Assembly: GCA_963705305.1 (NCBI GenBank)
Contig: OY970067.1
Location: 2,688,001-2,752,000, forward strand
DNA length: 64,000 nucleotides
From: an uncultured Methylomirabilota bacterium
Lineage (GTDB): Bacteria > Methylomirabilota > Methylomirabilia > Methylomirabilales > 2-02-FULL-66-22
Direction of reading: 5' to 3'
The notes under the pieces are model-generated. The model was not told the origin of the DNA. It ran no database searches and saw only the letters and a program-made list of their open reading frames with translations. The translations under genes were made by a program, and so were the position numbers. Positions 1 to 64,000 of the stretch are shown piece by piece. Each line of letters begins with the position of its first letter. The stretch's first letter is position 1.

Positions 1-414
1 GTCCGGGCGGTGTTGGCCCATGACCTTCCCTGCATCGCCTGCATCGGAGAGACGCTCGACGAGCGGGAGGCCGGGAAGACCCTGGCGGTGCTGGAACGGC
101 AGATTCGGGACGGCCTGGCCCCCCACCTGAGCTCGGCCGGTCTGGTCGTGGCCTACGAGCCGGTGTGGGCCATCGGGACGGGGAAGACGGCCACCCCCGC
201 CCAGGCCCAGGAGGCGCACGCATTCGTCCGGCACCTCATTGGCCAACTGGCGGGGGACGCGGCGGCGGCCCGCCTCCGCATCCTGTACGGGGGCAGCGTG
301 AAGCCCGACAACATCGCCGTCTTGATGGCGCAACCCGATGTGGATGGCGGGCTGGTGGGGGGCGCCAGTCTGGATCCCGCCTCCTTCGCCACGCTGGTGC
401 GCGGCGGCAAATAA
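1..414 (+). CDS. tpiA: Triosephosphate isomerase, 3' part (truncated by window start)
   Basis: AYEPVWAIGTG, LYGGSVKP and LVGGAS motifs. Confidence 0.97.
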   Translation, partial: VRAVLAHDLPCIACIGETLDEREAGKTLAVLERQIRDGLAPHLSSAGLVVAYEPVWAIGTGKTATPAQAQEAHAFVRHLIGQLAGDAAAARLRILYGGSVKPDNIAVLMAQPDVDGGLVGGASLDPASFATLVRGGK

Positions 415-461
415 TCCGAGGCCGGGGGGCTCCTTCGGTTGGCAGTCCTGGGAGACGTTGC

Positions 462-824
462 ATGTACATCCTATTGTCTGTGTTTCATCTGCTCATCGCC
501 TTGGGCCTGATCCTGATCGTCCTGATGCAGGGCGGCCAGGGGGCGGACATCGGCGCCGCCTTCGGGGGCGGATCCAGCCAGACGGTGTTCGGGGGGCGGG
601 GCCCTGCCACGTTCCTGTCCAAGATGACGACCGTCTTCGCCGTCCTGTTCATGGTGATGTCCCTGACCCTCACCGTCATGGCCGCCAAGAAAGGAAGCTC
701 CTCGGTGATCAGCGACACGCGCCCTGCGCGGACGCAGCCGGCTCCGGCCACGCCTTCCCCGGCGCCGACCACCCAGGGGCCGGCCAGTCAGGGCCCGGCC
801 GGCCCGGAGACCCCGAAAAAATAG
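462..824 (+). CDS. secG: Preprotein translocase subunit SecG
   Basis: Two TM helices with IGAAFGGGSSQTVFG linker; follows tpiA; ATG at 462. Confidence 0.95.
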   Translation: MYILLSVFHLLIALGLILIVLMQGGQGADIGAAFGGGSSQTVFGGRGPATFLSKMTTVFAVLFMVMSLTLTVMAAKKGSSSVISDTRPARTQPAPATPSPAPTTQGPASQGPAGPETPKK

Positions 825-2461
825 TGATCGGACGCCGAACGTTCCTGGCACTCCTGGGCTCGGCCCCGCTGGCGGCATGCAGCCGGTCGGAGCAGACCGT
901 CGCGACGGAGGCCGGCAGCGACGGTGCAGCCTACGGCGACACGCTCGTCGAGGCCTCCATCGGGGACATCAGCGGCCTCATCCCCAACATCACCAGTGAC
1001 TCCGCCTCCCAGGAGGTGGGGGGTCTCATCTACTCCAACCTGGTCCGGACGGACAAGGACCTCCGGCTGGAGGGCGAGCTGGCCGAGCGCTGGGACGTCT
1101 CGCCGGACAACCTCACCATCATGTTCCATCTCCGCCGGGGCGTCCGGTGGCAGGATGGAGCGCCGGTCACGGCTCGGGACGTGGACTTCACCTACCGGTA
1201 CATGATCGACCCCAAGACGCCCACGGCCTACGGCGAGTCCTTCCGCCAGATCGCCCGCGCCGAGATCGTGGACCCCCTGACCTACCGGGTGACCTACAAG
1301 CAGCCGTACGCGCCCGGGCTGTTGTCCTGGGGGATCTGGGTTCTTCCCAGCCACATCCTGGAGACCCCCTGGAAGGAGGGCGCGGACCTCCGCACGACCC
1401 AGCAGAACCGCCATCCAATCGGCAGCGGACCCTTCGTCTTCCAGGAATGGCATGCCGGCGAGCGCGTGGTGGTGGAAGCATACCAGGATTACTGGGAGGG
1501 CCGTCCCTACCTCAAGCGGGTCGTCTACCAGATCATTCCCGACCAGTCCACGATCTTCCTGGAGCTGAAGGCCCGAAATATCGACATGGCGACGCTCACC
1601 CCGACCCAATACCGGCGGCAGACCGATTACCCGGCCTTCCAGAAGGAGTTCCGCAAATACCGCTACCTGGCCAATGCCTTCACCTACCTGGGCTTCAACC
1701 TCACGGACCCGCGCTTCCAGGACAAGCGGGTGCGGCAGGCCATGGCCTATGCCATCAACAAGCAGGAGATCATCGAGGGGGTGCTCCTGGGCCTGGGGCA
1801 GCCCGCGGTGGGCCCCTACAAGCCGGGCACCTGGTGGTACAATCCCGACGTGAAGACGTACCCCTTCGACCCCGGCAAGGCCAAGGCCCTGCTGGCCGAA
1901 GCGGGATGGACGGCGAAAAACAGCGACGGGGTGCTGACGCGCGACAGCAAGCCGTTCGGCTTTACCATCATGACCAACCAGGGGAACCAGGTGCGCCAGC
2001 AGACGGCCGAGATCATCCAACGGCGCCTGCGCGCCGTGGGCATCGACGTGCGGATCCAGGTGGTGGACTGGGCCGCCTTCATCAACACCTTCATCCGCAA
2101 GCGCCAGTTCGAGGCCGTCATGCTGGGCTGGGGGCTGGGGCTGGACCCCGACCAGTACGACCTCTGGGAGTCCCACCAGACCGGCCCCGACCAGATGAAC
2201 TTCGTCTCCTTCAAGAACGCCGAGGTGGACGCCTTGCTGGAGGCGGGCCGCCGGACCTTCATCGAGGCGGAGCGGAAGGCCATTTACGGGAAGTTCCAGG
2301 AGATCATGGCCGAGGAGCAGCCGGTCATCTTCCTGTTCGTCCCGGATGCCCTCCCGGTGGTGGCGGCGCGGGTGCAGAACATCCACCCCGCGCCGGCGGG
2401 CATCTCGTACAACTTCATCCGCTGGTACGTGCCCAAGGCCCTGCAGCGGTACACGCGCTGA
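824..2461 (+). CDS. Peptide ABC transporter substrate-binding lipoprotein (OppA/AppA family)
   Basis: GTG overlapping secG stop; RRTFL...LAAC signal; GELAERW, PIGSGPF and DKRVRQAMAYAINK motifs of SBP family 5. Confidence 0.92.
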   Translation: MIGRRTFLALLGSAPLAACSRSEQTVATEAGSDGAAYGDTLVEASIGDISGLIPNITSDSASQEVGGLIYSNLVRTDKDLRLEGELAERWDVSPDNLTIMFHLRRGVRWQDGAPVTARDVDFTYRYMIDPKTPTAYGESFRQIARAEIVDPLTYRVTYKQPYAPGLLSWGIWVLPSHILETPWKEGADLRTTQQNRHPIGSGPFVFQEWHAGERVVVEAYQDYWEGRPYLKRVVYQIIPDQSTIFLELKARNIDMATLTPTQYRRQTDYPAFQKEFRKYRYLANAFTYLGFNLTDPRFQDKRVRQAMAYAINKQEIIEGVLLGLGQPAVGPYKPGTWWYNPDVKTYPFDPGKAKALLAEAGWTAKNSDGVLTRDSKPFGFTIMTNQGNQVRQQTAEIIQRRLRAVGIDVRIQVVDWAAFINTFIRKRQFEAVMLGWGLGLDPDQYDLWESHQTGPDQMNFVSFKNAEVDALLEAGRRTFIEAERKAIYGKFQEIMAEEQPVIFLFVPDALPVVAARVQNIHPAPAGISYNFIRWYVPKALQRYTR

Positions 2462-2470
2462 GGAGGCGTC

Positions 2471-3460
2471 GTGCTGGCGTACGCCGTCCGCCGGGTGCTC
2501 ATCTCGATCCCGCTCTTCTTCGGGATCCTCTGCCTGTCCTTTCTGATGCTGAAGCTGGCCCCCGGCGGCCCGACCGTCGTGGAGCAAAATCTCCAGGTGC
2601 GCGCCTCCGCCGCCCAGCAGGAGACCCTGCGGAAGCTCTATGGCCTGGACAAGCCCGTCTACGTGCAGTTCGGACTGTGGATCTGGCGCGCGGCGCGGCT
2701 GGACTTCGGCCGCTCGTACGCTCCGGACGGGCGCCTGGTCATCGACAAGATCGGGGAGCGCATTCCCATCACGCTGGGCCTCAACAGCCTGGAATTCCTT
2801 CTCACCCTCCTGACGGCAATCCCGCTGGGGATCCTCTCGGCGACGCGGCAGGACTCCGTCTTCGACAAATTCAACACCCTCTTCGTCTTCGTCGGCTTCG
2901 CCACGCCCGACTTCTGGCTGGCCCTCCTGCTCATGATCCTCTTCGGGGTGCAGCTGGGGTGGCTGCCCATGTCGGGGCTGCGCTCGCTCAACTACCAGTA
3001 CCTCTCCTTCTGGGGGCAGGTGTGGGACCTGGTCTCGCACCTGATCCTGCCGGTCCTGGTGGCCTCGTTCGGGGGGCTGGCCTTTCTGTCGCGGCTGATG
3101 CGCGGAAGCCTCCTGGAGGTGGTCCGCCAGGACTTCGTCCGGACCGCGCGCGCGAAGGGATTGTCGGAAGGCTGGGTGATCTACAAGCACGCCCTGCGAA
3201 ACGCCGTCATCCCCATCGTGACCCTCCTGGGCCTCATGATCCCCGGCCTGCTCGGGGGCAGCGTGATCATCGAGACAGTCTTCAGCATCCCCGGCCTCGG
3301 CCAACTCTTCGTGCAGAGCGCCTACTCGCGGGACGAGCCGGTGATCATGGGGCTGGTGGTCATCGGGGCTAGCCTCTCCCTTCTGGGCAACATCCTGGCC
3401 GACATCTTCTACAGTGTAGTGGATCCCCGGATCCGCGTATCGGGGAAGGGGGCGGGATAG
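2471..3460 (+). CDS. Peptide ABC transporter permease (OppB/DppB)
   Basis: FVRTARAKGL EAA loop, IIETVFSIPGLG. Confidence 0.95.
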   Translation: MLAYAVRRVLISIPLFFGILCLSFLMLKLAPGGPTVVEQNLQVRASAAQQETLRKLYGLDKPVYVQFGLWIWRAARLDFGRSYAPDGRLVIDKIGERIPITLGLNSLEFLLTLLTAIPLGILSATRQDSVFDKFNTLFVFVGFATPDFWLALLLMILFGVQLGWLPMSGLRSLNYQYLSFWGQVWDLVSHLILPVLVASFGGLAFLSRLMRGSLLEVVRQDFVRTARAKGLSEGWVIYKHALRNAVIPIVTLLGLMIPGLLGGSVIIETVFSIPGLGQLFVQSAYSRDEPVIMGLVVIGASLSLLGNILADIFYSVVDPRIRVSGKGAG

Positions 3461-3461
3461 C

Positions 3462-4382
3462 ATGGCGGCTCGCCGGCATCAGGTCGGATCGGGCGGGTCG
3501 CCCTGGAAAGCGGAGGCCGGGCGCTCGCGCCGGGGTCTGGCCACCTTCCGCCAGAGCATCTTCTGGCGGCAGTTGCGGCGAAACCCCATGACCCTGGCCG
3601 GCGGGGCAGTCGTCATCGTGTTCGGCCTGGCCGCTCTCCTGGCGCCGCTCCTGGCGCCCTATGATCCCGGGGCCTATAACGTGAAGGAGATCCTCCTCCC
3701 CCCGGGCGCGGCGCACTGGCTCGGCACCGACGACCTCGGGCGGGACCTGCTCACCCGCATGCTGTACGGCGCCCGCATCTCCATGGCGGTGGGCTTCGTC
3801 TCGGTGGGGATCGCCGTGGTGATCGGCACCCTCGTCGGGGCCGTGGCGGGCTACTACGGCGGGAGGGTCGACGAACTGCTCATGCGCTTCGTGGATCTCA
3901 TGCTGAACTTCCCGCGCTTCTTCCTGCTCCTCACGCTCATTGCGTTCCTCCGCCCCAGCATCTGGGTCATCATGTCCGTCATCGGCTTCACCGGATGGAT
4001 GGGGCTGGCCCGCCTCGTGCGGGGCGAGATCCTGGGCCTGAAGGAGCGGGAGTTCGTCCTGAGCGCCAGGGCTATGGGGGCTCGGGATGCCCGGGTCATG
4101 CTTCGCCACATCGTCCCCAACGCCCTGGTCCCCATTCTGGTCTCGGCGACCCTGGGAGTCGCCGGCGCCATCCTGGCGGAGTCCGGCCTCTCGTTCCTGG
4201 GCCTGGGCGTCCAGCCCCCCACGCCGAGCTGGGGGAACATCCTCATCGAGGGGAAAGCCAATATCGAGATCGCCTGGTGGCTGTCGGTATTCCCCGGCAT
4301 GGCCATTCTGATCACGGTTCTGGCCTACAATCTCTTCGGAGAAGGCCTGCGGGACGCCCTGGATCCCCGCCTGCGACAGTGA
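3462..4382 (+). CDS. Peptide ABC transporter permease (OppC/DppC)
   Basis: HWLGTDDLGRD, EFVLSARAMGA and GLRDALDP motifs. Confidence 0.95.
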   Translation: MAARRHQVGSGGSPWKAEAGRSRRGLATFRQSIFWRQLRRNPMTLAGGAVVIVFGLAALLAPLLAPYDPGAYNVKEILLPPGAAHWLGTDDLGRDLLTRMLYGARISMAVGFVSVGIAVVIGTLVGAVAGYYGGRVDELLMRFVDLMLNFPRFFLLLTLIAFLRPSIWVIMSVIGFTGWMGLARLVRGEILGLKEREFVLSARAMGARDARVMLRHIVPNALVPILVSATLGVAGAILAESGLSFLGLGVQPPTPSWGNILIEGKANIEIAWWLSVFPGMAILITVLAYNLFGEGLRDALDPRLRQ

Positions 4383-4482
4383 TCAATTGAAAACCGACAA
4401 CCGACGATTGAAAACCGGACAACTGGAGGCAACGACCGCTTTTCGGTTTTCAATTGTCGGTTTTACATCGTCGGTTTTGGAT
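4383..4482. repeat. Palindromic element built from AATTGAA/AACCGAC heptads, copy 1
   Basis: Left arm caattgaaaaccgacaaccgacgattgaaaaccgg; inverted right arm tcggttttcaattgtcggttttacatcgtcggtttt. Confidence 0.85.
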
Positions 4483-4504
4483 TCCGCCGCGCCGGGCTAC
4501 CTGA

Positions 4505-4540
4505 AAACAAAAAGCCGGCGGCCCCTTCGGGCCGCCGGCT
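4505..4540 (-). terminator. Intrinsic terminator of tRNA-Leu
   Basis: Stem AGCCGGCGGCCC/GGGCCGCCGGCT followed by a T-tract on the minus strand. Confidence 0.85.
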
Positions 4541-4553
4541 GTACCAACACGAC

Positions 4554-4638
4554 TGGTGGGGAAGGAGGGACTCGAACCCTCATGAGTTTCCTCACACGCC
4601 CCTCAAACGTGCGCGTCTGCCAGTTCCGCCACTTCCCC
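4554..4638 (-). tRNA. tRNA-Leu (anticodon GAG)
   Basis: Reverse complement GGGGAAGTGGCGGAACTGGCAGACGCG...CACGT-TTGAGGG-GCGTG, long variable arm, GGTTCGAGTCC, encoded CCA. Confidence 0.96.
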
Positions 4639-4751
4639 TTGCGGGCATTTCTACCGCCTCGCGCGGCGCATTGTCAACGAAAAACCTCGACGGACGACGC
4701 GGGATCTGGATCCTGCCGACCCCGCACGGAGACGGCCCGCCCGTCTGCGGC

Positions 4752-4918
4752 ATCAATTGGAAACGGACAACCGACACGGGCCAATTGAAAACCGACAACC
4801 GACGATTTAAAACCGGCCAATGGGATCCGTGGACCGGTTGTCGGTCTTAAATTGTCAGTTTTAAATTCCGCCTGCGGCGGGCGGTTGTCGATTTTGCATT
4901 GTCGGTTCGAAATTGTCT
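4752..4918. repeat. Heptad palindromic element, copy 2 (compound)
   Basis: caattgaaaaccgacaaccgacgatttaaaaccgg ... ccggttgtcggtcttaaattgtcagttttaaatt ... ttgtcgattttgcattgtcgg. Confidence 0.85.
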
Positions 4919-5032
4919 ACGCCCCTGCCCGACGAAAAACGTCGAGGGGCCCCTCCTTCGGCTTGAGATCCCCCGCTGCATCCGGTATGATAACCCTTCA
5001 GCGTGGGGTCTGGGGACAGAAGGGAGTGAGGC

Positions 5033-5701
5033 ATGCGGGGACAGCGAGCGGTGGTGGTGGCGGGGGTGGTGGCGCTGTTCTTGGCCGGCTGCGCCACTGT
5101 CGAGATCCGGGAGGCGTGCACGCTCGCCGGCCAGGTGACCGACGAGTCCGGCCGGCCGGTCGCGAACACGCCCGTCGTGGTGCTGGCTCGCTCACTCGAC
5201 CTGGAGACCAAACGACTGGAGTATCAGGAGCGCGGCCGGCAGGAGGTGCGAACGACCACCGACGCCCAGGGGCACTATCGCCTGGAGTTCGTCCCGGCGC
5301 AGCTGGGCAACAACTTCTACCTTTTCTTCTACGACAAGACGGGCTTCGACCAGGTCAAGTACCACAAGCCCGAGTCGCTGGACATCACGCAGTTTCTCCG
5401 GCCCGACCAGCCCCTTCGCGTCAATCAGGTCCTCCGGTTCACTCCGGCCTGGCCGGAAATCGAGCGGCAGATCGCCTTCTACGGGGCCGACTCGGAGCGC
5501 GCACGGATCCTGCGCCGGCACGGCCTTCCGGAGCGCCGGGAGCTCTCCCGCTCGGGAAACGAGAATACCGAGATCTGGTGGTACTACAGCGACGGGGTCA
5601 GCTACTGGTTCAGCGGGGACAAGCTGACCGGGGCCCACACCTTCACACCGATCCCCGGCGCCGCTCCCGCGCCTTTCCCCAAACCGGCGGCCGGCAGGTA
5701 G
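5033..5701 (+). CDS. Hypothetical lipoprotein with carboxypeptidase-regulatory-like beta-sandwich domain
   Basis: Lipobox LAGC; GQVTDESGRPV...TTTDAQGHY pattern; GAGG RBS. Confidence 0.75.
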   Translation: MRGQRAVVVAGVVALFLAGCATVEIREACTLAGQVTDESGRPVANTPVVVLARSLDLETKRLEYQERGRQEVRTTTDAQGHYRLEFVPAQLGNNFYLFFYDKTGFDQVKYHKPESLDITQFLRPDQPLRVNQVLRFTPAWPEIERQIAFYGADSERARILRRHGLPERRELSRSGNENTEIWWYYSDGVSYWFSGDKLTGAHTFTPIPGAAPAPFPKPAAGR

Positions 5702-5771
5702 GCCGAGCAAGGGGCCGCAGACCGGGAGGATCCCGCGGCGCGTCCTGCGTCCGATGGGCCGGTCGGCGGCG

Positions 5772-6821
5772 TCACGCGCCGGCCTGATTCTCCTGGATGA
5801 TCTGGATGAAGGTCTCGATCAGGCGCGCATCCCACCATCCCTTGGCGGTCTCCTCGCGCATGATCGTGAAGGCCTGTTCGCGGCTGTAGGCGGGCTTGTA
5901 CGGCCGCTGGGTCGTGAAGGCATCGTAGATATCCGCCACCTGGAGGATCCGGGCAGTCAGGGGGATGGCCTCGCCGGCAAGGCCGTCCGGATAGCCGCTC
6001 CCGTCCCATCGCTCGTGGTGGTGGCGGATGATCGGCAGGACCAGGCTCAGGGATTTCAGGGGGGCGCAGATGCGCTCTCCGATGACGGGGTGGCTCTGGA
6101 TCACGGCGCGCTCGAGGGGGGTAAGCGGACCCGGCTTCAGCAGGATGGCGTCGGGCACGCCGATCTTCCCCAGGTCGTGCAGGATGCCGCCGCGGTGGAG
6201 AGCCTTGAGGTAGTCGGGGGACAGGCCCAGCGCCCTCCCCAGTGCCACGCTGTAGCGCGACAGCCGCCCGCAGTGCCCGTTGGTATACGGATCCTTGGCC
6301 TCGATGCTGAGGGCCAGAGTGAAGAGCACGGTCTCGGCGTTCTCCAACTCGTCCGTATGGCGCTTGAGCCGGAGCAGGGACCGCACGCGAGTCATGAGCT
6401 CCTGCTCGTTGAACGGCTTGGTCAGAAAGTCGTCTGCCCCGGCCTCGATTCCCTTGATCCGCTCGGGGGTTGCCTGGAGGGAGGTGACCATGACGACCGG
6501 GATCAAGATGGTCCGAGGATCTGATTTCAGGCGGCGGCAGACCTCGTACCCGTCGAGCTTGGGCATCATGACGTCCAGCAGGATCAGGTCGGGCGGCTCG
6601 GCCGCGACTTTCTCCATCGCCTCCTCGCCGTCCTGCGCCGTGACCACCTGGTATCCCTGGCTGACGAGGTCATCCTCCAAGAGCTGGCGGATCAGCGCCT
6701 CGTCATCGACGATCAGGATCCGCGACCGCTCCTTGTCGGGAGGCAGGGACTCGGTGAGGCCTTGCAGGGGCTGGTTGGGAAGGGGGTGAGCGGCCGGCCC
6801 GCCCAGGGATGCATCGGACAT
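5772..6821 (-). CDS. Response regulator with HD-GYP cyclic-di-GMP phosphodiesterase domain (RpfG-like)
   Basis: REC domain (ILIVDDE, LLDVMMP) plus LHDLGKIG, HHERWDGSGYP; start codon uncertain. Confidence 0.93.
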   Translation of the reverse strand: MSDASLGGPAAHPLPNQPLQGLTESLPPDKERSRILIVDDEALIRQLLEDDLVSQGYQVVTAQDGEEAMEKVAAEPPDLILLDVMMPKLDGYEVCRRLKSDPRTILIPVVMVTSLQATPERIKGIEAGADDFLTKPFNEQELMTRVRSLLRLKRHTDELENAETVLFTLALSIEAKDPYTNGHCGRLSRYSVALGRALGLSPDYLKALHRGGILHDLGKIGVPDAILLKPGPLTPLERAVIQSHPVIGERICAPLKSLSLVLPIIRHHHERWDGSGYPDGLAGEAIPLTARILQVADIYDAFTTQRPYKPAYSREQAFTIMREETAKGWWDARLIETFIQIIQENQAGA

Positions 6822-7188
6822 GCTGGGATCTCCAACAAAAACTCGCAGGGCGGGAGGCACCGCCAACGTCGTCAGGGACCCTCTTCCCTCGAAGGACCGG
6901 CCAACACTTGCGTTCTTTGCGGGCGGGCACGAGACGCCGCCGAACCGCCAACTTGAGAGTGTTTAGCACACCGTACGATTGGCGTCAAGCAGCCTTTTCC
7001 GTTGCTTTTTCCCCGAGGGACTGATAGAAGAACGGGGTGATCGCAGGCAGTGAGACCGGTCCGGAGGTGATCCAGCCCCTGCGGGAATGGGCCGCCGATC
7101 GGAATACCCGCCCCTGGAAGATGCACGGAAACATCCCCCTATGAGGGCCGCGCCGGAGAGGAACGCCGCGTCTCCGAAGGAGGGCACC

Positions 7189-7557
7189 ATGCCGAAGGTC
7201 CTGGTGGTGGATGACGAGCCGGATGCGGTCGAATTGCTCCAGGAGTTCCTGACGGCAAAAGGCTACGAGGTGAGCGCAGCCTTCAACGGGGAGGAAGCCC
7301 TCGAGAAGGTGAAGACCGACCGTCCCCACCTCATCCTTCTGGATGTGCGCATGCCGGGGATGAACGGATTGGAGACGCTCCGGCAGATTCGCCAGATCGA
7401 CCAGGAAGTCGGGGTGATCATGGTCACGGCGGTCAACGAAGAGGAGACCGGCCGGCAGGCGCTCGAGCTTGGGGCGTTCGATTACCTGGTGAAGCCGCTC
7501 GATCTCGGATACCTCGAACGCAGCCTGTGGTACAAAATCACCACGATGTTGCTTTGA
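7189..7557 (+). CDS. Single-domain response regulator
   Basis: VLVVDDE, LLDVRMP, DYLVKP; AGGAGG RBS. Confidence 0.92.
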   Translation: MPKVLVVDDEPDAVELLQEFLTAKGYEVSAAFNGEEALEKVKTDRPHLILLDVRMPGMNGLETLRQIRQIDQEVGVIMVTAVNEEETGRQALELGAFDYLVKPLDLGYLERSLWYKITTMLL

Positions 7558-7568
7558 ACGGATCCGCG

Positions 7569-7656
7569 CAATTCAAAACCGACAACTGACAATTAAAAAC
7601 CGGACAAGAATGTTCGAATGACCGGTTGTCGGTTTTGCATTGTCGGTTGTATATTC
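7569..7656. repeat. Heptad palindromic element, copy 3
   Basis: caattcaaaaccgacaactgacaattaaaaaccgg ... ccggttgtcggttttgcattgtcggttg. Confidence 0.85.
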
Positions 7657-7795
7657 CGCCCGCGATGGCGGCTCGGCACGAGGCGACACCGGTGCGGGCG
7701 ATTGAAGATTGACGACACACCCTAGCCGGGCGTATCGTGCCCCCGAGGCTGTGGTCTCTTGCAGGCGACGCGATCGAGGGGGGAGGAAAGACGAC

Positions 7796-9661
7796 ATGCA
7801 AAAAACAATGCGAAGGCGCGGCACCAGCGGGCTGGCCGCGCTCGTGGCAGTCCTGGTGGTGGCGGCGTGGGGAGGGACGGCCGGTGCGCAGGAGGCCGCC
7901 TACGGCACGGCGGCTGCCGAGATCGCCGGGAAGATCGCCCAGGCCTTCCCCGTGGTGGAAGGCCAGGTCATCGGACTGGAGAAAGAGCGGGTGCTCCTGG
8001 ATCTCAGCGCCAAGGACAAGGTGATCCCCGGGCTGGAGCTCCAGGTCTACCGCGCGGGGGAGGTGTTCCGCCACCCCTATACCGGCCAGGTGCTGGGGCA
8101 GCTGGACCGGGACGTCGGCCGTGTGCGCATCCTGGAGGTACATCCGAACTTCTCGGCGGCCGAGATCATCCAGCAGGCCGAGGGGACGATGGTCCAGCAG
8201 GGGGATCATGTCCGCGTCACGTCGGCGCGCGTGATCCTGGCCCTCCCCAACGTGGACGTGACCGACGTGGCGGGCGCCAACGCCCGGTCGATCACCCGGG
8301 ACCTGCTGAACGCCCTGATCAGGACCAACCGCTTCGAAGTCATGACTGATCAGCGCATCCGCGGGGCGCTGGCCGCCGCGAAGGTGCCCAACCCCGACCA
8401 GTTCACGGACCCGGCCGTGCTGCAGGCCCTGTGGAAAGAGCTGCACGTCTCGGCCGTCCTCCTGGGGAAACTGAGCCTGCTGGAGAAAGGGGTGCAGTGG
8501 GACGTCCAGGTCCTCTCCACCGTGCGCGGGGACTCCATCACCCTGGCCAGCGCCCAGGCGCCGGACGTGGCGCCGCGGGCCGCCGCGAACCCGGGGAGCG
8601 AGTCGGCCGCCAATTCGGAGGCGCCCCAGATCGACCGGATCTCTCTGGCGTCCCAGGATCTGCCGTTCCGAGGCCAGGCCATGGCCATGGGGGACTTCAC
8701 CGGAAGCGGCAGCATGCAGCTGGCCATCACCGATGGGCAGCGCGTCTATATCTACGATCTGGCCAAGGAGGGGATCAAGCAGATCGGGAAATACGATGGG
8801 GCCGCGTCAGACAATGTGATCGCGCTGGATGCGGCGGACATCAACGACAACGGCGTCGCCGAGCTCTTCGTCACCAACTTCACGGCGGACAACGGGCTCC
8901 GCTCCTACGTGCTGGAGTACCGCGGCGGTAAGTTCGTCAAGATCCTGGAGGACGTGCCGCTGCACTTCCGGGTGCTGGAGGGGGCGGACGGCACGCCGCG
9001 CCTATATGCCCAGGGGGGCACCCTGGACAAGCCTTTTGACGGCCCGGTCCGGAGGTACACCTGGGTCGGCAACAAGTACGTCCCCGCCGAAGTGGTGCCC
9101 CTCCCCAAGCAATCGAATATCATTTACGGGTTCACCCTGGCCGACCTGGATGGCACCGGGGCCCCCAAGATCGTCCTCCTGGACGGGCACGATTATCTGA
9201 GGGTGTACGATCGCGGCGGGACAGAGATCTACCGATCGAGCGATCATTACGGGGGAACGGAGCAGGTGCTGGAGGCATGGCCGGAGGGAGGCAGGCAGGG
9301 CTCCTTTGTCGACTTCCAGCCGACTCGCATGTACGTCCAGGGGCGATTGTACTTCGGGGATATCCTGGGGAACGGGAAGAAACAGCTCATCGTCCCGCGC
9401 AATACCCCCTCCACGGGATATGCGTTCAAAACGCGGCTGTACGACAAGGGGAAGATCTTTGGCCTGAGCTGGGACGGCATGGCGATGCAGGACGTTCGGG
9501 AGACTCGAGAGCTCCCCGGCTACATCGCGGACTATGCCCTGGTTGACCCGGACGGCTCCGGAGATCGAAGGCTGGTGCTGCTGGTGGTCCAGACGAACCT
9601 GTTGGGGATGGAGAAGAGCCGGAGCATGGTCATTATGCTGGCCCTCAAACCCCAGGGCTGA
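7796..9661 (+). CDS. Exported protein with C-terminal FG-GAP/VCBS repeats
   Basis: Signal peptide; repeated DFTGSG, DINDNGVAEL, DLDGTG, DILGNG, DPDGSG Ca-binding-type loops. Confidence 0.8.
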   Translation: MQKTMRRRGTSGLAALVAVLVVAAWGGTAGAQEAAYGTAAAEIAGKIAQAFPVVEGQVIGLEKERVLLDLSAKDKVIPGLELQVYRAGEVFRHPYTGQVLGQLDRDVGRVRILEVHPNFSAAEIIQQAEGTMVQQGDHVRVTSARVILALPNVDVTDVAGANARSITRDLLNALIRTNRFEVMTDQRIRGALAAAKVPNPDQFTDPAVLQALWKELHVSAVLLGKLSLLEKGVQWDVQVLSTVRGDSITLASAQAPDVAPRAAANPGSESAANSEAPQIDRISLASQDLPFRGQAMAMGDFTGSGSMQLAITDGQRVYIYDLAKEGIKQIGKYDGAASDNVIALDAADINDNGVAELFVTNFTADNGLRSYVLEYRGGKFVKILEDVPLHFRVLEGADGTPRLYAQGGTLDKPFDGPVRRYTWVGNKYVPAEVVPLPKQSNIIYGFTLADLDGTGAPKIVLLDGHDYLRVYDRGGTEIYRSSDHYGGTEQVLEAWPEGGRQGSFVDFQPTRMYVQGRLYFGDILGNGKKQLIVPRNTPSTGYAFKTRLYDKGKIFGLSWDGMAMQDVRETRELPGYIADYALVDPDGSGDRRLVLLVVQTNLLGMEKSRSMVIMLALKPQG

Positions 9662-9779
9662 CGGGTGCCGGCGGCGGAGGGCCGGTCCCGGTGTTCCCGC
9701 GGAATCCAGCGGCGGCCGTGGGCAGAGGGAGGGGAAGAGGGTGTTTGTCTGCTCTATTCAAAATCCTAGAAAAAAATGG

Positions 9780-9809
9780 TTGACAACGGCGAACGGTGCT
9801 TGATAAGGT
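9780..9809 (+). promoter_or_regulatory. Sigma70-type promoter of the porin gene
   Basis: TTGACA (9780-85), TGnTAAGGT extended -10, upstream A-tract. Confidence 0.65.
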
Positions 9810-10003
9810 TCGGCCCGCTAGCTGACCTTTTAAATCGCGGGCTTCAAATATCACGTGCTGTTATCTCGATCACTGGATGGACAGCCAAGAGCGCTGCCAG
9901 CCGCAAAGGGGGGATGTGCAAAGGAGGAGCGACGCTTTCTCGGGGTGTTACCGGAAGATCCACAAAGATCGAAAGCATCAGGCTTGCAACGGAGGGTAAC
10001 CTA

Positions 10004-11710
10004 ATGAGAAAGTTTTTGTGGGCTGTGGGCGTGGCGGCGTTCGTGTTCGCCATGACCGCGCCAGCTTGGGCGATGGACTTCACATTCTTCGGGCAGACCC
10101 GCGTCCGCTTCTTCGACCTGTCCGGGGTTGGCTTCGACAGCTCCCAGACCACCAACCCGGGCAACAACCCGCGCGGCGCTGAGGTTCGGTTCCGGGCGGG
10201 CTTCCAGGCCAGTGACGACAACGGGAACGTCCAGGGCGTCCTGCGGATGCGGATTGGGAACGTGGTGTTCGGCTCGGGCGGCGGCACGCAGAACCCGAAC
10301 AACACGGCAAGCGTTGCCAACGACTCCAACGTCCTCACCTCGGGCGCCGCGGTCTCCACGACCAACTCTGGCGGCGTGTTCTCCGGGGCCCGCACCGGCT
10401 CGAGCTCGGGCGGCGGCCTGGGCACCCGGGGCGTCAACGAAGAGACGGAGTGGGCGTACCTCGACTTCAAGGTGCCGTTCATCGACCTGCCCCTTCGCCT
10501 GCGGTCCGGGCTCATCCCCTGGTACCTGCCGAAGGGCATGATCATCGACGACAACGCCGCGGGCGTGCAGGCCTACGGCAGCTCCGGGATGTTCACCTAC
10601 CGGATCGCGTGGTACCGGCTCGAGCAGGAGGCCCGGTTCGCGGGTAGTTACGTCCGGACCGCCCCGAACGGCCTTGGCTGGGCTTCCCGATACCAGGCCG
10701 GCACCATCGACGACAGTTACGACGTGTACGAGGCCAAGCTCGACGCCAAGATCGCCGACTGGCTGAACCCCGGGCTGTACTTCGACTACGGGGACAACCG
10801 GGACAACTGCGTGGCGGATCGGTCCATGGGCATAGCCAACGGCTGCCCCGGCCAGGACCGGATTCGGCCCAACTGGTTCCTGGGCTTCACCGACACGGGC
10901 AAGATCGGGATCGCCACGTACGACATTGACTTCATCTACGGCTGGGCCAAGGGCGGTATGGGCGGCGACTTCGTTCAGGGCTCCATCAACGGCACCTTGA
11001 GCGCGGCGGAGCAGAGCGCGACCGGAGCTGCCCTGTGCACGGGGACTGGCCCGGTAGGCACGACCTGCCCGAACTCTGCCACCCCGATCACCACCCGGGG
11101 TTATGCGCTTGACGCCGGCATCCACATCCCGGTGGGGCCCGTCACGTGGAGCGTCGTGGGGTCCTACGCCACGGGTGACAAGCAGAACGGCAGCACCACC
11201 AGCGACGCCTTCCCCGGCGGCTATTCGCCGGCGTGGAACGGGCCGGGTGGCGCATACCAGATCCTCGGTAACGCCGGCCCGTGGTTCGACATGATGACGA
11301 TGACCCAGTCCTCGATGACCGGCCTGTGGACGCTCGGCACCTACTTCGACTACAACCCCGTGAAGGCGATGAGCGTCCGGTTGGCCTACGCCTATGCCGG
11401 CTTCACCAGCAAGAACGCCAACTGCGCCACCTACGTGCCGGGGTCGATCGGGTGCTACGGCCCCCTCTACTTCGGCAGCGGGTTTGTCGGCAATGCGAGC
11501 GGCATTAGCATTGGTGGTGACAGCGGTACGTTCGCAAAGCAGGGATCCGGCGGTCTGGCCGGGGCAAGCGCCCTGGGGCACGATCTCGAGGTGTTGAGCA
11601 TCTACCAGCTCTACACCGGGCTCAAGATCATCGGCACCATGGCCTGGATGGTCCCCACCCACGGGGATGTGGCCGCGAAGTACGGGTTGTCGTTCCAGTA
11701 CGACTTCTAA
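10004..11710 (+). CDS. Outer-membrane beta-barrel / porin-like protein
   Basis: Signal peptide ending AWA; Gly/aromatic-rich amphipathic strands; C-terminal YGLSFQYDF beta-signal; GGAGG RBS. Confidence 0.8.
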   Translation: MRKFLWAVGVAAFVFAMTAPAWAMDFTFFGQTRVRFFDLSGVGFDSSQTTNPGNNPRGAEVRFRAGFQASDDNGNVQGVLRMRIGNVVFGSGGGTQNPNNTASVANDSNVLTSGAAVSTTNSGGVFSGARTGSSSGGGLGTRGVNEETEWAYLDFKVPFIDLPLRLRSGLIPWYLPKGMIIDDNAAGVQAYGSSGMFTYRIAWYRLEQEARFAGSYVRTAPNGLGWASRYQAGTIDDSYDVYEAKLDAKIADWLNPGLYFDYGDNRDNCVADRSMGIANGCPGQDRIRPNWFLGFTDTGKIGIATYDIDFIYGWAKGGMGGDFVQGSINGTLSAAEQSATGAALCTGTGPVGTTCPNSATPITTRGYALDAGIHIPVGPVTWSVVGSYATGDKQNGSTTSDAFPGGYSPAWNGPGGAYQILGNAGPWFDMMTMTQSSMTGLWTLGTYFDYNPVKAMSVRLAYAYAGFTSKNANCATYVPGSIGCYGPLYFGSGFVGNASGISIGGDSGTFAKQGSGGLAGASALGHDLEVLSIYQLYTGLKIIGTMAWMVPTHGDVAAKYGLSFQYDF

Positions 11711-11727
11711 GCCACAGCGTTTGACGG

Positions 11728-11761
11728 AAGCCCCAGGGGAGCGATCCCCTGGGGCTTTTTT
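11728..11761 (+). terminator. Intrinsic terminator after porin; insertion target of the group II intron
   Basis: AAGCCCCAGGGGA-GCGA-TCCCCTGGGGCTT followed by T-tract. Confidence 0.92.
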
Positions 11762-13606
11762 GTGCGCCCAGCATGGGTGCTGACTAGGAGGTGCAAGTCC
11801 TCTGGGGACTTGGTCGCAGGGACCCAAGCGAACCGCAAGGTGACGCCCGCGAGGGCGGCGCTGAAGGAAGCGGGGAGCGCACCCGCGAGCCGACGAACAG
11901 GAACCGGATACGAGGCGACCTCGCCCAGGGCGAGCGGGCAAATGACCGCGAAGCTCTCGCGACCAAGGGGCGGGGCCGTAAATCCGGCGGGTGTGCGGGG
12001 ACGGCCAGCATTCTTACCTGGGGAGATCTCCGCCTTACGCCTGAAAGGGCGACGCCACCCGGTGGCGCGAGAAGTCAGCCGCGGCCATAGTAGCCCAGTC
12101 GGGCGAAGGGCCAAACGGAAGGGAGAGCGCCACGACCGTGAGCCTCCAAGACGCCACGCGCCAGATGGCCAGGCAACTGGAGCTCCCGTTCGGGGGAAGG
12201 GGTGAAACCCCGACGACCGGGCGGAGCGGCGAAGCGTCGCGGGCGGCGGGCGGCGCCGGACGCTCAGGGACCGACCACCGGATGGAGGCGGTGGTCGAGC
12301 GCGGCAACCTCCAAGCGGCGTTGAAGCGCGTGCAGCAGAATCAGGGCAGTCCGGGCGGCGACGGGATGACCGTGGACGACCTGCCCGGGCACCTGCGGGC
12401 GCACTGGCCGACCCTCAAGGCCCAGTTGCTCGCTGGGACGTACCAGCCCCAGCCGGTCAAATGGCAGCCGATCCCGAAGCCGGGCGGCGGGGTGAGGAAT
12501 CTCGGCATCCCGTGCGTGCTCGACCGGTTCATCCAGCAGGCCATCCTGCAGGTCCTGCAACCGTGGTTCGACCCAACGTTCTCCGAGCACAGCTACGGCT
12601 TCCGGCCCGGCCGCCGGGCGCACGACGCGGTGTGTGCGGCCCAGCGCTTCATCCAGGCCGGACGGCGGTGGGTGGTGGACGTGGATCTGGAGGCCTTCTT
12701 CGACCGCGTGAATCACGATGTGCTGATGGGACGGCTGGCGAAGCGGCTGGCGGACCAGCGGCTGCTCGGCCTCATCCGACGCTACCTCGAAGCCGGCATC
12801 CTGGCGGAGGGGGTGGTGATCGAACGGTACGAGGGCACGCCGCAAGGCGGGCCGCTCTCACCGTTGCTGGCCAACGTGCTCCTCGACGAGGTGGATCGGG
12901 AGTTGGAGAAGCGGGGGCACGCCTTCGCGCGCTACGCGGACGACTGCAACGTGTACGTGCGGTCCCGCCGGGCGGGGGAGGATGTCCTCCGGACGCTCCG
13001 GCGTCTGTACGCCAAGCTCCGGCTTCGGGTCAACGAAGCGAAGAGCGCCGTCGCGCGCCCGTGGGACCGCAAGTTCCTGGGCTACAGCTTCTGGGTAGCG
13101 CCGGGGCGCGAGGTCAAACGGCGGGTGGCGCCAGCGGCCCTGGCGACGCTGAAGGCGCAGGTGCGGGCGCTGACGGGTCGGACTCGCGGATGCAGCCTGA
13201 CCAGAATGGTGGCGGAGCTGCGCGGGTACCTGCTGGGCTGGAAGGCCTACTTCCGCCTCGCAGACACGCCGGGGATCTTCACGGCCCTCGACCAGTGGCT
13301 TCGACGCCGGCTGCGCATGGTCTACCTCAAACAGTGGAAGCGCGGGACGACGGTCTTCCGGGAGCTGCGGGCTCGGGGCGTATCCGAACTCGTCGCGGCC
13401 CAGGCGGCCGCTCACGCTCGCCGCTGGTGGCGGACCGCGCACCAGGGCGCCCTTCAGCTCGCCCTGCCCACACAGCACTTTGACCGGCTGGGGCTGCCAC
13501 GGCTTGCCGGTTGACCTCAACCTTCTGAACCGCCGGATACGGGCCCGTACGTCCGGTGGTGTGGGAGGGGAGTAGCAGGGGATTCCCTGCTACCCCCTAT
13601 CCCGAT
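11762..13606 (+). mobile_element. Group II intron, class C (IIC)
   Basis: 5' GTGCG immediately after terminator T-tract; domain V GAACCGCCGGATACG...GTACGTCCGGTGGT; domain VI ending CTATCCCGAT; internal RT ORF. Confidence 0.93.
12138..13514 (+). CDS. ltrA: Group II intron reverse transcriptase/maturase
   Basis: GTPQGGPLSPLLAN, RYADD, FLGY and maturase domain X; no endonuclease domain; start uncertain. Confidence 0.95.
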   Translation: MSLQDATRQMARQLELPFGGRGETPTTGRSGEASRAAGGAGRSGTDHRMEAVVERGNLQAALKRVQQNQGSPGGDGMTVDDLPGHLRAHWPTLKAQLLAGTYQPQPVKWQPIPKPGGGVRNLGIPCVLDRFIQQAILQVLQPWFDPTFSEHSYGFRPGRRAHDAVCAAQRFIQAGRRWVVDVDLEAFFDRVNHDVLMGRLAKRLADQRLLGLIRRYLEAGILAEGVVIERYEGTPQGGPLSPLLANVLLDEVDRELEKRGHAFARYADDCNVYVRSRRAGEDVLRTLRRLYAKLRLRVNEAKSAVARPWDRKFLGYSFWVAPGREVKRRVAPAALATLKAQVRALTGRTRGCSLTRMVAELRGYLLGWKAYFRLADTPGIFTALDQWLRRRLRMVYLKQWKRGTTVFRELRARGVSELVAAQAAAHARRWWRTAHQGALQLALPTQHFDRLGLPRLAG

Positions 13607-13715
13607 TGATGATCGAACCAGAGCGACTTTGTGGTTGGTGGGGACCGGTCGATGTGCTAGTCTCAAAATCGGAGGTGTCCCCGGCCGATGACACGAAGCC
13701 TGAGGGTCACTGCTC

Positions 13716-14381
13716 GTGACTGATCCCCGGCAGGTCATTGATCGGCCCCGGCTCCCTTTCAAGCTTCTGGGGGGCGGCCTGCTGATCGGCTTGGGCGCGC
13801 TTCCGGTTGTGATCATGGCCGATCACAGCCTGATGAGGCTCGTCCAAACATGGCGCTGGCCGGGCCTGCTGGAGGCGATGCAGCTTTTCACCCGGCTGGG
13901 GTACGGGGCCATTGACATCGGGGGTCTGCTGGCAATCGCGCTGATCGGGTGGTGCGAGGGCAAGGCGAGCATCCGTGCGCGGGGCCTCTGGGGAGCGGGG
14001 ACCGTGGCGGCCGCCGGCATCCTGGACCAGATCGTGAAGAACATCGCCTGCCGGGCCAGGCCGTCGGCACCCGGCGGCGGGCTGTTCTTTGCGACGTTTC
14101 CGTGTTTCCCGGCGTCCTACGCCTACGCGTCGTTCCCCTCGGGGCATGCCACGACGGCCTTCGCAGCCGCGGTCATCCTGGCCGCCTGGCATCCGCGGCG
14201 GGCAGGGACTTTCCTGGGCGTGGCCGCCCTGGTCGGGCTGTCGCGGATCGTCCTGGGGGCGCATTTTCCCTCTGACGTGCTGGCGGGAGCGTTGTTGGGC
14301 AGCGGGACCGCGCTGGCGGCCTGCCGGTCTGTCCTGGCCCTGCGGGGGGCCGGGACGTCCGCCCGGGGAACCACCGGCTGA
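13716..14381 (+). CDS. PAP2 family membrane phosphatase
   Basis: KxxxxRARP, SFPSGH, SRIVLGAHFPSDV motifs. Confidence 0.9.
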   Translation: MTDPRQVIDRPRLPFKLLGGGLLIGLGALPVVIMADHSLMRLVQTWRWPGLLEAMQLFTRLGYGAIDIGGLLAIALIGWCEGKASIRARGLWGAGTVAAAGILDQIVKNIACRARPSAPGGGLFFATFPCFPASYAYASFPSGHATTAFAAAVILAAWHPRRAGTFLGVAALVGLSRIVLGAHFPSDVLAGALLGSGTALAACRSVLALRGAGTSARGTTG

Positions 14382-14412
14382 GGGCGCGGTCGCCCCCGAG
14401 GAGGTGCGGAAG

Positions 14413-14991
14413 ATGAAGCGCATGGGCACGATTCGCCTGGGATTGCTGCTCTTCCTGGTGGGCGGCCTGGCGGCCTGCGCCGGAGCCGTCGGACCCCTGC
14501 CGCCGAACGCGGAGCAGTTCCCGTACCCGCCGCCGGGGTTCGCCCATCGGGTGGCCTCCCCCGCGGTGGAGCTGTTCTGGAACTGCGCCCGGCCGGCCCC
14601 GGACACCCTGGAGGTGGCGGGGCTCGCGTTCAACCCGTGGTCGGGAGAGGACATTCAATTCCTGAAGTTCGACCTGGTGGGAGTGGATGCGAGCGGGCGC
14701 ACCGTCTCCGAGGCCACGGGGATGGCGCGGGACCTCAGTGTTGGCACCATGGACGCCACGCCCTTCCAGCTGACGCTGCAGACCGCGGGGACCGAGACCC
14801 GCTTCGACCTGTTCTACCAGTACCGCTACCAGGAGCCCGGGGATACCGGGGGCGGCGGCGAGCGCAGCTCCCTGCCGGCCGGGGCGCTCCCGGTGCGGCT
14901 CGCGGCCGCCGGGCCGCTCCTCCTGGCCCAGGTGGTGCAGCCGCTCGTGGTGCGGGATGTGTGCGCTGAGACGATGCATCGGGCGCGGTGA
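14413..14991 (+). CDS. Hypothetical lipoprotein
   Basis: Lipobox LAAC after hydrophobic stretch; fills the gap between PAP2 and ArnT genes. Confidence 0.7.
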   Translation: MKRMGTIRLGLLLFLVGGLAACAGAVGPLPPNAEQFPYPPPGFAHRVASPAVELFWNCARPAPDTLEVAGLAFNPWSGEDIQFLKFDLVGVDASGRTVSEATGMARDLSVGTMDATPFQLTLQTAGTETRFDLFYQYRYQEPGDTGGGGERSSLPAGALPVRLAAAGPLLLAQVVQPLVVRDVCAETMHRAR

Positions 14992-15000
14992 CGACGGCCC

Positions 15001-16818
15001 GTGAGCTTGCCTGCCGGCAGTCCGCCTGCCTTTTCCCGGAGAGAGGCAGCAACCTTTCTCGTGCTTCTCCTCGTGTCCGGGGTCCTCTTCTTCTTTCGGC
15101 TGGGGACCCCCGGCCTCTTCGATGCCGACGAGCCGGCCTACGCGCAGGCCACACGGGAGATGCTCCGGTCGGGGAACTGGATCACCCCCCACTTCAACGG
15201 GATTCCTCGCTTCGACAAGCCCATCCTCTTCTATTGGCTGATGGCCATCGCCTACCGCGTCTCCGGCGCGAGCGAGTTCGCCGTTCGCTTCTGGTCGGCT
15301 CTGGCCGGGGTCGCCCTGGTTCTCATGCTGGCCTGGGCGGCCCGGCGCTGGTTCGGGCCGCCGGCCGATCTGTGGACGGGCGTGGCTTTCAGCACCTCCA
15401 TGCTCACGACGCTCCTGGCCCGTGCCGCCGTCACCGACATGCTGCTCGTCCTTTTTGTGACCGGGACGATGCTGGGCGGAATCGAGGCCCTGGCGGCGCC
15501 GGAGGGCGGGGGGCGCGGCTGGGCGCGTGCCGCCTGGCTGTCGATGGCGCTGGCCGTGCTGGTCAAGGGTCCGGTGGGGATGGTCATCCCCGGAATGGCT
15601 TTCGGGGCAACCCTCTGGCTGCTGCGGGAGATCCGGCCGGGGCTGCGCCGCCTGGTCCCCTGGGAAGGCCCGGTGCTGTTCGCGGCCGTCGCCGTCCCAT
15701 GGTACACCGCGGTCTGGGCGGCCAACGGATGGAGCTTTATCCAGGGATTCATCATCAAGCATCACCTGACCCGGTTCACGGGGGTCATATCGAGCCACGC
15801 CGGCCCGCTGTGGTTCTACCTGCCGGTCCTCCTGGTGGGGTTCTTCCCGTGGTGCGCGTACCTGCCCGGCGCCCTGTGGGAGGTCTGGCGCCTGGCCCGG
15901 CGGCGCGTGGCCGGCAGGGCGGCCGACCGCCTGGTGCTCACCTGCGGCTGCTGGGCGGCGGGCGTCTTTGTGTTCTTCTCGCTGGCCGGGACCAAGCTGC
16001 CCAGCTATGTGTTCCCGGCATTCCCGGCTCTGGCGCTGCTGGTGGGGGCCTGCGGAATGTCAAATGGCAAACTGACAACGCAAAACCGGTCAGCGGAGAA
16101 AGGCGTTGACCGGTTGTCGGTTGTCAGTTTTGAGTTTTCCATTGACCGGGAGGCCTCGCCACCCGGCTGGATCGCGAGCCTGTCCCCGTGGCTGCTGGGG
16201 GTCACGGGGTTCTCGCTGGCCGCGGGGTTCGTCCTGCTGCCATTCCTTTTCGATTCGCTCAGGCCGCTGGCCCGGGGGGTCCTGGACGGTGTGCCGCCGC
16301 CCAGCGGGCCGGCCTGGGGAATCGCCGGCCTGCTCGCCGCGGGGACGGCTGCCGGCCTGGCGGTCACGGGAATCCGGCGCCGCGCCGTCCTGGCAGCGAT
16401 GATGGTCGGGCTGCTGCTGGTGGCGGAGGTTGCCGTGGCGCCGCAGGCCTATGCGATTCTGCAGGGACGCCTCCGCCAGTTCTCGGAAGAGGCCCGGCGC
16501 GCCTTGGGGCCCCGGGACTCCCTGGTGGTCTATGGACTCAACGCGCCAAGCATAGTATTCTATGCCGACCACCGGGTCGTCTCCATCGGCTCGGGCTCTC
16601 CGGAGGGAGTGGCTCGCGTGCAGGGCCTGGTGGAAAGCGGCCGGCGGGTGATGGTGATCGGCCGCGCTGCGGAAGCCCGCGAGCTGGATCGGGTTCCGGG
16701 GTTGTTCCGGTGGGAGGTTGCGGGCGGGTATGCCTTGTATGCCTCCTGGCCCCGAGGGGAGGGGGATAGCGCGGGACCGGGTCGCCGGCGAATCTCCAGA
16801 GGCAGCGGGTTCGGATGA
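15001..16818 (+). CDS. ArnT/PMT family (GT83) membrane glycosyltransferase
   Basis: DADEPAY, FDKPIL, VLVKGPVG, TKLPSY motifs; multiple TM helices. Confidence 0.9.
   Translation: MSLPAGSPPAFSRREAATFLVLLLVSGVLFFFRLGTPGLFDADEPAYAQATREMLRSGNWITPHFNGIPRFDKPILFYWLMAIAYRVSGASEFAVRFWSALAGVALVLMLAWAARRWFGPPADLWTGVAFSTSMLTTLLARAAVTDMLLVLFVTGTMLGGIEALAAPEGGGRGWARAAWLSMALAVLVKGPVGMVIPGMAFGATLWLLREIRPGLRRLVPWEGPVLFAAVAVPWYTAVWAANGWSFIQGFIIKHHLTRFTGVISSHAGPLWFYLPVLLVGFFPWCAYLPGALWEVWRLARRRVAGRAADRLVLTCGCWAAGVFVFFSLAGTKLPSYVFPAFPALALLVGACGMSNGKLTTQNRSAEKGVDRLSVVSFEFSIDREASPPGWIASLSPWLLGVTGFSLAAGFVLLPFLFDSLRPLARGVLDGVPPPSGPAWGIAGLLAAGTAAGLAVTGIRRRAVLAAMMVGLLLVAEVAVAPQAYAILQGRLRQFSEEARRALGPRDSLVVYGLNAPSIVFYADHRVVSIGSGSPEGVARVQGLVESGRRVMVIGRAAEARELDRVPGLFRWEVAGGYALYASWPRGEGDSAGPGRRRISRGSGFG
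16057..16146. repeat. Heptad palindromic element, copy 4, in frame inside the ArnT-family gene
   Basis: gtcaaatggcaaactgacaacgcaaaaccggtca ... tgaccggttgtcggttgtcagttttgagttttccattgac; AT-richer than surrounding CDS. Confidence 0.8.
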
Positions 16819-17804
16819 AACAGCTGGAACGCTACAACGGATTGTTTGATGTCGTTGCCGCCGAGTTGCAAGCGGTCGAGAATCGCTTGTTGGCCCCCGT
16901 CCAGGAGGGGTCGGTTCTCTTGTCCGTGGTGGCGAGGTACGCGCTGGCCTCGGGCGGGAAACGGATCCGTCCGGCCCTCCTGCTGCTGGCGGCCCGGGCC
17001 TGCGGCGGCGATCGGCAAGATCGCCTGGTCACCCTGGCCTCGGTGGTCGAGGTCATGCACGCGGCCAGCCTGATCCACGACGACATCGTGGATCACGCCG
17101 ACATACGTCGCGGCCGGCCATCTGCCGCCGCGCGCTGGGGATCGGATGTCTCCGTCCTGGTGGGGGACTTCCTCTACTCGCAAGCGATCCAGACCTTGGT
17201 GGCGGACCAGGACCTCCGGGTGCTGCGGGCCTTTGCGGACGCCGCGGTGTCCATGAGCGAGGCGGAGATCCTCCAGCTCCAGTTCCTGCACGACCTCAAG
17301 ATCGGCGAGGAGGAGTACCTCAAGATCGTGACCGGCAAGACGGCGGCCCTCATGTCCGCCGCCTGCCGCGCCGGGGCGCTGGCCGCGGGAGCTCCGGAGC
17401 GGATGGTGGACGCCCTGGGAGCCTTCGGGTTGAATCTCGGCATCGGATTCCAGCTGGTGGACGACGCCCTGGACTACAGCGCCCGGGAAGAGCGGCTCGG
17501 CAAGCCGGTGGGCAGCGACTTCCGGGAAGGCAAGATCACCTACCCGGTGATTCACCTGCTGCGGGTCGCGGCTGCGGAGGATCGGACGACGGTGGAGCGC
17601 CTGGCTGGACAGGAAAGCCTGGCGGACACCGACCTAGCCATCTTGCGCCTCCTGGTAGAGCAGTATCAAGCCGTGCCGGCCACGATGCGTCTGGTGGAGG
17701 ATTACCTGATGCGCGCCCGGAAGCAGCTCGCACTGGTGCCGGACTCTCCCGCCCGCCTCGCCCTGCGCCGGCTGGCGGATTTTGTTCGCGAGCGCGATTG
17801 GTGA
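16815..17804 (+). CDS. Polyprenyl diphosphate synthase
   Basis: GGKRIRP, LIHDDIVD, FQLVDDALD motifs. Confidence 0.95.
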   Translation: MKQLERYNGLFDVVAAELQAVENRLLAPVQEGSVLLSVVARYALASGGKRIRPALLLLAARACGGDRQDRLVTLASVVEVMHAASLIHDDIVDHADIRRGRPSAAARWGSDVSVLVGDFLYSQAIQTLVADQDLRVLRAFADAAVSMSEAEILQLQFLHDLKIGEEEYLKIVTGKTAALMSAACRAGALAAGAPERMVDALGAFGLNLGIGFQLVDDALDYSAREERLGKPVGSDFREGKITYPVIHLLRVAAAEDRTTVERLAGQESLADTDLAILRLLVEQYQAVPATMRLVEDYLMRARKQLALVPDSPARLALRRLADFVRERDW

Positions 17805-17814
17805 GCAGCCAACG

Positions 17815-17956
17815 GGGGTTCGACGTTCACGGTTCGACGTGCTGCGGTGGGAAAGGTTCCAGAGCGGACCTCCGCCACCAGGCCTGGCCGCCCAACCTCG
17901 GGCTTTGAACCTGTAACCGAGAACCTCGAACCTTGAACAGTCAACCTCGAACCCCC
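17815..17956. repeat. Second heptad-periodic inverted repeat (GGTTCGA / TCGAACC units)
   Basis: ggttcgacgttcacggttcga ... gaacctgtaaccgagaacctcgaaccttgaacagtcaacctcgaacc. Confidence 0.65.
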
Positions 17957-17959
17957 TCA

Positions 17960-19756
17960 ATGGATCATATCCGCAACTTCTCCATCATTGCCCACATCGA
18001 CCACGGAAAGTCAACCCTGGCGGATCGAATTTTGGAGCAGACCGGTGCGCTTACCAGCCGCGAGATGTCCGAGCAGGTGCTGGACAGCATGGACCTGGAG
18101 CGGGAGCGCGGGATCACCATCAAGGCCAAGGCGGTCCGGCTGACCTATCGGGCGGCGGACGGCCGGAACTATCTCCTCAACCTCATCGACACGCCGGGCC
18201 ATGTGGACTTCACCTACGAGGTATCCCGCAGCCTCTCGGCCTGCGAGGGGGCGGTGTTGGTCGTGGATGCGGTCCAGGGGGTCGAGGCCCAGACGCTGGC
18301 CAATGCGCATCTGGCCATGCGCAACAACCTGGCCATCGTTCCGGTCATCAACAAGATCGATCTCCCCAGCGCGGACGTGGATCGGGTGCGGCAGCAGCTG
18401 GAGGACATCCTGGCCCTGGACGGCAGCGGGGCCGTTTCCGCCAGCGCCAAGCACGGCTGGGGGACGTCCGAGATCCTGGAGGCCATCGTGGCGGGCATTC
18501 CCGCGCCGAAGGGCTCACCCGACGGCCCGCTCAAGGCCCTGATCTTCGACTCCTGGTACGACAGCTATCAGGGAGTGATCGTCTATGTCCGCCTCTATGA
18601 CGGGCGGGTGGGCGCGGGGACCCGGATCCAGCTCATGTCCTCGGGGGCCGTGTTCGAGGTGAGCCAGGTGGGCGTCTTCACCCCCGGCATGCGGCCGGTG
18701 GAATGCCTGCAGGCCGGCGAGGTCGGCTACATCATCGCCGGCATCCGAGATGTGCGACAGAGCCGGGTGGGGGACACCATCACCGAGACAGAGCGGCCCA
18801 CCGCAGAGGCGCTGCCGGGCTTCCGGGACGTCCGGCCCATGGTCTTCGCCGGCCTCTATCCCACGGTCAGCCAGGACTATCTGAACCTCAAGGGGGCGCT
18901 GGAGAAGCTCCAGTTGAACGACGCCGCGTTCTCCTTCACCCCCGAGACCTCGCTGGCGCTGGGCTTCGGGTTCCGCTGCGGGTTCCTCGGCCTGCTGCAC
19001 CTGGAAATCGTCCAGGAGCGACTGGAGCGCGAGTTCGACCTGACGCTGCTGATGACCGCCCCCACCGTGGTGTACCGGGTGACCCGGACAAACGGCACGG
19101 TGGCGGAGATGGAGAATCCGAGCCAGCTGCCGCCTCCGCAGGAGATCGCCCGCATCGAGGAGCCGTTCATCACGGCCTCCATCCTGGCGCCGGTGGAGTA
19201 CGTGGGGCCGATCCTGGCGCTGTGCCAGGAAAAACGCGGGGTGCATCGAGGGATCGAGTATCTCCAGGACTCCCGCGTCCTCATCGCCTACGAGCTGCCG
19301 CTGAACGAGATCGTTCTTGATTTCTACGACCGCCTCAAGTCGGTCAGCCGGGGCTACGCCTCCCTCGACTACGATTTTCTGGACTACCGCGAGAGCCCCT
19401 TGGTGAAGCTGGACCTTTTGGTGAACGGGGAGGCGGTGGATGCCCTGTCCTGCATCGTGAACCGCGACCAGGCCCAGGCGCGGGGCCGCCTGCTGGCAGA
19501 AAAGATGCGGGAGCTCATCCCACGCCAGCTCTTTGAGGTGGTGATCCAGGCGGCCATCGGGAGCAAGGTGATCGCCCGCGAGCGCATCCCGCCTCTGCGC
19601 AAGGCCGTTACCGCCAAGTGCTACGGGGGAGACATCACCCGGAAGCGGAAGCTCTTGGAGAAGCAGGCGGAGGGCAAGCGCCGCATGAAGCAGGTGGGCC
19701 GGGTGGAGATCCCCCAGGAGGCCTTCATGGCGCTGCTCACGGTGGGTCAAGGCTGA
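17960..19756 (+). CDS. lepA: Elongation factor 4
   Basis: [37 protein letters not shown]. Confidence 0.98.
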
Positions 19757-19812
19757 ATTTCACATGGCAAACCGACCACCGACATCCGGTCAATGGCCGG
19801 AGATGGCCGGTG
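19756..19812. repeat. Degenerate heptad palindromic element, copy 5
   Basis: aatttcacatggcaaaccgaccaccgacatccggtcaatggccgg. Confidence 0.5.
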
Positions 19813-19855
19813 GTTCCGCCCCAGGCGGATGCGGTGTGGGTGTCCACTTGTGCGG

Positions 19856-20536
19856 ATGAAGGAGAGAGCGAGCGTGCGAAAGGCAAGAGGCGAAGGAGTG
19901 CCGTTGCGGGAGCCGGTTGTCGCACCGCAGACAAAATCGGTCGTCCGGGAATACGCAGAGGCCCTGATCATCGCAGTGCTGCTGGCGCTGGTGATCCGGA
20001 CGTTCGTGGTGCAGGCATTCAAGATCCCCTCGGGCTCCATGCTGCCGACCCTCCAGATCGGGGACCATATCCTGGTCAGCAAATTCATCTACGATTTCGA
20101 GTCCATCCGGCGAGACGACATCATCGTGTTCAAGTTCCCGCAGGACGAGAGCCGGGATTTCATCAAGCGGGTCATCGGGCTGCCGGGCGATACGCTGGAG
20201 ATCCGGGGAAGGCAGGTGCTCATTAACGGGGCCCCCCTCAAGGAACCGTACGCCGTGTACGACATGCCGGCATCTATGGACGCAGAGGAGCATCTCGGGC
20301 CGATTCACATCCCGACCGGTCAACTGTTCATGATGGGCGACAACCGGGATCACAGCATGGACAGCCGCGTCTGGGGGCTGCTGGACCTCCACAAGGTCAT
20401 CGGCAAGGCATTCATCATCTATTTCTCGGTCCGGAGCGAGGATATCCCGCATGAATCCGCCATCCCGAGCCTCATGTATGTGATCACCCACCCGGGCTTG
20501 ATCCGCTTAAGTCGGGTGGGGAGGCTGCTGCACTGA
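19856..20536 (+). CDS. lepB: Signal peptidase I
   Basis: IPSGSMLPTL, FIKRVIGLPGD, MGDNRDHSMDSR; follows lepA; start uncertain. Confidence 0.95.
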   Translation: MKERASVRKARGEGVPLREPVVAPQTKSVVREYAEALIIAVLLALVIRTFVVQAFKIPSGSMLPTLQIGDHILVSKFIYDFESIRRDDIIVFKFPQDESRDFIKRVIGLPGDTLEIRGRQVLINGAPLKEPYAVYDMPASMDAEEHLGPIHIPTGQLFMMGDNRDHSMDSRVWGLLDLHKVIGKAFIIYFSVRSEDIPHESAIPSLMYVITHPGLIRLSRVGRLLH

Positions 20537-20631
20537 CCCTGCTCCCCGCACGGTGGGTTGAGTCGGGGCTCCTCAATATCTGATGGCGAAATTTCTGTGA
20601 AAATTGCTGCCGAACATGTCCTTCCGACCCC

Positions 20632-20660
20632 TTGACAAGGTGCAGCCCCTTGTCTAGTAT
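20632..20660 (+). promoter_or_regulatory. Sigma70 promoter of the hrcA operon
   Basis: TTGACA-17 bp-TAGTAT. Confidence 0.75.
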
Positions 20661-20669
20661 AAGCTGAAA

Positions 20670-20696
20670 TTAGCACTCTCCCGTATAGAGTGCTAA
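20670..20696 (+). promoter_or_regulatory. CIRCE element (HrcA operator)
   Basis: Perfect TTAGCACTC-N9-GAGTGCTAA directly before hrcA. Confidence 0.97.
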
Positions 20697-20698
20697 CC

Positions 20699-21760
20699 AT
20701 GGCTATGATAATGGGCGGAGAAGACCGGATACTCAACGTCAGGCACCGTGGAGTCATGCGGGCGATCGTCCAGGATTACGTCCGGACCGCAGAACCGGTC
20801 GGCTCGCGGACAATATCTCGCAAGTATGGATTTTCATTAAGTCCTGCGACGATACGAATGATCATGTCAGATCTGGAAGAATTTGGCTATGTGGATCAGC
20901 CGCACACGTCGGCAGGGCGCATTCCGACGGACAAGGGGTATCGGTTCTATGTTGACAGCCTGATGGACCGGATTCCACTGTCCGCGGCCGAGGTGGAGTG
21001 GATCGAGCAGCAAGTGACGCCCAACGCGGTCGAGGTGGGAGACCTGCTGAGAGAGGCCAGAAATCTGCTGGCCGCCCTCTCGCCGTACGTGGTGGTGGCC
21101 CTGGAGCCGCGCCTGCACGAGACCCAGTTCCAGCGCATCGAGTTCGTCTTTATGTCCCGAGACCGGGTGTTGGTGATTCTGTTGGCGGACACCGGACTAG
21201 TCCTTCACAAGACGGTGAGGATCGAGGAGCCGCTGACCCAGGACGATCTGGATCGGATGGCGCGCTACCTGACGGACCTTCTCAAGGGGCGCACCCTGCG
21301 GGAGATCCGGGACCTTTTGGTTGCCCAGATGGCCGAGGAGAAAGCCCAGTACGACCGGCTGCTGGCGCAGGCTCTTCGCCTGGGGACCAAGGCACTGGAG
21401 GGAGAGGACGAGTCGGACATCCACGTGGCCGGCGCGGCCAGGATCGCCGATCAGCCCGAGTTCGCCGACGTGAGCAGGATGAAGAGCCTCTTCTCGGCCT
21501 TCGAGGACAAGTCCAAGCTGGTCATGATTCTGAACGAGTGTCTGGCGGCGGACCGCTGCCAGATCTTCATCGGAAGCGAGATCCCGGTCCAGGATATCCA
21601 AAACCTCAGCGTCATCGCCGCCCCGTACCGGCAGGGAGAGCGGACCCTCGGCGTTCTGGGGGTCCTCGGGCCTACCCGCATGGACTACGCGCGGGCACTG
21701 GCCCTGGTGGAGACGACTGCCAAACTCCTCAGCCGGGTCCTGACCGAACGGGCGGCATAA
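20699..21760 (+). CDS. hrcA: Heat-inducible transcription repressor
   Basis: EPVGSR, LSPATIR, QPHTSAGRIPTDKGYRFYVD, LGPTRMDY; start uncertain. Confidence 0.96.
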   Translation: MAMIMGGEDRILNVRHRGVMRAIVQDYVRTAEPVGSRTISRKYGFSLSPATIRMIMSDLEEFGYVDQPHTSAGRIPTDKGYRFYVDSLMDRIPLSAAEVEWIEQQVTPNAVEVGDLLREARNLLAALSPYVVVALEPRLHETQFQRIEFVFMSRDRVLVILLADTGLVLHKTVRIEEPLTQDDLDRMARYLTDLLKGRTLREIRDLLVAQMAEEKAQYDRLLAQALRLGTKALEGEDESDIHVAGAARIADQPEFADVSRMKSLFSAFEDKSKLVMILNECLAADRCQIFIGSEIPVQDIQNLSVIAAPYRQGERTLGVLGVLGPTRMDYARALALVETTAKLLSRVLTERAA

Positions 21761-21825
21761 CCGCTGAACGCATGCGCGGGCGGGGGGGCCGATGGGCGAC
21801 CCTCCCGTTCCGTCTGTCTGGAGCC

Positions 21826-22419
21826 ATGGAACAGCAGAGCGAACCGATCGTCCCGACGCCGAACCAGCCGGACGAATCCGCCACGGCCGCTCCGGAGGCT
21901 TGTCCGGCGCCTGAGGCGGGGGCAGACGCCCTGGCCGCCAAGACGCAAGAGCTGGAGCGCCTACAAGAGCGCCTCCTGCGGCAGCAGGCGGAATTCGAGA
22001 ACTACAAGAAGCGCATCGCCCGCGAGAAGGCGGAGTATCTCAAGTTCGCCAACGAGGGGCTTCTCCTCGAATTCCTTCCGATCCTGGATAATCTGGAGCG
22101 CGCGCTGACGGCCGCCCGGTCCGAGGTGGGCTCGACGCCGCTGGTCGAGGGGATCGAGATGATCGCCCGCCTCTTCCGTTCCACGCTGGAGAAGGCCGGC
22201 GTCAAGCCGATCCAGGCCATCGGGCACCCCTTCGATCCCGGCCTGCATCAGGCTGTGGCGCAGATCGAGACCCCTGACATGGATGAGAATATGGTGGTGG
22301 ACGAAATCCAGAAGGGGTATCTTCTGGAAGGACGGGTCATCCGTCCGGCCATGGTCCGGGTGTCGCGAGCGCCGTCGTCCGGCGGGAACGGTCCGAGTGA
22401 TGAGGACGCGCAGGCGTGA
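21826..22419 (+). CDS. grpE: Nucleotide exchange factor GrpE
   Basis: [41 protein letters not shown]. Confidence 0.96.
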
Positions 22420-23525
22420 ACGGGAAGCGTGATTTCTACGAAGTCCTGGGGGTCTCCCGCGACGCCAGCCCTGAAGAAGTCAAGAAGGCCTACCGGAAGC
22501 TCGCTCACCAGCACCATCCCGATAAGAACCCCGGGGACCACACGGCCGAGGAGCGGTTCAAAGAGATCAGTGAGGCCTACGAGATCCTAGGGAACCCCGA
22601 GAAGCGGCAGGCCTATGATCGCTTCGGCACGGCCGGTCCGGGCCGCGGCTTCGAGGGCTTCAGGGATTTCGATGGGGGCCTGGGCAGCATCTTCGACGAC
22701 CTCTTCGAGGGGTTCTTCGGCGGGCGGGCCGGAAGGAGTTCGCGGCGAGCGCATCGCGGGGCGGATCTCCGCTACAACCTGGAGATCCGTCTGGAGGAGG
22801 CCGCCAGCGGGGTGGAGAAGGAGATCCTCATCCCCCGCCTGGAGACCTGCGGCACCTGCCGGGGGAGCGGATGCCGGCCGGGATCGCAGCCGATTCCCTG
22901 CAAGGCCTGTCGGGGGACCGGCCAGGTCCGATTCTCGCAAGGATTTCTCACGGTCAGTCAGACCTGCAGCCAGTGCCGGGGCGAGGGCCGGGTTGTCGAG
23001 CATCCGTGCTCGGCCTGCCGCGGCTTGGGGCAGACCAAGGCTGAGCGGACGCTCACGGTCAAGGTTCCCCCGGGCGTGGAGACGGGAACCCGCCTCAAGC
23101 TGTCAGGAGAGGGGGAGGCGGGGGTGCAGGGCGGCCCCCCGGGAGACCTGTACGTCGTCATCGGCGTGAAACAGCATCCCATCTTCACGCGAAACGAAGA
23201 CGACCTGTACTGCGAGGTGCCCATCAGCTTTACCCAGGCCGCCCTGGGGGCCAAAGTCGAGATCCCCACACTGACCGGCCGGATCACCCTGAAGATCACC
23301 CCGGGGACGCAGACAGGGCAGGAGTTCCGAGTCCGCGGCAAGGGCTTTCCGAATCTGCGCGGCTACGGTCAGGGAGACCTGGTGGCGCGAATCTTCGTGG
23401 AGGTCCCCACGCAGCTGAACGCAAAACAGCGGGAGCTCCTGGAAGAGTTCGCCCGCCAGGAAAACGGCGGAGGAAGCCCCCTGGTCGAGGGATTCTGGGA
23501 GAAGGTGAAGTCGCTCTTTGAGTGA
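22416..23525 (+). CDS. dnaJ: Chaperone DnaJ
   Basis: J domain HPD; four CxxCxGxG repeats. Confidence 0.97.
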
Positions 23526-23671
23526 GGCGCCGCCCGCCGGCCCGGTTCCACCGGTTCGATCCCGAAGCGTTCACGAGGGCGCTTGCGAGTTCTCCGGGGC
23601 GCAGTCTCGGCAGGCCGACCCCGGGGAGGGGCTCCCGCCGGGGAAGCGGCCGAGCGGGGGCGGGGGAAGGC

Positions 23672-24466
23672 ATGGGCCGGCTGCACCACCGAAGATTCCT
23701 CGTCCCCGCCGACCGCATCCGGAACGGCCGGGTCGTGTTTGGGCCGGAGCAGGCGCACCAGCTGCTCCACGTGCTGCGGCTGCGGCGCGGCGACCAGCTG
23801 CTGATTTTCGACGGGACGGGGCGCGAGCTCTTGGCCACTCTGACCGAGGCGGATCCCCGCCGGGCGGAGGCCGTGACCGTCCGGGAGGTCCGCAGCCTGG
23901 CGGCCCCGGCATTGCGCCTGACCGTGGCCCAGGTTCCTCCCCGCGGGGCCGCCATGGATTTCATCCTGGCCAAGGCCACCGAGTTGGGGGCAACGCGGAT
24001 CGTGCCGCTGGAGGGGCGCCAGGGGGTCCGGCGGGGTTCGACCCGCAACGAGCGCTGGCTTCGCATCATCCAGGAAGCGGCGGAGCAGTGCGGACGAAGC
24101 GATGTGCCGGACCTGAGGGCGCCCACCACCCTGTCCGGCTTTCTGGCGTCGGGCGACTGGGAGGCGCCGCTGCTGGTCTGCCACCCGGCCCGGGACGCGC
24201 AGCCCCTGCTCCTCGCCTGCGAGGATTTCCGCGGCGCTCCGGGCCTGACCCTGGTGCTCGGCGGCGAAGGGGGCCTGAGCCCGGACGAAGTGGAAGAGCT
24301 TGAACGAGCCGGGGCGCGCCTGGTGTCGCTCGGCCCGCGTCGCCTGCGGGCCGAGACGGCGACAGTTGCCGCCCTGGCCGTCCTCCAGGCCAGCCTGGGC
24401 GACTGGGGGACGGGCCCGAGCGAGTCATGGACAGAAGGTGCCGATCTCCCGGAGCGGCGCCCCTGA
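23672..24466 (+). CDS. rsmE: 16S rRNA m3U1498 methyltransferase
   Basis: HVLRLRRGD, KATELG, EAAEQCGR, LGPRRLRAETA. Confidence 0.92.
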   Translation: MGRLHHRRFLVPADRIRNGRVVFGPEQAHQLLHVLRLRRGDQLLIFDGTGRELLATLTEADPRRAEAVTVREVRSLAAPALRLTVAQVPPRGAAMDFILAKATELGATRIVPLEGRQGVRRGSTRNERWLRIIQEAAEQCGRSDVPDLRAPTTLSGFLASGDWEAPLLVCHPARDAQPLLLACEDFRGAPGLTLVLGGEGGLSPDEVEELERAGARLVSLGPRRLRAETATVAALAVLQASLGDWGTGPSESWTEGADLPERRP

Positions 24467-24476
24467 GTTGGCGCTG

Positions 24477-25619
24477 ATGCCGAACCCCAGCATCCTGATC
24501 GTCGATGATGAGGAAGGCCTCCAGAGTTCGCTGGCCACGGCGTTCGCCGCCGAGGGCTATCGAGCCGAGGGGGCCGGATCGGCCGGGCAGGCCCTGGCGT
24601 GCCTCCAGCGGGCGCCCTTCGACGTGCTGCTCACCGACCTCGTGATGCCGGGAGCGGACGGCCTGGTCCTGATGGAGCAGGTGCGGGCCCTCTACCCGGA
24701 CACGGTGATCATCCTCATGACCGGGGGGGCCACGGTGGAGTCGGCCGTGCGTGCCCTGAAAGGGGGGGCCTACGACTACGTCCTCAAGCCCTTCACCCTG
24801 GTCGAGATTTTCCACGTGGTGGGGCAGGGGCTGGAGCAGCGGCGGCTGCGGCAGGAAAATCTCCAGCTGAGCGAGATCAATCGCCGCCTGCAGGAGATCG
24901 ACGAAGTCAAATCCAATTTGCTCTCGGCCGTCACCCATGAGTTCTGGACGCCGCTGACCATCATGCACGGGTGGCTGGATCTGCTCTTGGGGAACCATTT
25001 CGGGATTCTCTCCAGCGAGCAGCGGGAGAGCCTGACCACCGTGCGGAAAAGCGCGATCCGGCTGGGACGCTTGATCTCCAACCTGCTGGCGCTGGTGGAG
25101 TCGGAGCGCGGCCAGGGCCTGCGCAGGCTGTCCTTGATCGACCTGGCGGAGGTCCTGCGGGAGATCGCCGGAGAACTGCAGCCCGATTTGGCCGAGCGGG
25201 GCGTGCCGATCACACTGGCCCTGGATTCGGCGCCTGCCTTGATCCAGGCGGATGGGGATCGGCTTCGGCTGCTCTTTTTCAACCTGGTCGAGAATGCGAT
25301 CAAGTTCAGCGAGGCGGGTGCGGAGGTCCAGGTGGGGATCACCCGGGAGGCGGAAACGCTGGAGGTCGCCATCACCAACACCCGCGGCGACATCCCCGTG
25401 GAACGGATTCCCAGGCTGCTGCAGCCCTTCACACAGGGGGACATGAGCCTGAGCCGAGCGGTGGGCGGGTTGGGCCTCGGCCTGGCGGTGGTGCGCGCCG
25501 TCACGGATGCCCACCATGGCCGGCTGGCCGTCGAGTCCGGCGAGGGGCGGGGCACCACGATTCGGGTGCGCCTCCCGACGGCGCCCCCGGATATCCCGCG
25601 CGGGAGGGACCTGCCGTGA
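24477..25619 (+). CDS. Hybrid response regulator-histidine kinase
   Basis: N-terminal REC, HisKA (THEFWTPL), HATPase (NLVENAIKF, GLGLGL). Confidence 0.9.
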   Translation: MPNPSILIVDDEEGLQSSLATAFAAEGYRAEGAGSAGQALACLQRAPFDVLLTDLVMPGADGLVLMEQVRALYPDTVIILMTGGATVESAVRALKGGAYDYVLKPFTLVEIFHVVGQGLEQRRLRQENLQLSEINRRLQEIDEVKSNLLSAVTHEFWTPLTIMHGWLDLLLGNHFGILSSEQRESLTTVRKSAIRLGRLISNLLALVESERGQGLRRLSLIDLAEVLREIAGELQPDLAERGVPITLALDSAPALIQADGDRLRLLFFNLVENAIKFSEAGAEVQVGITREAETLEVAITNTRGDIPVERIPRLLQPFTQGDMSLSRAVGGLGLGLAVVRAVTDAHHGRLAVESGEGRGTTIRVRLPTAPPDIPRGRDLP

Positions 25620-26521
25620 TCCCGGCCCCGCCGCGGCAGCGGGATGTGGTCCTGGTGGACGGCTCGGCCTCCCTGTACCGAGCGTTCTTCGCGCTGCCGC
25701 CGCTCAGCAATGCCTACGGGACGCCCACCAACGCCGTGCTGGGATTCACCACCATGCTGCTGAAGCTCCTCCGCGAGGAGGAGCCGGAAGCGGTGGGCGT
25801 GGCCTTCGACGGCCCGGGGCCCACGAGGAGACACCTCGACTTCCCGGCCTACAAGGCCCAGCGCCCCGACATGCCGGATCGCCTGGTCCAGCAGATTCCG
25901 TACGTGCGCCGACTGCTGGAGGCCATGCGCATTCCGGTGCTCATGATTCCCGGGGAGGAGGCGGACGACATCCTGGGAACCGTGGCCGTGCAGGCCGCCG
26001 CCGCCGGGCGCCGGGTGCTCCTGGTCACGGGGGACAAGGATCTCCTCCAGCTCGTGGGTGACCGGATCCTGGTCCGGGATACGGTGAAGCCCAACGTCTC
26101 GGGGCCAGCCGAGGTGGCGGAGCGCTACGGGGTGTCGCCGGAGCGCTTGCCGGACTACCTGGCCCTCACCGGGGACAGCAGCGACAACATCCCGGGGGTC
26201 CCCGGAATCGGCGAGCGCACCGCCCGGGAGCTGCTGCAGCACTACGGGACCCTGGAGGGGATCCTGGCCGAAGCCCCGGGGGTGCGCAAGCCGCGGCTTC
26301 GGGAGACGCTGCTGGGTCATGCGTCCCAGGCCCGCGCCAGCCTCCGGCTGACCACCATCCGGACGGATCTCCAGGTGCCCTGGTCCGTGGAGGATCTGTG
26401 CCGTCACGAGCCGGATCTGGGCGCTCTGCTGGCCCTGTTCCGCGAGCTGGGGTTCAGCCGGTTGGAGCAGCAGTTCGCGCAGCCGTCGCTCGGCGGCTCC
26501 CCGTCGAGGCTCCCGGACTGA
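25616..26521 (+). CDS. Stand-alone 5'-3' exonuclease/flap endonuclease (PolA N-terminal domain only)
   Basis: LVDG...YRAFFA, EADD, TGDKD, GDSSDNIPGVPGIG; stops after about 300 aa with no polymerase domain. Confidence 0.9.
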   Translation: MIPAPPRQRDVVLVDGSASLYRAFFALPPLSNAYGTPTNAVLGFTTMLLKLLREEEPEAVGVAFDGPGPTRRHLDFPAYKAQRPDMPDRLVQQIPYVRRLLEAMRIPVLMIPGEEADDILGTVAVQAAAAGRRVLLVTGDKDLLQLVGDRILVRDTVKPNVSGPAEVAERYGVSPERLPDYLALTGDSSDNIPGVPGIGERTARELLQHYGTLEGILAEAPGVRKPRLRETLLGHASQARASLRLTTIRTDLQVPWSVEDLCRHEPDLGALLALFRELGFSRLEQQFAQPSLGGSPSRLPD

Positions 26522-26548
26522 CCGGCTCCCGCGGGGTGAAAGGAGCGG

Positions 26549-27190
26549 ATGATCGTCGTCGGCCTGACGGGAGGAGTGGCAACCGGCAAATCCACCGTGG
26601 CTGCCATGTTCGAGGCGCGCGGGGCCGCCGTCGTGGACGCCGACCGGATCGCCCGGGGGCTGCAAGAGCCGGGTCAGCCGTGTTACCGGCAGATCGTCGA
26701 GACCTTCGGGCGGGAAGTCGTCGGCGCCGACGGGCGGCTGGACCGGCGGCGTCTGGCCCGCCTGGTCTTCGATGACGCGGAGTCGCGGCGCCGGCTGGAG
26801 GCCATCATGCATCCGGCCATCTGGGACGGGTGCCAGGCCGGGATCCGGGCGGCCGAGGCGGCGGGCCGGCCGCTCTGCGTGGTGGACGCCGCGCTGATCC
26901 TGGAGGCGGGCTGGCAGCATCGGTTCCAGGCGGTCATCGTGGTGACGGCGCCCGAGGCGATGCAGGTGGACCGGCAGGTGCGGATGCGGAGCCTGACCCA
27001 TGCGGAGGCCCATCGGCGGCTCCGGACGCAGTGGCCGACGGCAGCCAAGGCGGCCCTGGCCGATTTTGTCATCGACAACGGGGGGGATCTGGCCGCGACC
27101 GCCGCGCAGGTGGAGCGGATTTTCGTCGCTCTGACCCGGAATCCGGCGGGGCGGCAAAAAGCACTTGACAAGGATTGCGGGTCTTTCTAA
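26549..27190 (+). CDS. coaE: Dephospho-CoA kinase
   Basis: GLTGGVATGKSTV, VVDAD, MHPAI. Confidence 0.96.
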   Translation: MIVVGLTGGVATGKSTVAAMFEARGAAVVDADRIARGLQEPGQPCYRQIVETFGREVVGADGRLDRRRLARLVFDDAESRRRLEAIMHPAIWDGCQAGIRAAEAAGRPLCVVDAALILEAGWQHRFQAVIVVTAPEAMQVDRQVRMRSLTHAEAHRRLRTQWPTAAKAALADFVIDNGGDLAATAAQVERIFVALTRNPAGRQKALDKDCGSF

Positions 27191-27193
27191 GAT
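27165..27193 (+). promoter_or_regulatory. Sigma70 promoter of rho
   Basis: TTGACA-17 bp-TAAGAT overlapping the end of coaE. Confidence 0.7.
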
Positions 27194-27488
27194 CTGCGCA
27201 ACTTCGATCTGTCCTCGCATCACTCCACGTACGATTTTCCGCACCTCGAGGCTTCGAAGCCTAGATTTGCCCGCGGAGTGCCGCGGCCCAACAGGTGAGT
27301 TCACAATCGTCCGACTGCGATCGAGGTCATCGCCTTCCGGGGTAGCCCTATTCTCCCGCCTGCATCGCGGGGTGCCAGCCTGAGCGGATCAGCTTCCAAG
27401 GAGTTGGGCAATGTCGGTCAATGGCGCGGAGCGGACACAACGGTCAGTCCAGGAGCCTGAGCAATCCGACTCCACCAAAGGAGTGTCA

Positions 27489-28736
<1,248 letters not shown>

Positions 28737-28781
28737 CTGGCCTTCCTTCCCGGCCGGGCGGGGCCGATCGGAAGGGCCATG

Positions 28782-28810
28782 TTGTATTGACGGGCCGAAT
28801 GGAATATAAT
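28782..28810 (+). promoter_or_regulatory. Sigma70 promoter of rpmE
   Basis: TTGTAT-17 bp-TATAAT. Confidence 0.65.
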
Positions 28811-28863
28811 CCCCCTATTCGACTTGGTGGCCGAAAACCGATTCGTAGTGTGGAGGCGCGAGC

Positions 28864-29091
28864 ATGAAGCCCGGAATCCATCCTGAATACGTCCCCGCCG
28901 TGATCACGTGTGCGTGCGGCGAGGTGATCCATACCCGCTCGACCACGCCCGTCCTCAAGGTGGAGATCTGCTCCAAGTGCCACCCCTTATTCACCGGTCG
29001 GCAGAAGCTCATTGACAGCGAAGGCCGGGTGGAGCGGTTCCAGCGCAAGTACGGGCGCAAAACCGCCGCCGCGACTCCGTCGCAGACGTGA
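28864..29091 (+). CDS. rpmE: 50S ribosomal protein L31 (zinc-binding type)
   Basis: [29 protein letters not shown]. Confidence 0.97.
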
Positions 29092-29165
29092 GCCTGCTCC
29101 GCCGGCCGCACCCCTTAGGCACCTTCGGCAGAGGCTGCCCGCCCGGGGTTCGGCGCGGCGAAGAC

Positions 29166-29318
29166 CTAGCAGGATGCTGAGAAGCTCGTTTCGCCCAGGC
29201 TGCTCAAAAAGGTCCAGATGCAAGGCGGCCTCACCCATCCCTCGGGATGGGTACCCGGGGCGGGGCACCCATCCGAAGGATGGGTCTCTGCAGATGGCCT
29301 TTTTCAGTAGTCTGCTAG
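29166..29318. mobile_element. MITE-like non-autonomous element
   Basis: Terminal inverted repeats CTAGCAGGATGCTGAGAAG / CTTTTTCAGTAGTCTGCTAG; two internal ACCCATCC-N4/5-GGATGGGT hairpins. Confidence 0.7.
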
Positions 29319-29440
29319 AGAGGACATCTCCCATGCGGGTGAGGAGCGGTTCCACGGCTCGGCGCGCAGGGGGACGACCATCATCTCGCGCCGGACGGCT
29401 GCCGGCTTCCTCCGGCAGGGGGCCGGGTGCGGACCTGACC

Positions 29441-29500
29441 ATGTTCCCCTTCTTCGACCTCACCGTCCATCATCGAGCCGCCCACGGGCACCACCACTAG
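29441..29500 (+). CDS. Putative histidine leader peptide MFPFFDLTVHHRAAHGHHH
   Basis: 19 codons, 6 His in the last 10, upstream of an operon containing the his genes, followed by alternative hairpins. Confidence 0.7.
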   Translation: MFPFFDLTVHHRAAHGHHH

Positions 29501-29600
29501 CCGATCCCCGCCGGATCGGGTTTCCGTCTCTCCATTCATCAGCATTTCGGTCCGGACTGATCCGGTGTCCCCGTTCTCTCCCGGGGTGCTGTTTTGAGGG
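29501..29600 (+). promoter_or_regulatory. Putative attenuator with mutually exclusive hairpins
   Basis: 29501-07 pairs with 29513-19; 29509-19 pairs with 29557-67; 29564-73 pairs with 29582-90, followed by GTTTT and the prfA RBS. Confidence 0.6.
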
Positions 29601-29606
29601 CATACG

Positions 29607-30683
29607 ATGTCCACCTTGCTTGAGAAGCTCGCAGGCGTCGAGCAGCGATACGAAGAGGTTACAACCAGACTGTCCGAACCCGCCGTGCTGGCGGATCCGT
29701 CCGAGTACCAGCGCCTGGCCAAGACCCACGCCGAATTGAGCTCGGCGGTGGAGCAGTACCGGCGCCTCCTCAAGTTCCAGCGGGAGCTGGAGGAGGCCCG
29801 GATCCTGCTTCGCGAGGCCGCCGATCCGGAGATGCGCGAGCTGGCGGCCGCGGAGCTGGAATCCCTGCAGGCCAAGCAGGGCGAGCTGGAGGCCTCGCTG
29901 CAGCTCCTGCTCCTGCCGAAGGATCCGGCCGATGAACGGAACATCATCCTGGAGATCCGGGCGGGGGCCGGCGGCGAGGAAGCGGCGCTGTTCGCCGCCG
30001 AGCTGCTGCGGATGTACACGCGCTACGCCGAGGCCCAGCGCTGGAGGGTGGAGGTGGTCTCCACCAGCCTGACGGGAATCGGCGGGGTGAAGGAGGCCAT
30101 TCTCACCCTGGAGGGACGGGGCGCCTACAGCCGGCTCAAGTACGAAAGCGGCGTCCACCGGGTCCAGCGGGTTCCCAGCACGGAGGCCAGCGGGCGCATC
30201 CACACTTCCACCGTCACCGTGGCGGTCCTGCCCGAGGCGGAGGAGGTGGAGGTGGAGATCAACCCCAACGACCTGCGCATCGACGTCTTCCGCTCGACCG
30301 GCCCGGGGGGGCAGAGCGTGAACACCACCGACTCGGCCGTGCGCATCACCCACCTGCCGACGGGGCTGGTGGTGACCTGCCAGGACGAGAAGTCCCAGCA
30401 CAAGAACAAGGCCAAGGCGATGAAAGTCTTGCGGGCGCGGCTCTACGACATCGAAATGCGGCGCCAGAAAGAAGCCATCGACCGCGACCGGCGCAGCCAG
30501 GTGGGGAGCGGCGAGCGGGCCGAGAAGATCCGGACCTACAATTTCCCCCAGAACCGGGTGACGGACCACCGGATCGGCCTCACGCTGCACAGCCTAGTCA
30601 GCGTGCTGGAGGGGGATCTGGACGAGCTCATCCAAGCCCTCGCCACCTACGATCAGAGCGAGCGGCTGAAGGCGCTGGCATGA
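29607..30683 (+). CDS. prfA: Peptide chain release factor 1
   Basis: [11 protein letters not shown] (PxT), [24 protein letters not shown]. Confidence 0.98.
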
Positions 30684-31630
30684 CCCGCCTGCGCCTCCTC
30701 GAGCTTTCGGACCGTCTGTGCCGCCCGGCGCTCCCCGTGCCTGCGGCGGCGCTGCCGGACGTCGAAAGCGCCCTGGCCAAGGGGTCGCTGCTCCTGGAGC
30801 AGGCGGGGGTCGAGACCGCGCGGCTGGATGCCGAGTGTCTGCTGGCCGAGGTGTTGGCCTGCTCCCGCTGGCAACTGGTGCTGGAGCCGCGCCGGAGGCT
30901 CAGCCGGGAGGAGTTCGCCCGCTATCTGCGCCTCCTCCAGCGACGCGAGCAGCGCGAGCCCCTGGCCTACCTATTCGGCCGGCGCGAGTTCTGGTCGCTG
31001 AACTTCCTGGTGTGCCCGGGGGTGCTGGTCCCCCGTCCGGAGACCGAGACCCTGGTGGAGGCCGCCCTTGAGGCGTGCGCCGGGGCGGCCGGGGCGCGCC
31101 CGGTCATCATGGACCTCTGCACCGGCTCGGGTGCCGTGGCCGTGGCCCTGGCGCGGGAGCTGCCAGAGGCCAGCATCCTTGCCACGGACGTCTCGTGGCG
31201 GGCCCTCCGCATCGCGCGGGCCAACGCCAGAGCCCACGGCGTGGAGGGCCGCATCCTGTTTCTGCGGGGAGATCTCTGGCGGGCCCTGGGCGGCCATGAG
31301 CCGGCCGGAGGCGCCCATCTGATCGTAGCGAATCCCCCCTATGTTCCCTCGGAGGCGCTGGACGGCTTGATGCCCGAGGTGCGCTGGGAGCCGCGGCTGG
31401 CCCTGGATGGCGGCCCCGGCGGTCTGCGGGTCTTGCGGGAGATCGTCGCCGGGGCACCGGCGCACCTCCGGCCGGGAGGCGGCCTGCTGATGGAGATCGG
31501 CGCGGACCAGGGGGCGGCAGTGGTGGGGTGCCTAGAGGATGACGGCCGGTACGAGGCCTGCCGTGTCATCCGGGACCTGGCCGGACGCGACCGGGTGGTT
31601 GCGGCGCGGCGCCGGGCCGACGGAAATTGA
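30680..31630 (+). CDS. prmC: Release factor glutamine methyltransferase
   Basis: [25 protein letters not shown]. Confidence 0.96.
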
Positions 31631-31831
31631 AAATGAAATACCGACAACCGGCGACTGAACAACGGGGCAGCGGAGCGAGGGACCAGGGAAAGTGAAAATG
31701 GAAAACGGACGACCGACAACCGGACAACGGACCGGGGGACCGCGGTCATTGAAAAGGACGACGGGCAACCGGCAACTGGACAATGGGACGGATGACCGGT
31801 TATCTCTTGTCGGTTTTCAATTGTTCATTGC
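31624..31831. repeat. Heptad palindromic element, copy 6 (compound, degenerate)
   Basis: aaattgaaaatgaaataccgacaaccgg ... aaaatggaaaacggacgaccgacaaccgg ... gaccggttatctcttgtcggttttcaattgttcattg. Confidence 0.75.
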
Positions 31832-31850
31832 TCCTTGAGTGGGGCGTGCG

Positions 31851-33107
31851 ATGGACCGGCTGCTGATCCGAGGGGGACGACCACTGCGGGGCGAGGTGGA
31901 GGTGAGCGGGGCCAAGAATGCTGCCCTGCCGCTGATGGCCGCGGCGCTCCTCAGCGAGGAGCCGCTGGATCTCACCAACGTGCCCCGCCTGGTGGACGTG
32001 CGCACCACGCTGAAGCTGCTTCGGCATATGGGCGTCGAGGTGGCGGAGGAGGGAGGCACGTCCGTCAGGCTGCAGGCCCGGACGATCGCACGACCGGAGG
32101 CTCCCTACGACCTCGTGCGGACGATGCGCGCCTCGGTGGTCGTGCTGGGTCCCCTGCTGGCCCGCCTGGGGCGGGCCAGCGTCTCCCTGCCCGGCGGCTG
32201 CGCCATCGGACCGCGCCCCATCAACCTGCATCTCATGGGACTGGAGAAGCTGGGGGCCCGCATCCGCCTGAACGGGGGCTACGTGGAGGCGGAGGCGCGG
32301 GGCCTCACGGGTGCCCATATCATCTTCGATATCCAAACGGTCACCGGGACGGAGAACTTGATGATGGCCGCCGCCCTGGCCGAGGGCACGACCGTGCTGG
32401 AGAACGCCGCCTGCGAGCCCGAGGTGGAGGATCTGGCCAAGCTCCTGAACGGGATGGGAGCCAAGGTCGAAGGGGCCGGGACCACCACGATCACGATCCA
32501 CGGCGTTCCCCGCCTGTACGGGGCCGTGCACCGGATCATCCCCGATCGGATCGAAACCGGCACCTTCGCCCTGGCCGTCGCCATCTCGGGGGGTGACGTC
32601 ACGATCCGTGGATGCCGACCCGACCACCTGAAGGCGGTGATCGACAAGTTGCGGGAGGCGGGTGTACGGGTGGAAGTGGCGGAGGACACCCTCTCCGTCC
32701 GGGCCGCCGACCGACTGCGAGCCGTCAACGTTCGGACCCAGCCCTTCCCGGGGTTCGCCACCGATATGCAGGCCCAGATGATGGCCCTGATGACGGTGGC
32801 GGACGGGCGGAGCGTGATCACGGAGTCGGTCTTCGAGAACCGGTTCATGCACGTCAACGAGCTGTTGCGCCTCGGCGCGGACATCACCATCGCGGGCAAC
32901 ACGGCGGTGGTGCAGGGTGTCTCCGGCCTGGTAGCGGCCCCGGTGATGGCCACGGACCTGCGGGCCAGTGCCTCGCTGGTCCTGGCCGGCCTCGTGGCCA
33001 GGGGCACGACCGCGATCTCGCGGATCTACCATCTGGATCGGGGCTACGAGGCCATCGAGCGGAAGCTGTCGGCGCTGGGCGCCGATGTGGAGCGGGTGCG
33101 GGGATGA
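31851..33107 (+). CDS. murA: UDP-N-acetylglucosamine 1-carboxyvinyltransferase
   Basis: [34 protein letters not shown]. Confidence 0.98.
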
Positions 33108-33798
33108 CGGCGGGGGAGTCGTCGGACCGGGCGGGAAACACGGACGACCCGATCGCGGTGGCGGTGCCCAAGGGGCGGCTCTTCCCCAGCACCCTTCGCC
33201 TCTTTGCCGGATTGGGGATCGCGGCCCTGGAGGGGCTGGCGGACTCGCGGCGGCTGATCGCGGAGGACCCGGCCCGCGACCTGCGCTTCCTGGCGCTCAA
33301 GCCGGTGGACATCCCAACCTATGTAGAGCATGGGGCCGCCGACATGGGGATCGTGGGGAAGGATCTCTTGCTGGAGCAGGGACGGGACGTGTACGAACCC
33401 CTGGATCTCGGGTTTGGGGCCTGTCGGCTGATCGTGGCCGAGCCGGCGCATCTGCGCCTGCACGACGACCCCGCGGTCTGGACCTGTCTCCGGGTGGCCA
33501 CCAAGTACCCCCGGCTGGCCGAGCGGCACTTCAGCCAGAAGGGGGTGCAGGTGGAGATCGTCCACCTGTCCGGCTCTGTCGAGCTGGCCCCGGCCATGGG
33601 CTTGGCCGAGCGGATCGTGGATCTGGTGGATACGGGCCGCACGCTCAAGGAGAATGGCCTGGTCGAGGTGGAGGAGATCCTTCGGGCCAGCGCCCGCCTG
33701 ATCGTCAACCGCGCCAGCCTGAGGACCCGATATGCAGCCATCCAGCGGGTGATCGAAGCGCTGCGCAGCGCACGCGGCGCGTCCACAGGAGGCGGACG

Positions 33799-33811
<13 letters not shown>
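33104..33811 (+). CDS. hisG: ATP phosphoribosyltransferase, short form
   Basis: [46 protein letters not shown]; no C-terminal regulatory domain. Confidence 0.95.
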
Positions 33812-35091
<1,280 letters not shown>

Positions 35092-35095
<4 letters not shown>

Positions 35096-36204
35096 CCCTC
35101 GATCCCTGCTCGCTCATCCGCCCCGAGGTTCGAGCCCTCGCGGCCTACCAGGCGGCCGTGGAGCCCGATCCGAATCGGCGGGCGAAGCTGGACGCCAACG
35201 AGAGCCCGTTCGCGCTTGGCGAGTCGATCCGCGGTGCCGTCACCCAGGAGCTGGCCGCGGCTCTGCGCGACGTGGAGCTTCACCGCTATCCCGATCCGGA
35301 GGCGCGCGAGCTGCGCCGGCTGCTGGCGCGGGAGCTGGGGGTGGAGCCGGCCGAGCTCCTGGTCACCAACGGCTCGGACGAGGGGATCCAGCTCTTGCTG
35401 GTGGCGGTGGCCGGTCCGGGCGTGACGGTCCTATCCCCGGCGCCGACATTCGTGATGTACGAGCTGGGGGCGCGCGCACTGGGCCTGCGGTACGTCGGCG
35501 TGCCGACGGATGCCGAATTCCTCCTGGACGCCGACACGCTGTGCGCAGCCATCCGGCGGGAGCAGCCGCGGCTGGTTTTCCTGGCCTGGCCCAACAATCC
35601 CACGGGGCGGCTGCTCCCCGGGCCGGTGGTCGAGGCCGTGCTCCGGGCCTGCAGCGGGGAGGCGACGCCGGCCCTGGTGGTCGTGGACGAGGCGTACTTT
35701 CAGTACGCGGGCGTCAGCTTCCTCCCGCGCCTGCGCGAATATCCCCACCTGGTGGTCCTGCGGACCCTGTCCAAGATCGGCCTAGCGGGCATCCGATTGG
35801 GGATGCTCGTCGCCCAGGGGCCCCTGATCGCGGAGATCAACAAGGTCCGCAGCCCGTACAATGTCAATGCCCTCAGCCAGGCGGTCGGCCGGGTGGTGCT
35901 GGCGCATGCGGACCTGATCCGGCGGAACGCGGAGCGGATCGTCGCGGAGCGTGAGCGGATGCTGGCCGAGCTCCGTGCGCTGCCGGGCGTCACGGTCTTC
36001 CCCAGCCAGGCCAACTTCTTCCTCGTGCGGACGGATCGGCCCGGGGACGAGGTGCACCAGGCCCTGCTGGCGCGGGGCGTCCTGGTGCGCAACTTCTCGC
36101 ACGCCCCCCATCTGGCCAACTGCCTGCGGGTCACCGTGGGCGCGGCCGAGGAGAACGAGGCCTTCCTTTCCGCTCTGCGCGCCGTCCTCGGCGCGGGGAG
36201 GTGA
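35092..36204 (+). CDS. hisC: Histidinol-phosphate aminotransferase
   Basis: KLDANESP, NGSDE, PNNPTG, DEAY, LRTLSKIGLAGIRLG. Confidence 0.96.
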
Positions 36205-36205
36205 C

Positions 36206-36799
36206 ATGGCCCGATCCGCCGACGTAACACGCACGACCACCGAAACGGACATCCGGATCAGCCTGGAGCTGGACGGCCGCGGCGAGCACCGGATCGATAC
36301 GGGGATTCCCTTCCTGGACCACATGCTGGCCCAGGTGGCCCGCCACGCCCGATTTGACCTGGCGCTTCAGGCGCGCGGGGATCTGGCCGTGGACTACCAC
36401 CACACCGTGGAGGACATCGGCATCGCGCTGGGAGAGGCGGTGGCGAAGGCGCTGGGGGACAAGGCGGGAATTGTTCGGTACGGAGCGGCCCGCGTCCCCA
36501 TGGATGATTCGCTGGCGGCCGTGGTCGTGGACCTGAGCGGGCGGCCCTTCCTGGTCTTTCAGGCCCCCCAGCTCCGGGGGCGGGTGGGCGATTTCGACGT
36601 GGACCTGGCGCGGGAGTTCTTCCAGGGCCTGGCGAGCCACCTGCGAGCCACCATCCACGTGCAGGTGGAGTACGGGCAGAATCTCCACCACATGGTCGAA
36701 GCGGCCTTCAAGGCGCTGGGCCGCGCGCTGGATCAGGCGGTGCGTCCGGACCCCCGCCTGCAGGGGGCGGCTCCGTCCACCAAGGGAAGCCTGGCCTGA
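36206..36799 (+). CDS. hisB: Imidazoleglycerol-phosphate dehydratase
   Basis: FLDHML, HHTVED, HHMVEA, PSTKG. Confidence 0.97.
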   Translation: MARSADVTRTTTETDIRISLELDGRGEHRIDTGIPFLDHMLAQVARHARFDLALQARGDLAVDYHHTVEDIGIALGEAVAKALGDKAGIVRYGAARVPMDDSLAAVVVDLSGRPFLVFQAPQLRGRVGDFDVDLAREFFQGLASHLRATIHVQVEYGQNLHHMVEAAFKALGRALDQAVRPDPRLQGAAPSTKGSLA

Positions 36800-36800
36800 G

Positions 36801-37436
36801 ATGATCGCCATCATCGATTCCGGCATCGCCAACCTGCGGAGCGTGGAGAAGGGGTTCGCACGGGTGGGGGCCCAGGCGATCGTGGTCGAGGACCCGCGGA
36901 ACTTGGCGGAGGCGTCCGGCATCGTCCTTCCGGGCGTGGGGGCCTTTGCCGATGGGATCGCCAAGCTTCGGGCCCACGGCTTCGTCGAGGCGCTGTTGCG
37001 CGAGATCGAGCGGGGCAAGCCCGTGCTGGGAATCTGCCTGGGCCTCCATTTCCTGTTCTCGGAGAGCGAGGAGTTCGGCCTCCACACGGGGATGAATATC
37101 CTCCCCGGGCGAGTCCGGCGGTTCCCGGACAACGTCCCCGATCCGTCGGTCCTCGGCATGCGCCTGAAGGTGCCCCATATGGGATGGAACCGCGTTCACC
37201 TGGAGCGCCCGGTGCCGCTCTTCGCCGGCCTCCCCGAGGATCCGTACTTTTACTTCGTGCATTCCTACTACGTCGAGCCGGCGGACCCGGGCGTCGTCGC
37301 GGGGGTCACGGACTACGGGATCCGCTTCACGTCCGCCATCTGGCGCGAGAACCTCTTTGCGACGCAGTTTCACCCGGAGAAGAGCCAGGCGTTGGGCCTC
37401 AAGGTCCTGGCCAATTTTGCCGCCCTGGCGAGGTGA
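36801..37436 (+). CDS. hisH: Imidazole glycerol phosphate synthase, glutaminase subunit
   Basis: LPGVGAF, GICLG, PHMGWN, QFHPEKS. Confidence 0.97.
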   Translation: MIAIIDSGIANLRSVEKGFARVGAQAIVVEDPRNLAEASGIVLPGVGAFADGIAKLRAHGFVEALLREIERGKPVLGICLGLHFLFSESEEFGLHTGMNILPGRVRRFPDNVPDPSVLGMRLKVPHMGWNRVHLERPVPLFAGLPEDPYFYFVHSYYVEPADPGVVAGVTDYGIRFTSAIWRENLFATQFHPEKSQALGLKVLANFAALAR

Positions 37437-37515
37437 CGAGCGCGAGTGGGGTCGGCGGGGGCGCCGGTTCGGCGATCCGAGGGACCCCGTTCGAACAGAT
37501 TCGGAGAGCCGCCCC

Positions 37516-38247
37516 ATGGAGATCATTCCCGCCATCGACCTGCGCGGGGGACGCGTTGTCCGGCTGATCCAGGGGGATCCCGCGCGCGAGACCCGGTATG
37601 CGGCCGACGCGGGAGCCGTGGCGGAGGAGTGGGAGCGGATTGGCGCCCGGCGCTTGCACGTGGTGGATCTGGACGGGGCGCTGCTCGGGACCCCGGCCAA
37701 TCACGCCGCGCTGCAGGCGATCCTGCGGCGAATTCAGATCCCGGTCCAAGTGGGGGGCGGCCTGCGGACGCTGGAAGCGGTGAGCGCGGTCCTGGACCTG
37801 GGGGCGGCGGCGGCCGTCCTGGGCACCGCGGCCATCCGGGATCCCGACTTTCTCCGGCAGGCATGCGAGGTCTTTCCCCAGCGCGTGGCGCTCGGCCTGG
37901 ATGCGCGCAATGGCCTGCTGGCCGTTGCGGGATGGGCCGAGGCCTCCGGGGTGAGGGCGGTGGACCTGGCCCGCCGGCTCGGCGCGCTGCCCGTGTCGGC
38001 TATCATCTACACGGATATCGCCCGCGACGGCATGCTCGAGGGACCGGATCTGGATGGGCTGGGCAGCCTCACCGCCGCCACCCCCATCCCGGTGATCGCG
38101 TCGGGGGGGATCGGCTGCGTGGAACACATCCGGGCGCTGAAGCGCCTGGAGGCCGCAGGCGTCACGGCGGCCATCGTGGGCAAGGCGCTCTATGACGGAC
38201 GACTGACCCTGCAGGCGGCCCTGGCCGCCGGACGCGAGGCATGCTAG
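37516..38247 (+). CDS. hisA: ProFAR isomerase
   Basis: [29 protein letters not shown]. Confidence 0.97.
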
Positions 38248-39056
38248 CCAAGCGCATCATTCCCTGTCTGGACGTCAAGGAAGGCCGCGTCGTCAAGGGA
38301 ACCCAGTTCGTGAACCTCCGCGACGCCGGCGATCCGGTGGAGGTGGCGGCCCTCTACGACCGCCAGGGGGCCGACGAGCTGGTCTTCCTGGACATCACGG
38401 CCTCGTTCGAGCGGCGACGCATCATGATCGATGTGGTGGCGCGGACGGCGGATCAGGCCTTCATGCCCCTCACCGTCGGCGGGGGCATCCGGACCCTGGA
38501 GGACATCCGCGATCTGCTCAAGGCGGGCGCCGACAAGGTCTCGCTGAACACAGCGGCCGTGCAGCAGCCGGAGCTGATCCGCCGAGCCGCCGAGCGGTTC
38601 GGCAGCCAGTGCATCGTCCTGGCCATCGACGCGAAGTCCCGGGCGTCGATCCCGACGCCGAAAGCCGAGGCCGTCTCGTCTGAGCGCGCGGCTCGCCCCC
38701 TGCCAGCCGCCTGGGAGGTGTACATCCACGGGGGGCGCACGCCCACCGGCAAGGATGCGGTGGCGTGGGCGATCGAGGGCCAGCGTCTGGGCGCCGGCGA
38801 GATCCTCCTGACCAGCATGGACCGGGACGGCACCAAGGACGGGTATGACCTCATGCTGACACGCGCCATCGCCGAGGCGGTGGGGATCCCCGTCATCGCC
38901 TCGGGCGGGGCCGGGACATTGGAGCATCTCCGCCAGGGACTGGTGGAGGGGCGGGCCGATGCGGTGCTGGCGGCGTCCATGTTTCACTATCGCGAGGTGA
39001 CGATCCCGGAGGTGAAGTGCTACCTGGCGGAGCGGGGAGTGCCGGTCCGCCTGTAG
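38241..39056 (+). CDS. hisF: Imidazole glycerol phosphate synthase, cyclase subunit
   Basis: [40 protein letters not shown]. Confidence 0.97.
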
Positions 39057-39116
39057 TCTGCCAGCATTGTGCCGGGCTCTGGCGGCCTGGCGGGCCGCAG
39101 AGGACGGGAGGAGACC

Positions 39117-39599
39117 ATGGAATTCCAGGCGGTCAAGATCGAGACCCCGGACGGGGCGAACATCATCCTCGGCCAGAGCCACTTCATCAAGACGGTGGAG
39201 GACCTGTACGAGATCCTGGTCTCCGCCGTCCCCGGGGCGAAATTCGGAATTGCCTTCTGCGAGTCCTCGGGTCCGTGCCTGATTCGATCTGCGGGCACCG
39301 ACGACGAGCTCCGGCAGGCGGCGATCCGCAACGCCCAGGCTGTGGCGGCCGGCCACGTGTTCGTCGTGATCATGAAAGATGCCTATCCGATCAATGTCCT
39401 GAACGCGGTGAAGCTGTGCCAGGAGGTCTGCGGCATCTACTGCGCCTCGGCCAATCCCATCCAGGTGATCGTCGCGACCACCGACCAAGGACGCGGCGTC
39501 ATGGGGGTCGTGGATGGGCTGCCGCCACAAGGGGTGGAGACGGCGGCGGATGCGGCCGTGTGCAAGGACTTCCTGCGCAAGATCGGGTACAAGCTCTGA
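39117..39599 (+). CDS. Adenosine-specific kinase family protein (DUF355)
   Basis: NIILGQSHFIKTVEDLYE, FGIAFCESSG, AGHVF, RGVMGVVDG, LRKIGYK. Confidence 0.88.
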   Translation: MEFQAVKIETPDGANIILGQSHFIKTVEDLYEILVSAVPGAKFGIAFCESSGPCLIRSAGTDDELRQAAIRNAQAVAAGHVFVVIMKDAYPINVLNAVKLCQEVCGIYCASANPIQVIVATTDQGRGVMGVVDGLPPQGVETAADAAVCKDFLRKIGYKL

Positions 39600-39658
39600 C
39601 GGGCTGCGGACGATCGTGCCGCCGGGTGGGTTCCCCGCGCGGATGAAAGGGACCGACT

Positions 39659-40405
39659 GTGGAGATGCGCATCCCTGCCGACCTTCGCTTCGACGCCAGC
39701 GGCCTGATCCCGGCCATCGCCCAGGATGCGGAGGATGGCCAGGTGCTGATGCACGCCTACATGGACCGCGAGGCATTGTCGCGGACCCTGGAGACCGGCC
39801 TGGCCCACTATTACAGCCGATCCAGGCGCCGGCTGTGGCAGAAGGGGGAGGAGTCGGGCCACGTGCAGCGGGTCCGCGCGATCCTGTACGACTGCGACGC
39901 GGACACGCTGCTCCTCAAGGTGGAGCAGGTCGTCGCGGCCTGCCACACCGGGCACCGCTCCTGCTTCTATCGCCAGCTGTCCGCACCGGGCGGGACGCCG
40001 GCCGAGGCACCGGAGCGACGATTCGACCCGGCGGCGGTCTATGCGGGATTGGGCATACTCGCCGAGGTGTTCGGGGTCATCCAGGATCGGAAGCGTCGCC
40101 GGCCGGAAGGGTCGTACGTCGCATCATTGTTCGCCAAGGGCCCGGACCAGGTCCTGAAGAAGGTCGGCGAGGAGGCCGCCGAGGTCCTGCTGGCCTCCAA
40201 GAGCGAGGACCGGGGCCAGATCATCTACGAGATGGCCGATCTCTGGTTCCACAGCCTGGTCCTGCTGGCGCAGTACGGCATCCGGCCGGAGGAGATCGCG
40301 CAGGAGCTGGGCCGGCGAGTCGGCAAAGCCAAGTCAGAATACGGCCCGTCCCGAGCCGATGGCCCCGGGGCGGACGCGACGGGGGCCGATCGCCAAAGCA
40401 GTTGA
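39659..40405 (+). CDS. hisIE: Bifunctional phosphoribosyl-AMP cyclohydrolase / phosphoribosyl-ATP pyrophosphatase
   Basis: YSRSR, KGEESG, DCDAD, ACHTG..SCF, KKVGEE, EMADL. Confidence 0.96.
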
Positions 40406-40430
40406 CAAGCTGACCCGTCAGGGATATGCT
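40402..40430 (+). promoter_or_regulatory. Sigma70 promoter of rpsU operon
   Basis: TTGACA-17 bp-TATGCT. Confidence 0.75.
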
Positions 40431-40507
40431 AAATCGTTATATTTCAAAGCTTTTTTCAATCTCAACCGATCGGCACTATTGTCACGGCGCAAAGGGGGTG
40501 TGACTGG

Positions 40508-40705
40508 ATGCCTAGCGTGACGGTGAAGGAAGACGAGTCCTTCGAAAGCGCGCTACGCCGCTTCAAGAAGCAGTGCGAGAAAGCCGGGGTGCTCTCCGAG
40601 CTCCGCAAGCGTGAGCACTACGAAAAGCCCAGCGTTCGCAAGAAGAAGAAGATGCTGGCAGCGCGCAAGAAGGCGGCCAAGCGCATGCGCATGGTGCAAG
40701 AGTAG
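40508..40705 (+). CDS. rpsU: 30S ribosomal protein S21
   Basis: [15 protein letters not shown]. Confidence 0.97.
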
Positions 40706-40709
40706 CCCG

Positions 40710-41159
40710 GTGGACCTCAAAGCGCAGCTCCAGGAGGATCTCAAGTCAGCGTTGCGGTCTGGCGACAAGCTTTGCGTGTCGGTCATCCGGCTTCTCAGCG
40801 CGATGATCAAGAACCGCGAGGTGGAGAAGCGGGGCGCCCTGACGGACGCGGAGGTGATCCAGGCCATCTCGTCTTCGTGCAAGCAGCGGCAGGATTCCAT
40901 CGAGCAGTTTGGCCAGGGCGGACGGCAGGATCTGGTGGACAAGGAATCGGCGGAGCTCCGCATCCTGCAGTCCTATCTCCCCGCGCCGCTGTCTCCGGAA
41001 GAGCTCCAGACGATGGTGCAGGAGGCTGTTCAAGAGGCCCAGGCGACCTCTCCCAAGGAGATGGGCAAGGTCATGGCCGTGCTGATGCCGAAGATCGCCG
41101 GTCGGGCGGACGGGAAGGTGGCCAGCACCTTGGTGCGCGAGGTCCTCTCCAAGAGCTGA
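40710..41159 (+). CDS. GatB/YqeY domain protein
   Basis: KQRQDSIEQF, GRQDL, KEMGKVM, GRADG; follows rpsU. Confidence 0.92.
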   Translation: MDLKAQLQEDLKSALRSGDKLCVSVIRLLSAMIKNREVEKRGALTDAEVIQAISSSCKQRQDSIEQFGQGGRQDLVDKESAELRILQSYLPAPLSPEELQTMVQEAVQEAQATSPKEMGKVMAVLMPKIAGRADGKVASTLVREVLSKS

Positions 41160-41228
41160 GGATCGCTGGATGACGAGTGATCCTGGGCCGGGGGGTATGG
41201 GCCGGCCCGGCGAGGTCAGCGGACGAAC

Positions 41229-41266
41229 GCAAGGGACTCGGCAACGAGTCCCTTGCACTTTTTTTT
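41229..41266 (+). terminator. Intrinsic terminator after rpsU-yqeY
   Basis: GCAAGGGACTCG-GCAA-CGAGTCCCTTGC plus T8. Confidence 0.9.
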
Positions 41267-41291
41267 GCAGGCTACTAGCGGGTCGGAGGTC

Positions 41292-43730
41292 ATGGACGCT
41301 CACAGCTTGCGGGTCTTGGAATTTCCCGACATCCTGGCCCACCTGGCGGCGCAGGCGGGCTCGATCCTCGGGCGGCAGCGGGCCGAAGCCTTGCTGCCCG
41401 CGATCGATCCGGCGCTGGTGAACCAGCGCCTGGCCGAGACCCGGGAATGCCGCGACCTCCTGCGCCAGGGCTCCACCCCGGGGTTAGAGGAGGCGTCCGA
41501 CATTCGGGCGGCCGTGCAGCGCGCCACGGTCCCCGGGGTCCGTCTGGCGCCCCCGGAGCTTCTGGCCGTGGCGGGAACACTGGAGGCGGCGGATCGGCTG
41601 CGGCGGCACCTGCGATCGGGAGAAGCGACGCGGCCGCATCTGGCACGGCTGATCGCGGGTCTCCGGCCGCCGTCGGAGCTGGCGGCGGAGATTCGGCGGT
41701 GCGTCATGCCGGATGGCGTCCTGGCCGACGGCGCCAGCCCCGAGCTCTTCCGCCTGCGGGGCCAGGCGCGCCGGGCTCGGGAGGCCGCGCGGGAGGCCCT
41801 GCAGTCCATCCTCACGGCCTCTCGCTTCCAACCGATCATCGCGGAGCCGGTCATCACCCTGCGCAACGATCGGTATGTGATCCCCGTCACCTCCGCCTAT
41901 CGGGGCGTCCTGCCGGGGGTCGTGCAGGATCAGTCCGGGAGCGGGCACACGCTGTTCCTGGAGCCGCTCGCGGTGGTGGAGCTCAACAACGCCATCCGCC
42001 GTTTGGAGCGTGAGGCCGAGGCCGAGGCGGACCGCATACTGGAGGAGCTGACGGGCCGGGTGCGCGCCGCCGCCTCGGATGTGGCCGACACGGTGGAGGC
42101 GCTGGCGGACGCGGACCTGCTGCTGGCCAAGGCGCGCCTGGCAGAGCGATGGGACGCCGCCGAGCCGGAGGTGCGCGCCGGGGGCGTGCTGCGGTTGCGC
42201 CGAATCCGCCACCCGCTCCTGCTGGAGGCGCGGCGCGCGCGGCGCTTGGAGGCGGGGGCCGGCGAGGTGGTGCCGATCGACGTCGATCTGCCGCCGGCAG
42301 TCCGGGTGCTGGTCGTCACGGGGCCCAATACGGGCGGGAAGACCGTGGCCTTGAAGACCGTCGGGCTGGCGGCCCTGATGGCGCAGGCCGGCCTGCATCT
42401 GCCGGCATCGGGAGATTCGCAGCTCCCGCTGTTCAGCCGCGTCTTCGCGGACATCGGGGACGAGCAGAGCATTGCGGAGGATCTCAGCACCTTTTCCGCC
42501 CACGTGACACGGCTCCGCCTGATCCTGGACCAGGCCACCGGCCAGAGCCTGGTGCTCGTGGACGAGATCGGGGCGGGGACCGATCCCGGCGAGGGCGCGG
42601 CCCTGGGGGGCGCCATCCTGGAGGCGCTGGCGGGGCGCGGGTGCCATGTGCTGGCCACCACGCATCTCGATGGAATCAAGGCGTTTGTGGCCCAGGATGC
42701 ACGCATGGTGAACGGGAATGTCGAGTTCGACCTTGACAGGCTGCGTCCCGCGTATACATTACATATCGGGTCTCCTGGACGCAGCTTCGCTATCGATATC
42801 GCCTGCCGCCTTGGTATCCCTCCTATGATTGTCGAGCGGGCCCGGGAGCTTATGGGGGACTCCGGCGCCGGGATCGCAGCCCTGCTGGACCGGTTAGAGG
42901 CTCTCGACCGACAGCGGACGACCGATGCCGGCGAGGTCGCGCGCGAGCGGGAAGCGGCTGCGCGCGCCCGGCAGAGCGCGGAAGCCCGGGCGGAGGAGCT
43001 TCGCGCGCAGGCGGCGAGCATCCGGACGCGGGCCTCGCGCCTGGTGGAGGACATCGCCTCCGAGACCCGCCGGCAGGCGGAACGGATCGTGGCAGACCTC
43101 AGGCGCGGCGGGTCGATTCAAGAGGCGCGCCGGCAGATTCGTGACCTGGCCGAGATGTCCGAGGCCGCCGTGGCGGAGGTTGCGCAGGTTGCCCCGCCCC
43201 CCGAGACAGGGCCCGGCCTCCGGACCGTCGTGCCGGGTCAGCGGGTGCTGGTCCAGCACCTCGGGCAGGTCGGCACCGTCTTGTCAGAGCCGACGCCGCA
43301 GGGGCTCGTCGAGGTTCAATTGCCGCTCGGGAAGACGCGGGCGGATGTCCAATCGCTGCGGCCCGCCGCAGAGGAGGCCCCGAGGCCGCGGGGTGGTGTG
43401 ACCTGGACGGCGGGGGCCGGGGACAGCCTCACGGCCGAGATCAAGGTGATCGGCTGCACGGTGGAGGAGGCGACGGAGCGCGTGCGGCGGTATCTGGAGG
43501 ATGCGGTGCTGGGCGGACTCCAGCGCGTGCGCATCGTCCACGGCAAAGGAACGGGACGGCTGCGGCGGGGCCTGGCGGAGGCGCTGAAGAATCATCCGCT
43601 GGTGGCGAGTTTCCATCTGGCCGCCTTCGACGAGGGGGGCGCCGGGGCCACCGTCGTCGAGCTGGGACCGCGCGAGTCGGCGAGTGAAGGGGCGGAGGGA
43701 CCGGTGCCTGGCCGGCCGGGGGCGGCGTGA
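41292..43730 (+). CDS. mutS2: Endonuclease MutS2
   Basis: TGPNTGGKT, DIGDEQSI...LSTFS, DEIGAGTDP, C-terminal Smr domain (HGKGTGRL). Confidence 0.95.
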   Translation: MDAHSLRVLEFPDILAHLAAQAGSILGRQRAEALLPAIDPALVNQRLAETRECRDLLRQGSTPGLEEASDIRAAVQRATVPGVRLAPPELLAVAGTLEAADRLRRHLRSGEATRPHLARLIAGLRPPSELAAEIRRCVMPDGVLADGASPELFRLRGQARRAREAAREALQSILTASRFQPIIAEPVITLRNDRYVIPVTSAYRGVLPGVVQDQSGSGHTLFLEPLAVVELNNAIRRLEREAEAEADRILEELTGRVRAAASDVADTVEALADADLLLAKARLAERWDAAEPEVRAGGVLRLRRIRHPLLLEARRARRLEAGAGEVVPIDVDLPPAVRVLVVTGPNTGGKTVALKTVGLAALMAQAGLHLPASGDSQLPLFSRVFADIGDEQSIAEDLSTFSAHVTRLRLILDQATGQSLVLVDEIGAGTDPGEGAALGGAILEALAGRGCHVLATTHLDGIKAFVAQDARMVNGNVEFDLDRLRPAYTLHIGSPGRSFAIDIACRLGIPPMIVERARELMGDSGAGIAALLDRLEALDRQRTTDAGEVAREREAAARARQSAEARAEELRAQAASIRTRASRLVEDIASETRRQAERIVADLRRGGSIQEARRQIRDLAEMSEAAVAEVAQVAPPPETGPGLRTVVPGQRVLVQHLGQVGTVLSEPTPQGLVEVQLPLGKTRADVQSLRPAAEEAPRPRGGVTWTAGAGDSLTAEIKVIGCTVEEATERVRRYLEDAVLGGLQRVRIVHGKGTGRLRRGLAEALKNHPLVASFHLAAFDEGGAGATVVELGPRESASEGAEGPVPGRPGAA

Positions 43731-45547
43731 TACCTGAAGACGTCATCGCCGAGATCTTGCGGCGAACCGATATCGTGGAGCTGATCGGCCAGTACGTTCC
43801 GCTGCGGGCGGCGGGGCGCACCCACAAGGCCCTCTGCCCGTTTCACAAGGAGAAAACCCCGTCCTTCGTCGTGAATCCCGACCGGCAGATCTTTCATTGC
43901 TTCGGCTGCGGCGAGGGGGGGGACGCCATCACGTTTCTGGTGAAGCACGAGGGGCTGAGCTTCCCGGAAGCGGCGAGGCTGCTGGCCGAGCGAGCGGGGG
44001 TGCCCATCCCGGCCCGCCATCGGCGCGAGGAGGGGGAGGGACAGCGCGACGGGCGCCTGGCGCTCTTGGAGGTGCACCGACAGGCGCTGGAACACTTCCG
44101 CGAAAACCTGCGCGGACCGGAGGGGACCGGCGCGCGCGAGTACCTGGCAGGCCGGGGACTCACGGCGGAGCTGACGGACCGATTTCAGCTGGGGTACGCT
44201 TTGCCCCGATGGGACGGCCTGCTGCGGGCATTGAAGAAGCAGGGACATCCGGACCAGCTCCTGCAGGCCGCCGGCCTGATCGTTCCGCGGCAGAGCGGCT
44301 CCGGCTCGTACGATCGCTTCCGGCATCGCCTCATGATCCCCATCTGGGACGCGGGGGGGAAGGCGATCGCGTTCGGCGGCCGCGCCCTGGACGCGCAGGA
44401 AGTGAAGTACCTGAACTCGCCCGAGACCGCGCTGTTTCACAAGGGAGCCCACCTGTACGGGCTCAATCTGGCCGGCCGGGCGATTCGAGAGCGGGGGCAG
44501 GCCGTGGTGGTGGAAGGATACTTCGACGCCATCACGCTGCATGTCTACGGGTTCGAGCACGCCGTCGCCACGCTGGGTACGGCCCTGACGGTGGATCAGG
44601 CCCACCTCTTGGCGCGCTACGCCCCCAGCATCGTGCTGCTCTACGATCCGGATGCGGCGGGGGTGGGGGCCGCGCGGCGCAACCTGGAGCAGCTCATCAA
44701 CGTGGACCTGGAGTGGCATGCCGTCCTCCTGTCCGGCGGGCTCGATCCCGACGCCTTTCTTCGAAAGCATGGCCCGGAAGCCTTTGCCGCCACCCTCGCC
44801 GGCGGGCAGGACCTGGTGGACTTCTTCCTGGATTCCCGGGTCTCGGGACTGGACATGCAGGATGCGCATCAGCGTGCGCGGGCCGTGGATGGACTGATCG
44901 AGGTCCTCAGCGGGATCGACAATCCCATCCGCCGCGAGGGGTACGTGCAGCGCGTCGCGCAGCGGAGCGGCCTCGCGGACCGTACGCTGCTGGAAGCGGT
45001 GGCCCGGCATCGCGCACGGCGGGGGAGCCGAGACACCGTCGCCGCTGCCGTCCCGGCGCCCGCGGCCGGTCCGCCGAGCGCCGAAGAGCAGGTAATCGCC
45101 ATCGGACTCAACTGCCCCGCGTGGCGCGAGCGCATCGCCGCAGCCATCGAGCCGGACGACATCGAGGACCCCGCCTTGCGCCGCATTTTCAGCGAGTTCG
45201 TCCGGCAGGCCCCGGATGACCTGCCGGCCGGCTCCGGCCGGAAGCCGCGGCCGGTGAGCGCGCTGCCGCCGGAGCTCCAGCGGCGCCTGTCGGCCCTCTT
45301 GGCGAAGGCGCCATGGTCGGAGGCGGCGGAGGAGGCCGAGGCCGACCCGTGGCAGGCAGCGGATAACGCTAGACTGGATCGAACCGTCGAGGACTGCCTG
45401 GCCCGCATCCGGCAGCAGCGGGCCCGTGCGGAGCGAGAGGTCCTACGCCGGGCCCTGGATGCCGCCGATCGAGGCGGAGATCGAGAGCAAGTCCTCCGCC
45501 TGCTGGCTCAACACCCCTCGGTGGGGAGCAGCAAGCCAGATGACTGA
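43727..45547 (+). CDS. dnaG: DNA primase
   Basis: CPFH...CFGC zinc finger, FGGR, KYLNSPET, VEGYFD TOPRIM. Confidence 0.97.
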   Translation: MIPEDVIAEILRRTDIVELIGQYVPLRAAGRTHKALCPFHKEKTPSFVVNPDRQIFHCFGCGEGGDAITFLVKHEGLSFPEAARLLAERAGVPIPARHRREEGEGQRDGRLALLEVHRQALEHFRENLRGPEGTGAREYLAGRGLTAELTDRFQLGYALPRWDGLLRALKKQGHPDQLLQAAGLIVPRQSGSGSYDRFRHRLMIPIWDAGGKAIAFGGRALDAQEVKYLNSPETALFHKGAHLYGLNLAGRAIRERGQAVVVEGYFDAITLHVYGFEHAVATLGTALTVDQAHLLARYAPSIVLLYDPDAAGVGAARRNLEQLINVDLEWHAVLLSGGLDPDAFLRKHGPEAFAATLAGGQDLVDFFLDSRVSGLDMQDAHQRARAVDGLIEVLSGIDNPIRREGYVQRVAQRSGLADRTLLEAVARHRARRGSRDTVAAAVPAPAAGPPSAEEQVIAIGLNCPAWRERIAAAIEPDDIEDPALRRIFSEFVRQAPDDLPAGSGRKPRPVSALPPELQRRLSALLAKAPWSEAAEEAEADPWQAADNARLDRTVEDCLARIRQQRARAEREVLRRALDAADRGGDREQVLRLLAQHPSVGSSKPDD

Positions 45548-45677
45548 GTCCGTCGATTCACCCATGCGACGGCGAATGTATCCACGCAGAACTCAGCGCT
45601 GGGTGAGCTGACGAGGGACCCGGCGGGAGAAGTCCGCGGTCGTATTTGCGAGTGGCAGCACGGAGAAAGGGGACCGC

Positions 45678-47694
45678 ATGGCCAAGTCGAAACCAGTCAA
45701 GAAGCCGAATGCCAGCCGTGGAGCATCGAAGCCGAAGGGGGAACGCCGCCCGCCGGTCTCGACGCGGTCGAGGAGGCCAGGGGCCTCTGGTGGCGCACGG
45801 GCGCAGGGAGTGAAGCGTGCCGCGCCGCCGCGGAAGCCGTCCCGACGGCCGGACAAGGCAAAGGCAGCCGCCAAGGCCGCAAAGGGTGCCGGCACCGAGA
45901 AGCGGCCGGGTGTGGCCGGACGCACGGACGTAGCGATGCCGCCGCGGGTGGAGGAGATCAAGGCGCTGATCTCGCTGGGAAAGAAGAAAGGGTACCTGAC
46001 CTACGACGAGATCATGAGCCAGCTTCCCGAGGACGAGAACTCGGCCGAGCGGTTCGATGAGATCTTCCGGACGCTGGGGGAGATGGACATCGAGGTCCTG
46101 GACGCCCCCGAGCGTCCCAAGGCAGGCGACGGGGAGGAAGCCTCGGACGAGGAGGCCTCCCAGGATGTCGAGCTGGATCTCTCTCCTGCGCCCGTGGGTC
46201 GCACCGACGATCCGGTGCGGATGTACCTTCGGGAAATGGGCCGCACCCCGCTGCTCACCCGGGAAGGGGAGATCCGGATTGCCAAGCGGATCGAGGAAGG
46301 GCGCAAGGAGGTCGGGGAGTCTGTCTGCCGCGCCGGGGTGGCCGTGCGGGAGGTTCTGTATCTCGGGGAGCGGCTGGAACAGGGGCGCCTGCGGATATCC
46401 GATCTGCTGGCCATGAACGAATTTGAGGAGCTGTCGGAGCAGAAAGAGCAGGAGCTGTTGGAGGAGGTCCGGCCGGTGATCCGGGCGCTCCGCCGGGAGC
46501 AGGAGAAACTGGACGATCTCTCCCGCCGGCTGGAGAAGGCGGGCCCCCGCCTGAGCGATCGGGCACGCCGGCGGTTCGAGACGGAACGAAATCAGCGGGG
46601 CGAAAAGCAGGCCGAGATCCTTCGCAAGCTCAACCTGAATCAGCGGGTGGTCGACCGCGTCGTGACTCGGATGCGGCGCTTCCTGGAGCGGATCGAGACC
46701 AGCGAACGGGATCTCGTAGATCTGGGGAAGTCAGCCCGGCTCAGCCAGACCGACCTCCGCCACCTGGGGGGCGGAGACGGGCTCAGCCCGGCAACGCTCC
46801 GCGGCATTCTGCGCCGGGTCCGATCGGGCAAGCGCGATGGGGACGTCATCCGGCAGCAGATCACCGGTCTAGTGGAGAAGATTGCCAAGGTGGAGCAGGA
46901 GGCGGATGCCTCCGCCGAAGAGCTGCGGTCGCTTCTCACGGCCATCACCGGGGGAGAGCGAAAGGCCTTGCAGGCCAAGAAGGAGATGGTGGAGGCGAAC
47001 CTCCGGCTGGTCATCAGCATCGCCAAGAAGTACACCAACCGCGGGCTGCAGTTCCTGGACCTGATCCAGGAGGGGAACATCGGGCTCATGCGGGCGGTGG
47101 ACAAGTTTGAATACCAGCGGGGGTACAAGTTCAGCACCTACGCCACCTGGTGGATCCGGCAGGCCATCACCCGCGCCATCGCGGACCAGGCGCGGACCAT
47201 CCGGATCCCCGTGCACATGATCGAAACGATCAACAAGCTCATCCGGGCTTCCCGCCATCTGGTCCAGGAGTACGGGCGCGAGCCGACCCCCGAGGAGATC
47301 GCGCAGAAGATCGACCTGCCGGTGGATAAGGTGCGCAAGGTCCTGAAGATCGCCCAGGAGCCCATCTCGCTGGAGACGCCCATCGGCGAGGAGGAGGATT
47401 CCCATCTGGGGGATTTCATCGAGGACAAGGCGGCCGTGTCGCCGCTGGATTCGGTGATCACCACCAACCTCTCGAATCAAACCGAGGAGGTCCTCAAGAC
47501 GCTCACGCCGCGGGAGGAGCGGGTCCTACGGCTGCGCTTCGGAATCGGCGACGGCTGCGACCACACGCTGGAGGAGGTCGGCCAGCAGTTCGAACGTCAC
47601 CCGTGAGCGCATCCGGCAGATCGAGGCCAAGGCCCTGCGCAAGCTGCGCCATCCGACGCGTAGCAAGAAGCTGAAGAGCTTCGTGGAGGGCTAG
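45678..47694 (+). CDS. rpoD: RNA polymerase primary sigma factor (apparent +1 frameshift near 47593)
   Basis: [36 protein letters not shown]; shifted frame continues [20 protein letters not shown] to TAG at 47694. Confidence 0.95.
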
Positions 47695-47796
47695 CCGGCT
47701 CCGCCCGGGCCCAGAGTCAGTGGGTGAGAGCCGTCCCGCCCGAGGCGGGAAGGGGCGGAGGTTCGAAGAGACAAAAGGGTTCGGCGTACGAGCCTG

Positions 47797-47873
47797 GGGC
47801 CCATAGCTCAGCTGGTTAGAGCCGCCGGCTCATAACCGGTAGGTCGGAGGTTCGAGTCCTCCTGGGCCCACCA
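47797..47873 (+). tRNA. tRNA with CAT anticodon, most likely tRNA-Ile2 (lysidine type)
   Basis: GGGCCCA/TGGGCCC acceptor, GCCGG-CTCATAA-CCGGT anticodon arm, encoded CCA; lacks initiator features; position after rpoD as for ileX. Confidence 0.9.
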
Positions 47874-47888
47874 CAATTGAAACACGAA

Positions 47889-47924
47889 GAAAGCCCGCGT
47901 AGCGCGAAGTTATGCGGGCTTTTC
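47889..47924 (+). terminator. Hairpin/terminator after tRNA
   Basis: GAAAGCCCGCGTAGC / GTTATGCGGGCTTTTC. Confidence 0.7.
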
Positions 47925-47978
47925 ATTGCTCGGATGACGCCATGGGACGCAATGGAAAACGGGCTTGTATCACCCCGC

Positions 47979-48011
47979 ACAGCAACTACAAGAGCCACCA
48001 CAACAGCCACC
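47979..48011. repeat. Three imperfect tandem 12-bp direct repeats
   Basis: ACAGCAACTACA AGAGCCACCACA ACAGCCACC. Confidence 0.6.
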
Positions 48012-48768
48012 GGCCCGTATCGCCCGAACATCCGCGGACCACGGGCCGTTTTCTCTTCGAGGCACAAGGGAGCACCAGAACAACTAAAGACCACCTCACT
48101 CTTTTTCCGCCCCCAGGAATTTTCGGCCAAGATTCGGGCGATCCCCCCGAACGATTAGGGGGGTCGGTAGCCAGGGGAGACCGTGGAATATTTCCCAGCT
48201 GAAGGCGGACCTGCACAGGAAAAACAGAGCATTCTGAGCCGGGCACGGACGGGGGATAACCCGACCAGCAAGGGCGGGAAGGAGTCGACATGAACGGAGA
48301 TCCGGAGCCCCTCGGTTCTCAGCGGGCGCACCGGGCCTTCGGGGCGGCCGGCCTCCTCGCGGGGGCCGACCCTCAGGGACCTGCTTGCACAGGTCTGTGC
48401 GGCGTTCGAGCTCACCCCGGCCAGCTCGCCGGCGGGGGGCGCGGCGGGCCGGTGGCGCCGGCTTCTCGTCGCGATCCAGGAGTCATAAGATGCAACGTCC
48501 CCAAATACAAGTAGCGAAGGGGCCTGGCGCGACTCACGCGCGTGCGCTATGTTATGCGCGGGGCGCCACCAGACATGCGGTCGACGGTGAGTCGGGTGGA
48601 CTGGCTGATGGGAGATAGGTGAGGGACGGCCTGTTACGTCGTATCCCGCGCGCGCCTTTGCGGTCCTCGGAAATGCTGACGGCGACTCCAGCGATGGCGG
48701 TTGATGCAGTGGGTCGAGTATGGGGGATAGCGGGTGTGGCCCCTTGATCCCCTTGGAAAGAGAGCAGC

Positions 48769-48978
48769 ATGTGGACCGTAGGGATCGTAGCCGGCGGAAG
48801 GAAATTCGATGCAGGGCTCTCCTGGTGTGTTATCGAGCACTTCGGCCTCCCAGGTGAGGAGGTCGTAACGAAGGTCATAGCGTTCACCGAGCAACGGCCG
48901 GATGCGGAACGCATCGCCGCGGCGCTCAATGAGATCGGCGAGGGACATCAGAAACCACCCGCGCCTGAGACCAATTGA
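48769..48978 (+). CDS. Hypothetical protein
   Basis: 69-aa ORF with protein-like composition and purine-rich RBS. Confidence 0.5.
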   Translation: MWTVGIVAGGRKFDAGLSWCVIEHFGLPGEEVVTKVIAFTEQRPDAERIAAALNEIGEGHQKPPAPETN

Positions 48979-49163
48979 GCCAGGGCCGGCTTTCTGGTAG
49001 AATCGGCCCGGACACGGCGGGGGATATATAGAATACGCAACCGGGAGGCCTTCGCCCCCCGATCTCCGAGGCCCTGAGTTCGGCTGCCCGCCGCGCTTCC
49101 GGGGCCTTGCTGTTTCTGTGGGCAGCGCCCTCGTCGTCTTGATGGAGCAACACGGAGGGTGAT

Positions 49164-49562
49164 ATGTGCAGACGAGCGGTGCGGTTCGCCATCCTGGTCC
49201 TGCTCCTACCGTCAGCGGTCTCGGCGGGCGAGGTCGGGTGGTACTTGATGCTGCCGCCTGTAGCACCCGCCAAAAGCGTGCTGCTCCCGCCCTCGGTCGA
49301 GACACACGCGCCGCTCGGTGAGTGGCGGCAGGACCGGGGGTTTTCCTCGATGGTGGCGTGTCAGATGTACCGCGACGTAGTGTTCAAAGTGAAGAGGAAT
49401 TTGGCGGACTACTGGCTGAAGAACGAGCCCACCGATCACACGAAGGCGGATGAGTTGAACCTCTGGAGGGGCAAAGTGCATGATGCGCAGGTCGCCATGG
49501 TGGCCTATGCGAGCGGCCTCTGCATCGCCAGCGACGATCCGCGGCTGGCGCCGCCGCGTTGA
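49164..49562 (+). CDS. Hypothetical secreted protein
   Basis: GGAGG RBS, signal peptide, WYLMLPP...W...C...CIASDDPRL. Confidence 0.7.
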   Translation: MCRRAVRFAILVLLLPSAVSAGEVGWYLMLPPVAPAKSVLLPPSVETHAPLGEWRQDRGFSSMVACQMYRDVVFKVKRNLADYWLKNEPTDHTKADELNLWRGKVHDAQVAMVAYASGLCIASDDPRLAPPR

Positions 49563-49886
49563 CCCTTCCCCGGCCTACCGTTCGCTACGGAAGACGAAGA
49601 GGAGATCTGAAAGACGGGAAGAAAGACGGGACGTTGCGTCCTATGGCTCCTCATGCCCCCCCCGCCCCATTCCCCGCCAAGCGCGCCTCGACGCCCCCCG
49701 GACCCTCCACGGGGGCACACACCGTTTGACCCGACGCCCCAAGCCAACGTGCAGAAGTTCCGGCTAGAAGCCCAACCGCTACTCCCGATGTTCGTCCACG
49801 GGGGAAAGCTCCAGCGTCTGGGGACAACCTTCCAGCTTGCAGTAAATCACCCACGGGTCAGACCCAGTTACTCCCAGGGTGTCCTA

Positions 49887-50036
49887 CCCTGTGGTGGCCA
49901 ACTGATGTAGCCGATCCTCCCATTCCGCCCCCAGCCCCTTGGCGGCATCCTCAATCTCTATGCGGGCGCGAGCGCGCTCCAGGATCCCCTCAAGCTCTTT
50001 TTCGGCTGACCGGGCGATGTGCAGCGTCCAGGGCAT
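49887..50036 (-). pseudogene. Truncated RelE/ParE-like toxin
   Basis: MPWTLHIARSAEKELEGILERARARI overlaps the antitoxin end, then loses similarity and stops. Confidence 0.55.
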
Positions 50037-50271
50037 GGAGGAGCCGGTCCAGGGTTACGAATTGACCATGGGCGTGTTCGCGGCGTGCGCGCCGAAGCGC
50101 CCGGAAATTCTCCACGGAGGGCGTGACAGCAGGGAAGCGGGTTTCAATATACGTGCGAAGCGCCTCGCGGACCAATTCGGAGCGCGTGCGGTGCTCCGCC
50201 TTGCGGACCTACTCAACCTGCTCCATCATCTCGGCCGGGAGTGAAACGTTCATTGTCCGTCGTGAGCGCAT
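49990..50271 (-). pseudogene. Ribbon-helix-helix (CopG-like) antitoxin with internal amber codon
   Basis: MRSRRTMNVSLPAEMMEQVE*VRKAEHRTRSELVREALRTY; TAG at 50209-50211. Confidence 0.75.
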
Positions 50272-50600
50272 TGGCCTTCCCCTGTATGACCTGGTATGAC
50301 CAAATGTTACCGGAGGTTCTGGGAACCCGTCAAAGGCGAACGCGCCACACGAACCCTTCCGTGCCCTGTCGAGCACTGACCAGAATGCGGGGGTGAACTG
50401 GGCTGCTACATTCCAGTGAGCAACCCGCTTGACAGGCGCCGGTGTCCGCCGTAGCCTGCAGGAAAAGTCCGGCTGCTCTCGACCGATCGTGCCGGACCAA
50501 GGTCCCGCCCCTTCCGAAAGAAATCTCTCTGCTCCGCAAGAGGCGTTGCATCTCTTCCGGAGCGCCCCCGTCTCGTGAAACCGCACACCGGGAGGTCTGT

Positions 50601-50966
50601 ATGTGCGAGTACTGCGTTCAGGCGATGTCGCAGGTCCTCCCCCTCGGAAAGGAGGAGGAAGGCATCTGCGAGGAATGCGGAGGACCGGCAACCTGGGTCT
50701 CCGTCACAAAATCGGTATGCTTCCACCTGTGTGAGGAGCATACGAAGACCCAGCGGGATGCCTGGACCGGCGGCGACGAGGGATACTTCCAAAGCACGGG
50801 GCTGAACCTGACGACGGACTTTCTGCCCATCACGGCGAAGGAGACTTGCGGGTTCCGTCTCCAGCCGGCCCCTTCGAACCCGAATCCCGTGTGCGGCCAA
50901 AAGGCCACCCACGTGGAGATCGACACCGACAGGCACTTCTACTGCGAGGCCCACAGGCCGGCGTGA
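50601..50966 (+). CDS. Cys/His-rich putative zinc-binding protein
   Basis: GGAGG RBS; CEYC, CEECGGPAT...LCEEH, CGQKAT...YCEAH. Confidence 0.7.
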   Translation: MCEYCVQAMSQVLPLGKEEEGICEECGGPATWVSVTKSVCFHLCEEHTKTQRDAWTGGDEGYFQSTGLNLTTDFLPITAKETCGFRLQPAPSNPNPVCGQKATHVEIDTDRHFYCEAHRPA

Positions 50967-51275
50967 GGGCGACTCCAGAGCCGCGTCTGTGGAAGCGCCC
51001 GCCTGGCCGCTCATGGCAGGTGGCCGGCTCCCCGGGGCCGGTGAGCGGATCGCTGGCTCGCGGGGACGCGCTCAAGCCCCTTGCCGATGCTCCGCTCTTC
51101 CGCTCTCCTGCTGGACAGGTCCATGCCTGCACCGCACGGCAGTCCCGTCCCCCAACACGGGAGGAGGGTGCGTCGAAAGCGGACGAGGGTGCACCGGTCT
51201 TCCATCCGGCGCACCCTCGCTGTCAGGGTCTTCCCGCCCTTGCCAGGCGCAAGGAACGGGGCATGGGTGGGAGGA

Positions 51276-51461
51276 CTAGAGCGGTTCCGGGGCGCAGAGG
51301 TTGTCGCCGCTGGCAGCGGCCCTGCCGCACTCCTTGCAGATGAACTTGGGATTCTTGACCAACGGTCGCAGCACTTTCAAATCGGTTCGGCACTCGCAGC
51401 AGGCCAGGGCGCAGAGCTTATTTTCATGCCACTCTTTTCCGCCGTGCGTATGATCGGCCAT
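51276..51461 (-). CDS. Small Cys-rich protein
   Basis: AAAGGGAGG RBS; HENKLC...CCEC...PKFICKECGRAA...NLCAP. Confidence 0.75.
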   Translation of the reverse strand: MADHTHGGKEWHENKLCALACCECRTDLKVLRPLVKNPKFICKECGRAAASGDNLCAPEPL

Positions 51462-51783
51462 GGCTCGCCTCCCTTTCGTGATGTGAAGGGTTGGGAACGG
51501 GATGAGAGTCGGCCCCGGCGGGCCGGCCCAGGCTCGGCATGCACCGAATGATGACGCGTTTGCTTCTCACCCGTCAAGGGGATTCGGAAGAGCGTCAACG
51601 CATCCGCGGGGGCGGAGGGCGGGGCCCTGTCGCGTACAAGAGCCTCCGCCCTCCGATGGTCGGCGTCTGCGCCGGGCGGGGTGACGCGTCGTGGCCGTGC
51701 GGTCGGGACCGTGGTACGCTCTGGCCCGCCGGTGCAGGCTGCTCACTCCGGGCTCCGGGAGGCATTCGGGGCCGGAGCGGCCG

Positions 51784-53116
51784 TGTCGTAGCTCAGCGAT
51801 AATGTCCGCCCCCCACCCCGCGCCACTCCGCTGGGCGCGCGGGGTGGCCCCCCCTCAGCGGCGTTTCCGGGCCCGGAGTTGGCCAGGATCGGGGGGCGCT
51901 GGCGTGGTCGTGACCAGCCGGTCGCCGACATAGACCCGCCAGGAGCCGTCGAGGCACTGGACGACCTCGGCCTGGGCCCGGGCATAGCTCCGGCGATGGG
52001 GGCCAGGCGCGAGCTGGAGGACAACGTCCTCCACCCGGACGGTGCTATCCAGGGCCACCTGGCGGGCGTAGTGGAAGGCGCAGAGCCGATCCAGGTCGCC
52101 CCCGCGCGGGACCGGCCGGTAGGCAGCGGTCGCCACTGCGGCGGGGACGGCGAACTGGGCGTTGAAGGCCGGGAAGAAGGTGGTCGCCAAGAAGGCGTCC
52201 CCCGCCGCCGGGGTGGTGATCCCCGCGAGGGCAAGTTCGCCGACGAGGCGGTCCTGGCACGTGTTCCAGAGTCGCTCGATCCGGCCCTTGGCCTGCGGGC
52301 TCTCGGCGACGATATGGTGGACCCCGAGGGCCTGGAGGGCCCGCCCGACCTGCGTGGGATCCTGGTGGCCCTGGAGTTCTTCGGCGAGCGTCCAGTGGAG
52401 GTCGTGCCGCACGAAGATGCCATGGCCGTCCGTGTAGACGGCGGCCGGGAGCCCGACGGTCCGCCCCAGGGTGTGCAGGAGCCGGAGGTAGCCCGCGGCA
52501 TCCTCCTGGGCCCGGAAGGTCCCGGCGAGCACCGCCCCCGTGGCATCGTCAATGGCGGCGAGGAGACTGCAGGCGGGCTGGGTAGGCCCGAACCAGGCGA
52601 AGGGGCTCCCATCCAGCTGGCAGAGGAGCCCGGCCTGCGCCTGGCGGGGCCGCCGGGCCCGGTGGCGGGGGGGCCGGCGCCGGCGCGGGGAGACCAGGCC
52701 CGCCGCCCGGAGGAGGCGCTGGACGGTCGCGCGGCTCACCGCGAGCCCCTCCACGGCGGTGAGCTTCTCGGTGAGGTGGTGGTCATTGAGGCCCGCGGTC
52801 CCGCCCCCGTGCGAGGGCGACGATCTGCGCGCGGAGGGCCTCCGGCAGGTGGTTCGGCGCGGGGCGGCCCCGATTGCCATGGACCAGCCCTCCCGGGCCC
52901 ATCCGCCGGAGCCGGGCCCGTAAGCGCCGCACCTGCCGGGCGGTGAGTCCCACCGCCTCGGCCGCCTGCGCGGGACTGATGCGCTTGCCCTCCAGGAGAG
53001 TGAGCACGTGCACGCGTCGGGCTTCCTCGGGAGTCAGGGTCATCTGTCCTCCTCTCTACAAGAGCGGACAGAATCCCTGATCTGTTAGAGGCGGACAAGT
53101 TTGCTGAGCTACCACA
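51784..53116 (-). mobile_element. Insertion sequence, IS1202/ISNCY-like, with 17-bp target duplication
   Basis: 27-bp IRs TGTCGTAGCTCAGCGATAATGTCCGCC / TGTGGTAGCTCAGCAAACTTGTCCGCC; DR CGGGGCCGGAGCGGCCG at 51767-83 and 53117-33. Confidence 0.9.
51855..53043 (-). pseudogene. DDE transposase (ISNCY/IS1202 type), +1 frameshift near 52800
   Basis: N-terminal HTH (RQVRRL, LVHGNRGR) in one frame; QLDGS, AIDDATG, YTD, SPQAKGRIERL in the next. Confidence 0.85.
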
Positions 53117-53203
53117 CGGGGCCGGAGCGGCCGTTGACCCCTCCGGGGAAGTGTGCAATACTACTTCGCCCAGAACACCGAATACACCGGTGGATTGTCG
53201 CGA

Positions 53204-53905
53204 ATGTGGACCGAACTGGATAAGCTCTTGGAGCTGCAGAAGATCGATCAAGTCATTGCCCGGCTGGATGCCGAGGCGGAGGCCATTCCCCAGGCAATCG
53301 CGGCGCTGGACGCCCGCCTGGCCACGGCGCGGGATGGCTTGCAGGCGGCCAAGAGCGGGGCAGAGCAGATCCAGAAGGACCGGCGCGGCAAAGAGCGGGA
53401 GTTGGACGAGATCACCCAAAATATCAAGAAGAAACAGGCCCGTCTCTTTGAGATCAAGACGAACGACGAGTACTCCGCCGTCCTGAAGGAGATCGAGAGC
53501 CTGAAAGAGCGCTCTTCCCGGCTGGAGACGGAGATTCTCGAGCTGCTGGAGCGCGCCGACGTGACGGCAAAGACAGTGGGCGAGGCTGAGAAGGGGTTCA
53601 AGGCCGCAGAAGCCCTCCGCGATCAAGAGCGTGTGGGCAAAGAGGCGCAGCTGGCCAAGGTCCAGGCAGAACTGGCCACGCAGCAGGAGGCTCGCGCGAA
53701 ACAGGCCAGCCGCCTGGATGCCGAGCTGCTCCAGCAATATACCCGGTTGATGCGATCGCGAGGGGTGGTGGTCGTGCCGGTCAAGGACGGATCCTGCGGC
53801 GGCTGCGGCATCGCCTTGACCCCTCAGGCCTATAACGAGGTCCGCCGCAACGACCGGATGTTCACCTGCCCCTCCTGCAGCCGCGTCCTCTACTACGCGG
53901 GGTAG
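53204..53905 (+). CDS. Coiled-coil protein with C4-type zinc ribbon
   Basis: LLELQKID, long coiled coil, CGGC...CPSCSRVLY. Confidence 0.9.
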   Translation: MWTELDKLLELQKIDQVIARLDAEAEAIPQAIAALDARLATARDGLQAAKSGAEQIQKDRRGKERELDEITQNIKKKQARLFEIKTNDEYSAVLKEIESLKERSSRLETEILELLERADVTAKTVGEAEKGFKAAEALRDQERVGKEAQLAKVQAELATQQEARAKQASRLDAELLQQYTRLMRSRGVVVVPVKDGSCGGCGIALTPQAYNEVRRNDRMFTCPSCSRVLYYAG

Positions 53906-53909
53906 CGGA

Positions 53910-54536
53910 GTGGACCCCGCGATCCTTCTCGCCAGGCTCCGGCGCCTGAGCTGCGCGCGTCCGGGCGCCGAATCGCTCCAGCTTCCGCCCGGCCTGAGTC
54001 CCGACGAGGCGCTGCAGGCCGTCCGGGAGGCCGTGCAGAGCCTGGAGGGGTCGCCGGTCGTGAAGGCCCATTCGCCCGCCCTCGCAGGTACCCTCCACAT
54101 TCATATCGACGGGGCCGCACGGGGGAATCCGGGACCGGCCGGTGCGGGGGTCGTGTTGATCGGCCCTGACGGGCGGGCCGTCGAGCGCCTGCATCGATTC
54201 CTCGGTGAAGCGACCAACAACGTGGCGGAATATCAGGCCCTGCTCCTGGCGCTGGACCGGGCGCGAGCCCTGGGATATGCGGACCTGAGCGTTTGCTCCG
54301 ATTCGGAGCTTTTGGTCCGGCAGCTTCAAGGCCGATACCGGGTCAAGCATCCCGTGCTTCAGGTATTGCACGCGGCTGTGCGTGAGAAGCTGGCCGGTCT
54401 GCGTCATTTTGAGATCCGCCATGTCCCGCGCGAGGAGAATTCTCAGGCTGACGCCCTGGCCAACCAGGCGATCGACGAAGCCCTGCGGCCTCAGCGGCGG
54501 GCCGATACCCCCGCCTCGCCCGGAACGCGAGAATAG
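53910..54536 (+). CDS. Ribonuclease HI family protein
   Basis: DGAARGNPGPAGAG, TNNVAEY, DSELLVRQ, HVPREEN..AD.LAN. Confidence 0.92.
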   Translation: MDPAILLARLRRLSCARPGAESLQLPPGLSPDEALQAVREAVQSLEGSPVVKAHSPALAGTLHIHIDGAARGNPGPAGAGVVLIGPDGRAVERLHRFLGEATNNVAEYQALLLALDRARALGYADLSVCSDSELLVRQLQGRYRVKHPVLQVLHAAVREKLAGLRHFEIRHVPREENSQADALANQAIDEALRPQRRADTPASPGTRE

Positions 54537-54538
54537 CC

Positions 54539-55040
54539 ATGACCCGCACACACTGGCGGCGCCCGGTGCCGATGGGAGAGGCGGTGTCGGCAGCCCTGCG
54601 GCGGCTCGGCCTCGAGACACGTTTCCGCCAGGAACAGATCTGGACCGTCTGGTCCGCTGTGGTCGGTCCGCAGATCGCCCGACACGCCCAGCCGTACGCG
54701 GTGCGGCAGGGTCGGCTGATCGTCCACGTCAGCGACCCGGTGTGGCTCCACCACCTGAGCATGATGCGCCATCGGGTCGTGGCCGCCCTGAATGAGCGCC
54801 TGGATACCCTGGTCATTCGCGAGAATCGTGCTTCGTGTGGGGGAACTGCCCGATCTCCCCCTGGCCCCTCTCCCTCACCCCTCGCGCGAGGCGGGGACGG
54901 CCGAACTGGATCCCGTCCTCCGGGCCAAAGTCGAATCGGCCCTGGCGATACTCGGGGATGCACCCTGCATGGAGGCGGTGCGCCGACTGTTGCTGCGCGC
55001 CGCCCAAGAGAGCCGCAAGACCCCCTTTGGTCAAAAGTGA
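54539..55040 (+). CDS. DUF721/DciA family protein (apparent +1 frameshift near 54824)
   Basis: WSAVVGPQIARHAQP...L.VHVSDPVWLHHL; removing one base gives IREIVLRVG. Confidence 0.8.
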
Positions 55041-55165
55041 CACAGTCCGTTGCAGCAGAACCACGCTGCCCCCAGCCTGAATCAGCCGAAGAATTCTCCC
55101 CTCCGGAATATTCATTTCTTCCCTTTATATTTCAACTAGTTAAGTTTTGAATAGCTGTATTCATT

Positions 55166-55182
55166 CTGGTATAAACATTGCA
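55166..55182 (+). promoter_or_regulatory. Sigma54 (-24/-12) promoter upstream of lpxC
   Basis: CTGGTATA-AACA-TTGCA matches YTGGCACG-N4-TTGCW spacing; AT-rich upstream region. Confidence 0.7.
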
Positions 55183-55244
55183 TGTTGTAACACCGGCTTA
55201 GCCTGGTAAGTAATGTTACTATGTGGAACCCAGAGGAGACCAAC

Positions 55245-56171
55245 TTGAGCCATCAGCGTACCATAGAGCGTTCAGTCCAGTGTGAGGGGATCGGTCTTCA
55301 CACCGGTGAACATGCCGTCATGATGTTGCGGCCGGCCCAGGCCAACCGGGGCGTGATTTTTCGGCGGACGGATCTTCCAGGCGCTCCCACCATTGAGGCG
55401 GCGCTGGAAAATGTTACCGACACCCACTATGCCACTACGATCGCCAAAAACGGGGCCTCGGTTAAGACCATCGAGCACCTCATGTCCGCACTGGCCGGCT
55501 TGGGGGTTGACAACGTCCAGGTGGATTTGACGGGTCCGGAGGTCCCCATTCTGGACGGAAGCTCCGCCCCCTTCGTGGAATTGATTCGTCATGCGGGCCT
55601 GCGTCGCCAGTTCGCCCCTAAGACGTTTTTGAAGGTCCGCCAGCCGGTGACGGTGGAGGTCGGGACCCGCAGTCTGCGCATCGTTCCGTCCGAGCGGCTG
55701 AAGGTCATCTACACCATGTGCTTCGACCATCCCATCCTGGGAGAGCAGACGACGGCCATGGATGTCGGGCGGGAGCGGTATGCGCGGGATGTCGCCCCCT
55801 GCCGAACCTTCGGATTCCTGCGGGACCTCGATATGCTGTGGCGCATGGGCTTGGCCAAGGGCGGCTCGCTGGAGAACGCCCTGGTGATCGGCGAAGAGGG
55901 GGTTCTGAACGGGCCCATGCGCTTTCCGGACGAGCTGGTCCGGCACAAGATCCTGGACCTCATGGGCGACTTGTATCTGCTGGGGAAGCCCCTGGTAGGC
56001 ACCGTCATCGCCCATGGCGCCGGACACCAGCTGCACCTCCAGCTCGTCCGCCGTATTCAAGAGCAGCTGGGTCTGCAGCCGGAGCCGTTCAGCCTTTCCG
56101 CGTCGGCGGTGGAGCAGTGGGTTTCTCCGCTCTTCCCTCCGGCACGCCGCCTGAAAGCGGCAGCACTCTGA
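55245..56171 (+). CDS. lpxC: UDP-3-O-acyl-GlcNAc deacetylase
   Basis: QRTI, GIGLHTG, TIEHLMSAL, EVPILDGS, RTFGF, HKILD; TTG start after GAGGAG (ATG 55221 is an alternative). Confidence 0.95.
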   Translation: MSHQRTIERSVQCEGIGLHTGEHAVMMLRPAQANRGVIFRRTDLPGAPTIEAALENVTDTHYATTIAKNGASVKTIEHLMSALAGLGVDNVQVDLTGPEVPILDGSSAPFVELIRHAGLRRQFAPKTFLKVRQPVTVEVGTRSLRIVPSERLKVIYTMCFDHPILGEQTTAMDVGRERYARDVAPCRTFGFLRDLDMLWRMGLAKGGSLENALVIGEEGVLNGPMRFPDELVRHKILDLMGDLYLLGKPLVGTVIAHGAGHQLHLQLVRRIQEQLGLQPEPFSLSASAVEQWVSPLFPPARRLKAAAL

Positions 56172-56359
56172 CCGGATGCCGCCCGGCGATTCTCGCCTTC
56201 GCCCCTGCGTCCGCCGGAGCCTTGCGGCGCCCCTTTAGTCTTGCCATCGGCAGTCGCCCTTCCTATACTGTGACCTCAAATCAGTCGCCATGACCTCGAG
56301 TGGGCCGCCGGGCCGGCCCGGCAGCCGGGTCCCGCTTCGCGAGGCGTGAGGCAAGGGGT

Positions 56360-58615
56360 ATGTCGCAGGCGCCGCCGCCACTCAACGACCAGCTCCCTCC
56401 CGTCGATCCCGGGAGCCGGAGTCGGCGGAATCGCATCATCTTGGGCTCCGTCCTGGTCCTGGTGGTGGCCCTGACGGCGGTGCAGGTTCTCATCCAGCAG
56501 CTCCGCTTTCCGACCCCCATTGCCTCCAACATCCTGATTTTCGCCCTGGTGAACGTCAACATCGTCCTCCTCCTGTTGCTGGTGTTGCTGGTCTTCCGCA
56601 GCCTCTTCAAGGTCTATCTGGAGCGGCGCGAGAACCTCCTGGGATCCAAGTTCCGTGTGAAGCTGGCCGTGGCCTTCGTCAGCCTGGCGCTCCTGCCGGC
56701 GGGCCTCCTGTTCCTGGTCGCCAGCAATCTCATCACCAACAGCGTGGACAGTTGGTTCAACAGCCAGGTGGAACAATCGCTGGACAACGCCAGCGACGTG
56801 GCCCGGGCGTACGCACGGAACACCCAGGACGAGGCCTTGAACCAGGCGCGGCAGGTGGCCGCCCGCCTGGGAGACGTCCTGGGCCCCGGGGGGAGCGTGA
56901 GTGCGATCCGCCGCCTGGGCACCGAAAAGGTCCGAGAGTACGGGCTGGACGGACTCCAGATCTTCAGCCGGAAGCAGGTGGAGGTAGGGCAGTGGAGGGG
57001 CTCGCGGGTTCCGGGGGCCGCCATGCTGTCCCCCGCCTCGCCGATGGTGCGGCAGGGACTGCACGGCGAATCCTTCGTGACCGTTCAGAGCTTCTGGCAG
57101 GGGGACGTGATCCGGGCAGTGGCCCCGGTGATTGCGGCCGGGCAGCCGCGGGAGGTCCTGGGCGTCGTGACGGTGACGACGTGGATCCCGGACGCGCTGG
57201 CCACGAAGGCGGCTGAGATCGAGAAGGGGATGCAGGAGTACCAGCAGCTCCGCCTCCTGAAGAATCCCATCAAGGGCATCTACCTGATGCTGTTCCTCAT
57301 GGTCACCCTGGTGATCATCTTCGGCGCGATCTGGGTGGGCGTCTATCTGGCCCGAGGAATCACCGTGCCCATCCAGCAGCTGGCCGAGGGCACCCGCAAG
57401 GTGGCGGCCGGAGACCTCAGCTACAGGGTCCAGGTCAAAGCGGACGACGAGATCGGGATGCTGGTGGAGTCATTCAACCGCATGACCGAAGACCTGGGTC
57501 GCGGCAAGGTGGAGCTGACCCAGGCCTATCAAGAACTGCAGCACTCCAACGTGGAGTTGGACCGCCGCCGCGCCTACATGGAGACCGTCCTGGAGACGAT
57601 TGCCAGCGGCGTGCTGTCCCTGGATGCCGGTGGCCGGGTGAACACGGTCAACAGTGCGGCAGCGCGCATGCTGGGCCGGCCCGCCGGCGAGATCCTGCAC
57701 CGGTCGTACGCCGAGGTGTTCGGAGAGGATACCCTGGCGCCGCTCCGCCGGCTGGTGGCCCAGCTGGCGGAGGAGGGGCGGGAGACCTCCGACCAGCAGA
57801 TCACGTTGACCCTGAACGGGCGGCCCGCCACCCTGATGGTCACCGTGGGCGCCCTGCGCGGTCCGGGCGGAGACCCGCGGGGCCTGCTGGTGGTTCTGGA
57901 CGACATCTCGGAGGTGATCCGGGCGCAGCAGGCCCTGGCCTGGCGCGAGGTGGCTCGCCGCATCGCCCACGAGATCAAGAACCCCCTCACCCCGATTCAG
58001 CTCTCGGCGCAGCGGCTCCGCAAGAAGTTTGCGGAAGGGGCCCCCGACGCGGCGTTGGTGCTGGATGAATGCACCCGCACCATCATCCAGGAAGTCGAGG
58101 GACTGAAGAGCCTCGTCGATGAGTTCTCGCGCTACGCGCGGATGCCCAGCCCTCGTCCGCGACCGGGGGATCTCCATGCGGTCATTCGACAGGTGGCGCA
58201 GCTGTACGCCGGTGTACAGTCCGGCATCGTGCTGCGGGTCGAGCTGGACCCGGCGGTCCCGGCGGTCAGCCTGGACCCGGACCATATGAAGCGGGCGCTC
58301 ATCAACCTGGTGGACAACGCCGTGGCAGCGATCGGCGAGGGGGATGGGCAGATCGTGATTGCCACCCGCTACCAGCCGGAGACAGGACTCGTGCGAATGG
58401 AGGTGAGCGACACGGGGACCGGCTTTCCCTCCGAGGACCGGGACCGTGCGTTCCTCCCCTACTATTCCACCAAGCGGCTCTCCGGCGGCCTGGGTCTGGC
58501 CATCGTCCACCGGATCATCCTGGAACACGGCGGAAAGATCCGGATCGAGGACAACCTCCCGCGGGGGGCCAAGCTGATCATCACGCTGCCGGCGCTGGTT
58601 CCGGCCTTGACCTGA
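56360..58615 (+). CDS. NtrY-like sensor histidine kinase (HAMP, PAS)
   Basis: TM segments, DEIGMLVESFNRM, AWREVARRIAHEIKNPLTPIQLSAQRL. Confidence 0.93.
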   Translation: MSQAPPPLNDQLPPVDPGSRSRRNRIILGSVLVLVVALTAVQVLIQQLRFPTPIASNILIFALVNVNIVLLLLLVLLVFRSLFKVYLERRENLLGSKFRVKLAVAFVSLALLPAGLLFLVASNLITNSVDSWFNSQVEQSLDNASDVARAYARNTQDEALNQARQVAARLGDVLGPGGSVSAIRRLGTEKVREYGLDGLQIFSRKQVEVGQWRGSRVPGAAMLSPASPMVRQGLHGESFVTVQSFWQGDVIRAVAPVIAAGQPREVLGVVTVTTWIPDALATKAAEIEKGMQEYQQLRLLKNPIKGIYLMLFLMVTLVIIFGAIWVGVYLARGITVPIQQLAEGTRKVAAGDLSYRVQVKADDEIGMLVESFNRMTEDLGRGKVELTQAYQELQHSNVELDRRRAYMETVLETIASGVLSLDAGGRVNTVNSAAARMLGRPAGEILHRSYAEVFGEDTLAPLRRLVAQLAEEGRETSDQQITLTLNGRPATLMVTVGALRGPGGDPRGLLVVLDDISEVIRAQQALAWREVARRIAHEIKNPLTPIQLSAQRLRKKFAEGAPDAALVLDECTRTIIQEVEGLKSLVDEFSRYARMPSPRPRPGDLHAVIRQVAQLYAGVQSGIVLRVELDPAVPAVSLDPDHMKRALINLVDNAVAAIGEGDGQIVIATRYQPETGLVRMEVSDTGTGFPSEDRDRAFLPYYSTKRLSGGLGLAIVHRIILEHGGKIRIEDNLPRGAKLIITLPALVPALT

Positions 58616-58625
58616 GGCAGTCCGG

Positions 58626-60005
58626 ATGGCAACCGAAGAGATCCTGGTCGTCGACGACGAGAAGAACATCCGCAGCTCCCTGGAGGGCATCCTGGCGGAT
58701 GAGGGCTACCGCGTCCGCGGGGTTGCCACGGGTGAGGAGCTGCTGAAGCAGATGGTCCAGGCGCCCGCGGAGCTGGTGATCCTGGACGTCTGGCTGCCGG
58801 GGATGGACGGGCTGCAGGCCCTGGAAGAGGTGAAGCGGCTCTACCCGGAGCTTCCCGTGATCATGATCTCGGGCCACTCCACGGTGGAGACGGCGGTCAG
58901 AGCGACCAAGCTGGGCGCCTACGACTTCATCGAGAAGCCGCTGAGCCTGGAAAAGACGGTCCTGGCGGTGCGCAACGCACTGGACCGCCACCGGCTGGAG
59001 CAGGAGAACCGCGCGCTCCGGCAGACCCTGGAGGAGCGATACGAGATCGTGGGCGACAGCCCGGCCATTCGGGCCCTGCGCATCCAGGTCCAGTCGGCGG
59101 CTCCCAGCCACGGGCGCGTCCTGATTCGGGGCGAGAGCGGGACCGGGAAGGAGCTCGTGGCCCGGGCGATCCACCGCAGCAGCCTGCGGGCGAATCGGCC
59201 GTTCGTGGAGGTCAATTGTGCGGCCATCCCGGACGAGTTGATCGAAAGCGAGCTGTTCGGCCACGAGAAGGGGGCCTTCACGGGGGCGACCGCCAAGCGC
59301 CGCGGCAAATTCGAGCTGGCGGACGGCGGCACCATCTTCCTGGATGAAGTCGGGGACATGAGCTTGAAGACGCAGGCCAAGGTCCTGCGGGTCCTCCAGG
59401 AGCAGACCTTCGAGCGGGTGGGTGGCAGCGAGACGCTCAGCGTGGACGTTCGGGTGATTGCCGCCTCGAACAAGGATTTGGAGAAGGAGATTCAGGCGGG
59501 CACCTTCCGCGAGGATCTCTTCTACCGCCTGAGCGTTATTCCCTTCGAGGTCCCGCCGCTCCGCGATCGCCGGGAGGACATTTCGCTGCTCAGCGGGCAT
59601 TTTCTGCGGCAGTTCTCCCGGGAATACGGCAAGTGGGAGAAGACGCTCAGCCCGGGCGCGCTCGACCTGCTGGTGCGGTATCCCTGGCCGGGAAACGTGC
59701 GGGAGCTCCGCAACGTGATCGAGCGCATGGTCATCATGGTATCGCAGGACAGCATCCAGGACGCAGATGTTGCCCTCTCCCTTCGCCCGCGCGCCGGGGT
59801 AGCTCCGACCATCGAGGTGGAGCCCGTCCTGGACTGGAACGGCAGCCTGCGCGAGGCGCGGGAGCAGTTCGAGCGGGAGTACATTCTGCGCCGCTTGCGC
59901 GAGGTCCACTGGAACATCACCCGCGCGGCAGAGTGCATGGGAATCGAGCGCAGCAATCTCCACCGGAAAATGAAGGCCTACGGCATCGAGCCCCCCCGGG
60001 GATAG
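58626..60005 (+). CDS. NtrX-like sigma54-dependent response regulator
   Basis: REC, GESGTGKE, GAFTGA, WPGNVREL, Fis-type HTH. Confidence 0.95.
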   Translation: MATEEILVVDDEKNIRSSLEGILADEGYRVRGVATGEELLKQMVQAPAELVILDVWLPGMDGLQALEEVKRLYPELPVIMISGHSTVETAVRATKLGAYDFIEKPLSLEKTVLAVRNALDRHRLEQENRALRQTLEERYEIVGDSPAIRALRIQVQSAAPSHGRVLIRGESGTGKELVARAIHRSSLRANRPFVEVNCAAIPDELIESELFGHEKGAFTGATAKRRGKFELADGGTIFLDEVGDMSLKTQAKVLRVLQEQTFERVGGSETLSVDVRVIAASNKDLEKEIQAGTFREDLFYRLSVIPFEVPPLRDRREDISLLSGHFLRQFSREYGKWEKTLSPGALDLLVRYPWPGNVRELRNVIERMVIMVSQDSIQDADVALSLRPRAGVAPTIEVEPVLDWNGSLREAREQFEREYILRRLREVHWNITRAAECMGIERSNLHRKMKAYGIEPPRG

Positions 60006-60059
60006 GGCGGGGGTTGCGCCGGACGGCGAGGCGTTGCGGGGCGGCGGAGCGAAGCCAGC

Positions 60060-60720
60060 GTGAGAGACGACCGGGGCGTGATTTTCGATCTGGACGGCGT
60101 GCTGATCAACAGTGAGCCGCTGCATTGCCGCGCCTTCCAGGAGGTCCTGGCGAGCTACGGGGTGCGGCTGACCGAGGCGGAGTACTTTGCCACGTACATC
60201 GTCTACTCTGACCGCGAAGTCCTGGGGCAGCTGCTGCCGGCGGGCGGGCCGCTGGACGAGGCGGTCGCCAGGAAGGGACGCCGGTATCTGGAACTGGTGA
60301 CGGCCGGGGTGCCCGCGTTTCGGGACGGGCTGGCGCTCCTGGCGCGAACCGACGGATGGCGCGTAGCCCTGGCCACGGGGTCGCTCCGACCGGAGGCGGA
60401 GCTGGCCCTAGAGGCCCTGGCAATCCGCGATCGCTTTGCGGTCGTCGTCACCCGCGAGGATTGTGAGGCGGGCAAACCGGACCCGGAGCCGTTCCTGCGG
60501 GCGGCCGACGGACTTCGAATTCCTCCCCGCCGATGCGTGGTTGTGGAGGACACGCCGGGCGGCGTGCGGGCGGCCAAGGCGGCGGGAATGGCCTGTGTGG
60601 CCGTGACCCACTCGTGCCCCCGGGAGTCCCTCACCGAGGCCGATTCTCATCGTCGACGATCTTGCGGCGGTCGATCTGGCGGCCGCCCTTTCCGGGGAAG
60701 GCGGGCGGGATGCCGGATAG
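60060..60720 (+). CDS. HAD family phosphatase (apparent +1 frameshift near 60645)
   Basis: FDLDGVL, KPDPEPF, VVEDTPGG; removing one base gives EADLIVDDL. Confidence 0.85.
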
Positions 60721-61237
60721 GGCGATTCACGATCGTCTGCGGACCGTCCTGGCCCCGTTGCGGGTCGTCTACGGGGCCATGCTGGGCTCCATCCTCATCT
60801 ACTGGATCGTGGTCCAGGTGATCCGCAAGGTGGGGCAGATCCCGCAGGGGCGGGACATCTTCGCCGCGGTGGATTGGCTCCGCTACCCTCTGTACGTTCT
60901 GGGGGCCGCGGCCTGCCTGGCGGTCCCCGTCCTCCGGCGGAGACTTTTCGATCCGCAGGCGGCGGTCCGGCGGGCCCGCGGCCAGGCGCTGCCCGAGGTG
61001 CTGTCGGCCCTCTCGTCGAACCAGGTGCTGATCTTTGGGGTGGCCGAGGTGCCGGTCATCCTGGGGCTGGCCCTGTACTTTGTCGGCGGGTACCTGCTGG
61101 ATTTCTACACCCTGGCGGGGTTCTCGGTGGTGGCCTTTGCCCTGGCCTTCCCCTCGTCCGGCGAATGGCAGCACACCCTGAGTCAGATCCGGCTGTTCCG
61201 CCCGGAACTGTTCGAATCCCCCGACTCCCGCGAGTGA
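60710..61237 (+). CDS. Hypothetical membrane protein
   Basis: Four hydrophobic segments; overlaps the corrected HAD stop. Confidence 0.7.
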   Translation: MPDRAIHDRLRTVLAPLRVVYGAMLGSILIYWIVVQVIRKVGQIPQGRDIFAAVDWLRYPLYVLGAAACLAVPVLRRRLFDPQAAVRRARGQALPEVLSALSSNQVLIFGVAEVPVILGLALYFVGGYLLDFYTLAGFSVVAFALAFPSSGEWQHTLSQIRLFRPELFESPDSRE

Positions 61238-61337
61238 GGTCCGGTCCGGACTGAGCCCGTCACGGCTGCTGGCCCCGGCGAGGCGGGGGCGTCGGAGGCC
61301 GGGCGCCCGCGTGCGGTGGGGTCGCGAGGACTGTGGC

Positions 61338-62825
61338 ATGGATGCCGCGCAGAATGGGTCGCCGCGCATGACCCGTGAGGCCAGCCGGAAGAAGGTCCGG
61401 GTGGCGCTCATCTCCGCCCTGGCAACCGTCGTGCTGGTGGCCGCCAAGGCGCTGGTGGGCTGGAGGACCGGCAGCCTGGGCATTCTCTCGGATGCCGCCC
61501 ACTCGGGGATGGACCTCGTCGCGACGATCATCACCCTGTTCGCCGTCCGAGTCGCGGACCTCCCGGCCGACCAGGAGCACCACTACGGCCACGGAAAGGT
61601 GGAGAATCTGTCGGCGCTCTTCGAGACCGGCCTGCTGCTGCTCACCTGTCTCTGGATCATCTCCGAAGCCCTGGAGCGGCTGCTCTGGAAGCCGGCGGAG
61701 ATCGAGCTGACGTGGACCGCATTTGCCGTGGTGGTCGGCTCCATCCTGGTGGACCTCTCCCGCTCGCGGGCATTGGCGCGGGTCGCGGCAGAGACGGGAA
61801 GCCAGGCGCTGGAAGCGGATGCGCTCAACTTCCGCACGGACATCTGGGGATCCCTGACCGTCCTCGTCGGTCTGGGCGGCGTCTGGGCGGGCCGACACTG
61901 GGGCCTCGCCACGCTGTTCCTCGCAGATGCCGTCGCCGCCATCCTGGTGGCCGGCCTGGTGCTGACGGTCGGGATCCGCCTGGGAAAACGGGCGGTCGAC
62001 GCCCTATTGGACCGGGCCCCCGCCGAGTTGGTGGACCAGGTTCGGGCCGCCATCGTGAGCGTCCCCGGCGTGCGCCCGCCCATGAGCCTGCGCGCCCGCA
62101 CGGTGGGCCCCCGTCTTTTTGTGGACGCGGCGGTGTCCATCGGGCGGGGCGCCTCCTTCGAGGAGTCCCACGCGGTGGTCAGCGAGGTGGAGGAGCGAAT
62201 CCGGGCTGTGGCCCCCGACGCCAGCATCGTGATCCACGCAGAGCCTCTCAGGCCCTCCAACGAGAGTCTGGCGGAGGCGATCCGGCTGATCGTCGACCGG
62301 CATGCCGCCGGCGCGCACGACATGCTGCTCTACGAGGAGGCTGGGCGACAATGCGTGGATCTCCACCTGGAGGTTGCGGGAGACATGCCGCTGGTGGCCG
62401 CCCATACCGTCACAGAGCGGATCGAGGCGGACCTTCGCCACGACTATCCCTCCATCGGACAGGTGAACATCCACATGGATCCTGTGCGGCCGATTCGCCA
62501 GAGCAGGATTCCCGCCGAGGACGACGTGGCGACCCTGGCGGCCCGGCTATGGGCCCTGGCGGTGGCCATCCCGGGGATTCGGGACTGCAGACGGGTCTCG
62601 GTGCGCCGCATCCGAGGTGGACTCTGGCTCGCCTGCCAGTGCGCCATGGATCGGGGATTGTCGGTGCGCGAGGCGCACGAGCTTGGGCTCGAGCTGGGCC
62701 GGAGAGCCCGGCGGGAGATCCCGGGAGTCGAGCGGGTCACGGTGCGGGCGATCCCCGAGACGGACTCGAGCGTGGAAAAACCGGGAGGCAGCGGCGCAGC
62801 GGAGCGGACGGGCGAAACCGCCTAA
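61338..62825 (+). CDS. Cation diffusion facilitator transporter with extended C-terminus
   Basis: SDAAHSGMD, HHYGHGKVE, ALEADA; repeated dimerisation-domain patterns. Confidence 0.92.
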   Translation: MDAAQNGSPRMTREASRKKVRVALISALATVVLVAAKALVGWRTGSLGILSDAAHSGMDLVATIITLFAVRVADLPADQEHHYGHGKVENLSALFETGLLLLTCLWIISEALERLLWKPAEIELTWTAFAVVVGSILVDLSRSRALARVAAETGSQALEADALNFRTDIWGSLTVLVGLGGVWAGRHWGLATLFLADAVAAILVAGLVLTVGIRLGKRAVDALLDRAPAELVDQVRAAIVSVPGVRPPMSLRARTVGPRLFVDAAVSIGRGASFEESHAVVSEVEERIRAVAPDASIVIHAEPLRPSNESLAEAIRLIVDRHAAGAHDMLLYEEAGRQCVDLHLEVAGDMPLVAAHTVTERIEADLRHDYPSIGQVNIHMDPVRPIRQSRIPAEDDVATLAARLWALAVAIPGIRDCRRVSVRRIRGGLWLACQCAMDRGLSVREAHELGLELGRRARREIPGVERVTVRAIPETDSSVEKPGGSGAAERTGETA

Positions 62826-62861
62826 CAAGGTCAAACGATCGTTCAGGGAGCGTCAGGGCGT

Positions 62862-63680
62862 ATGCCGGAATTGCCGGAGGTCGAAGTGATCCGGCGGGAT
62901 CTGGTTCCCCATGTGGTGGGGCGCCGGGTTCGATCCGCCGCCATCAGCGAAGCGCGCCTCACCCGTCGCCGCGGCACGCCGTCCGAGCTGGAAAAACTCC
63001 TGGCGGGCCGGCGGATACGAGCCCTGGACCGGCGGGGAAAGTTCTTCCTGTTCGAGCTCGAAGGGGTGACCCTGGTCGTGCGTCTGGGAATGACGGGCCA
63101 GCTGTTGTGGTGGGAAGCCGCCGACCGGTTCCGGCCGGACGGCTACACCCACGCCCGCCTCATGCTTGCCGGCGGCGGCGTCCTATCCTACCGGGATCCC
63201 CGAAAATTCGGTGAGATGTTCGGCCTGCCGACGGGGGACGTGGAGCGAGTGCTGCGGCTGGGGGTGGAGCCGCTGGGGCCGACGTTCACGGTGGATAAGC
63301 TGCGCCGGATCTGCCGATCCCCCGCGCGGATCAAGCCGCTGCTCTTGGATCAGACCAGAATCGCCGGCATCGGGAACATCTACGCAGACGAGGCGTTGTT
63401 CCGGGCCGGGATCCGGCCGACCCGCCGGGCGGCCAGGCTGCGCAGGACGGAGATCCAGGCACTGCGGGACGCCATCCAGGCTGTCCTGCGGGATGGAATC
63501 CGCCACCGGGGGAGTTCGATCCGGGACTACCGGGATGCCGCGGGAACGCCGGGCCGTTTTGCGTCCCTGCACCGGGTGTATCATCGACACGGGCAGCCGT
63601 GCCTGACCTGCGGAACACCGATCCGGAGGATCCTGTTGGGACAGCGCGGCACCCACTTCTGTCCGACCTGCCAGCACTGA
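62862..63680 (+). CDS. mutM: Formamidopyrimidine-DNA glycosylase
   Basis: MPELPEVE, RRGKF, LGMTG, AGIGNIYADE, C-terminal zinc finger. Confidence 0.97.
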   Translation: MPELPEVEVIRRDLVPHVVGRRVRSAAISEARLTRRRGTPSELEKLLAGRRIRALDRRGKFFLFELEGVTLVVRLGMTGQLLWWEAADRFRPDGYTHARLMLAGGGVLSYRDPRKFGEMFGLPTGDVERVLRLGVEPLGPTFTVDKLRRICRSPARIKPLLLDQTRIAGIGNIYADEALFRAGIRPTRRAARLRRTEIQALRDAIQAVLRDGIRHRGSSIRDYRDAAGTPGRFASLHRVYHRHGQPCLTCGTPIRRILLGQRGTHFCPTCQH

Positions 63681-64000
63681 ACCGGCACGCCCAGGCGCGG
63701 GCGACCGCAGCCGTCACCCTCGATCTCTCTCGAGGACGAGGATGCCGAGCATCTCCGAGCCGCCTGAAAGCCCGGGATCCTGTGCGGTGGGACCCGGGGC
63801 AGCCATGCCGTCCCGCCGCACCCTCCCTTCCGGGTCCTTCATCCCGTGACGCTCACCTCGCCGCCCGGAAACGCGCAGTCCCACATCCCGGAGGAGCTCC
63901 GCGGGCCGCGGCCGCGCCCTGGCGCTGATCGGACGCGATTCGCTGGAAAGGCCGAACGTTTGACATTGACACAGAGGATCGCCCTTCGATAGGCTCACGC

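Follow-up and report, generated by a model that had tools for sequence, protein, structure and literature searches.

A conserved histidine-rich leader ORF upstream of prfA as a candidate ribosome-mediated attenuator in one Methylomirabilota lineage

Attenuation of the histidine genes by a leader peptide is a textbook case, known mainly from enteric bacteria, where the leader stands directly in front of hisG. In the enterobacterial hisL system a short ORF with clustered His codons lies upstream of the histidine genes, and ribosomes are presumed to pause within it when His-tRNA is low. Release factors offer a different precedent: prfB, the gene for RF2, is autoregulated by +1 frameshifting at an in-frame UGA, a stop codon that only RF2 among the two factors reads, just as UAG is read by RF1 only. 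In TnaC and in the Rho-gating leader ORFs speFL, mgtL and toiL, a ribosome is held at the end of the ORF ahead of an untranslated pyrimidine-rich spacer; a small molecule or antibiotic is sensed via the nascent chain, and TnaC blocks release at its own stop. Finally, T-box leaders of his genes are described for Firmicutes and Actinobacteria (PMC9413887).

We analysed a leader ORF in the genome of an uncultured Methylomirabilota bacterium, using a 64,000-nt stretch of DNA (the window, in its whole length) and the corresponding loci of its relatives. The leader resembles hisL in that its clustered His codons stand upstream of histidine genes, where ribosomes would presumably pause at low His-tRNA, but it differs from hisL in several respects. 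It is placed before prfA, ~3.5 kb upstream of hisG, with the genes for RF1, PrmC and MurA coming first; it has ~36–56 codons as opposed to 16; its His codons form two clusters, the last one abutting the stop; and it belongs to a different phylum, lacks a match to the RF00514 covariance model and has no conserved terminator/antiterminator pair, none having been found among the leaders. The resemblance to prfB is that a release-factor gene lies downstream of a stop codon that only its own product reads. Here, however, a frameshift site is missing, prfA forms a single unbroken frame that covers both RF domains without internal stops, and the UAG sits in a separate leader ORF, any role of the RF1 level being speculative. 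With TnaC, speFL, mgtL and toiL the locus would share a ribosome held at the ORF end, and it has an untranslated pyrimidine-rich spacer and a rho gene; unlike in those systems, the cue would be His codons, Rho dependence is putative, and the C-over-G signature is weak. RNA-level control of his genes by tRNA-His status would also be common ground with the T-box leaders, but the locus has no T-box match and an ORF takes the place of the specifier loop. Our literature searches listed no paper on a His leader before prfA, and a targeted look-up in PMC10138114 returned none either, with no mention of murA and no relevant one of prfA.

The features of the locus are collected in Table 1. From rho to hisIE the genes follow the same order in each of the 19 long loci examined, of which 13 belong to the genus of the window, and rpmE adjoins prfA in 29 of 30 relatives' loci. 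The leader occupies the sole sizeable spacer of this conserved rho-rpmE-prfA-prmC-murA-his string. In the window this spacer measures 515 nt, compared with ~300 nt in most relatives, because a palindromic repeat has been inserted between rpmE and the leader; blastn finds the same repeat as 157 HSPs at 117 places in the genome. Other palindromic insertions occupy the same spot in L015 and L004. The repeat in the window, which contains a T5 run, stands just 5′ of the leader.

Table 1. Positions of genes and of leader, RNA and repeat features in the window.
Feature	Position	Strand	Basis or detail
rho	27411-28736	+	Pfam
rpmE (ribosomal protein L31), gene 5′ of the leader	28864..29091	+	Pfam PF01197, E 7.4e-31
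Dispersed palindromic repeat (REP/MITE-like) between rpmE and leader	29190..29325	.	blastn against own genome
Shine-Dalgarno-like GAGAGGA of the leader ORF, 8 nt 5′ of ATG 29333	29319..29325	+	sequence
Probable leader ORF, 55 codons and TAG: MRVRSGST...DLTVHHRAAHGHHH, stop	29333..29500	+	open frame, start homologous to relatives' starts
19-codon sORF of the first-pass annotation, starting at an internal ATG of the longer leader frame	29441..29500	+	
Candidate regulatory His codons (HH 29468-73, H 29483-85, HHH 29489-97)	29468..29497	+	sequence
Leader UAG stop	29498..29500	+	
7-bp hairpin directly after the stop, CCGATCC (29501-07) with GGATCGG (29513-19)	29501..29519	+	
Pyrimidine-rich tract, candidate Rho loading site	29519..29553	+	25/35 nt
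Terminator-like hairpin and UUUU, weak candidate intrinsic terminator	29563..29595	+	terminator scan, RNAfold
prfA (RF1)	29607..30683	+	Pfam PCRF and RF-1 domains
prmC	30680..31630	+	Pfam PrmC_N and MTS; start overlaps prfA stop (ATGA)
prmC-murA spacer (208 nt): a GAAAA..CGACAACCGG motif occurs three times in direct and once in inverted orientation	31631..31838	+	
murA	31839..33107	+	Pfam EPSP_synthase, E 4e-116
hisG	33104-33811	+	ATG at 33104 overlaps murA stop (ATGA)
Complete his cluster: hisG, hisD, hisC, hisB, hisH, hisA, hisF, adenosine-kinase-like gene, hisIE	33104..40405	+	Pfam, synteny
yqeY, then mutS2, 3′ of hisIE (which ends at 40405)		+	Pfam

The first-pass annotation of this DNA had drawn the leader as a His-rich sORF running from the ATG at 29441 to the TAG at 29498-29500, and the sequence bears out both this frame and its placement 106 nt before the prfA ATG (29607). 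It reads MFPFFDLTVHHRAAHGHHH followed by the stop, with 6 His among the last 10 residues. The ATG that aligns with the leader starts of the relatives is nevertheless the one at 29333 (GGACATCTCCCATG versus GGGCATCCCCCATG), whereas the ATG at 29441 does not. Because this upstream in-frame ATG and its GAGAGGA are homologous to the relatives' leader start, the leader probably has 55 codons rather than 19, and the concern raised at first pass over a weak leader ribosome-binding site is removed with the change of start. In common with leader-peptide attenuators, the 5′ leader contains a short ORF with a putative ribosome-binding site (29333-29500, GAGAGGA) and a cluster of codons for the amino acid made downstream. 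When a profile of the genus core was run against the genome of the window with nhmmer, this locus was the single match (E 1.9e-11; next best 0.71), and the element is accordingly single-copy. Stretches dense in His codons (≥6 in 14 codons) are common in this genome of 66% G+C, with 190 in the six frames, and HHH immediately before a stop is rare, with five occurrences in the whole genome. It is by its conservation, set out in the sequence comparisons below, that the sORF exceeds chance, and not by the signal in the window alone. The leader peptide has no family match in Pfam or NCBIfam, and the exact 55-residue peptide is absent from the protein collection searched. In the same genome, the only candidate for a Trp leader before trpE was an unconvincing ORF of 17 codons, one of them for Trp.

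The order to which the window belongs comprises 66 genomes and its genus 21, the window's own genome counted in. Relatives were drawn from the 19 genus genomes in which the rpmE-prfA spacer is assembled and from one sister-family genome (L020), and a homologous leader ORF is found between rpmE and prfA in 19/19 and 1/1 of these, respectively. Loss of the sORF in relatives, the outcome that the first-pass annotation had named as counting against its proposal, was therefore looked for and not encountered. The leader ends in HHH-TAG in 18 of the 20 and in HHL-TAG in the other two (L005 and L006). Its last 16 residues contain 4–8 His in every case (6 in the window, 4 in each of four leaders), and 17 of the 20 peptides have no His outside them. 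The usual layout of the tail is H-x-H-H-H, a five-residue spacer (P-A-A-D-G or similar) and H-H-H-stop. Positions 1 and 2 of the three terminal His codons are invariant except for the two Leu variants, and the third positions are occupied by C or T only (entropy 0.98, 0.49 and 0.63); the five spacer codons vary at positions 1–2 and not at position 3. The His codons therefore seem to be kept as codons, since their third positions flip between C and T while positions 1–2 hold, and the five-codon spacer seems to be kept as RNA.

Outside this tail the leader peptides diverge in sequence and length between subgroups, only the last ~14 codons being conserved, and lengths from the longest in-frame ATG range from 18 to 59 codons. 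An in-frame ATG with a Shine-Dalgarno-like site is present 36–56 codons before the stop in 17/20 leaders. The exceptions are L004, L011 and L012; in L004 the upstream ATG, though conserved, falls in another frame, which leaves only an ATG that gives 18 codons. The distance from the leader stop to the prfA ATG is 66–132 nt overall and 118–125 nt in 14/20, while that from the leader to rpmE varies widely through insertions. It is on account of this difference that we place the leader with prfA, to which the element is anchored, and not with rpmE.

Beyond this lineage the leader is absent from all the places in which it was sought. No leader ORF is present in 10/10 loci from three other families of the order (one of them, L025, from the unpublished genome G028), where the rpmE-prfA spacer, if rpmE is adjacent, measures 48–129 nt. 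Two further families, judged by spacer length from gene coordinates alone, have spacers of ~70 and ~120 nt, which could not accommodate the element. Across the other orders of the phylum, 40 genomes have no His-rich stretch in the spacer, the matches obtained being out-of-frame readings inside rpmE. Among 80 prfA loci of distant phyla, a control set that includes 8 with his genes downstream and 6 with the full prfA-prmC-murA-hisG order, HHH beside a stop upstream of prfA occurs in none. Public records with the leader motif upstream of prfA are labelled Candidatus Methylomirabilota or Methylomirabilis. The first motif scan of public genome contigs returned mostly chance matches, and one pattern match in Rokuibacteriota turned out to be where an unrelated protein ends, 5′ of a gene resembling lysA. 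We therefore take the rho-rpmE-prfA-prmC-murA-his gene string to be old and widespread and the leader to be a recent addition to it in one lineage.

The first-pass annotation had also assembled three RNA pairings into an enteric-style 1:2/2:3/3:4 scheme. All three can be drawn in the window: the hairpin directly after the stop, an 11-bp helix with two G-U pairs between CGCCGGATCGG (29509-19) and CTGATCCGGTG (29557-67), and a terminator-like hairpin, which a terminator scan places at 29569-86 (5 G-C pairs, tail TGCTGTTTTG) and RNAfold extends to 29563-91 (-12.2 kcal/mol, UUUU after it). They nonetheless do not exceed chance expectation, and the relatives have not kept them. The region 29430-29620 folds with -51.3 kcal/mol, against -57.1 ± 3.7 kcal/mol in dinucleotide shuffles (z +1.55), and 189 of 200 shuffles fold at least as well. 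The duplex of the post-stop segment with downstream RNA has a z of -0.10 against shuffles, and terminator-like sites in 28700-33400 number 2, compared with 1.6 ± 1.5 in shuffles; no promoter-like site was found in a scan of the same interval. Rfam scans of 27000-37000 in the window and of the L007, L016 and L004 loci gave no His_leader (RF00514) or T-box match at E ≤ 1. The only match at permissive thresholds, CRISPR-DR20 inside rho (E 0.84), was put down to chance. Taken alone, the RNA signal of the window is not beyond chance.

The relatives present a different structure at the end of the ORF. The 5′ arm of this hairpin is made of the five spacer codons, its 10-nt loop is CAY CAY CAY UA, and its 3′ arm begins at the G of UAG, this closing pair being C-G in 19/19 sequences. 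Across the 19 genus sequences 77% of cells pair, as opposed to 25–52% when the partner is slid by 1–3 columns; the inner helix is 86% paired, and one base pair alternates between A-U, seen in 10 sequences, and G-C, seen in 7. RNAalifold returned no consensus past 2 pairs for all 19 genus leaders, because the alignment is too divergent, and predicted the ORF-end hairpin in all four subgroup alignments, the consensus structures of which agree on nothing else. The window is an exception, in which only 3 bp of the relatives' loop stem are left. By position, its 7-bp hairpin after the stop corresponds to the one that in relatives has HHH-UAG in the loop. The terminator-like hairpin and U-run of the window are not kept in relatives, most of which have no U-run after the last hairpin, and many leaders have a G+C hairpin 15–30 nt before the prfA ribosome-binding site without a consistent U-run.

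Downstream of the hairpin, pyrimidines make up 22–30 of 35 nt (63–86%) of the tract in 40/40 non-identical leaders, metagenome copies among them. The C-over-G skew of the tract is mild, with a mean of 0.23 against a background of 0.126 ± 0.103. The value for the window, 0.18, is equalled or passed by 33% of random segments; only in L020 is the skew striking (0.48, top 0.1%).

Each leader was folded in three states, one free and two with a ribosome-sized block, which was placed either over the terminal His codons and stop or over the upstream His cluster. The prfA ribosome-binding site is as accessible in one state as in another (means 0.366, 0.367 and 0.370), and the probability of the terminal hairpin changes in no consistent direction, from a mean of 0.16 when free to 0.20 and 0.21 when stalled. 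In the window the terminal hairpin rises on stalling from 0.10 to 0.36, contrary to what the classical model would have. The post-stop segment is no more complementary to downstream RNA than shuffled sequence is (mean z -0.53), z falling below -2 in 5/39 leaders, all within two subgroups. Folding under ribosome occlusion had been suggested at first pass as a check on the attenuator, and it consistently shifted neither the terminal hairpin nor the prfA ribosome-binding site. The enteric-style scheme is not supported, as its post-stop hairpins are unconserved, its alternative pairing equals that of shuffles and occlusion folding discloses no consistent switch. Masking the 5′ arm of the ORF-end hairpin does lower the accessibility of the pyrimidine tract in 29/40 leaders and raises it in 0/40 (0.66 to 0.57); the metagenome leaders were picked with a pattern that fixes this arm. 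In these models the drop fits a freed G-rich 3′ arm covering a candidate Rho loading site, but it is small, may be a trivial effect of composition and comes from related sequences.

Conservation of the His codons, read from sequence, points to translation-based histidine sensing, and we regard this as well supported. We favour a lineage-specific leader peptide acting as a ribosome-mediated attenuator that would sense charged tRNA-His, a reading to which we assign a probability of roughly 0.65. The ORF, the His codons, their conservation, the ORF-end hairpin in relatives and the gene order are directly established, and from them we infer translation of the leader, pausing, an output step and co-transcription to hisG. 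The leader ORF of ~55 codons (29333-29500) would be translated, and when His-tRNA is scarce ribosomes would pause over the final His codons, just where the ORF closes. The paused ribosome would prevent formation of the hairpin that lies across or just after the ORF end; given the usual ribosome footprint, a ribosome at the last His codons or stop should block it in both layouts. The freed G-rich strand could then pair with the pyrimidine-rich spacer, such that less transcription would be lost before prfA. As a result, expression of prfA and prmC would rise, as would that of murA and the his genes if the transcript continues. Within this attenuator reading, the likeliest output step is termination by Rho inside the untranslated ~106–125-nt spacer, for which we would give slightly less than even odds, and the rest of the weight lies on a weak intrinsic terminator or another structure-based effect. 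Of the histidine attenuator put forward in the first-pass annotation, the conserved His-rich leader, the his cluster downstream and conservation at the level of His codons therefore stand, and the enteric hairpin arrangement is not supported.

How far such control would reach depends on the interval between prmC and murA. The shared strand, the ATGA overlaps of prfA with prmC and of murA with hisG, and the conserved gene order all fit co-transcription from prfA to the his genes. The 208-nt spacer of the window can, however, form a long hairpin that is followed by a T-rich run, and transcription might stop there without reaching murA and the his genes; it is mainly for this reason that control of the his genes by the leader is only a candidate. 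The fold of the spacer is not unusual (z -1.25). Most genus genomes have a prmC-murA spacer of 80–340 nt in which a motif of the CGACAACCG type forms a long inverted repeat, with a T-rich run after it, the exceptions being two with a half-site only and L233 with almost no spacer, and in other families prmC and murA overlap or nearly abut. The element might act as a partial terminator or as an operator, or it might be a mere passenger palindrome.

The stop codon of the leader invites an alternative in which RF1 itself is sensed. The leader stop is TAG in 20/20 genome loci. A metagenome pattern allowing TAA, TAG, TGA or TGG gave 40 matches, and TAG is found in all 28 that lie beside rpmE and/or prfA; the other 12 (7 TGA, 5 TGG) fall in unrelated genes and were discarded. 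TAG makes up just 31% of the stops in 2416 long ORFs of the window's genome, and the stops of neighbouring genes vary in 11/15 genes among 11–12 genus genomes (9 TAG and 3 TAA for rho; 6 TAG, 3 TAA and 2 TGA for hisF). Were RF1 scarce, ribosomes would wait at the UAG and attenuation of prfA-prmC would be relieved, the His codons being incidental or part of the termination context. Invariance of the leader TAG while the neighbours' stops drift, and its minority share in the genome, are in keeping with such a feedback sensor, as is the fact that the first genes to be regulated would be prfA and prmC, in a unit that the hairpin and T-run after prmC could bound. But the G of the TAG closes the conserved hairpin, so that a constraint on RNA structure could be enough to keep it invariant, and the sequences, being related, are not independent. 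This alternative also leaves unexplained why there are two His-codon clusters and why third positions vary in a His-specific way, and our literature searches listed neither a paper on RF1 feedback through a UAG leader nor a precedent for it. We consider it highly improbable. Histidine and RF1 might instead be two signals at one pause site, such that a shortage of either His-tRNA or RF1 (or of its methylation by PrmC) would raise expression of an operon for both RF1/PrmC and the histidine pathway; the position of the ribosome would be the same for both shortages because the last three His codons abut the UAG. This combined form strikes us as unlikely. If true, it would be the first natural RF1 feedback loop via the stop codon of the factor itself, and one that is combined with an amino-acid attenuator and probably works by way of Rho.

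C-terminal His-rich tails are common in metal-handling proteins, and the leader might encode a small protein of this kind, for instance a metal-binding peptide with a link to L31, a zinc ribosomal protein. In favour of this are the conservation of the ORF, its ribosome-binding site and its place beside rpmE, and unrelated proteins ending in ...GGHHH and a stop were met in our pattern scans. That conservation is nonetheless confined to the last ~14 codons, with N-terminal and middle parts and length (18 to 59 codons) free to vary, and the changes at positions 1–2 of the spacer codons fit a constraint on an RNA stem rather than on a protein. Since, moreover, distance is kept to prfA and not to rpmE, and the family and exact-peptide searches described above came back empty, a His-tailed protein is distinctly improbable. 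An untranslated RNA element (a structured 5′ leader, a protein-binding hairpin or a T-box-like reader of tRNA-His) would make sense of the most conserved nucleotides forming a hairpin, the CAY CAY CAY loop of which could in principle pair with the tRNA-His anticodon. Against this, the period-3 variation within the loop fits codons, the frame is open from an ATG with a Shine-Dalgarno-like site in 17/20, the window has kept the codons without the hairpin, and the Rfam scans of the window region and three relatives' loci, T-box and His_leader included, were blank at the threshold given; the chances of such an element are slim. A functionless ORF in a G+C-rich spacer could be entertained from the window alone, where the fold is not unusually stable, in a genome with 190 His-dense windows and with long open frames frequent at 66% G+C. 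It is effectively refuted by conservation of the ORF end, the His codons of which change only synonymously, in 20/20 relatives and at 28 metagenome loci.

If the attenuator reading is true, histidine supply would also set the levels of RF1, the PrmC methyltransferase and the first enzyme of cell-wall synthesis. A his leader seemingly arose independently in an uncultured-type Methylomirabilota lineage, with regulation retrofitted onto an old gene order, and, as it has no classical terminator, it is a candidate for Rho-based amino-acid sensing. The invariant UAG beside the His codons provides, in addition, a testable idea for RF1 homeostasis.

Between rpmE and the start of the His-rich leader, the intergenic region is interrupted by a dispersed palindromic element whose long inverted arms each end in a T5/A5 run, and which matches 117 places in the window's genome (157 HSPs by blastn). 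The same spot is occupied by a related element in one relative (locus L015) and by a different palindrome in another (L004). Transcripts of rho-rpmE could be terminated by the repeat of the window.

The spacer between prmC and murA carries a motif that is purine-rich on the + strand, and in most relatives within the genus this spacer has homologous inverted repeats whose tail is T-rich; other families, in which the two genes overlap, lack these inverted repeats. The 10-mer of the motif occurs 46 times genome-wide against about 24 expected and, because this is only about a twofold excess, the motif is not a general repeat.

Features of the window around the leader and the his cluster
Feature	Window position	Strand	Location	Basis or content
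842-codon open frame	24776-27304	-	upstream of rho	
Dispersed palindromic repeat (REP/MITE-like)	29190-29325			blastn against own genome
prmC-murA spacer	31631-31838			GAAAA..CGACAACCGG motif, three direct copies and one inverted
Adenosine-specific-kinase-like gene	39069-39599		between hisF and hisIE	PF04008, E 5.7e-75

Within the his cluster, the kinase-like gene is kept at its position in the genus, and one further family (locus L240) has it there too. The long frame on the opposite strand has no match in Pfam, and may either encode a real protein of unknown type or have arisen by chance, the DNA being rich in G+C.

A Trp-rich leader was sought upstream of trpE in the same genome (contig G000:C1, about 4662035-4662735, outside the window) and none was found, the region containing only a promoter-like TTGACC site and a 17-codon ORF with the end ...SHRW*. 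This genome thus does not use leader peptides as a general means of control.

By eye, the Shine-Dalgarno site and start of the His-rich leader lie within a small self-complementary motif, GGGGGAT..TCCCCATG (window 29319-29335), which is also seen in relatives at loci L003, L004, L015, L016 and L018. This motif might limit translation of the leader.
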